Virus record (IMG/VR): IMGVR_UViG_3300030376_005739
Coordinates: 1 to 35,827 of that record
Source of the DNA: a virus
Lineage: Duplodnaviria; Caudoviricetes
Length of the DNA stretch: 35,827 nucleotides
Direction: 5' to 3' (one strand)
Shown: piece after piece, positions 1 through 35,827 of the stretch
Layout: each line of letters starts with the position of its first letter
Numbering within the stretch: position 1 is the first letter of the stretch
Notes under the pieces: generated by a model
Seen by the model: the letters and a program-made list of their open reading frames with translations, nothing else
Databases searched by the model: none
Told to the model about the DNA's origin: nothing
Made by a program: the position numbers and the translations under genes

Positions 1-12
1 CGGGGGCAAATC

Positions 13-228
13 ATGGCTAAACGGCGATTGACGAAAGTGCTTTTGACTGAGCCCAAAGGCGATTTGACTGAGGCGTGTTGGGTGGAAGTCCTAACGGGCA
101 CCCCTGACGACGGCACGGGCATACTTGCTAATAAGCCTATTGGTAAGCAAGGCGCTACGCTTGGGGACAAAATAAAGTTTAGCGGGGGCACCGGTAAAAC
201 GTGGCCGCGCTTTGGGGGCAAGTTATGA
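13..228 (+). CDS. Small hypothetical protein, DUF2314-like motif
   Basis: 71 aa. WVEV...GILANKP...GDKIKF resembles the DUF2314 pattern as recalled. Stop overlaps the next ATG (ATGA at 225-228). Confidence 0.55.
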   Translation: MAKRRLTKVLLTEPKGDLTEACWVEVLTGTPDDGTGILANKPIGKQGATLGDKIKFSGGTGKTWPRFGGKL

Positions 229-473
229 GCTTATATTGGTGGCGCATAACCAAGGATCATATTGAATCTAAATCTAAGGGCACTTTTGGACCCAGCACCG
301 CCGACGTAGCGGTGACTGATAACCCTGCAAAGTTTCAGTTAGCTGATGATGACGGCGAGGTTTACTATGACGGCATTATTTACGGCGAATATGACGGTTT
401 TGAGCCCTTGGATGACTTCGGTATGCCGGCGGCGGGATGCACGCAAATCAAACTAAACGGAGAATGGCTATGA
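225..473 (+). CDS. Phage hypothetical protein
   Basis: Start moved to ATG 225 (ATGA overlap). FQLADDDGEVYYDG...FEPLDDFG.P.AGCT.I resembles a recurrent phage early-protein family. Confidence 0.75.
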   Translation: MSLYWWRITKDHIESKSKGTFGPSTADVAVTDNPAKFQLADDDGEVYYDGIIYGEYDGFEPLDDFGMPAAGCTQIKLNGEWL

Positions 474-1420
474 GCGTTATTGATCGGATCTCTAAAGGGG
501 CTCGTGAGTGGGCTGATATTATTGAGGACCGCCCGCTAATGGTATCAGTTTCAGGCGGCAAAGATAGCACTGCTATGGCGCTCTGGCTTATTGATCAGGG
601 CTTACGTGATCGCTGCACTTTTGTTTTTGCTGATACTAAATGGGAACATCCAGATCTGTATAAATATATGGATGAAATTTTGGAGCCAGTGCTGGGCAAA
701 ATACACAAAGTCACAAGCAAAAAATACCCTAATGGGATGCCTGATATGGTGCGCCAAAAAGGGGCATTTCCAACTAGGATGATCAGATTTTGCACTGAGC
801 ATCTGAAAGTAAATCCATTGAGGGAGTTTTTGGCTGAGTTGCGTGACGAGTCAGATGCTGAGCCGATTAGCGTTGTAGGTGTACGGGCTCAGGAGTCTAA
901 ACGGCGTTCAAAGTTAGAAGAGTGGGACGACGGCGGACCTTTGAAATGTGACACCTGGCGCCCGTTGATCACTTGGTTAGTCGAGGATGTTATTGCTATC
1001 CACACAAAGCACAACATCCCGCCGTGTCCTTTATATCTTAGGGAGCAAAACGCAGCGTCTAGAGTTGGATGTTACCCGTGCGTGATGAGCCGCAAAGATG
1101 AAATCCGTGCGGTAGCTGAGCAGGATCCGTGGCGCATTGATCAAATCCGTGGACTCGAAACAGAAGTTACGGAAGTGATGAGACAAAAATTAGAAGAAAA
1201 AGGCGAAACTTTTGAAAGCGTGGGGCGCACTGAGCCCGGATTTTTTCAATCCCGAAAGGGGCGAGGCGGACAGTGCTGGCCGATTGATAAAGTAGTTGAG
1301 TGGTCGCGCACAGCGCGTGGCGGTGAACAATATGAAATGTTCCACACTTCTGAGCCAGGGTGCCAGATGTGGGGGCTATGTGACATTGGTGATTCTACAC
1401 CTAAAGGAGACACGGAATGA
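470..1420 (+). CDS. PAPS reductase family (CysH/DndC-like PP-loop) protein
   Basis: SVSGGKDS PP-loop, FADT, RFCTEHLK, GVRAQESKRR, RVGCYPC and C-terminal CQMWGLC. Start at the ATGA overlap, 470. Confidence 0.9.
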   Translation: MSVIDRISKGAREWADIIEDRPLMVSVSGGKDSTAMALWLIDQGLRDRCTFVFADTKWEHPDLYKYMDEILEPVLGKIHKVTSKKYPNGMPDMVRQKGAFPTRMIRFCTEHLKVNPLREFLAELRDESDAEPISVVGVRAQESKRRSKLEEWDDGGPLKCDTWRPLITWLVEDVIAIHTKHNIPPCPLYLREQNAASRVGCYPCVMSRKDEIRAVAEQDPWRIDQIRGLETEVTEVMRQKLEEKGETFESVGRTEPGFFQSRKGRGGQCWPIDKVVEWSRTARGGEQYEMFHTSEPGCQMWGLCDIGDSTPKGDTE

Positions 1421-1806
1421 AGAACTGCAAAGCGTGCGGCGTATCTGGCAAAACAATACTGACGCATCGACGGCTTACGGCGCACAACGACGATTTGAAA
1501 GCACAACTGCGCCAGGTCAAGGCTGAGCGAGCCAGCGCCAACAACGAACTGCGCAAAACTAAGCGGAAGATTGATAAGGCTGTAAACGCAGCAAAAACCA
1601 GCGTTGAGGAGCTAAAGCTCAACAAGGTGGAAATGAAAGTTATGCACCGGCAAATCATGCGCCTAGAGGAAGCGGTGAAGTCCTTGGAGTGGGACAACCG
1701 GATGAAAACCCAAGAGGCTGACAGGCTAAAGGAAAAGCTACGTCATATTATCGATGTGGCGTCCCCACGCACTAAGTGGCTGGGCTCCGGGTGCCGCAAT
1801 GGCTAG
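1417..1806 (+). CDS. Coiled-coil hypothetical protein
   Basis: AGGAGA RBS, ATGA overlap, N-terminal CxxC and heptad-rich K/E/L sequence. Confidence 0.75.
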   Translation: MKNCKACGVSGKTILTHRRLTAHNDDLKAQLRQVKAERASANNELRKTKRKIDKAVNAAKTSVEELKLNKVEMKVMHRQIMRLEEAVKSLEWDNRMKTQEADRLKEKLRHIIDVASPRTKWLGSGCRNG

Positions 1807-2164
1807 AGGCGTTCAAATCAGCCGCAAGAAGAAAGCTGTCAATGGTGCCGCAAAGGGGCGCCGTGACCGTGAAATGGCTTATATTTACCTAAAGGCTTGC
1901 AGGCAGCGCAACGCCCCTGAGGGGCAATGGTGCCGATCTGCAATCTACCAGTGCGTCAAGCTGTACAATCGAAAGCGCAACACCGTGCGCAAGTGCATCA
2001 GCAAGGTGGTGGAAGACGGGCGCAATCCGCAACTGTCCAAAGCCCTGGCGCCTTGGGTGCCTTCAGCCAACCCATTCGTGGCGGGAACATCAGAAGACCG
2101 TCGTTATTTACAACTTGATGAAGGCACGCTGCTTGAAGCGTTGACCGATTTGATCAGAGGATAA
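1799..2164 (+). CDS. Basic hypothetical protein, possibly DNA-binding
   Basis: ATG 1799 overlaps the upstream stop region, is R/K-rich and fills the operon gap. Confidence 0.6.
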   Translation: MARGVQISRKKKAVNGAAKGRRDREMAYIYLKACRQRNAPEGQWCRSAIYQCVKLYNRKRNTVRKCISKVVEDGRNPQLSKALAPWVPSANPFVAGTSEDRRYLQLDEGTLLEALTDLIRG

Positions 2165-2165
2165 C

Positions 2166-2480
2166 ATGAGAAGAACAGCAACTAGAGCGGCGGCGTTGTT
2201 GCCCCGTGACCTTATTGTGCAGATCCAAGAGTTTATGCCCGAAGGCGGCAAGTTGAGCATCCCGCAGCGAGGTTGCAGCCAGAGGTTTCTGCTGAGTGAA
2301 ACGGAGCGACTGGCGCAAGACCTTGAGATTACGATGAAGGCGCTGCGCATGATTCCGACGCGTGAACTGGCTGAAGAATACGAGGTTTCATTGACTGGAG
2401 TTCGCAAGATCGTGAAGCGCACACTTGAGGCTTTGCGTGATCGAGTTGATGCCCCTGAGCCTGTATTTGGTAAGAAATAA
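2166..2480 (+). CDS. Mor/CD3324-like HTH transcriptional regulator
   Basis: LLPRDLIVQIQEF..GGKLSIP followed by the HTH RELAEEYEVSLTGVRKIV, the Mor-family layout. Confidence 0.7.
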   Translation: MRRTATRAAALLPRDLIVQIQEFMPEGGKLSIPQRGCSQRFLLSETERLAQDLEITMKALRMIPTRELAEEYEVSLTGVRKIVKRTLEALRDRVDAPEPVFGKK

Positions 2481-2531
2481 CCACTGGACAAACAACAAAG
2501 TGACCAGTAGGAACCTTGAAGGAGACACATT

Positions 2532-2777
2532 ATGAAATCGAATGATTGTATAGTTTGCGCCGGATCTGGCGAGGTAAGCGCAGAAGTCATTGTAAGCAAC
2601 GGCTCACACCCAGAGTACGGTCCTGATTACATTGAGGTATTGCGCCAAACCACTTGCACTGACTGCGATGGTGACGGGCGCGTTGATAAGGATATTTACG
2701 CTGAGCAGAACGGCGGACGCCACGGCACTCCAGAGGAGTGGGCGATTGATATGGTGGTGCGATCATGCCGCGACTAA
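2532..2777 (+). CDS. Small zinc-finger protein (CxxCxGxG repeats)
   Basis: CIVCAGSG and CTDCDGDG motifs; strong RBS at 2520-2525. Confidence 0.75.
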   Translation: MKSNDCIVCAGSGEVSAEVIVSNGSHPEYGPDYIEVLRQTTCTDCDGDGRVDKDIYAEQNGGRHGTPEEWAIDMVVRSCRD

Positions 2778-3322
2778 CTGCAAAGGAGTACCAGCGCGCT
2801 TTGGATCTAGGGTTTGAGCCTGATCGACTCACGCTCGACGAGCTTGGAAAGGTTCGTTACGAGGAAGAGTTGCAAGAAGAGGCTGACGCATACGCTGAAC
2901 ATGAGTTGCAGTGGGATTTGCAAACGATAGACTTGCCCAGCGAGCCCAGGCAAATGGGCTATCAGGCTACTCTGTTCAATCAGACGCCTGAGCCTCCGCC
3001 ACGTGCGACTGTACTGTGTGACTACCCAGAGGGTTCCACTGCCAAGGAGCGGTTTGCAATCTTCAATGAGAAGAACCCGCACGTCAAAACCAAACTTAGG
3101 CGCATGGCTCTGGAGCTCAAGCGCAAGGGGCATGACCACTATGGAGTCAAAGCCCTTATTGAAGTGCTTCGTTGGGATTACGCCGTGCGTACGATTAGCG
3201 GCGGCGACTTCAAAATCAACAACGCATTCGCAACCCCGTATGCTCACATGCTCATGGATGAAAACCCAGAGTTACGGGGATTCTTTAGAACAAGGCAACG
3301 AAAGGAGACACCAAATGTCTGA
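2765..3322 (+). CDS. Conserved phage hypothetical protein
   Basis: C-terminal NPHV...YGVKALIEVLRW...FKINN...NPELRGFFRTR resembles a recurrent phage domain. Confidence 0.75.
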   Translation: MPRLTAKEYQRALDLGFEPDRLTLDELGKVRYEEELQEEADAYAEHELQWDLQTIDLPSEPRQMGYQATLFNQTPEPPPRATVLCDYPEGSTAKERFAIFNEKNPHVKTKLRRMALELKRKGHDHYGVKALIEVLRWDYAVRTISGGDFKINNAFATPYAHMLMDENPELRGFFRTRQRKETPNV

Positions 3323-4208
3323 TGCCTATCACGAGTGGGACGGTAAGAGCGTAACCCGATCCCAACTTTATTTATTCCGTAAGAGCCCACGAGGCTTTTA
3401 CAATCGCTATATCCTTGGAGTCGCTCAGCCCAGAAGCAAGGCGCTGACGTTTGGATCTGCGTTCCATGCGCTGACGCTTGAGGGACAAGAGGAGTTTGAT
3501 CGTCATTTTGTGCAGACGTTTGAGCGCCCTGCTGTCCCTGAAGGTGAAAGCGAGTCTGGCTTTTGGCGGCGCAAAGCAAACGCTGCTGAACTGGACCGGC
3601 TCAAACTTGAGTGGGCGCAGCACAATGGTCACAAAGAGCAGTTGAGCCCCAAAGACATCAAGATGATCGAGCAGATGCGTGATGCGTCTTGGAGTCCTAG
3701 CAACAAGCTGTGCCTGCAACTGCTTGAAGGCGCAAAGTTTGAGACTATGGCTGAAGGTGTTGACTACGAAACGGGCATTGGCTTGCGTTGTAAGATGGAC
3801 ATCTGGACTGCTGACGGCTTCTGCGCAGATCTGAAGAGCCACACGGGCGATTTAGGCGACAGTTGGGACCGTGCCATTATGGATTACGGCTATCACTTCC
3901 AGTCAGCGTTCTATCGCCGTTGCACAAGCACTGATAGGTTCCCCTTTCTAGTTGTGCAAAAGGCATTCGAGCCTGACGCTATGGTTGCTGAACTGGATGA
4001 TGACGAATCAGCATTAGGCAACAAGGTGCTGCGCGCTGCGTTGGATCGGTTTGCTGCGTGCCTGGAGCGTCACCACAAGGCTGTTGAGCAAGGTGATCAA
4101 GAGCTGATTTCAGCGGCTTGGCCTGGCGTAGGCGCAACACAAGAAGAGCATCGAGTTACTCGATTCCCAAAATGGTTTTATGATAAGGAGTTACGTTATG
4201 TCTCGTAA
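3315..4208 (+). CDS. PD-(D/E)XK exonuclease (RecE/Exo VIII, DUF3799-like)
   Basis: FGSAFHALTLE, LRCKMD...DLKS and YGYHFQSAFY motifs. Start moved to ATG 3315, after the AGGAGA RBS. Confidence 0.88.
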   Translation: MSDAYHEWDGKSVTRSQLYLFRKSPRGFYNRYILGVAQPRSKALTFGSAFHALTLEGQEEFDRHFVQTFERPAVPEGESESGFWRRKANAAELDRLKLEWAQHNGHKEQLSPKDIKMIEQMRDASWSPSNKLCLQLLEGAKFETMAEGVDYETGIGLRCKMDIWTADGFCADLKSHTGDLGDSWDRAIMDYGYHFQSAFYRRCTSTDRFPFLVVQKAFEPDAMVAELDDDESALGNKVLRAALDRFAACLERHHKAVEQGDQELISAAWPGVGATQEEHRVTRFPKWFYDKELRYVS

Positions 4209-4782
4209 AGACGGCATCGTTCGCATCCACGGCAAGGCATACTCAACGGTTGCCAGGCGTGTGGCTTTGTTTAGAAAGAGGTTCCCGCCTGAATCGGGTT
4301 GGTCAATCAGAACTGTCATCGAGGAAATGGGAAGCGATTTCATCGTGATGCGCAGCGACATCGTGAACCCAGATGATCGGATTATCGCAACGGGTTACGC
4401 AAGGGACGGTAAAACCGACAGCAACCGTCACAAGACTAGCTGGGTTGAAATCACCGAAACCTCAGCGGTTGGTCGCGCTCTGGCTTTCCTCGATGAGGAG
4501 TTTATGGGTGATGAGTTGCAGATTGCTTCTGCTGACGAGGTGCGCAACGCAATCGAAAGCGAAAGCGGGCAACAGCCAGAAGAGCAGGGTCCAGAAAAGG
4601 ATCAAATGTTTGCTGAGTACATGGAGAAGATCAACACAGCACCGAACAGTGCTGAGCTCGCTGAACTTGGCAAAGGTATCGACAAACTTCCGTTGGCAGC
4701 AACGGCAAAGCAGGCACTACACAAGGTGTGTGGGCCGCGTTTCAAGGAACTCAAAGACGTAGAAAGTAACGTCCCATTTTAG
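4198..4782 (+). CDS. Single-strand annealing protein (Sak/Rad52-like), putative
   Basis: GKAYSTVARRV...IIATGYA...ETSAVGRALA; lies between the exonuclease and SSB; AAGGAG RBS before ATG 4198. Confidence 0.7.
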   Translation: MSRKDGIVRIHGKAYSTVARRVALFRKRFPPESGWSIRTVIEEMGSDFIVMRSDIVNPDDRIIATGYARDGKTDSNRHKTSWVEITETSAVGRALAFLDEEFMGDELQIASADEVRNAIESESGQQPEEQGPEKDQMFAEYMEKINTAPNSAELAELGKGIDKLPLAATAKQALHKVCGPRFKELKDVESNVPF

Positions 4783-4792
4783 GAGAATCTCA

Positions 4793-5239
4793 ATGAAGGG
4801 TTTCAACTCTGTCCAAATGATCGGCAACATCGGTCAAGAAATCGAAGTGCGAACAACCAACAGCGGCACCGCCGTGACTACTCTTAGGCTTGCAGTGAAT
4901 GAGCGAGCAAAGGTCAATGGCGAGTGGGGTGATGTCACCAACTGGTTTGATGTTGTGTGTTGGGGAAAGACTGCTGAACTGTGTGGTCAGTACCTCAACA
5001 AAGGCTCATCAGTGTTTATCGTTGGGCGCCTGAGCGTGCGCAGCTTTGAAGATAAGACCGGTCAGAAGCGCACCAAAACCGAAATCGTCGCTGAGGATGT
5101 GAAGTTCCTTGGAGGCAAGGAAAGCTCCAGCGGATCTTATACCTCTGGGAACAATCAGTACGGCGGCGGCGGCAGCAGCTACGACAACAACAAATATTAT
5201 AACAACGATAGCGCATCGAAAGGCTACGACTATGAGTGA
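4793..5239 (+). CDS. ssb: Single-stranded DNA-binding protein
   Basis: NSVQMIGNIGQE, WFDVVCWGKTAE, YLNKGSSVFIVGRL OB-fold signature; Gly-rich linker. Confidence 0.96.
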   Translation: MKGFNSVQMIGNIGQEIEVRTTNSGTAVTTLRLAVNERAKVNGEWGDVTNWFDVVCWGKTAELCGQYLNKGSSVFIVGRLSVRSFEDKTGQKRTKTEIVAEDVKFLGGKESSSGSYTSGNNQYGGGGSSYDNNKYYNNDSASKGYDYE

Positions 5240-5642
5240 GAATAACAACAAAAACCAAATCGTGATGAGCGAACTAAAAGCTAACGCGATGATGGAGTGC
5301 AACGACTGGGTTGAGCGGTGCAAGAAGCTGATCAAGAGCGCCGATGAGCAGATCAGCCAACTTGCTGAAAACCGACTGGCTCTGAATGAGTGCAGGATTA
5401 CGTGGCTGGAGCGAGCAGCCGGCGTGATGCAGGTCGATGTACGCCGTGATATTTCAGACGATCAGCTTGATGTGTTCTGGAGTGACACTGAGGGTAACAT
5501 CTTGCGTGATCCTGACACTGAGGAGCCGCTGCAAAAGATTGAACTTGTTTCGGACATCATGGCTTTGACTGTGCCAAGCGATAAGGCGCTTGAAGTTATC
5601 AAGGGGCAGGCGGAAGAGCCGGAGCCCGAAAATGAAAGTTGA
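5232..5642 (+). CDS. Hypothetical protein
   Basis: ATG 5232 overlaps the ssb end; acidic; fills the gap to rusA. Confidence 0.7.
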   Translation: MSENNNKNQIVMSELKANAMMECNDWVERCKKLIKSADEQISQLAENRLALNECRITWLERAAGVMQVDVRRDISDDQLDVFWSDTEGNILRDPDTEEPLQKIELVSDIMALTVPSDKALEVIKGQAEEPEPENES

Positions 5643-6036
5643 GTTCTTCTTACATGGGAGGCCGATCCCTAAGCAAAGCGCCCGCATTGGAAAGTTTGGA
5701 GGGTACCAGCCTAAGCGGATCAAAGACTACGCTGACAAGGTTAGGGTGTATTGCTTACAGGCACTGTCAAACAACTCGTGGAAGGTTGCAGAAAGACCCG
5801 TAAAGGTTCACATGACCTTTTGTTTCCCGTGGCCAAGCAACACCAAGAAGGTGCTCAAGGAAACTAGGGGGTGGCGCATCAAGCGCCCTGACCTAGACAA
5901 CCTAGCGAAGGCTATTTTGGACGGAATGGATGCGCTTTGGTTAGACGATGCGCAAGTTTCCCACTTGGTTGTCCAGAAACTGAACGTTCCAAAGGGGCAA
6001 GAAGGAGTAGAGATTGCGGTTAGCTATGTCGAATAA
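5632..6036 (+). CDS. rusA: RusA-family Holliday junction resolvase
   Basis: GRPIPKQSAR, KRPDLDNLAKAILDGM and DDAQV catalytic motifs. Confidence 0.92.
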   Translation: MKVEFFLHGRPIPKQSARIGKFGGYQPKRIKDYADKVRVYCLQALSNNSWKVAERPVKVHMTFCFPWPSNTKKVLKETRGWRIKRPDLDNLAKAILDGMDALWLDDAQVSHLVVQKLNVPKGQEGVEIAVSYVE

Positions 6037-6886
6037 TGACGACTTTGTTGGCAATCTAAAAACTCGCTGGCTGCAACACGCAGAAAGCAAAGGGTTGCTC
6101 GATCTAAACCAACCACCCCCTAAACGGTACTGCCCTAACAAGCATGAACTACCTGATGAGCATGGCGTGCGCCACGGCACTCCAGTGTGGATTCAGATTG
6201 AAGAGTGCCCGATTTGCCAAACGCAGCAAACAAAGGCGCTGATGATGGATAAGATCATCGACAGGTTTGCTAAGTGCGGCGTCCCTGAAATGTTTCAGTG
6301 CTGGACCAGCGGAACAACAAGCACAAACAGGACAAGCCGCAACCCGTTGCTAGTCGATGAGCACAACTACATGGCTCGTGGAGCGAGTGCGAGGTTTCCA
6401 AAGGCGCCGTGGATTATGTTTAGCGGCACGGTTGGAGTTGGCAAGACCACATGGGCGAGTGCGCTGTTCTGCGATACGGTTGACAGTGCTGAGCTCATGC
6501 CAGGCAACGGCCAGATACTGGGGCGGCGTACTACAGGCATGAATGCTATGTGGATGAGCGAGGCAGATCTGTTTATGAAATGCGATCAGGAGCACCACCG
6601 TGATGGCTACAATGCCAGGACGGCTTACCTGAGCAAGGTATGCAAGTCTCCGCTGCTCATGCTTGACGATCTAGGCGGCAGCCGCCGCAACCTCACTGAG
6701 TGGCAAGGTGGGGCGCTTAGGCACCTGTTTGATCATAGGCATAAGTATCGGCTGCCTACTCTGCTGACTTCTAACCTGATGCACTGGAAGCTATTCGCTG
6801 ATCGTTATGGCGAGCACGTAGTTAGTCGGATGATTGATTTGTGCGGCAGCATGACAGTGCTGAGCGGGGATGACAGGCGCATGTAA
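6026..6886 (+). CDS. DnaC/IstB-like AAA+ ATPase (helicase-loader type)
   Basis: Walker A GTVGVGKT, Walker B LLMLDDLG, PTLLTSN, VVSRM and GDDRR; N-terminal C/H...CPIC zinc site. Confidence 0.9.
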   Translation: MSNNDDFVGNLKTRWLQHAESKGLLDLNQPPPKRYCPNKHELPDEHGVRHGTPVWIQIEECPICQTQQTKALMMDKIIDRFAKCGVPEMFQCWTSGTTSTNRTSRNPLLVDEHNYMARGASARFPKAPWIMFSGTVGVGKTTWASALFCDTVDSAELMPGNGQILGRRTTGMNAMWMSEADLFMKCDQEHHRDGYNARTAYLSKVCKSPLLMLDDLGGSRRNLTEWQGGALRHLFDHRHKYRLPTLLTSNLMHWKLFADRYGEHVVSRMIDLCGSMTVLSGDDRRM

Positions 6887-6910
6887 AAGGAAAGCCGGCA
6901 CGAAGCCGGC
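6885..6910 (-). terminator. Intrinsic terminator for the late (-) operon
   Basis: On the - strand: GCCGGC-TTCGT-GCCGGC followed by TTTCCTTTT. Confidence 0.7.
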
Positions 6911-6977
6911 AATCCCACCCATTCGCTAGTTTGGGGAGACACCCACCAAACAAGCCATGGTTATATATGCGAGGAAG

Positions 6978-7006
6978 AGCACCGGGTCAACCGGTGCTTT
7001 TCTTTT
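6978..7006 (+). terminator. Intrinsic terminator for the early (+) arm
   Basis: AGCACCGG-GTCAA-CCGGTGCT stem-loop followed by TTTCTTTT. Confidence 0.75.
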
Positions 7007-7268
7007 AGCACTTCCACTTGCGCAAAGCCAAAGCCTTGCGAGTAGGGCGACCCTTTGAATCTTTCATCGGACCTTTGACGCCACTCATGCGAGCGCAAAA
7101 GCTTTTCTTTCGAGCCTTATCCTTTTTAGTTTTAGGATTAGGCGCAGGCGGGCGCAGCTTGCCACCGGTTTCACGGTTGTAACTGGCTCTGCCCTTGGCG
7201 TTGAGCCCACCACGTTTGTTTTTGCCGGCTTTGCGTTGCCAAGCAGGCGTTTTGTACCGCTTGCTCAT
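7005..7268 (-). CDS. Basic phage protein, DUF6321-like
   Basis: AWQRKAGKN..GGLNAKGRASY...RKKSFCARM...LRKWKC pattern recalled from marine phage proteins. Confidence 0.8.
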   Translation of the reverse strand: MSKRYKTPAWQRKAGKNKRGGLNAKGRASYNRETGGKLRPPAPNPKTKKDKARKKSFCARMSGVKGPMKDSKGRPTRKALALRKWKC

Positions 7269-7435
7269 CGTCGTCTGGATGTGTTTCGAGCAGTCTTTTT
7301 AGAGTTACGAAACGCTCGCTCGGTTGGCGCACCCTTTGATCCAGGCTTACGCATTCGCTCGCCAGATCCGGCTGCAATGCGTTTGCGCTTGGCTCTTATG
7401 TTAGCATAAAGCCCTGGCTTTTTAGACCGTGCCAT
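7265..7435 (-). CDS. Small basic phage protein (56 aa; not in the ORF track)
   Basis: Hand translation MARSKKPGLYANIRAKRKRIAAGSGERMRKPGSKGAPTERAFRNSKKTARNTSRRR. Coupled at both ends (TGATG, ATGA). Confidence 0.85.
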   Translation of the reverse strand: MARSKKPGLYANIRAKRKRIAAGSGERMRKPGSKGAPTERAFRNSKKTARNTSRRR

Positions 7436-7503
7436 CACTTACCCTTTTTCTTTTTGCCGTAACCTTTGTTCGGTTTTGGGCGACTATATCCACCTCTACG
7501 CAT
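7435..7503 (-). CDS. 22-aa Lys/Arg/Gly-rich peptide (not in the ORF track)
   Basis: MRRGGYSRPKPNKGYGKKKKGK. TAATG overlap upstream, TGATG overlap downstream, GGAGGT-like RBS upstream. Confidence 0.65.
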   Translation of the reverse strand: MRRGGYSRPKPNKGYGKKKKGK

Positions 7504-7724
7504 TACCACCTCCATTTCATTCCTACAGTTCCTTGCCAATCGGCGGCATTTCCCCACTGAGCTCCGGCTGTAAGCGAGGCGGTGAGGTCGAAATCTCTTC
7601 CGATCTTATGTCTAGCATCAAGACCAACATCCCACCGATCAGTATTCCCGCCAAGAGACAGGTCAATCCCCCCAGAATCACCACTGCGCAAAACAAGCGG
7701 TGCTACTTGTCGGAGGGTTCGTCC
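7503..7724 (-). CDS. Amphipathic beta-strand domain; probable -1 frameshift extension of the holin-like gene
   Basis: The only candidate start is TTG 7691, with no RBS. The frame stays open back through the slippery site at 7730-7724. Ends GTVGMKWRW; the stop is coupled to the next ATG. Confidence 0.6.
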   Translation of the reverse strand, partial: GRTLRQVAPLVLRSGDSGGIDLSLGGNTDRWDVGLDARHKIGRDFDLTASLTAGAQWGNAADWQGTVGMKWRW

Positions 7725-7933
7725 AAAGGGGACGCTGCCGCAGCCTCCACGGCTGCCCGCTTCTGCTTCGCTACGTCTTCCATGCTGATGCCTAAGACAC
7801 CGCCTAAAGCGCCGAGCACTGATGCAACAACCGCTTCAGTAGGAAGATTAGGAAAGAAGTGCGCAAGCACAACTGGAAGTAACGCCGCCAAAAGGCTGAG
7901 CCAGAGTTTACGACTTTTGATTTTTGAACCCAT
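7703..7933 (-). CDS. Holin-like two-TM membrane protein
   Basis: Basic N-terminus KIKSRKLW, two hydrophobic segments and a charged tail. Confidence 0.75.
   Translation of the reverse strand: MGSKIKSRKLWLSLLAALLPVVLAHFFPNLPTEAVVASVLGALGGVLGISMEDVAKQKRAAVEAAAASPLDEPSDK
7724..7730 (-). promoter_or_regulatory. Candidate -1 ribosomal frameshift site C CCT TTG
   Basis: X XXY YYZ heptamer correctly phased in the holin frame (codons TCC CCT TTG). Confidence 0.55.
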
Positions 7934-7936
7934 TTT

Positions 7937-8341
7937 TTAGTCCTCGAAATAAATAACTGTGAACGTGTCGCCAGGAGCGCCTTTGACCAAGATGCTGTTC
8001 AGCGTGCCTTCAGGGTTTTGCATTTTGCTGACTGCAAACTCAAAGGTAGCGCCACCCGTCAGCGTGATGCCGTGATTAGCATGAACCTGCGGAGCAACCC
8101 CTGAAACGTTGTGCTTGTTTTGGATCGTCAGGTTTCCAGTGCCTTGATTGCAGATCATCACATAACCCGTGCGCAAGGTCAGATCAGGATCGCCAACCCC
8201 ACCATTTGCGATGGTGTCACCAGACGACAGATCGATAGTAGTTGCAGCGCCGGCGCCTGCTGAAAACACAATCTGATACGCCATAGTTCCGGCTGACCAA
8301 ACAGGTACGTTGCGCCGTTGGGCGCTGTTGAAAGCAACCAT
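7937..8341 (-). CDS. Beta-rich virion/structural hypothetical protein
   Basis: G/A/T-rich 134 aa; TAATG coupling within the late operon. Confidence 0.7.
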   Translation of the reverse strand: MVAFNSAQRRNVPVWSAGTMAYQIVFSAGAGAATTIDLSSGDTIANGGVGDPDLTLRTGYVMICNQGTGNLTIQNKHNVSGVAPQVHANHGITLTGGATFEFAVSKMQNPEGTLNSILVKGAPGDTFTVIYFED

Positions 8342-8646
8342 TATTTACTGTCCTTCTTTTTTGCCGCTGCTTTTTTCTTAGGAGCAGCTTTCTTTTTAGG
8401 TTTAGACACCTTTGGCTTCGGATCTGCAAGCAGTCCTTCGTCTTCTAACTGCTTCTTTATACCGTCCGCCAAAGATAATGCGGGGTAAACTTTGTAATCA
8501 ACTGATGCCTCGGAAGGTCCGGCGTCTTTATTGATGCCAGAAACTCCTAAAGCAAAACGCCCGTTGCCAAGATCAGTTACACTTCTCACCAAATGGGGGG
8601 GCCACTTCTGCAACTGCTCACTGGTGACAACTAATAGCTTGAGCAT
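8341..8646 (-). CDS. Hypothetical protein with Lys/Ala-rich tail
   Basis: AGGAG RBS; C-terminus PKKKAAPKKKAAAKKK. Confidence 0.75.
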   Translation of the reverse strand: MLKLLVVTSEQLQKWPPHLVRSVTDLGNGRFALGVSGINKDAGPSEASVDYKVYPALSLADGIKKQLEDEGLLADPKPKVSKPKKKAAPKKKAAAKKKDSK

Positions 8647-8647
8647 G

Positions 8648-8854
8648 TTATTCTCCTAAATCACCGGACCACTCTGGTCCGCTCATTATATCTAATGTTT
8701 CCTCATGGTTATGAATATCAGTGCCCGCAGGCTCCTGACCATCTTCTAACTTCGCTACTACTTTTGATTCGTCTACAGACTTGCGGATGCCGTGTTGCAA
8801 CAAAGCCTTTAGTTCTTCGTACTTTTCAGCAGTCATAATAGCGTAGTTACTCAT
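8648..8854 (-). CDS. Conserved phage hypothetical protein, LamG-gene associated
   Basis: RKSVDESKVVAK...HEETLDIM..PEW; ATGA overlap with the LamG gene. Confidence 0.75.
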   Translation of the reverse strand: MSNYAIMTAEKYEELKALLQHGIRKSVDESKVVAKLEDGQEPAGTDIHNHEETLDIMSGPEWSGDLGE

Positions 8855-9573
8855 GCGTGCGTTGGCTTCCCGGCGTAATAATCACGCGCTATTTCATCAG
8901 CACTAAGTGCTCTTGGGTACACTCTAACCGTGTCGATGTTGCCATAGAAAAAGAAACTATTTCCCCGGCCTATCTTAATAGCAGTACCATCATCATTACC
9001 AAAGGTTTTGGTGTGAGTAGCATACGCTGTTCCGTTATTATATCCCGTGACTGTTTTGGGATCTGCCGCAGCGGCGCCTTCCCAAACGACAGACCCAAAA
9101 TGCCAGTTGCTATCGTCGCCAGGGATGACTGTACCAAAAACGTTTGTTACGCCTGAAGAGCCTGTTTCCCATGTGAAATCCGTAGCGACTCCAGGCGCTG
9201 GTGTTCCTGAGCGATCACGCAACAACCAGCCGCCAGTTGCCCTTGTCTGCATAATAGTGCTGTATCCAGTAACTCCGGTCGTGTTTCGTTTGTACCAAAA
9301 CGTAACCGTAAACGTTTCTGACATGTCCGCGCAGATGTTAGCTGCGCCTGCTGTTACATGGTCAGCAACACCATCGAAACCGAAGTCACTAAAGATCGCA
9401 GCATCAGAAGCTGTGCCGTTGTTAGCTGACGCAGTTATGTCATACCAAGTGGTTGATGAGGGGCTGGCGCTGAGCCGTTCATACCTAAGCTGAGCGTCTC
9501 CGGTTACATCAGGACGGTATGAACTGCGCGAGGATACCTCACTAAGACCAGTTATGTGTCGCCGCCTTCTCAT
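8851..9573 (-). CDS. LamG/concanavalin A-like domain virion protein
   Basis: FDGVADHV, FTVTFWY, NWHFGSVVW and FYGNIDTVRVYPRALSADEI. Start set at ATG 9573, just after the endolysin stop. Confidence 0.88.
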   Translation of the reverse strand: MRRRRHITGLSEVSSRSSYRPDVTGDAQLRYERLSASPSSTTWYDITASANNGTASDAAIFSDFGFDGVADHVTAGAANICADMSETFTVTFWYKRNTTGVTGYSTIMQTRATGGWLLRDRSGTPAPGVATDFTWETGSSGVTNVFGTVIPGDDSNWHFGSVVWEGAAAADPKTVTGYNNGTAYATHTKTFGNDDGTAIKIGRGNSFFFYGNIDTVRVYPRALSADEIARDYYAGKPTHA

Positions 9574-9574
9574 G

Positions 9575-9961
9575 TCAGCCTTCCCACCGAGCTGGCCCAT
9601 TAGGGCGCATGTCGTAATGCACGAACGTGTTGTAGTTCCCTATACCACCATTTGGGATTTTTCCAGAGGCTGCCAACTCGTACACTACTGACTTCAGGCG
9701 CACTAGATCATCGGGGTTGCCGCTCGAAGGTGCTAAGTCAGCAGCACGGGCTTCAACATGTTGCGATTTGGACACGCCGCCAATGCGCTTATTGTACGCA
9801 GGATCACGGTATCCGCTGTTGACTCGGATCGGTTTGCCAAAGGTGCTGCGGATAACCTGAAGCGTCCACGCCAAATGCCGCAAGCGATCGGGGTAAGGGC
9901 AGTGCGCTCCGCTGTTACAGCTTAGTTCGTTTTCGCTAAAGTTTGGCGGGTAGTTGCTCAT
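9575..9961 (-). CDS. Peptidase M15A-family endolysin
   Basis: NFSENELSC, VNSGYR, SQH....AAD and FVHYD zinc-peptidase motifs. Confidence 0.92.
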   Translation of the reverse strand: MSNYPPNFSENELSCNSGAHCPYPDRLRHLAWTLQVIRSTFGKPIRVNSGYRDPAYNKRIGGVSKSQHVEARAADLAPSSGNPDDLVRLKSVVYELAASGKIPNGGIGNYNTFVHYDMRPNGPARWEG

Positions 9962-12900
9962 TGAACCTCGACTCCAGTGAATGATTCAAGTTCTTCAGCG
10001 CCAACATCAATCATCGTTGCGCTGCTCTCTTCGACGCTAAACAGATCGTCCAACTGCTGCTGGGCTTTTTTGTTGCCCTTCTTAGCTTCCCGCACTTTGT
10101 CTTTGAAATCTTGTGCAGCTTTGCGTTTGGCGTTCCATGCGTCTTGAAAATCTTTGCGCATTTCAACGAAAGATTCTCTTAGCTCTTCCTTCTGCGGTTT
10201 CATTTCCCAAACAATGTTACCATCAGCATCAGTTTCTGATTTCCCGTCACCTGCGCGCTTGGGTACGCCAGTAATCCAGTATTGCCGACGCTCCTGCTTG
10301 TAATCTTCCAACCCATCTTTGCCGTTCATCGACTGCCATTCTGCGATGTCTTGTTGGTATTGTTTTTCAAAGTATTTATCGAGCAAAGTTCCACGTTTGT
10401 CTTGGCTGTACGTTGTTTTACCGGTCTTTTTGTTTACGCTGACCTTGATACCAGCCAAATGTTGGAACACTTTGTTGAGCGAAGCCTCATCGAAATGCTC
10501 AAGCCTGCGCCCAGTCCACACCTTCATCATGTAGCTTGCCATATCCATGCGGGTTTTATCGTCACGAAACTTGTTTGCACGAGCCAAGCCCGTCAAAGGC
10601 TTCATCTCATCAAACATCATCATAACCGATTCGCCACCTGCGTGAATCCATCCGGGCATGAGTTTATTAGAAAAGTGCTGATAGAATGCCTGAGGACTAT
10701 TGAGCGGATCGCCACGGTGTGTTTTGCCTTCAGACAACTCCATTAGGCTGCCGTAAACGATACCATCAGCAAGCAACAGCTTGGCGAGTTCCTCTGTTGG
10801 CGTCTTCTCCTTCTTACGGATTTTAGCCATCAGAATATCTTCTTCAGTGCCACGCGTCATTTTATACATACCTTCGAGCATGTTTGACGCGTTGATAGCA
10901 AAGTTGCGATTGCCCATACTTTGGAAGGTCATCGACTCATCATCGAAGAAGGCGCCAGGGGTAAGCCACTCAGGAATAAGCTGGCGCAGGTACTCATCAT
11001 CTCTAGTGGTTGTTCTGGTCAGGCTAAGCACTGCTGCTTTGCGCATCCCCTGCATCGCTTCATTGGTATAGAGGCGTCCCATAATCTTAGGATCTGTTGA
11101 GACAATACTGGTATCGCCAAACATTGCTCGTGTTCCCATGCCTCGCTTGAGGAATGGAATGTCCAACGATTTCCAAGCCCATGTCTTGAAAGGACCGAAA
11201 GCAATGGCGTCGAAGTTGCGAGCGAGCTCAATGAAGCCGGGCACCCTGCTGTAGTCGAAATACAACCCGTTAGCATAACCAACGGCTGAATCCATCTTGA
11301 GGCTTTCTAATGCCGTAGCAGCGGCCTTGCCTGTGTGTGTTTTGCCTTTGTATTGGACCTTGAACTGCCCGTCTTGGGTTCGCCACACAGTGCCCAGAAT
11401 TTTACCGCCTCGACTTGTATCCATGAACTGGATGCTTTTACCGGGGGACAGCATACTGGTATAGTTATCTAGCCGGCTGGCTTCGCGCATCGTGTCTGCA
11501 AGTTTGAATAAGCCATCACCAACCTGATAAGCCCAGTCCATGCCAGCCATAACCTTGCCGACCACTGGCATCTTGCGGAAGCCGGTGGCATACCAGTCAA
11601 CTGGCTTGAGCAGCGGATTGCTTTGGTATGTGTCCATCACAATGTTAGCATCAACATTGACTGCGTTGTTGCTGGCTACACCACGATCAAACGCTGCTTT
11701 GATGCGATCACGCTGCGCCTTTGGCAGGCTCTGCGGATCTTTAGCGTAGGTGCGCCACATGTTAGCTGCGCTAACCATTTCACCTGCAACCTCTTGTGGC
11801 AGCATCCCCTCACGAGTCATCATTGCCAGGACGTTGCTCATATAGTTGGTTAGAGCCGTTTGCGGGCGCTGAGTAGTAAGGTTGCGCTTCATGGCGCTCG
11901 ACATCTGGCGCATAGCATTGAAGAAGCCATTGCTTGCCATTGTGCGATTAGCCATAAACAACCAGCCTAAAGTGCTGTTGTTAGCGCCACCAAGCTCACG
12001 ATTGATGTGCGGCGTAAGATTGCTATCAGGCCGCTTGAGTCCCATCATTTCGGCCCAGCCAGCCATATCACCAGTTTGGATTGGCTGTTTCCACCGTACA
12101 ATACCAGCGCCTCGCTCCATCTCAGGGATGCTTGCGCCGCCTCGGTCTTCTAAACTAGGCAAACCGTTGTCATCGAAGGAAACGAACCTGTTCGGATCAC
12201 CACCTTTTTGGCCTAACAAACGCACGTTCATCTCAGTAACAAGTTGATTAGCCTGCTTTATTGCTTCTGGGAAAGCTAGTTGTGGATTACGCTCCATCAG
12301 CCTTGTCGCTAGTTCGTTAGCAACTAGATCAGACTGCTTTAGGTTTCGTTCGTATGTTTTGCCCGCTAATGATGTGCGCTGAGCATCTTGATTCAGAAAT
12401 AAATCTGCTATGTTTTGCGGACTGTCTTTTAGGTAAGGAGGCAGGTGTCCATTTGTCTGCAAGTAATCAGCGATGTCAGTCATATAGCGGACGCTAATGC
12501 CGTCATCAAACCACCCAGGCGTACCAACTTGTTCCCAGAACCATTTAGCTGCCGCTGCTTCTTCGACCTTGTTGATCATCTGTTGTCTAAAGGTATCTAA
12601 AGCCTCAACCCGGCTAACGTTTGCTAACTTAGAATCACGCTTAGTTGACTCCTGCATAAACTCATTGAAAGCATCGCTCATTTTGTAGCGGCGCCCATTA
12701 GCCAGTTCAAACACCGGATCTGCTTCAATGAAGCGCATCCCTTTAGTACGAGGGAATGAAAAGTCGTTTACTACTTTGGCAATACCAGCACGCACCTGCT
12801 TGCGTAACGCTCTTGGCGTTTCAGTTGCAGGCAGCTCCAGCGTTCCTTCTAGCTTGTTGTTCAACCAATCAGTGAACTTATTACGCAAGTTAGGACTGCG

Positions 12901-15900
12901 AAGCAGTGCGCTGTGATTGTTCTCAAACAATATGTTGTTGAAGATTTGCAGGTAAATACGTTTAGCTAAGTTCTGACCACCACGTGCCCCCATTACCTCA
13001 GGCTCTTTAGTAATCGCATTGATTACAGATTGATGATCCAAAGAGTTGACTCGCTGATGGAATCCTAAATCACTACTCGCAAAGTTTTCTGCTAGTCGGT
13101 CGATCGCCGTAAGCAATGCACTCGCTTCATCTGGAGCAAGCTGATTGAGCATCTGCAAGTGCGAGGCTTCGTTTAGGCTCACCGGGGTTAGTTGTGACTC
13201 GCTTGCGTCAATCAACAAACCGTCACGCTGATCAGATCCTGCGCGTCTTGTGGGCTTGCCTTGATCATCGAGGTAGTTGAACTTTTGCATTGTAGGAGAA
13301 AACCGAACAGGAGCCTCTGCCCGGTAAACATGAATACCTTCGTCAGCAATAGAGCCGAAATACAATGATTCACGGGCTCTAGTGTTCCACATCTCCAGCA
13401 TTTTTTCTGAGTTCTTTAGACTTGCAGTGTTTTCTAACTGCGCATTTCGATGTGAATTGCGAACCTCTAAACGTTGACGATTGTATTTAGCCCTGATGTT
13501 TTCAACCGTTAGCTCTTGAGCAGCAAACTCATCAGCAGCCAATGATCGGGCTTCAGTCTCTAGCCTTGGCGCAATAGCATCAGCAGCAGCAGCACGCTGC
13601 TCTTGGATCTGCCCTGTAAGGCTCTCACGCAGGTTCTGGACTTGAACATCTGCTTCGCCTACCCGCTGATTCAGATCACTTAGATTGCGCGCTAGAGCCG
13701 CCTCTGCTTCGCGCATCGAGTTGACTAACTCTTGCTGAGCGTTACTTAGAAAAGCCTCTTTGCTTTTGCCTTCGTTGATTGCTTTGTCGTATTTATTCTG
13801 AGCTCTAGTTAGAGACTCTGAATAGGCATTGATTGCTTCTACGGTTGCTGTTTGCTCTTTGCTGCGAACAGCTTCCTCAAGACGATCAAGCTGCTTTAGA
13901 TGTTCGCTCAAACGCTGTTTACTTATCTTAGTTCGACCTAGAACCTTCTTCATTTGCGCTTCTAGAAGCTGATCACGCAACGCTGTCATTTCAGCTTCCG
14001 TCGTTGCTTTTCCTAGCTTTTCCAGCGTTGTAGCTTCTTCGATGTCGATAAGCGCCAGGTCATCAGCGAGCTCTTTTTTTAGTTCAACTCGACGATCAAC
14101 TAAACGGTTGATTACTTGCTGCGTGCCTTCCTCAGGCATTAGCAGGGGTGGCTCGTCTAGATTTTCAGCCATCCGATCAACACGCACCCTGCGGTATTCA
14201 TTGCGTGCAGCAAGCATTTCTTGGTTTAGCTGCTTAAGGTTTGGATCACCTATTTCTTTCGCTTCTTCAAAGCGAGCACGAGCCTCATCAGCTAACGATT
14301 TCGCCCGCTTTACATCAGGCAGTCCCTCGACAAAGCCTTTCAGCGCAGCATGTGTTGCTACGATTTCGCCAGCATTTGGCAAAAGTCGATCTAACGCTGC
14401 TGGAGACAACTCACCATTTTCATCGAGCAGTTTAGCCATCTTTGAGTCAGACCACAGAGCCTGCAAAATGGTTTTGATGTCAGACTCTACCTTGTTGCGC
14501 TGACCTAAAACGTTATCAACTAACTCGCCGACCTTCACGCCCAAAGCCGGATCTGCCATAGCCGCAATATCTACAGCTATTCGACCCATGGCTGATTTGC
14601 CTGTTAGCATTTTTGGGCCAAACTCAGGATGCCTTGCTATAGCTGTGTGCAATGCTGTTGGCAGACCAAACGTTGCAAATGCTAGACCAACATCTCCTAA
14701 GTCTTCTTGACTCATCACATAGGTAGCCGCAGCTACTTTTGCCGTCAGGGGAACGCCTGGCTGAAACTTCATGTCTGGCATTCTAACGCCTTCAGTGGTC
14801 GCTAGATTGACTGCCTCAATATAGTCCTTATGTAGGATATGCTGCGCAATCTTGCTGTTGACTACCTTGCCCCATTTAGTGGCGCTGTACGTGCGTGCTT
14901 CATTGATAACGCTGTTTGCTAAACGCTCAGGGATAGTTAGCTTTTGAAACTTTGGATCATTGATGTCGATACCAGCACGCCGTGCGATGTCGTCTAACTT
15001 ATCTAAGGCAGCGCCTACGCCTTTGATTTTGCCTGCTTTTAGCAGCTTTGCAATCGGCACAAAGGTCATCAATGCACTGATTGGTTGAGCCTGAACTGCT
15101 TCATAAGGGTTTGCAAACATAGACAGAATAGCACCTGCCATTGCTGCGGGCAGCTTAGAACCTTGCTCCATGCCGTAGCCAAATGATTGCAATGCCTTTG
15201 CAACTTCGGCGTCTTCAGTCCCACCCTGCGCTTGGATTTGGCGCAACACGTCGAGCGATGTAGGAGCAAACGTTGCCACAAGCTGACCTAAGCCTGCGAT
15301 GTTATCATACAGATCTGCTCTAGCTGAACCCCAAGCATTCTTATCTTTGAGCCGGCTAATAATCAGCTCATCGTTGTGTTTCATTGCATCAAGCGCACCT
15401 TTGATGCCTTGGTCTTCTAGGTTGAGATTGTGAACCCAGTGCCGCTTTAGAGCGTAATCCTGAGTATGCTCAAACCATTGCCGCTCCATGTCGCTGGCTA
15501 GGTCTTCTTTACCTACTGTTCGTGCGATCGTTGAGGCAGCAGCAAGAGCGGGTTGCACTACAAAGTCTTCAGCAAGCTGTGCTCCTAAGACTCCAGTTGC
15601 ACCTACTGCTCCTGTTGTAGCGCCAAAGGCACGCATACCAAAAGCATCAACCCCACCCAGTTCTTCAAACGCCTCATCTGAACGGGTTGCCTTGACTCGC
15701 TCAATAACTACCGGGGTTTGATACAGCAGCTTGACGTAGTTGCTAACATCCTCACGGTTTGAAAAGTCAGGCTCATCAGGCAGTGACGACAACACAGGAT
15801 CAGAAGCACGAGCTCCTGATAATACCGCCTGCTCAAGCCCTTCCATGCCACCCAGCGCAGCAGCGCCTTCTTCAATGCCCTGCGCTTGGCTGCGCAATGC

Positions 15901-16611
15901 AGCTTCACGGTCAGCACGTATTTGATCAGCAGCTTCTATTGCTCGTCTTTGTCGGTCAGACGCTTCAGCCGATAAAGGCGTTAGATCACGGATCGACCGA
16001 TCGTTGATCTGTACAGACTCTACAACAGTTTGCGTTTTCTGCTCAGCAATCCGCTGCTCATATTCTTCTGGAGTTACTTCACGACCTAGCCGCTGGCTCA
16101 TGTCGTAACGATCTTCTTGATCGCCACCTGTAACGGGCAGCGCAATGTTTGGCGGCGCTTCGCTTGTTACCCTTTCGAGGGTCATGCCTTGCGGATCGCC
16201 TTCGCTGCGCTGACGGGTTTCTTGTTGAAACATTTGCGGCACTGCCGGAGCAGCCGCTAGACCGAAGCCACGAGTTACCTGCGTGCCGATACGCTCCTGT
16301 TGCTCAGCAAACTCTGGCTCGCTAGGACTGCGCACACGCCATTCGTTGTCACGCAGTCGCTGCGCAACATCTTCTGCTGCTCGTTGTGACTGGTTGCGCC
16401 CCATGCGATCGGCAACGATTTCGTCGATTGGCACATAAGCCTGATCGAACGAAAAATCATCAGCGTCACTTATGTCGATGCCAACCATTGCTAACTGGTC
16501 GCCCATGTCAGCAAAGATCAGCTCAGCAGCTTCGCCGACTTCAATATTTTCAGTTGCTGCTTTAGCTTCTGCTAATCGCCGCAACTCGTCACGCCATGTT
16601 CGTTTTGCCAT
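9958..16611 (-). CDS. Large internal virion (DNA ejection) protein, putative
   Basis: 2217 aa, helical with a central coiled coil. C-terminal GDGLFKL...FDYSRVP...PFKTW resembles podovirus ejection proteins; position after the tail genes fits. Confidence 0.72.
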   Translation of the reverse strand: MAKRTWRDELRRLAEAKAATENIEVGEAAELIFADMGDQLAMVGIDISDADDFSFDQAYVPIDEIVADRMGRNQSQRAAEDVAQRLRDNEWRVRSPSEPEFAEQQERIGTQVTRGFGLAAAPAVPQMFQQETRQRSEGDPQGMTLERVTSEAPPNIALPVTGGDQEDRYDMSQRLGREVTPEEYEQRIAEQKTQTVVESVQINDRSIRDLTPLSAEASDRQRRAIEAADQIRADREAALRSQAQGIEEGAAALGGMEGLEQAVLSGARASDPVLSSLPDEPDFSNREDVSNYVKLLYQTPVVIERVKATRSDEAFEELGGVDAFGMRAFGATTGAVGATGVLGAQLAEDFVVQPALAAASTIARTVGKEDLASDMERQWFEHTQDYALKRHWVHNLNLEDQGIKGALDAMKHNDELIISRLKDKNAWGSARADLYDNIAGLGQLVATFAPTSLDVLRQIQAQGGTEDAEVAKALQSFGYGMEQGSKLPAAMAGAILSMFANPYEAVQAQPISALMTFVPIAKLLKAGKIKGVGAALDKLDDIARRAGIDINDPKFQKLTIPERLANSVINEARTYSATKWGKVVNSKIAQHILHKDYIEAVNLATTEGVRMPDMKFQPGVPLTAKVAAATYVMSQEDLGDVGLAFATFGLPTALHTAIARHPEFGPKMLTGKSAMGRIAVDIAAMADPALGVKVGELVDNVLGQRNKVESDIKTILQALWSDSKMAKLLDENGELSPAALDRLLPNAGEIVATHAALKGFVEGLPDVKRAKSLADEARARFEEAKEIGDPNLKQLNQEMLAARNEYRRVRVDRMAENLDEPPLLMPEEGTQQVINRLVDRRVELKKELADDLALIDIEEATTLEKLGKATTEAEMTALRDQLLEAQMKKVLGRTKISKQRLSEHLKQLDRLEEAVRSKEQTATVEAINAYSESLTRAQNKYDKAINEGKSKEAFLSNAQQELVNSMREAEAALARNLSDLNQRVGEADVQVQNLRESLTGQIQEQRAAAADAIAPRLETEARSLAADEFAAQELTVENIRAKYNRQRLEVRNSHRNAQLENTASLKNSEKMLEMWNTRARESLYFGSIADEGIHVYRAEAPVRFSPTMQKFNYLDDQGKPTRRAGSDQRDGLLIDASESQLTPVSLNEASHLQMLNQLAPDEASALLTAIDRLAENFASSDLGFHQRVNSLDHQSVINAITKEPEVMGARGGQNLAKRIYLQIFNNILFENNHSALLRSPNLRNKFTDWLNNKLEGTLELPATETPRALRKQVRAGIAKVVNDFSFPRTKGMRFIEADPVFELANGRRYKMSDAFNEFMQESTKRDSKLANVSRVEALDTFRQQMINKVEEAAAAKWFWEQVGTPGWFDDGISVRYMTDIADYLQTNGHLPPYLKDSPQNIADLFLNQDAQRTSLAGKTYERNLKQSDLVANELATRLMERNPQLAFPEAIKQANQLVTEMNVRLLGQKGGDPNRFVSFDDNGLPSLEDRGGASIPEMERGAGIVRWKQPIQTGDMAGWAEMMGLKRPDSNLTPHINRELGGANNSTLGWLFMANRTMASNGFFNAMRQMSSAMKRNLTTQRPQTALTNYMSNVLAMMTREGMLPQEVAGEMVSAANMWRTYAKDPQSLPKAQRDRIKAAFDRGVASNNAVNVDANIVMDTYQSNPLLKPVDWYATGFRKMPVVGKVMAGMDWAYQVGDGLFKLADTMREASRLDNYTSMLSPGKSIQFMDTSRGGKILGTVWRTQDGQFKVQYKGKTHTGKAAATALESLKMDSAVGYANGLYFDYSRVPGFIELARNFDAIAFGPFKTWAWKSLDIPFLKRGMGTRAMFGDTSIVSTDPKIMGRLYTNEAMQGMRKAAVLSLTRTTTRDDEYLRQLIPEWLTPGAFFDDESMTFQSMGNRNFAINASNMLEGMYKMTRGTEEDILMAKIRKKEKTPTEELAKLLLADGIVYGSLMELSEGKTHRGDPLNSPQAFYQHFSNKLMPGWIHAGGESVMMMFDEMKPLTGLARANKFRDDKTRMDMASYMMKVWTGRRLEHFDEASLNKVFQHLAGIKVSVNKKTGKTTYSQDKRGTLLDKYFEKQYQQDIAEWQSMNGKDGLEDYKQERRQYWITGVPKRAGDGKSETDADGNIVWEMKPQKEELRESFVEMRKDFQDAWNAKRKAAQDFKDKVREAKKGNKKAQQQLDDLFSVEESSATMIDVGAEELESFTGVEVQ

Positions 16612-16623
16612 TTTTACCGAACC

Positions 16624-18168
16624 TTATTTTTTCAGAATAGATCCTGCTGTTTGGGTCTTTCTGCGCTTGTTTAGACTATCGTTTTGAAACAAAGCAGATT
16701 GCAGATTCTTTTGGGAACGACGCAGATCGTTTTGCTCTGCTAGTTCACGCGTTCTTTCTTTTTGTAAGGCATCAAGGTTACTTTCTGCTGATGCTAAAGC
16801 AGACTCACCCTCAGGGGTTCTGCCATTACTCTGCAACGCATAACGCGCTTGTGTAACTCTGTTTTTAGCATCTTTTACTTCTCCAGATATGCGTGTGAGG
16901 TTTTGGTTGCTCGTTAGAAGCAACAGCTTCAAATCGCCCTGTCTTTCCTTGAGCGAAGCGCGTGTAGTTTTATCTGCCGCTAAATCTCTTGCTAGTTTTT
17001 GTCCTTCTTCTGCAATGAACAGTTTAGCAAACTGAATGTCTTCTAAAGAACTAAGCCTGTCTGCTGCGGCATTCATTTTTCCGCCTGCTATTGACCGTAA
17101 AAGATTGTTTCGGTTTCTTGCTACCAACTTGCGCGTTGACTCTCTATTTGCTGCTTGTTGTGCTCTTTGTGTTAGTCGTGCGTCTTCTATTTCTCTTTGC
17201 TGCTTCTGTTTCGCCGTGAAGCGCCTCATGCGGTTTTCAGCTTCAGCGGCTTTCATTCGATCACGTTGAACAGTGCCCTGACGACCGAAGAACTGACGAG
17301 CCAGGTTGATATTCTGTTGCATTTCGGCTTGAGCAGTTACGGGCTTGCCGCTCATTGCTTCGCCAAACGTTCGGGGACCAATAGGCTGCGAGGCTGCCAT
17401 CATTGCTTGCAACGCAGCTTGATTGTAAAGGCTATCAACTTCACCAGATGCTGCCGATTGACGTGATCTAAGCTGCCCCATTTTACGAAGCATTTCCTGA
17501 CGCTGTTCTGCTTCTGCCCTTTGAGTTCTAAGCATTTCCTGACGCTGCTCTGCTTCTGCCCTTTGAGTTCTTATAGCTTGGATCTGCTCTGCTGATGCGC
17601 CAGGGTTTTGCTGCCTCAACGCAATCAGTTCTGCACTATCAGTAGCCTCTGCTCCTGCAACTAACGGGCGCCCTTGCATGTCACGACCACCAGCAATAGC
17701 AGCAGCAGTAGCAGCAGCCTGACGACGCAGCAACTCAGCTTCTGGGTCTGTCGCTTCAGCGCCGGGAGTCAACTGACCGGCCTGTGCCATTCGAGCAATA
17801 TTCAAAGCACCAAGGTTTGCCTCGATGCCTTCCATTCGCCCAGCCAACTGAGCTCGTTGGTCCTGCCTGATTGCGCCCATCTGATCGGCTTCCGCCGCTG
17901 CTTGAGCGATCGCTGCTCGTTGCATGTCGGTCGCTGCGGCGTTCTCCTGCATCTGAAAACGCTGATTCAATGCACTATTTATTAGACCACGAGCTTGCTC
18001 TTCGCCTATGCCTAAATCGGTAAGATTTTCGAGCGTTAGCGTGTCATCAATCTCAATGCCGCTTTCAGCCGCTTGCATTCTGCGCATCGACAAAGAGTTG
18101 ACAATGCCACGAGCAGCGTCTTCAGCGACGCCTAAACCTACTAATGTGCCAAAGTCGATGCGGTTCAT
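16624..18168 (-). CDS. Internal virion/ejection protein, coiled-coil
   Basis: 514 aa, A/Q/R-rich with internal repeats; position in the cassette. Confidence 0.65.
   Translation of the reverse strand: MNRIDFGTLVGLGVAEDAARGIVNSLSMRRMQAAESGIEIDDTLTLENLTDLGIGEEQARGLINSALNQRFQMQENAAATDMQRAAIAQAAAEADQMGAIRQDQRAQLAGRMEGIEANLGALNIARMAQAGQLTPGAEATDPEAELLRRQAAATAAAIAGGRDMQGRPLVAGAEATDSAELIALRQQNPGASAEQIQAIRTQRAEAEQRQEMLRTQRAEAEQRQEMLRKMGQLRSRQSAASGEVDSLYNQAALQAMMAASQPIGPRTFGEAMSGKPVTAQAEMQQNINLARQFFGRQGTVQRDRMKAAEAENRMRRFTAKQKQQREIEDARLTQRAQQAANRESTRKLVARNRNNLLRSIAGGKMNAAADRLSSLEDIQFAKLFIAEEGQKLARDLAADKTTRASLKERQGDLKLLLLTSNQNLTRISGEVKDAKNRVTQARYALQSNGRTPEGESALASAESNLDALQKERTRELAEQNDLRRSQKNLQSALFQNDSLNKRRKTQTAGSILKK
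17488..17571. repeat. 42-bp in-frame tandem duplication
   Basis: aagcatttcctgacgctg(t/c)tctgcttctgccctttgagttct twice with 1 mismatch; encodes RTQRAEAEQRQEML twice. Confidence 0.95.
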
Positions 18169-18449
18169 TACTGTGTTCCTGACGGCATTGAGGACTGGAG
18201 CGCCGCAATATCAGCGTTGATTTGCTGCAACTCTTTCTGTTTCTTTTGCAGTTCCTGCATCATTTGCTGCAACGCCTGCTGCTTTTGGGCTGCGGTTACC
18301 GATGCTTTAGTAGGGACATTTTTCAGTCCCATCATCATAGCCTCTTGTGGAAGTTTAGCTAACGCAAAATCAGCCCATGACGCTGTAAGTTTATCGCCTA
18401 AGCCAGTTTGAAACTGTTGCGGTAATCCGGTGTATCGAATCTCAGCCAT
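18168..18449 (-). CDS. Small Gln-rich protein, probable internal virion protein
   Basis: 93 aa; AAGGT RBS; TAATG coupling to the next gene. Confidence 0.7.
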   Translation of the reverse strand: MAEIRYTGLPQQFQTGLGDKLTASWADFALAKLPQEAMMMGLKNVPTKASVTAAQKQQALQQMMQELQKKQKELQQINADIAALQSSMPSGTQ

Positions 18450-18458
18450 GATTTTACC

Positions 18459-19205
18459 TTACGATGAAAAGAAAATGTTAGGTTCTTGAAGAACGATTTC
18501 ATTGTTGAACGCTTCGTATTCTGCTGTCCCAGGATCGTACGCTCCCCGCTGCTGCTGCAACCAAGCAACGTAAGACCCTGTGGTTAGATAAGTCTTTTTA
18601 GCCTGCTCAATGCTGTCTACAATGCCCTGCATACGCTGCTGCCCTGCTTGCAAGTCCTGCTCAGCAAAGCCTAGCTGTTGGGCAGCTTGTTGCCTAAGAA
18701 TATTTGCTTCAGCCTGCGCCGATGCGTTCATCATTCGCTCGCGCTCCATGCCAGCAGTAAGTGCTGCCTGACGACCGCCGGCCTGCGCTGCTCCTGAGCC
18801 AAGAAGCCCAGCAGCGCCTGATCCTACCAAAGTACCAGCAGCCGGCGCTGCGATGCCCATACGCATTTGTTGGATTGCTTGCTGATTAGCAGCCTGCTGT
18901 GCTCGGATTGCATCATCGTAAGCACCAAGAACTGACTCACGACCAGACTGCACACCCATGCCAAGTTGACCAAGTGCTTGCTGTTGAGCAGATCGGCTTA
19001 CTTGTGTCCCCAGAGTCAACTCTTTCGTATCAGACCCCGCCACACCGCCGCCAATATAACCGCCTAAAGCCCCGATAGTTCCACCAACTACCGCGCCTGT
19101 GGCAGTTCCTGCCCCTGGAATAATACTTCCAAGGCCAGCGCCGATGGTAGCCCCCGTAGCAGCTCCGGCGCCCATTCCTGCAAACTTTGATTTGACTTTT
19201 GCCAT
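18459..19205 (-). CDS. Glycine-zipper DNA ejection/pilot protein, putative
   Basis: N-terminal GxxxG run (GAGAATGATIGAGLG...GGTIGALGG) and Q/A-rich body. Confidence 0.7.
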   Translation of the reverse strand: MAKVKSKFAGMGAGAATGATIGAGLGSIIPGAGTATGAVVGGTIGALGGYIGGGVAGSDTKELTLGTQVSRSAQQQALGQLGMGVQSGRESVLGAYDDAIRAQQAANQQAIQQMRMGIAAPAAGTLVGSGAAGLLGSGAAQAGGRQAALTAGMERERMMNASAQAEANILRQQAAQQLGFAEQDLQAGQQRMQGIVDSIEQAKKTYLTTGSYVAWLQQQRGAYDPGTAEYEAFNNEIVLQEPNIFFSS

Positions 19206-20800
19206 TACTGTTTCAACCCCATTTTGCCAATAATGTAGACGTTGAAGCCTGCATTACTAAGAATGAAATCCGTTGCTAGGCCGGTGTCCCATGTAGCACC
19301 TGTGCCTTTTGTATAAGTCAAACGAACCTCAATGTAATTTTCTAAACCACCTGTTGCTGGAGCAGCCTCTGCTAAAGAAGCGCCAACGCTACTTGCAATG
19401 TTTGCTCTGGCTACCGTACCATCGTAGGTTAGTTGGCGACCAAAATAAACTGGTCTTCCCTGAGTAACGTAGCCTTTACCCGCAACTCCGCCTGCTGCCG
19501 AGTAAACAAGCGGGATTGCCCAAAGACGATTTTGCAACAAGTTCCCTGTTGAGCCCGTCAGCAACGTAGACCCATGTGCAACCTGTTGATAAGTCGGACC
19601 AGGCACACGCACCCCTCGGTACAAACCAACTCCGATTTCAATGCGGCGGTTGCTAAGTGCTATAGCGCCAGGGCTTTTGCGTATGTAATCATTGATACCA
19701 GCAGCCTCAACCAACACATGATGAATCGTGCCGGGGTAGGAAATAGGAATAAGCGCACGATCCCATAAGGTGTTACCGCCTGCGTTAGGATAGGCAACTT
19801 GCCACTTAGCTACGTTGTCACCTTTGATAATGCCATCGTTGCCTAGCTTCATTAGATTTACACACCAGCAGAAATAACTGCTGTCTTCTAGGATCTGCTC
19901 TTTGCGATCGGTAGCAAAAGCTACGTCTGCCTGATACCGCCCAGCTCTGCCGCCAACTAACTTGTTGCGAAACTTGGTGTCTAAACTTTCGATTTGAGTC
20001 TGCACGCCTGTAACAGCAACATCGGCCTGTATAATGGTGTCCGCAACAGGAGCCGTTATTGCTACAGTGTCGTTGTCTTTGCTGTATAAAGCGGTAGCCG
20101 GTGCGTTCTGAGCGTCTACTGGGGTGCCACCATTGAGTGCTGCACCCAATACAGCAGCCGTATCACGCTGCACAACTGGATGAGAAAAGTTCGCTCGGAT
20201 GAGCACCGACATCAATGGCGCACTGGTACTGTCAATGTGCCATTCATATATAGAAAACCTATCCATAGACACGCTAAGATCACGCAGGATCGTAGGGTTT
20301 CTAGTGTTGAAACCGCCAACGATTTCTTCGCCGGTAATAACAACCTCTGCCATAAGAATCTTTTCAGGAGGCGGGCTAGATGTGCCAGGGTTGTTTGTTA
20401 GCTTGTACAGATACAAACTAACGCCGTTCATATCTCCCGCAACTGGCAAACCTGTAGCAGATCCAAGCATCTTGCTTTGGTTCATCAGGTCGAAACTAAA
20501 GCTAATAGAATCAAGCGTAACACTTGCAGTGTTTTCGTCGCTTACGAGTTTATCATTCCACTCATCTTGCAATGGCGGCAAAGTAAAATGCAATGACTCG
20601 CCCGAACTCGTACCGATCGCTGCTCCAGCAGTTTGCGCATAAAACCAACTAATACTGAATGGTGATTCAGCTTGGTTGCGTTGGTCCTTTGTAATGTTGC
20701 CACTTAGTTGCGTTGCAACTGACGAAAGATTGCCAGCAACATGTGATGGTTCAATCGCAACGCCAAGTGGCAACTTTTTGTCGTCTGTAATCTTACTCAC
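19205..20800 (-). CDS. Tail/virion structural protein
   Basis: Start moved to GTG 20800 (MSKITDDKK), overlapping the upstream stop; beta-rich composition. Confidence 0.7.
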   Translation of the reverse strand: MSKITDDKKLPLGVAIEPSHVAGNLSSVATQLSGNITKDQRNQAESPFSISWFYAQTAGAAIGTSSGESLHFTLPPLQDEWNDKLVSDENTASVTLDSISFSFDLMNQSKMLGSATGLPVAGDMNGVSLYLYKLTNNPGTSSPPPEKILMAEVVITGEEIVGGFNTRNPTILRDLSVSMDRFSIYEWHIDSTSAPLMSVLIRANFSHPVVQRDTAAVLGAALNGGTPVDAQNAPATALYSKDNDTVAITAPVADTIIQADVAVTGVQTQIESLDTKFRNKLVGGRAGRYQADVAFATDRKEQILEDSSYFCWCVNLMKLGNDGIIKGDNVAKWQVAYPNAGGNTLWDRALIPISYPGTIHHVLVEAAGINDYIRKSPGAIALSNRRIEIGVGLYRGVRVPGPTYQQVAHGSTLLTGSTGNLLQNRLWAIPLVYSAAGGVAGKGYVTQGRPVYFGRQLTYDGTVARANIASSVGASLAEAAPATGGLENYIEVRLTYTKGTGATWDTGLATDFILSNAGFNVYIIGKMGLKQ

Positions 20801-21632
20801 GCAACTGTTCCCTGTATACAATAACGAAGGTAGGTTGACCGGGGTGCATCGTGTTCGAGCCGCCGTCTGATTCCCACGACTTATTGCCCGCTGATGCTGC
20901 CGTGTCAGGACGAGCAAACGCCAAACGGAAACGCACACGAGCGAACTGATGGATTGGTAGGTTCAGATCTTTGCGCTCAATAACATAAGATGGCTCAACT
21001 GCTGTACCATCTTTCAGTTTAGTTGGAGGGGGGGGCACCATATCAACCGTAGGAGCAACTGCGTTGTTCAAGCCTTTTGCGTGCCATATTGTAGGATCAA
21101 ACTGTCGGTAATGAATCTCTTTAGAGTTCATTGTGCGATCTTCTGGAGCGTAAATGTTATCAGTATCAATCAGGATCTGTAACAACGAAGCCTCAGCAAA
21201 AGTTGACGCTGATGGACCAGTTAGTTTGATTGGCCACTTTTCCCAACTATCAATGTGTACAGCAACGCTATCAATAATCACTGGACGATCAAACAACGTG
21301 CTAACAGTCCACATTCCACCGTCTACTGTTGGGTATGTTCCAACGTTTGTTTCGCTGGCAACAATGCCTTTAGCTCGGAATATCGGGTTTCCTGAAGCGT
21401 CGGCTAGATTGTAGTTCAGCCAAGGACTGCTTGTGTCGATTGGCGATCCCGCTACTACTTGCTGCGGGTATGCACCTAGAATCATAAACTGAGGGGCACG
21501 GGGCTTTGCAACGGCCTCAATCGGTAACTCATTGTTATACTGAACAATATCACTGACAGCTTTAGCAACCCTTGAACCATCAATGGTTGATCCATCACTA
21601 AACTGTTCCGTTGTAATCTTACGAGTAGACAT
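20793..21632 (-). CDS. Tail/virion structural protein
   Basis: 279 aa, coupled; N-terminus resembles that of the downstream gene. Confidence 0.7.
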   Translation of the reverse strand: MSTRKITTEQFSDGSTIDGSRVAKAVSDIVQYNNELPIEAVAKPRAPQFMILGAYPQQVVAGSPIDTSSPWLNYNLADASGNPIFRAKGIVASETNVGTYPTVDGGMWTVSTLFDRPVIIDSVAVHIDSWEKWPIKLTGPSASTFAEASLLQILIDTDNIYAPEDRTMNSKEIHYRQFDPTIWHAKGLNNAVAPTVDMVPPPPTKLKDGTAVEPSYVIERKDLNLPIHQFARVRFRLAFARPDTAASAGNKSWESDGGSNTMHPGQPTFVIVYREQLRE

Positions 21633-22210
21633 TAGGGCACCTCGCCAACAACAGTTACATTGTTATGAGCACGACCAGTCAGGTTTACACATCCAGTCAC
21701 GTCAGCGTTTGCACCGGCTCCGGCATTGTTTACAACAAAACCAGAACTTTGCGAGCCATGAAACATGCAGGATACAATGTTTATTTGACCGCCCGATTCA
21801 ACTTCAATGTATTGGTCAGTAGCACCGCTTTGTGTTCCGTCGCTTTTCACCACATGACATCCGTCTAAAATACAGTGTGCTGTAGATCGCACAACAATAG
21901 CTGGCTGATTGCCCTGACAGATAAACGTCATGTTACGCAGGATTGCAGTGCCATCAATAGTTACCTGTGTGTCTACAACAGTGCCGGGAACCCCGCTCGT
22001 AACAGATCGGCTTGATGCCAACGAAAAGCCAGGGCGGCGCCCCTCGCCAATGACAGCGCCAAAGTCTTCTGTTGTGCGCTCGATAAACTGGTCGCCACGT
22101 AGAAAGACAAACCTAGCCACTAACTTCTTTAGGTTTTCTAGTTCAGTCTGAACATCTTGGAACACCCTCGATATGTTTTCACCAGTAACTGGCTCGCTTT
22201 CATAGGCCAT
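21632..22210 (-). CDS. Short beta-helix (pectin lyase-like) tail protein
   Basis: N-terminal coiled coil, then ILRNMTF, ILDGCHV, IVSCMF and VTGCVN repeats. Confidence 0.65.
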   Translation of the reverse strand: MAYESEPVTGENISRVFQDVQTELENLKKLVARFVFLRGDQFIERTTEDFGAVIGEGRRPGFSLASSRSVTSGVPGTVVDTQVTIDGTAILRNMTFICQGNQPAIVVRSTAHCILDGCHVVKSDGTQSGATDQYIEVESGGQINIVSCMFHGSQSSGFVVNNAGAGANADVTGCVNLTGRAHNNVTVVGEVP

Positions 22211-24882
22211 TATCGACCTTTCCTGCGGCGGTTGCCAGTTTCAAGGATGCCCAAACTAAGCCTGTGTATTGTTAGTTCGTCAGCTTTGTTTTCTGCGTAC
22301 CCATAAAGACCAACGGACACGTGCTCACCTCGGCTGCTTACACTGGTTACAATCGAGTTGAGTTCAGGGGAGTCAATCAAATACTTAGTATTGACGGCTG
22401 TAGTTGGAGCCCATTTAGCCAGTGAGTTGAATATGCGCCTGCCGTTTAGCATACGCTCACGCAGAAGGTTTGTTTGCTCTTGGCGCCTATTGCCAGGCGT
22501 TAGGTTTGCATAATCAGGATATTGACCACTCAGCCGCTTGTAATCGCTAACCGTATAGCTGTTGTACAAGTTGCTTGCTGACGACGTTTGCGCCTGCATC
22601 GTTGCGTTGATGCCGCGCACCCGTAGAACCTTGCCTTCGTTCAAGCCGATCTGGCCTGTTTTCATGCCCCACTCAACGCTAGACTCAAGCCGGTTGCTCG
22701 AAGTGCGATCTGCTGCGGCATACAGATGCTGTTGCTGCCATACCATGACACGAACACCCTCGGTCCCTGCACCCGCTTGATCCGTTGCTGTTGCAGCAAC
22801 AACCGTGAAATCGGTTCGGGCAGATGTACCAATAGGCGCTGATAAACGCAGCGTGTACAATGGTGCGCGATACTGAGTGATGTTGTTGAACAAGCCTACA
22901 CTAGCAGTAGTGTTCACAGTTGTTGCGGTATTAGTAATAGTCCACAAGCTGCGATTGCCAACTTCTGGATACAAACCGCACCCCTCAAAGGTAAACGCCG
23001 CATTCCAAGATAGGTTCAAAGTAAAACTATTAGTGCTCGGCAAAAGTGCAGGCGGCCAGGTAGCTGGCCTGAACGTTTCAAAATAAACCGGGAACTCATA
23101 AATAACCTTGGTTCCGTCATCTGTAGTGTAAATGTTCTGCGGTTTGTTGATGTAAAAGCAGTGATGATTGGACACAATAGCAGCAGTTGGATCAACAGAA
23201 TAAGTAAAGCGCCCCCAGCCATGCCGGCGCTCGTCTTCATTGTTGCATGACCGATCAGTAGATCCGCCACGGCCTAGTTCAGTGATGTAATATGATGAAC
23301 TTTGAGAGGCAGGAGTTAGCCCGTCCTCGTCTTCATCACGCAAGCCACCAACAATAAAGGTTCCTAAGCTATCAGAAACCATCTCTAAACACTGAATAGT
23401 TTGCCGGCTTTGGGGTTGGCCCCCTACTGATTTAGTCGTGGCTAACGGCCAAATGGACCACGCCTGATGACGAAACTGATAAACAAGTATGTGGTCGCTA
23501 TAAGCAACAAAAAGGGTTTCAGTTTGGGGTTCATAACTTACAGTAGGCTTGCCTTTGTGCTTGTAAATAACCTCTGGCTGTTTCTTGCTGCCGCCTGCCC
23601 CGTTGTTTGCATAGTAGTGCGTTGTGGGGTTGACGATGCCGCTGTCCCAATAGTCAGCAATCGGATCTGATAAATCCTGAACAGACTGCTGAGCTCCAGC
23701 AATATGGCACCCCTTGCTCGAAACCCAGCAAACGCCAAAGGGTGTTTCAGCAATAGATCGAGGACCAACGCAGCCTGTTCGTTTGCTAATGCGTACGTGT
23801 GTTACGCTGACTTGGTTTGCAAACGCTGCCCCTGCCCGATTGTTTTGCTGCATTTGGAGCAAGTGCGCTTCAGTCTTACTAAAGGCAAAGAGTTGCCCAT
23901 TGTGTTCGCCAATAGCGGTAATGTCGCCTTCGGTTTGTATCTCAGCAAAGTTGTCTGCCATGATAGCGCCTGGCTGCCCAACATCTGAGAAATATAAGAC
24001 ACCACGCAGAGCATAAACAATGCGCCCTTTGCATAGGGTCGCCGCTTGAGCACGTGGGAACTCTGATTTAGACAAGTAAGTAAACTGTTCACCATTCAAA
24101 CCACGCACGCCAGAAACAGGCTGCAACACTGAGCCTTCACAGTCTTTAGTTTTGTAGTTGGTTCCAACGACAAACGTAGAGCCCGTAAAGCTGTTTGGCG
24201 CTATGTCTGTACTGTTGAGCAACCTTTGCTTTGTTTTGGCTACATCAATGCCGTGATAAACAAACACGCCATACTCACCCAGCATAATAACAACTGAGTC
24301 GCCGATCTGCGCGAACGCTGCGTTCTCTACACCGCTATGGTATTTGAACTTGATGAAGTCATGTGCAACTCCAGCACCAGCTAACACCGTGGTTTCAAAG
24401 TGTGCATGTGACTTTGGTATATCACCGGCTTGGCAGTTCTCTGATGTGCGTAGCGTCAGTATTTCTTCCCACTGAGCGCCTGTTGTCAGATCGTAGATAG
24501 AAACAACGGCTGTTTTGGCTGCGCCGTGAACTGTTGCTAGAGCCGCATCACTGCTTGGATTTGGAGCGGGCGCATCGCTTTCACTGTATTGCACAGTTGC
24601 CTCGAACACGCTGATGATTTGGCGGTGCCCGAAGTTGTTGTTGTACAGGTAGCTGCCTAGATGGCGCTCGTAGCCCCCTGTTGCTTGCGTGCCAGCAGCC
24701 GATAGATCAGCCTTTTCCGCTGTGCAATCCTGCTGCGTAAGCTGACCAAAGCCTGGGCGAACCATAACCTGATGAGCACGCTCTGGGCGCCAAACGTTAG
24801 CTAACCACTCAACGCCTGAAGGGTCACGCAGGTCGATGCCCTGCTTAGGAAAGATGTCAATCTCTGGGTATCTAGACGCCAC
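22210..24882 (-). CDS. Tail hub/nozzle (P22 gp10 / tail tubular B-like)
   Basis: 890 aa, beta-rich; LYFSDVGQP, GDITAI, GCVGPRSI and LSDPI motifs; follows the adaptor; GTG start. Confidence 0.8.
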   Translation of the reverse strand: MASRYPEIDIFPKQGIDLRDPSGVEWLANVWRPERAHQVMVRPGFGQLTQQDCTAEKADLSAAGTQATGGYERHLGSYLYNNNFGHRQIISVFEATVQYSESDAPAPNPSSDAALATVHGAAKTAVVSIYDLTTGAQWEEILTLRTSENCQAGDIPKSHAHFETTVLAGAGVAHDFIKFKYHSGVENAAFAQIGDSVVIMLGEYGVFVYHGIDVAKTKQRLLNSTDIAPNSFTGSTFVVGTNYKTKDCEGSVLQPVSGVRGLNGEQFTYLSKSEFPRAQAATLCKGRIVYALRGVLYFSDVGQPGAIMADNFAEIQTEGDITAIGEHNGQLFAFSKTEAHLLQMQQNNRAGAAFANQVSVTHVRISKRTGCVGPRSIAETPFGVCWVSSKGCHIAGAQQSVQDLSDPIADYWDSGIVNPTTHYYANNGAGGSKKQPEVIYKHKGKPTVSYEPQTETLFVAYSDHILVYQFRHQAWSIWPLATTKSVGGQPQSRQTIQCLEMVSDSLGTFIVGGLRDEDEDGLTPASQSSSYYITELGRGGSTDRSCNNEDERRHGWGRFTYSVDPTAAIVSNHHCFYINKPQNIYTTDDGTKVIYEFPVYFETFRPATWPPALLPSTNSFTLNLSWNAAFTFEGCGLYPEVGNRSLWTITNTATTVNTTASVGLFNNITQYRAPLYTLRLSAPIGTSARTDFTVVAATATDQAGAGTEGVRVMVWQQQHLYAAADRTSSNRLESSVEWGMKTGQIGLNEGKVLRVRGINATMQAQTSSASNLYNSYTVSDYKRLSGQYPDYANLTPGNRRQEQTNLLRERMLNGRRIFNSLAKWAPTTAVNTKYLIDSPELNSIVTSVSSRGEHVSVGLYGYAENKADELTIHRLSLGILETGNRRRKGR

Positions 24883-24891
24883 CGATAACCC

Positions 24892-25659
24892 CTAATAAAG
24901 ATGCGTAACCGAAACACTGTTAAATGCGTCACGCAAACGCCCGCCCAGAAGAAATCGCACAAACGTGTCAGATAGTAATGCAATCTGCCGCTCGATTGGC
25001 TCATTGAGTACACCATCACGAATGAAATACCGCCGTGTTGCCAGAAGAACGAGCAACTCATGGAAGTTTTCGAGCATCCCGTTTTCTATGTTGGCATCAG
25101 CCGCCATGGTTTCCGGGTTTGTTGCACGGATCGGAAAATACTCGATAGTAAACTCGTCCGGGAAACGTGCGTTGAAATAGATAATATACCGTTGCAGCAT
25201 GTAGTTGGCGAGCGATGAACTGAGATTCAGCGGTGCGCCACTAGCAACGGGAACCATGCGAACCGTTCGGTCCCGGCTCATCTTACTAGCGCCCATGTAG
25301 ATGTTTGTGATCGTTTGAATCGGACCATAATAGGTAACGACAGGCGGACCAGCGACAACGTTTGGACCCATGAGCGGGGTATTTGCTGCCTTGCCTGGGT
25401 ACAGCAGCGCAGCGTCGTTTAGATCTAGCGATGCGTTGATTGGTTTCGCTGATGCCGGCTGAGCTGTATAGTTTGCAGCATTAGCAACGGTTAGTTCAAC
25501 TGTTTCAAGCAGCATATCAGGACGGTGCTGGCGCACAATGGCACGCCAATCATCAATCCCAAACTTGAGGTACTGATTGACTTGTGTGTCCGTTAGGAAC
25601 GTTTGATCTGGATCGTCGATGTAATCACGAAACAGTGTTTGTGCTTCTAGAAGGTTCAC
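24892..25659 (-). CDS. Head-tail adaptor protein
   Basis: MNLLEAQTLFRDYIDDP....TDTQVNQYL and FHELLVLLA; immediately after the portal. Confidence 0.75.
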   Translation of the reverse strand: MNLLEAQTLFRDYIDDPDQTFLTDTQVNQYLKFGIDDWRAIVRQHRPDMLLETVELTVANAANYTAQPASAKPINASLDLNDAALLYPGKAANTPLMGPNVVAGPPVVTYYGPIQTITNIYMGASKMSRDRTVRMVPVASGAPLNLSSSLANYMLQRYIIYFNARFPDEFTIEYFPIRATNPETMAADANIENGMLENFHELLVLLATRRYFIRDGVLNEPIERQIALLSDTFVRFLLGGRLRDAFNSVSVTHLY

Positions 25660-27599
25660 CCAAAGCCTCCTGTCATACCAGGCGCCTCAAAGATGGCGGC
25701 GTCTTTTTTGCCCTGTTCTCTGTTTACAGCGCCCGCAGATGTCCCGCCGTTCTGCTGCTGTGGCACCTGCTCACCTGGCATCATCGGTGCGCCTGGAATA
25801 CCTGGCCCCATGCCCTGAGGTTGAGGTTGTTGCTGCTGCGGGTAAATCGGCTCTTCCAACTGCATCATTAGATTCTGATCACCCTGCGCTAGGATGGCAC
25901 GGTAGACCGTTTGAATGTTATCCTGCGTTGGCTGAGGCATCTGGAAGAACTCATCAGACACTACAAACTCGCCAAACACCTCAGTAAGCTCTTGCACCGG
26001 ATCTGTTCGATGGATTGTTACCTCTGCGCCTGCAATGACGTGCTCAAGCACATCAAGAGCCATGTTGTAGTTGCGCACAGTTTGAGCAATCTGAGCGTCC
26101 ATACCGAAGAAGTTGATAGCCCTGCGTGCCTCATCTGGAGACAACAGTTGCAGTTGGAACATCTGCACCGCACGACGCTCACGATCTTCCAGCATGTTCG
26201 CAAACAAAGTGCTCGCTTCGAGGAAGATGTCAGGGTCTTCTGTTAGATCAGTGCTTTTGATTTGCTTGTAGAACATCCCACCATCTTGGTTGAACATTCG
26301 CACCATCATACCCTCAGTGAAGTATTTCTTAGCTAAACCAAGGATACGTTTGCTGACATTCACAGCCGAACGCTCAATGTTATCTTGCACACCTTGTAGC
26401 TGTGAAGAGTCCTGGCCGACCAAGGCGTCAATCGCTGCGCCTGACTGCACGCCACTGACTCGCTTACCAAGTGATGCGCCGTGGATGCCTGCTAGATCCA
26501 TGATTTCGCTCTGGCAACGCAGAACGTTGTCCATAATGTAACCAGGCAAAGGAGCAGGTGATGCTTGTTGAGGCGGGGGTGCCGCTGGGTTGTAGCGGAT
26601 TTGTGCGCCTGGCTCATTGGTAATGCGATCAACGCCACTGTTTACCGGGTTGAGCCACTGGACATTGCCAAGCAGCTTGATGTTCCCGATGATAGCTGAT
26701 CGTTGGGCATTGTATTCACGCTGTACAGAGATAAGCGGCTCAATGGCACCGATGCCATGAAAGCGGCCGGGCACGCCATGGAAACGAATGTGCTCAACAG
26801 GCCATGCGCCTTTGCCGTCCCACTCGTCTTTAGGCGCCTTATAGAGCACGTAGTCACCGCTCGTAATCATGTGATTACCGTTACGGTCCCAATACTCATA
26901 AATCTGATAGCGTTTGACTTTGTAAGTTTGGCTCTGCTCGTAGTTCAAGATGAACGGACGGTACTGCTGCCCAAAGTCAACAGGCTCTAGTTTGTCAATC
27001 GGGGCTCGTGGGAACCTACGCTTCATTTCCGCACGAGTAATAAAATCACGGATCATCAAATAATCGCTGTCATCAATCTCTTCACACCCAGGCTGCACCA
27101 GCAGGTTGTAAGGACTGATTACTTTGACTTTGATCTTCTTCATGTCACGGCAGTAGTAGGTATGAATGCCTACGTTACCACAAGTGATAAGCCACCTGTT
27201 TGCATCACGAAAAGCTTTTGCAACCTCTGCTTGATTCCAAACATATTGCACGAGTGCGGCATCGCACTTTGCTTTGACCAGATCCTCACGTGTTGCAGAG
27301 GATGGTCGTGCGCTAACATGTGGGGTAGCCACTGCCAGCATTGAATACAAACGATTATAGATAGGCAGGATAAGGTTGATGGTCAGGCGCACCATGCCAG
27401 GCTTTTGCGTAGCCATGCGCCAAGTGCCGTCGTTTAGCTGACGACCGTACTGGATACCCTCTAGAAACCGGCGTGACGCATCCCACACAAACATGCGGCG
27501 GCGCATCCAGTCATCACAGTGTTCCCTAAAGATGTTGATGCTGCCAGGAGTGACCTTTTTAGAGTCCTCTGCGGTATCGTAATCGCTATAAATACTCAT
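25656..27599 (-). CDS. Portal protein (P22-like)
   Basis: 647 aa. INLILP, SPYNLLVQP, GIGAIEPLISVQREYN and SGAAIDAL motifs; Q/P/G-rich tail. Confidence 0.9.
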   Translation of the reverse strand: MSIYSDYDTAEDSKKVTPGSINIFREHCDDWMRRRMFVWDASRRFLEGIQYGRQLNDGTWRMATQKPGMVRLTINLILPIYNRLYSMLAVATPHVSARPSSATREDLVKAKCDAALVQYVWNQAEVAKAFRDANRWLITCGNVGIHTYYCRDMKKIKVKVISPYNLLVQPGCEEIDDSDYLMIRDFITRAEMKRRFPRAPIDKLEPVDFGQQYRPFILNYEQSQTYKVKRYQIYEYWDRNGNHMITSGDYVLYKAPKDEWDGKGAWPVEHIRFHGVPGRFHGIGAIEPLISVQREYNAQRSAIIGNIKLLGNVQWLNPVNSGVDRITNEPGAQIRYNPAAPPPQQASPAPLPGYIMDNVLRCQSEIMDLAGIHGASLGKRVSGVQSGAAIDALVGQDSSQLQGVQDNIERSAVNVSKRILGLAKKYFTEGMMVRMFNQDGGMFYKQIKSTDLTEDPDIFLEASTLFANMLEDRERRAVQMFQLQLLSPDEARRAINFFGMDAQIAQTVRNYNMALDVLEHVIAGAEVTIHRTDPVQELTEVFGEFVVSDEFFQMPQPTQDNIQTVYRAILAQGDQNLMMQLEEPIYPQQQQPQPQGMGPGIPGAPMMPGEQVPQQQNGGTSAGAVNREQGKKDAAIFEAPGMTGGFG

Positions 27600-27760
27600 T
27601 CAAGACCGTCTCCGACGCCAAGATGCAGGGATTCTTCAGGTTCATTTTCTAACGCTGCCTGACGCTGAAGCCTGCGAACCCGATCCACCGCCTTGGTTGC
27701 TCGCTCGAAAGCAAACACCAAGAGGAAGATCGAGCCGCAGAACTCCAGCACAGTCAGCAC
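27596..27760 (-). CDS. 54-aa single-TM membrane protein (not in the ORF track)
   Basis: Hand translation from GTG 27760: MLTVLEFCGSIFLLVFAFERATKAVDRVRRLQRQAALENEPEESLHLGVGDGLE. Fills the MCP-portal gap; ATGA overlap with the portal start. Confidence 0.7.
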   Translation of the reverse strand: MLTVLEFCGSIFLLVFAFERATKAVDRVRRLQRQAALENEPEESLHLGVGDGLE

Positions 27761-27769
27761 AACAGGCTC

Positions 27770-29191
27770 TTATGCCCGCTTGTACCGCACACCGGCCATA
27801 ACGCCGATGCAACGAGGCTTCTCAGAAACCAGCTCGAAATACTGCTTCCAGAACCCTTCACGCACGTCCATGAGGCGGGCAGTACCAAGGTCACGCTTCT
27901 GCGTAACGATGTCGCCGTTATCATTGAACTCTTGGAACCCACCGGGGCGCAAGGTGTACGTGTTGATGGTGTCCTTACGGATGAAGTAGATCACGCCATA
28001 AGGGGCTTGGCTCGACACCTTGATCGGAATGTTGCCTTCAAACGCAAGGTCTTCAGCACTAAACCCACCACGTGCATCGGTTTCGCCTGGCAGCCAACGC
28101 TGATCCGCTTGGAACAGGTTCTTGTACTGCGCACGCGTAAAGCGGTGCATGATCAAGCAATCAATGCGCTCAGCCGTGAGGTCTTCAATACCATCATAGA
28201 CAAGCTGCATGTCTTCAAGATCAAGAGCGACACCGTTCGAGTTACCGCTACCAACGGCTGGAGCGACTGCAACGGCGGACTTGTAACCGAAGCCACGAAG
28301 CACAGTGTTGGTAACACCCAGACGACTATTGGTGAATGCACCTGCGGACTCAGCCTCAAACGCCAAGGAGTTCAAGCCATGCACTTCGTCCGTGCGAACA
28401 CGAGCACCCGCAACGGTATGCTCAACCAAGACGGCGAGGTCCGTAGCGCCAACAGTGCGCGTATCCGGCCCGTCACCTGCGTGCGTGGTCGAATCAAGAA
28501 CTGCTGAACCAGTAACTTGATCAATAGCACCCACTTGGAACAATGCCGCAGCCGTAGGCGCAGCGTTTCCATCAGGCAGGTATGCCCAGTTCGTCGTGTC
28601 AACACGCGGAACATGCAGAACCTTCACGTAAGTGTTGAGCAACGCAGCAGTGTTTTCTGCAACGATCGCCGCAAGGGTGTTTGCCCCTGAGATCATGCAC
28701 GTGTTGCCCGTACCAGCAGCTAAGTGCTGATCTTGATCAATGACGAAACCAGGCAAACCACGACCGATGAACATATCACGATCAAGTTTGTGGCGTACGT
28801 CTTTCTCCATAGCGCGCATTTCAGAGTACATTGCGCCAATAAACGCAGCCTCTGATCCGCCGTTGCCGGGAGCCTGAGCTTCAGCCTGACCCGTGACTTC
28901 AAAAGCACAGTAAAGACTTTGGTAGCCCACGATCATCTCAAGGTACTGCTGATTACTTGCTTCTGGAACAACAGCACCGCCAGCGCCTTCGCTGCCGTAC
29001 TGAATGCCCGCCGCCGCAGTCGTTACAATGCCACGAGTATGCAAGGGAACATGCACATTCGCACCGGCCCACTGATGGGGGCCTTCTTCAAACAAGCCAT
29101 AAATCATGGCTTCTAAGTTCAACTGCTCACGAATCGGACCTTCATACTGGTCCTTGAGCAGTTGACTAATAGTAGTAGTTGTAGCCGTCAT
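27770..29191 (-). CDS. Major capsid protein
   Basis: 473 aa after the scaffold with a strong AAGGAG RBS. LLKDQYEGPIREQLN, long helix EMRAMEKDVRHKLDRDMFIG and C-terminal ELVSEKPRCIG. Confidence 0.85.
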   Translation of the reverse strand: MTATTTTISQLLKDQYEGPIREQLNLEAMIYGLFEEGPHQWAGANVHVPLHTRGIVTTAAAGIQYGSEGAGGAVVPEASNQQYLEMIVGYQSLYCAFEVTGQAEAQAPGNGGSEAAFIGAMYSEMRAMEKDVRHKLDRDMFIGRGLPGFVIDQDQHLAAGTGNTCMISGANTLAAIVAENTAALLNTYVKVLHVPRVDTTNWAYLPDGNAAPTAAALFQVGAIDQVTGSAVLDSTTHAGDGPDTRTVGATDLAVLVEHTVAGARVRTDEVHGLNSLAFEAESAGAFTNSRLGVTNTVLRGFGYKSAVAVAPAVGSGNSNGVALDLEDMQLVYDGIEDLTAERIDCLIMHRFTRAQYKNLFQADQRWLPGETDARGGFSAEDLAFEGNIPIKVSSQAPYGVIYFIRKDTINTYTLRPGGFQEFNDNGDIVTQKRDLGTARLMDVREGFWKQYFELVSEKPRCIGVMAGVRYKRA

Positions 29192-29201
29192 GGCTTACTC
29201 C

Positions 29202-30104
29202 TTAGCGCGGTCTACGCCTGCCTTGAAAAAGTGCAGATTTCATATCCCGCAATGTCAATGGTTTAGATTTAGACGTATTTGTTGAAATACTTGCGTCTGA
29301 TGTAACAGGTGCTGTTCCCGTTTCGGTTTTAGTCCGATGGGGCAGCGATGCCGCAGGATCTTTAGCTGGAGCGGCTTCCTTCTTTTGCTCCGGCCTCGAC
29401 ATCCCTAGGCGTTCTAGCACAGCATCTTCCAGCTTCCGCTCGTGCTCTTCAAATGATTTGGCTGCTGCACTAATATCTGCATCTGGGTTTTCGTTGAGCA
29501 CCTGCAAAATGTAATGCTTGCCGGCGTTCTGATCAGAAATCGAGGATTCCTTTAGAGCGCCTGCAATCTTACGGTTGTACTCATCGACCAGCTTCTGGAT
29601 CTGCAAATGCTGCGTCTCCTGCTTCGCTGCCTGTGCTTGACTCCTAATGGATTCGAGCTCAGATCCCATCGCAATCAATGCGCTGGCTACGTCCTCATCC
29701 CCTGCTTTATCGGCTAAGTCTTTGATCTTATCCAAGAAGGGGTTAGGCTCTGGTTCCTTTACTTGTTCCTCAGCCTTCGGTGCCGACTGGCCGGCTTCCA
29801 ACTGCTTGATGCGCTCCTGCAAAGTCCCATTGAGATCCTTCAAGTGCTTTGCTTCTTCGTTTTTCTGCTTGAACCTATCGTACGGTATCGGTCCAGGCGC
29901 ATCTGCCTTGGCCTCGGCAGGCGCTTCAGAAGAAGATTCGAGTGAACTGGCCGGCTCACTTGAACCACTATCGGGAGCCACATTTGGTGACTCGGTTGCG
30001 GGAGCCGCTTCGGCAGCGGCTGGGGCTGAGGGTTCGGAAGCGGCTGGCGTCGCCGCAGTTTCGCCCAAGTTTTTCTGAATCTCAGCGAGTTTTGGAAATG
30101 GCAT
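29202..30104 (-). CDS. Capsid scaffolding protein
   Basis: Acidic A/P/E/S-rich N-terminus, IPYDRFKQKNEE, coiled coil and basic tip; directly upstream of the MCP. Confidence 0.8.
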   Translation of the reverse strand: MPFPKLAEIQKNLGETAATPAASEPSAPAAAEAAPATESPNVAPDSGSSEPASSLESSSEAPAEAKADAPGPIPYDRFKQKNEEAKHLKDLNGTLQERIKQLEAGQSAPKAEEQVKEPEPNPFLDKIKDLADKAGDEDVASALIAMGSELESIRSQAQAAKQETQHLQIQKLVDEYNRKIAGALKESSISDQNAGKHYILQVLNENPDADISAAAKSFEEHERKLEDAVLERLGMSRPEQKKEAAPAKDPAASLPHRTKTETGTAPVTSDASISTNTSKSKPLTLRDMKSALFQGRRRPR

Positions 30105-30169
30105 TCTGTCGCTCCTGCCTTGCGTGAAAACAGACCAGTCTAAGGTTGGTCAGCCACCTATAAACACGT

Positions 30170-30201
30170 TGTCATTACGCCTCTGGCAATAGATGCGTCA
30201 A
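30170..30201 (-). promoter_or_regulatory. Possible internal late promoter
   Basis: TTGACG at 30201-30196 in the only sizeable gap of the late operon; the -10 match is poor. Confidence 0.3.
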
Positions 30202-30212
30202 GCCACAAGCAC

Positions 30213-31910
30213 CTATTCTAAGCCATCACCGTAAAAAGAATCAAACTCTATCTTATCGTTGCGTCTCATTGTTACTGCGTCGGCGATAGGCATCATCGTC
30301 ATAGCATCCAATCCTGTTTCCTTTTCAAACGCTACGATTTCCTCTGGCCGTTCTGGCTTGAAAGAGCGCATTACCTCTTCTCGCACGGTCCCGATCTGCT
30401 CTAATCCTTCTAAAGCTAGAGCGGTAGCAAAGATCATGTCATCGTGACACCCAGGCGAAGCGTATGGTTCGCCACGATCGTTGTATGTGAACGATCCAAT
30501 CTCATTGATGAGCACCTGATGCAGATCTTCCATCATGTCTTTGCTAATGTACTTGCGTAACCGGTTGAGCAGGATGGCTCTGTTGTTCTTAGCGGTGTAG
30601 AAACCTAGCTTTTCAACGTATTTGCTGGCCATCTTGTCGTATATGAAGCGCCGATAGAGCCGAGGGTACTGGTCCATCGTCAGCTCTTCTTGAACGGCTG
30701 CACCCACATGGTTGACTTCGCACACAATGAGCGCATCGTGGTACTTTCGCCCCAACTGGATCACTGATGTTGCAAACTGATGCACCGGAATGCGTTGATA
30801 GAGCCACGCAACAGGCTTGATATGGTCTTTATTGGTAACATCGAGCACACAAGCGGCGCTAAAGTCACCATTTGTTGAGCCTGACGCAGCATCGCAGCCA
30901 AGAATGTACACATGCCCAGCCTTAGGCTTTTCAATGACTTCGGTGGACCGTGTTACCTCTTCAGGTATCCACTCACCGGTGAAATACATGTCCCCACTGT
31001 GCAAAAAGGCTTGCTGAGGGGTGGCTGGGTACTCCTGACTGAACTGTTTCCAGTCATCACCGCACTTTTGGTTGATGCACCACTTCATCCAGCGCACTTG
31101 TTCGGGGCTCAATGCGTTATCTTTGACGAACTTCTGTTCTTCAGGCTCTAATGGGCGCTCAATAATGGATACGATTTCCGCATCGAAGGCAATCGGCTCG
31201 TGCTCGTAGTCAGCATAGTTGCCTTTGTCATCACGGTAGAGGACGTAAGACTTTAGAGCCATCCACGGCAAAAAAACTTTTTTATAACCGTTCTCGCTCA
31301 TCCACCACGGGTAGAAATGGTTGAAACTGTTGGCTGTTGTCTCGATGAACGCAGATCCACGGTCGGTTAGGGACTGCATAGCGGCTGTAAACACCTCATC
31401 AGCCTTATCCCAGAACGCCATTTCACTACAATGTAGGTATTGAACAGTCTTACCCCGTAGTTTGTTGGGCGAGTTGGCTGTTGCGATGCGAATAAAGCCA
31501 GTGTGCTTCTTAAATACGAGCTCAGTTTTAGTTGAGTGCTTAGTTGGGTAGTGCTTCTGCATCCAATCCGGCAAGCATTCGTAAAAATTCTTATAGATTC
31601 CGAAAATACTTGCTGCTGCGTCGGTTTCGTGGGCGATAACCACGGCTCGTTCATGCGTATTGAACAACACTTTCCAAAAAAAGTAGGCTGCAATCCACGT
31701 TGATATGCCTTCTTGTCGTGCTTTCAGGATTCCAACGCGTTTGCGCCCGCCAGAAACCACTTCCCACACCTGATGTTGTGGATGGTTCCATAAAAAGGGG
31801 ATTAGTCGCCCCTTCTTATCTACAATAGCGAGCACTTCACGTGAAAAAAACTCAAAGTCGCTCGCACACGCGTTGACGAACTCACGTTTCGGTTTACTTA
31901 GTGCTGTCAT
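30213..31910 (-). CDS. terL: Terminase large subunit
   Basis: LKARQEGISTW (Walker A), YLHCSEMAFW (Walker B), ETTAN, GCDAASG..GDFSA and HDDMIFA nuclease motifs. Confidence 0.95.
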   Translation of the reverse strand: MTALSKPKREFVNACASDFEFFSREVLAIVDKKGRLIPFLWNHPQHQVWEVVSGGRKRVGILKARQEGISTWIAAYFFWKVLFNTHERAVVIAHETDAAASIFGIYKNFYECLPDWMQKHYPTKHSTKTELVFKKHTGFIRIATANSPNKLRGKTVQYLHCSEMAFWDKADEVFTAAMQSLTDRGSAFIETTANSFNHFYPWWMSENGYKKVFLPWMALKSYVLYRDDKGNYADYEHEPIAFDAEIVSIIERPLEPEEQKFVKDNALSPEQVRWMKWCINQKCGDDWKQFSQEYPATPQQAFLHSGDMYFTGEWIPEEVTRSTEVIEKPKAGHVYILGCDAASGSTNGDFSAACVLDVTNKDHIKPVAWLYQRIPVHQFATSVIQLGRKYHDALIVCEVNHVGAAVQEELTMDQYPRLYRRFIYDKMASKYVEKLGFYTAKNNRAILLNRLRKYISKDMMEDLHQVLINEIGSFTYNDRGEPYASPGCHDDMIFATALALEGLEQIGTVREEVMRSFKPERPEEIVAFEKETGLDAMTMMPIADAVTMRRNDKIEFDSFYGDGLE

Positions 31911-32392
31911 ACAAGCGGCAGAACGTTATCCAAGGCTGCTTCGTTGAGATAAATAACGTTGACCGATAAGGATCCAGCCGTTGCGTCGGCTAACGCATGA
32001 CCAGCATCAGGCGTAAACGTTACCGTAATCGAGCGAGCGGAATCGCTGACATCGCAAGCCGGTCCTACCAGGCGATCGCCGGGGGTGCTGGGCACAGCAA
32101 GGATTCCGGTCGTTGCACCAGTAAACACGTCTTGGTCTTTGTACCAACCATCAGCATCGGTATCTGCCGTTGATGACCAACCCAAATCTGCGGTGCAGGA
32201 CGCAAGTCCGCCGCCACTAAACGCAGTGTCCAGCGAGATCCAGCGTTGCAGAACAACAGCTCTAGCCGGAATCACTTGCTCAAGCGTATAAACTTGTGCA
32301 GCTCCGTTGACTGAGGCTTGCAGAATATCAACGCCAACAGTTTGAGAAATGCAGCTTGTGGTGGGGTTCATCCCTGATCTTGCGGTGCTCAT
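31907..32392 (-). CDS. Beta-rich structural protein (capsid decoration/spike-like), putative
   Basis: IPARAVVL...DTAFSGG...ADLG...ITVTF...TAGSLSVNVIY jelly-roll-like pattern. Confidence 0.6.
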   Translation of the reverse strand: MSTARSGMNPTTSCISQTVGVDILQASVNGAAQVYTLEQVIPARAVVLQRWISLDTAFSGGGLASCTADLGWSSTADTDADGWYKDQDVFTGATTGILAVPSTPGDRLVGPACDVSDSARSITVTFTPDAGHALADATAGSLSVNVIYLNEAALDNVLPLV

Positions 32393-32622
32393 TTTTGCTC
32401 CAATGCAGCAATGCGCTGAGTGTCACGATCTGTTCGTTTGTACAGAATCTTGATGTCAGCAGTATTTCTTAAGACTTCGGTGCGCAATACCGGCACGACA
32501 CTGCGCGTCACTTTAGTTGCTTCGTCTACGTCTTTGATCAGCCTACGCACCCACCACATGGTGATGCCGCCGATACCAGCCAGGATAAGCTGCCCAACGT
32601 TGATTGTAAGTTGCAGATCCAT
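32389..32622 (-). CDS. Small single-TM membrane protein
   Basis: Hydrophobic GQLILAGIGGITMWWV followed by a charged helix; coupled at both ends. Confidence 0.75.
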   Translation of the reverse strand: MDLQLTINVGQLILAGIGGITMWWVRRLIKDVDEATKVTRSVVPVLRTEVLRNTADIKILYKRTDRDTQRIAALEQK

Positions 32623-32972
32623 CAGACTTCTTTCCCTAACGCTGCGCTGATTTTGGCATAGTGCGAGCGCATCTCACCAAGCCCCTCTTTTAAAAGAGCC
32701 TCTACATCAGTGATTTCTTTTTCGATAGCGTCTAATCGCTTCGTCCACTCCAGTCGCTCTTCGTCGTACTTTCGCACAACAGCATCATAACGGTCCCGCA
32801 CTTCGGCTTCCCGCTTGTTGCACTCTTCTGCTTGTTCTCTAAGCTGGACTTGGAAGTTGTCTGTTTGCACTTCCATGCGTTTGGTCATCCGCACATACAT
32901 CCAAAAGATAGCGCCGGAAGCGAGGCCAAGAGCCCCAAAGTCCGCAAGCGCCTCTAGGATCTGCGGGTCCAT
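32622..32972 (-). CDS. Single-TM coiled-coil protein (BhlA/UviB holin-like)
   Basis: DFGALGLASGAIFWMYV, then NKREAEVRDRY coiled coil. Confidence 0.6.
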   Translation of the reverse strand: MDPQILEALADFGALGLASGAIFWMYVRMTKRMEVQTDNFQVQLREQAEECNKREAEVRDRYDAVVRKYDEERLEWTKRLDAIEKEITDVEALLKEGLGEMRSHYAKISAALGKEV

Positions 32973-32974
32973 TG

Positions 32975-33223
32975 TTACCTTCCGCCACGAAGCGTTGTCA
33001 GCTTGGCGGTAAGTTCAGCATCTACAGTGTCAGTTTCTTCGACCTTCAGCATAGGCTCAAGCGAGGCAACAGCTTTCAGCGCCACCTCTAAGAGTTTAGC
33101 GTTTCCGCTGTCGTCCATAGCTTGCCCGATGATTTCCAGCTTCATGCGCTTGATGTCATCCGTGTTCAGGTCAGAGGGGTCAATCGCTTTGATGCGATCA
33201 AGCAGTCCTTTGAGTTGGCTCAT
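32975..33223 (-). CDS. Hypothetical helical protein (terminase small subunit candidate)
   Basis: 82 aa, GAAGGA RBS, upstream of terL. The function rests on position only. Confidence 0.5.
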   Translation of the reverse strand: MSQLKGLLDRIKAIDPSDLNTDDIKRMKLEIIGQAMDDSGNAKLLEVALKAVASLEPMLKVEETDTVDAELTAKLTTLRGGR

Positions 33224-33788
33224 ATCCTTCTCCCCTAAAGTACCATTCTTGTAGGTGCCGTATCAGGACGCTGACTCCTTCACGAGCCATCATCTGGTCG
33301 CCGTTGTATTCTAAATGAGCCAGATCATTCAAGGTAATCACGTCAAGCAGGTATGCCGCCTCGCCAACGCTGGCTTGCTGGAGCACCTCTTGCACTACCT
33401 CATACACCCAGATTCTTGTGTCCGGGTAAGCAGTATAAGTGCCTGACCCAGCCTGAGCCTGCGCCATAGACGAGTGCTGCATCAGCAAGTCCACTTCAGG
33501 CAGGACAATCGCTTTGATCGCCTTCTTCGCTAAGTGCTTCTCATAGGCTCTGAGCGCCTTAGCCCATGAGCTCCGAGCAGTAGGAGAAGAGCCAAGGAAA
33601 GCAACTCCGTCACTATACACCCAACCAATGACATCATCAGAAGACTCCTTATACTTTGAAAAAATATTTTTATCTTTTCCGTTTGCTGCCCAGACGCTGA
33701 ACATTGCACGGACGCAAGTCGGATGAAGACAGGGACCAGCCTCTGCATACAGGTAATACTTATCACCATGAGCCTTGCAGAACGTCAC
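33198..33788 (-). CDS. Hypothetical protein
   Basis: 196 aa; ATGA overlap with the upstream gene; N-terminal C/H cluster. Confidence 0.7.
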   Translation of the reverse strand: MTFCKAHGDKYYLYAEAGPCLHPTCVRAMFSVWAANGKDKNIFSKYKESSDDVIGWVYSDGVAFLGSSPTARSSWAKALRAYEKHLAKKAIKAIVLPEVDLLMQHSSMAQAQAGSGTYTAYPDTRIWVYEVVQEVLQQASVGEAAYLLDVITLNDLAHLEYNGDQMMAREGVSVLIRHLQEWYFRGEGYEPTQRTA

Positions 33789-33985
33789 AGCACTCCCTCT
33801 TCAGGTGGCGACACTAGCTTATCCAGCTTCTCAACCGACAGCATCTCAGCCTTGCAGTATTGACACCGCCGCTTCCGCACCACGTCATATTCGCCCACAT
33901 CCGCCTGAGTTTCCACTTTCCCAAGAGTCTGCCCCGTGGCAACAGACTCCAAGATGCCAATGTTGCAGATCGGGCAGTGAAGCAT
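33785..33985 (-). CDS. Zinc-ribbon protein (NrdR N-terminal-like)
   Basis: HCPIC...VRKRRCQYC....SVE; GGAGGT RBS; first gene of the - arm. Confidence 0.75.
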   Translation of the reverse strand: MLHCPICNIGILESVATGQTLGKVETQADVGEYDVVRKRRCQYCKAEMLSVEKLDKLVSPPEEGVL

Positions 33986-34769
33986 AGAACCTCCACGCCG
34001 CAGCTAACACAGCATAGGGGTCGTGAAAAACCCTGAGCGTGACCTAAAAAAAAGAAGCAGCTAAACCTATAGGAAAACCCAGGTTTTTTTGGACCCTTGA
34101 CAGCAGCTTTTTCCCTCAGGTATTACCTCCGGTGTAAGACAAAGATTCCACTGAGGTATGAGCAGAATAGCCACCCAGTGTTGAAGAACCCACCCCCCAA
34201 AAGCAGCAGACTCTTCCCTGAAAGAAGATGAACTGCTTTTGAAGAGGGGAATACCCAAGAGCTAAAGACGCTCCAGTGCCTTGACCGGGGACAGCAACAG
34301 CAGATCCAAACCCGAAAGTTTCTGAGTTGCACCGGATTGTGTGGGTGATCTTGTATAGGACCACGGGGGTATGCACAGCGATCGGGGGTCGCCTTGCCTG
34401 AGCAGCTTTCGAGCGCCGCATCACGCCTAAGTGCCTGATATTGCAACACCCCTGAGCACCTTGAGCACCCCTGATAGGGCCACAGCCCGCCACAGTAGCC
34501 GCCCCTAGCCGTTTCAGCCGCTCCAAAGGGGGTTGAGCACCCCTTGAGGTGCCCCCCTGCTAGGGTGCCCGCCTCAGGGGGTAGGAGGTGCCCCCGTGGG
34601 GGGTGCTAGTGGCTCCCGCTGAGCCCGTTGGAGCCCACGGGCATAAGTCCCCCCCGTCACCGCTCAGCACCCTCACACCCTCTACAGGGATTTCCCGCCC
34701 CCTTCCCTGTCGGCTGAGCCCCTCACGTACGCGAGGCAATCGGCGCCAACTCAGCACGGGGTGATTTGC

Positions 34770-34855
34770 TCAGTTTCGTCACGAGCTTGCTCCAACTCCG
34801 ATTCAGTTTCGCTACGAGCTTGCTCCAAACGCGAGCCGAATCGGGCTCAGTTTCG
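34770..34855. repeat. Direct repeats with 33-bp period
   Basis: tcagtttcg(tc/ct)acgagcttgctccaa at 34770-34795 and 34803-34828; partial tcagtttcg at 34847-34855. Confidence 0.9.
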
Positions 34856-34972
34856 AGGCTGATTTTCGCCCCGGTTGCGCCCTGGTAGCCGACCCTCTGA
34901 AAAGCCCATAACCACGGGGTTTTGAGTTGCAGTGCATACGCACGGATCCGCGCGTGCATGCGTAAGCGCACA

Positions 34973-35019
34973 CGCAGCGCCGCGCAGCCCCGCGCATTAT
35001 GCGCAGCGACGCGCAGCCC
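34973..35019. repeat. 18-bp direct repeat pair around a palindrome
   Basis: cgcagcg(c/a)cgcgcagccc at 34973 and 35002; GCGCAT-T-ATGCGC at 34992-35004. Confidence 0.85.
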
Positions 35020-35249
35020 TGGGCGCCGCTGCATGCGGACGTTTCAAAGGCGGGCGTGTTCCTTTAGCGCCCTGTTTACGGGGTTTTACCGCGGCCAGGG
35101 TGGTCTAAAATAGTTCTGCTGCGTTTTCCTACACTTAGCCTTTTTGGCGCCCTGCTACCGTCGCTTTTTTCTAGGTGCTGAAACTCCGGACCCTTAGGGA
35201 AGCGGGGCGCCCCCCCTCTAACCCTTTTCCGGGCGCTAGGAGACACCCC

Positions 35250-35486
35250 ATGAACAAGGCAGCCATGAACATGAACTTCCACAAGGCGAACAAGCAAATA
35301 ACCGAGGCTATCGAGGCGCTCAATATTGCCCGTGGGCTCACGCAAGCCGCTCAGCTTATCGACGGCGACAACAAAGAGGCGCTACAGACCGCAGCGGACA
35401 ACCTCGAAAATGCAACTCGCAATCTTTACGCCGCCGCCTCGCTTGCCGGCTCACTCTCTTGCGCCGTCGAACTCAAACTAAACTAA
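35250..35486 (+). CDS. Early hypothetical helical protein
   Basis: ATG 35250 after AGGAGACAC; 78 aa, Ala-rich. Confidence 0.75.
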   Translation: MNKAAMNMNFHKANKQITEAIEALNIARGLTQAAQLIDGDNKEALQTAADNLENATRNLYAAASLAGSLSCAVELKLN

Positions 35487-35510
35487 CCCCCACCCCCTAG
35501 GAGACACCCA

Positions 35511-35827
35511 ATGAATGCACGAACCGCAACCGCTCAAGGCTTAGCCGTCATCACCGAAGCTGAGCTTATGCCGCCCCGCCCCTATCACACCCTTGTAGAG
35601 CTTCAGCCCGCTTTGGGCACGTGGGTCATTTGCTTTGGTGACTACGAGCGTGAGGTGGTCGATGACGAGCGCGCTGAGTACGTCGACGCCGCCCTGTGCG
35701 AGTGCGACTATCAGCGCAGCCGCTCAGCCATTGGCAAAGAGTACAAAATCATTCGCACGGCTACCGACGACCAGCCCGCTATCAGCGCAGCCATTCAGGC
35801 GCTCAACTCCAAAACCAAGCCGGCGGC
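35511..35827 (+). CDS. Early hypothetical protein, truncated by the window end
   Basis: ATG after AGGAGACAC; MNARTATAQG...YHTLVE...WVICFGDYEREVV..., open to the last base. Confidence 0.75.
   Translation, partial: MNARTATAQGLAVITEAELMPPRPYHTLVELQPALGTWVICFGDYEREVVDDERAEYVDAALCECDYQRSRSAIGKEYKIIRTATDDQPAISAAIQALNSKTKPA

Follow-up and report, generated by a model that had tools for sequence, protein, structure and literature searches.

How does a tailed phage make a membrane protein whose reading frame has no proper start codon, and what might such a protein do? The question is raised by a compact locus in the window analyzed here, which is the entire record of a virus (IMGVR_UViG_3300030376_005739; 35,827 bases, completeness 88%). 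Terminase, portal, capsid, and internal-virion genes, recognized by PHROGs profile matches, all lie on the minus strand. Near the end of this late operon, 1.6 kb downstream of an endolysin, a small holin-like gene (H) overlaps a second frame (B), which encloses a third (C) (Table 1). An initial annotation, made from the letters of the window, had proposed that a -1 frameshift fuses H to B and that the product might be a membrane-bridging, spanin-like protein or a pore.

Table 1. Features of the H/B/C locus and of two genes discussed with it (positions in the window)
Feature	Position	Strand	Description
ORF H	7703..7933	-	76 aa, ends TAG; holin-like
Slippery heptamer C CCT TTG	7724..7730	-	phased (H reads TCC CCT TTG)
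ORF B (-1 frame)	7503..7730	-	linker of ~18 aa, then four antiparallel amphipathic strands; terminal Trp
ORF C	7523..7696	-	57 aa, nested in B; single TM helix and polar Pro-rich tail
Internal SD-like GGAGG	7744..7748	-	13 nt 5' of heptamer; likely -1 stimulator
Possible 3' hairpin, CCCUCC/GGGGGG-closed	7668..7717	-	not significant, not conserved family-wide
Peptidase M15 endolysin	9575..9961	-	phrog_894 E 9.5e-29; PF08291 E 8e-20; same late operon
116-aa protein	32622..32972	-	N-terminal hydrophobic helix and coiled coil

What was claimed for the junction in the window can be read there directly. The X XXY YYZ heptamer is in phase near the end of H (7730-7724), the -1 frame is open from 7835 through the TAA at 7503, the sole ATG, GTG, or TTG ahead of strand 1 of B is a TTG at 7691 with no Shine-Dalgarno (SD) sequence, the stop of B is coupled through TAATG to a 22-aa basic ORF, and the fusion would comprise 69 + 74 = 143 aa. 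Phased XXXYYY heptamers occur, however, at 25 of the 8,982 codons counted over 32 ORFs on the minus strand of the window, a chance of about 4% per 15 codons, so that a single site is weak evidence. The family is another matter: the same chance rate cannot explain what is seen at homologous junctions.

Viral and metagenomic sequences gave 87 distinct homologous junctions, 83 of them complete, once a spurious locus (L028), a locus holding H only (L062), five truncated loci, and duplicates had been excluded. The conservation named in the initial annotation as its test is present, the heptamer, the -1 overlap, and the absent start being kept together. A phased heptamer lies within the last 15 codons of H at 83/83 complete junctions, a span picked after the first alignments and a set in which many loci are closely related; off-phase controls give 0/83 and 2/83, and the four partial junctions, which stand outside the 83, have it in 4/4. 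An ATG precedes strand 1 of B in 3/83 loci, and no ATG, GTG, or TTG at all is found there in 62/83. Nine spellings of the heptamer occur: GGGAAAG (30 loci), AAAAAAG (21), CCCTTTG (11), GGGAAAA (8), GGGAAAC (7), AAACCCC (3), and, at one locus each, AAACCCT, CCCTTTA, and TTTGGGA. On a tree of the 71 distinct B proteins, which has few columns and many open forks, the heptamer has switched class no fewer than 11 times (the possible minimum is 4), and every change leads to another valid heptamer encoding a different dipeptide. Because the dipeptide shifts with the class, protein constraint cannot account for this pattern. The arrangement is also kept across three divergent types of H N-terminus. 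Judged from this comparative record, a -1 frameshift at the H heptamer is very likely. The RNA-labelled run has coverage confined to 7923-8071, outside the junction.

Two ways of doing without a frameshift need to be weighed against this record. B could be a separate small gene, translated by near-cognate reinitiation after the H stop with the heptamer incidental, and some features would suit that idea: TAATG coupling is common in this genome, an ATG overlaps the H stop in three of the 83 loci, and gene callers annotate many stand-alone forms of 70 aa in the distant family. It is nevertheless very improbable in the face of the 62 loci that offer no start codon, a heptamer that persists through all the class changes and in the three ATG loci too, and a B that, taken alone, has no signal peptide. 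That an assembly or sequencing error split an in-frame H-B gene is less probable still, to the point of being negligible. It could appeal to two proteins, P0006 (91 aa) and P0021 (106 aa), in which helix 1 of H is fused in frame to B, but both are singletons, on contigs of 550 and 830 bases, that lack helix 2 and are probably assembly deletions. The same -1 offset recurs in 35/35 junctions, the heptamers are phased for -1 throughout, and the contigs of four runs carry no indels (no listed piece bridging the site under the 31-letter rule); conservation across many assemblies refutes the artefact.

In one small clade (L097, L099, and L181) the H stop forms TGATG, which supplies an in-frame B ATG beside an SD-like sequence, and the heptamer is kept. 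B might also be made alone there.

Stimulators are a further question. Attention had gone to structures downstream of the heptamer, and the GGAGG at 7748-7744 was overlooked. This motif stands 13 nt upstream of the heptamer in 33/83 loci, the window included, and 16 nt upstream in 32/83, 65/83 in total; at spacings of 7 or 10 nt GAGG only is found (12 loci), and six loci have no SD-like site. The Glu codon within the site is GAG in 78/83 loci as against 82/191 for the other Glu codons of H, and GGAGG is used in 0/19 matching [VLA]EA trigrams in eight other genes of the window. SD-like stimulators of -1 shifts have an optimum 9-14 nt upstream (PMC5009743), which puts about half of the sites, the 32 of 65 at 16 nt, slightly too far away. 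From its placement and codon usage, GGAGG is likely to act as a 5' SD-like stimulator of the -1 shift.

The proposed downstream stimulators fared less well. The stems described in the initial annotation exist in the window, but the 74-nt fold has a z-score of only -1.15, and 27/200 shuffles are as good; the pseudoknot does not hold up, with both stems fully paired in just 4/29 loci of the same geometry, and an SD-like stimulator 5' of the heptamer is the better fit. Of the CCCTTTG loci 10/11 keep the ACAAG/CTTGT stem whole, and of the GGGAAAG loci 0/18 do; across the family the mean z of 3' segments is -0.4 (71 segments, 10/71 below -2). A family-wide hairpin or pseudoknot was rejected on these fold scores and on stem conservation. 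Only the AAACCCC clade and some members of the GGGAAAC clade have strong 3' hairpins. The AAACCCC clade (L038, L039, and L061), which has no full GGAGG, has the strongest (z -3.5 to -4.2), and location of the strongest hairpins in clades without a full GGAGG suggests that the two kinds of stimulator substitute for each other. Several GGGAAAC loci (L024-L027 and L157) likewise have strong hairpins just 3' of the heptamer and no full GGAGG.

The same DNA appears to carry still another gene. ORF C, missed in the initial annotation, is read in the +1 frame of B, which is the frame of H continued beyond its stop. In 68/80 distinct loci it runs on directly from the H stop for 40 codons or more without a further stop, and in the same 68 its best 19-residue hydropathy exceeds that of synonymous recodings of B (p < 0.05); stop-free length alone does so in 43/80. 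In the first 32 codons of B, T fills third positions at 0.53 where 0.33 is expected, and in the remainder at 0.13 where 0.26 is expected, a pattern characteristic of a TM helix with a polar tail behind it. In one column T is kept in 68/69 loci where the B residue varies among Leu, Ala, and Val. The remaining 12/80 loci have a second stop followed by an ATG-started C, so that a C with a TM helix is found in 80/80.

Start codons at or before the C helix are ATG in 28 loci and GTG or TTG in 49, with CTG only in 3. For the window the candidates are TTG 7696 and GTG 7684/7681, or else readthrough of TAG-C. As a general route to C, stop readthrough is ruled out for the 12/80 loci in which the second stop precedes the ATG; in the clade of the window C may still be reached in this way. 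C has neither a lipobox nor a coiled coil. These codon-level patterns make it probable that C is translated.

Structure prediction bears on what the shift would add to H. The four-strand beta domain first read from the letters reappears in the monomer model of B as four antiparallel strands (pLDDT 82), at residues 19-28, 32-43, 47-58, and 64-73, which match those originally proposed. Strand faces alternate, and B is conserved up to its last residue, so the outer-membrane-type C-terminus that had been suggested recurs family-wide (Gx[KE]xRW in 83/83). The trimeric, YadA-type design finds support from modeling only: three copies of B alone, run at this single ring size, score 0.52 against 0.19 for the best control, on a scale whose mark is reached by 20/30 solved pairs and 1/23 single chains and is rough for three copies. 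Contact agreement between runs is at least 89% and partner pLDDT at least 77. In the predicted ring beta1 closes on beta4, residues 21-29 of one copy pairing with 65-74 of its neighbor, and the linker makes contacts between copies over residues 7-16 (13 with 13). Resemblance to anchors of known structure may account for the passing score. On these models, B probably forms an oligomeric membrane barrel.

Searches for relatives of this fold gave leads rather than assignments. No significant Pfam or PHROGs match was obtained for H, B, or C in profile searches, nor a PDB sequence match for B at E <= 10; the YadA-anchor profile matched none of 34 B-family members at E <= 1, and Foldseek against the PDB returned nothing for B at E <= 0.001. 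Fold matches of B to the Hia, AtaA, and YadA anchors are weak, those to several phage YadA-like anchors having E values of 2.7e-3 to 2.5e-2. The best VIA matches are gasdermin pores (Z 7.2, rmsd 1.9, 59 aligned), and Hia follows with Z 5.7 and rmsd 3.5 over a contiguous 57 aligned, all VIA rows being under Z 8. A language-model search with a homologue led to PF24653, Phage_OMP (0.94, 140 shared features), a lead only, to which one homologue has a faint HMM match (E 0.06) over the last 50 positions of the model; PF24653 itself matches nothing in this genome at E <= 10. A representative-library search returned five B-family proteins together with four unrelated repeat proteins.

H is less well defined. 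Its model has helices at 3-26, 32-46, and 51-67 at low confidence (pLDDT 62), two of them marginally hydrophobic (KD 1.99 and 1.75) and the other polar, and in size and makeup it is as expected of holins, which are small and have 1-3 TM helices along with a charged tail. H itself matches no holin-family profile, while the holin family phrog_9987 has weak matches to homologue L024 (E 0.017) and to the distant L062 (E 0.008). On these weak hits only, H may be a holin.

As to a role in lysis, the neighborhood gives a mixed picture. A wall hydrolase is found within the fetched flank in 48/82 loci and in 22/30 of those whose upstream flank reaches 2.5 kb or more. The distant family runs from a TM/coiled-coil gene through H/B/C to an endolysin, which starts 4-109 nt after B in 11/12 loci. 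At 16/82 loci the cassette adjoins genes for capsid or portal and no hydrolase is seen nearby, the whole H/B/C unit having been relocated (L001, L007, L010, L017, L021, L059, L060, and others). In the clade of L057 (463-1050) and L149 (1-567) a different enzyme takes the place of the M15 peptidase upstream of the cassette; it is presumably amidase-like, to judge by a motif. The TM/coiled-coil gene directly upstream of H in the distant family is itself a possible i-spanin-like partner or single-TM holin.

Missing from the window is a classical Rz/Rz1 pair, as had been noted: no lipobox o-spanin is found on the coding strands of the 88%-complete genome, and a six-frame lipobox scan of the window gives one candidate only, antisense inside a large gene. 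H and B have no lipobox. Given that completeness, an ordinary spanin could be missing from the record.

Taken together, H, the 143-aa H-B fusion, and C can be envisioned as a lysis cassette in which a lipoprotein-free substitute for the spanin disrupts the outer membrane, a reading of the sequence that we would put a little short of even. The conserved slip site would yield three membrane products, H, the H-B fusion, and nested C. A minority of ribosomes would slip -1, presumably aided by 16S pairing at GGAGG, and slippage would set a low ratio of H-B to H. Helix 1 would tether H-B in the inner membrane, helix 2 would be passed or released to the periplasm, and the C-terminal strands would be folded by BAM in the outer membrane, forming a trimer of 12 strands. 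Once the M15 endolysin had removed the wall, the bridge might draw the membranes together or open the outer one, with C as an inner-membrane partner or timing regulator. More tentatively, and at clearly longer reach, the locus may represent a third class of spanin, in which some 430 triple-coding bases specify a holin, a trimeric fusogen with a BAM-folded barrel, and a nested inner-membrane partner. The fusogen would be the minority product set by frameshifting, its outer-membrane anchor a beta-barrel and not a lipid, and the tethered autotransporter-like barrel would draw the inner membrane onto the outer after loss of the wall. If true, this would explain how some phages without a recognizable spanin lyse Gram-negative cells.

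Topology is the main obstacle, and the caution already voiced on this point was well placed. The charges of H (4.0 K/R at the N-terminus, 0 K/R in the loop, 4.1 K/R and 3.1 D/E after helix 2) fit an N-in/C-in hairpin, which would leave B in the cytoplasm and counts against a spanin substitute. Helix 2 has a mean KD of 1.79 (0.72 in the distant family) and is 46% G/A/S; both H helices are marginal on the biological hydrophobicity scale, and on the same scale the C helix, the most hydrophobic of the locus, inserts well in the family of the window. Helix 1 has an invariant Pro and, in 62/69 loci, a loose signal-peptidase-like pattern counted without a control. So weak and G/A/S-rich a helix 2 makes its passage or release to the periplasm plausible. 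Two further points weigh against the spanin-substitute reading. Only about 38 residues separate helix 2 from strand 1, which is short for the periplasm, and were the linker to run through the lumen, as it does in YadA, the N-terminal part would exit on the far side; a tethered N-terminus would then be either caught midway as a bridge or drawn toward the outer membrane. Searches for a host found no relative of B or H in GTDB genomes or in 50,697 phage records, and that the host has an outer membrane is itself an assumption of this reading.

Two other roles accept the frameshift. H-B might stay N-in/C-in, with B either a gasdermin-like beta-pore formed in the inner membrane from the cytoplasmic side or a domain that reaches the periplasm only via the holin lesion; B would then enlarge or time the hole for the endolysin, and C would be the holin or an antiholin. 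The positive-inside charges of H, gasdermin and RCD-1 pores at the top of the VIA rows (Z 6.6-7.2), lumen-facing residues that include conserved D, R, and K, and the hydrophobicity of the C helix in the family of the window would all suit such a pore. It is unlikely, though, when the invariant G-x-x-x-R-W falls exactly at the C-terminus, a terminal motif of the type that is a hallmark of outer-membrane proteins, when the trimer model closes beta1 on beta4, and when the gasdermin matches are not contiguous in the target and stay under Z 8.

Rather unlikely also is a role apart from lysis, with H-B a minor YadA-like or phage-OMP-like outer-membrane protein for receptor masking, superinfection exclusion, or anchoring of virion assembly, and H not a holin. 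The 16/82 loci among head genes would fit, as would the weak evidence for a holin, the PF24653 lead to a cyanophage OMP-like family, and the fact that phages do carry YadA-like anchors. Linkage to wall hydrolases, with direct adjacency in 11/12 distant loci, speaks against it, as do the late-operon position and the lack of a passenger domain; the failure to find a longer in-frame form, with no natural H-B fusion in a scored set of 7,994 candidates (141-2000 aa), adds weakly to these. The spanin-like role is accordingly ranked ahead of both, without reaching an even chance itself.

Known systems offer partial parallels. In the text available from PMC5009743, PMC3556154, and PMC3091744, the phage frameshifts described serve tail chaperones and capsid or tail extensions, and the word "holin" occurs 0 times in that of PMC5009743 on frameshifting. 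Lambda G/GT, P2 E/E+E', and E. coli dnaX resemble this locus in carrying a phased X XXY YYZ late in the first ORF and in gaining a C-terminal extension; GGGAAAC is also the slip site of phage Colossus, and a 5' SD-like stimulator is common to this locus, dnaX, and IS elements (PMC5009743, PMC3091744, and PMC3556154). Unlike the tail-chaperone cases, the gene that shifts here encodes a small membrane protein and belongs to a late operon of podovirus-like type, and the extension is a membrane beta module containing a nested third ORF.

Spanins are defined by an outer-membrane lipoprotein, with Rz1 embedded in Rz (PMC6139136). Likeness to lambda Rz/Rz1 lies in a membrane gene nested in an alternative frame of another, in linkage to an endolysin, and, in the clade of the window, in a C made of a TM helix and a Pro-rich tail. 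In contrast, there is no lipobox or lipoprotein here and a beta-barrel would serve as anchor in the outer membrane; frameshifting in the holin-like gene would supply the outer component, and C is short, without coiled coil. In T1 gp11 an N-terminal lipid is the anchor in the outer membrane, the strands are periplasmic, and a TM helix stands at the C-terminus (PMC6139136); as with H-B, a single beta-rich chain of four or more strands would bridge both membranes. Polarity is reversed in H-B, which has its helices at the N-terminus and would be anchored by the strands themselves. With no lipoprotein, the locus is not a member of the spanins, though it may work like one.

For the barrel, the closest design is that of the trimeric autotransporter anchors (YadA, Hia, AtaA; PF03895). 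The resemblance extends to four C-terminal amphipathic strands with a terminal aromatic residue, a predicted trimer, beta1-beta4 closure, and central linker contacts. It differs in that B has no sequence match and no head or stalk passenger, and in the N-terminal hydrophobic hairpin, the charged lumen residues, and its production by frameshift. PF24653 is likewise a membrane beta module of marine phages, alike at the level of features and of a faint HMM similarity, but its model spans 122 positions as against about 57 residues for the strands of B.

Among the matches listed in the literature on holins, spanins, and frameshifting, no description of this system was found. A survey of phages reports no spanin in 91/677 genomes (PMC6139136). 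The cassette is a small, testable candidate for how such phages breach the outer membrane, invisible to gene callers because B lacks a start and C is nested. Whatever its role, the locus adds a membrane gene to the programmed frameshifts of tailed phages, shows a slip site maintained through repeated turnover and paired with an SD-like stimulator, and presents a barrel-forming module of roughly 57 residues in DNA that doubles as code for a TM helix.

The virus itself has been seen in marine metagenomes, and no cultured relative was found for it. Its terminase is at most about 27% identical to those of known phages, and its capsid protein had no match in the relative search. Some 1.5 kb upstream of the late operon (34000-35500) is without convincing genes. 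Adjoining the terminase are two coupled small proteins with an N-terminal hydrophobic helix and a coiled coil (32389-32622 and 32622-32972, minus strand), the second of which is the 116-aa protein of Table 1. In 6 loci homologues of this second protein lie 160-861 nt downstream of B, and the two may be i-spanin-like partners or single-TM holins. After B, the late operon ends in three coupled, very basic ORFs of 22, 57, and 87 aa (7005-7502, minus strand; DUF6321, phrog_16028), and several relatives have similar basic ORFs there. Elsewhere, a 577-aa ORF overlaps a 279-aa ORF by about 145 nt (20793-20938, minus strand); the longer of the two probably begins at a downstream ATG instead, one that is coupled to the TAA at 20793.
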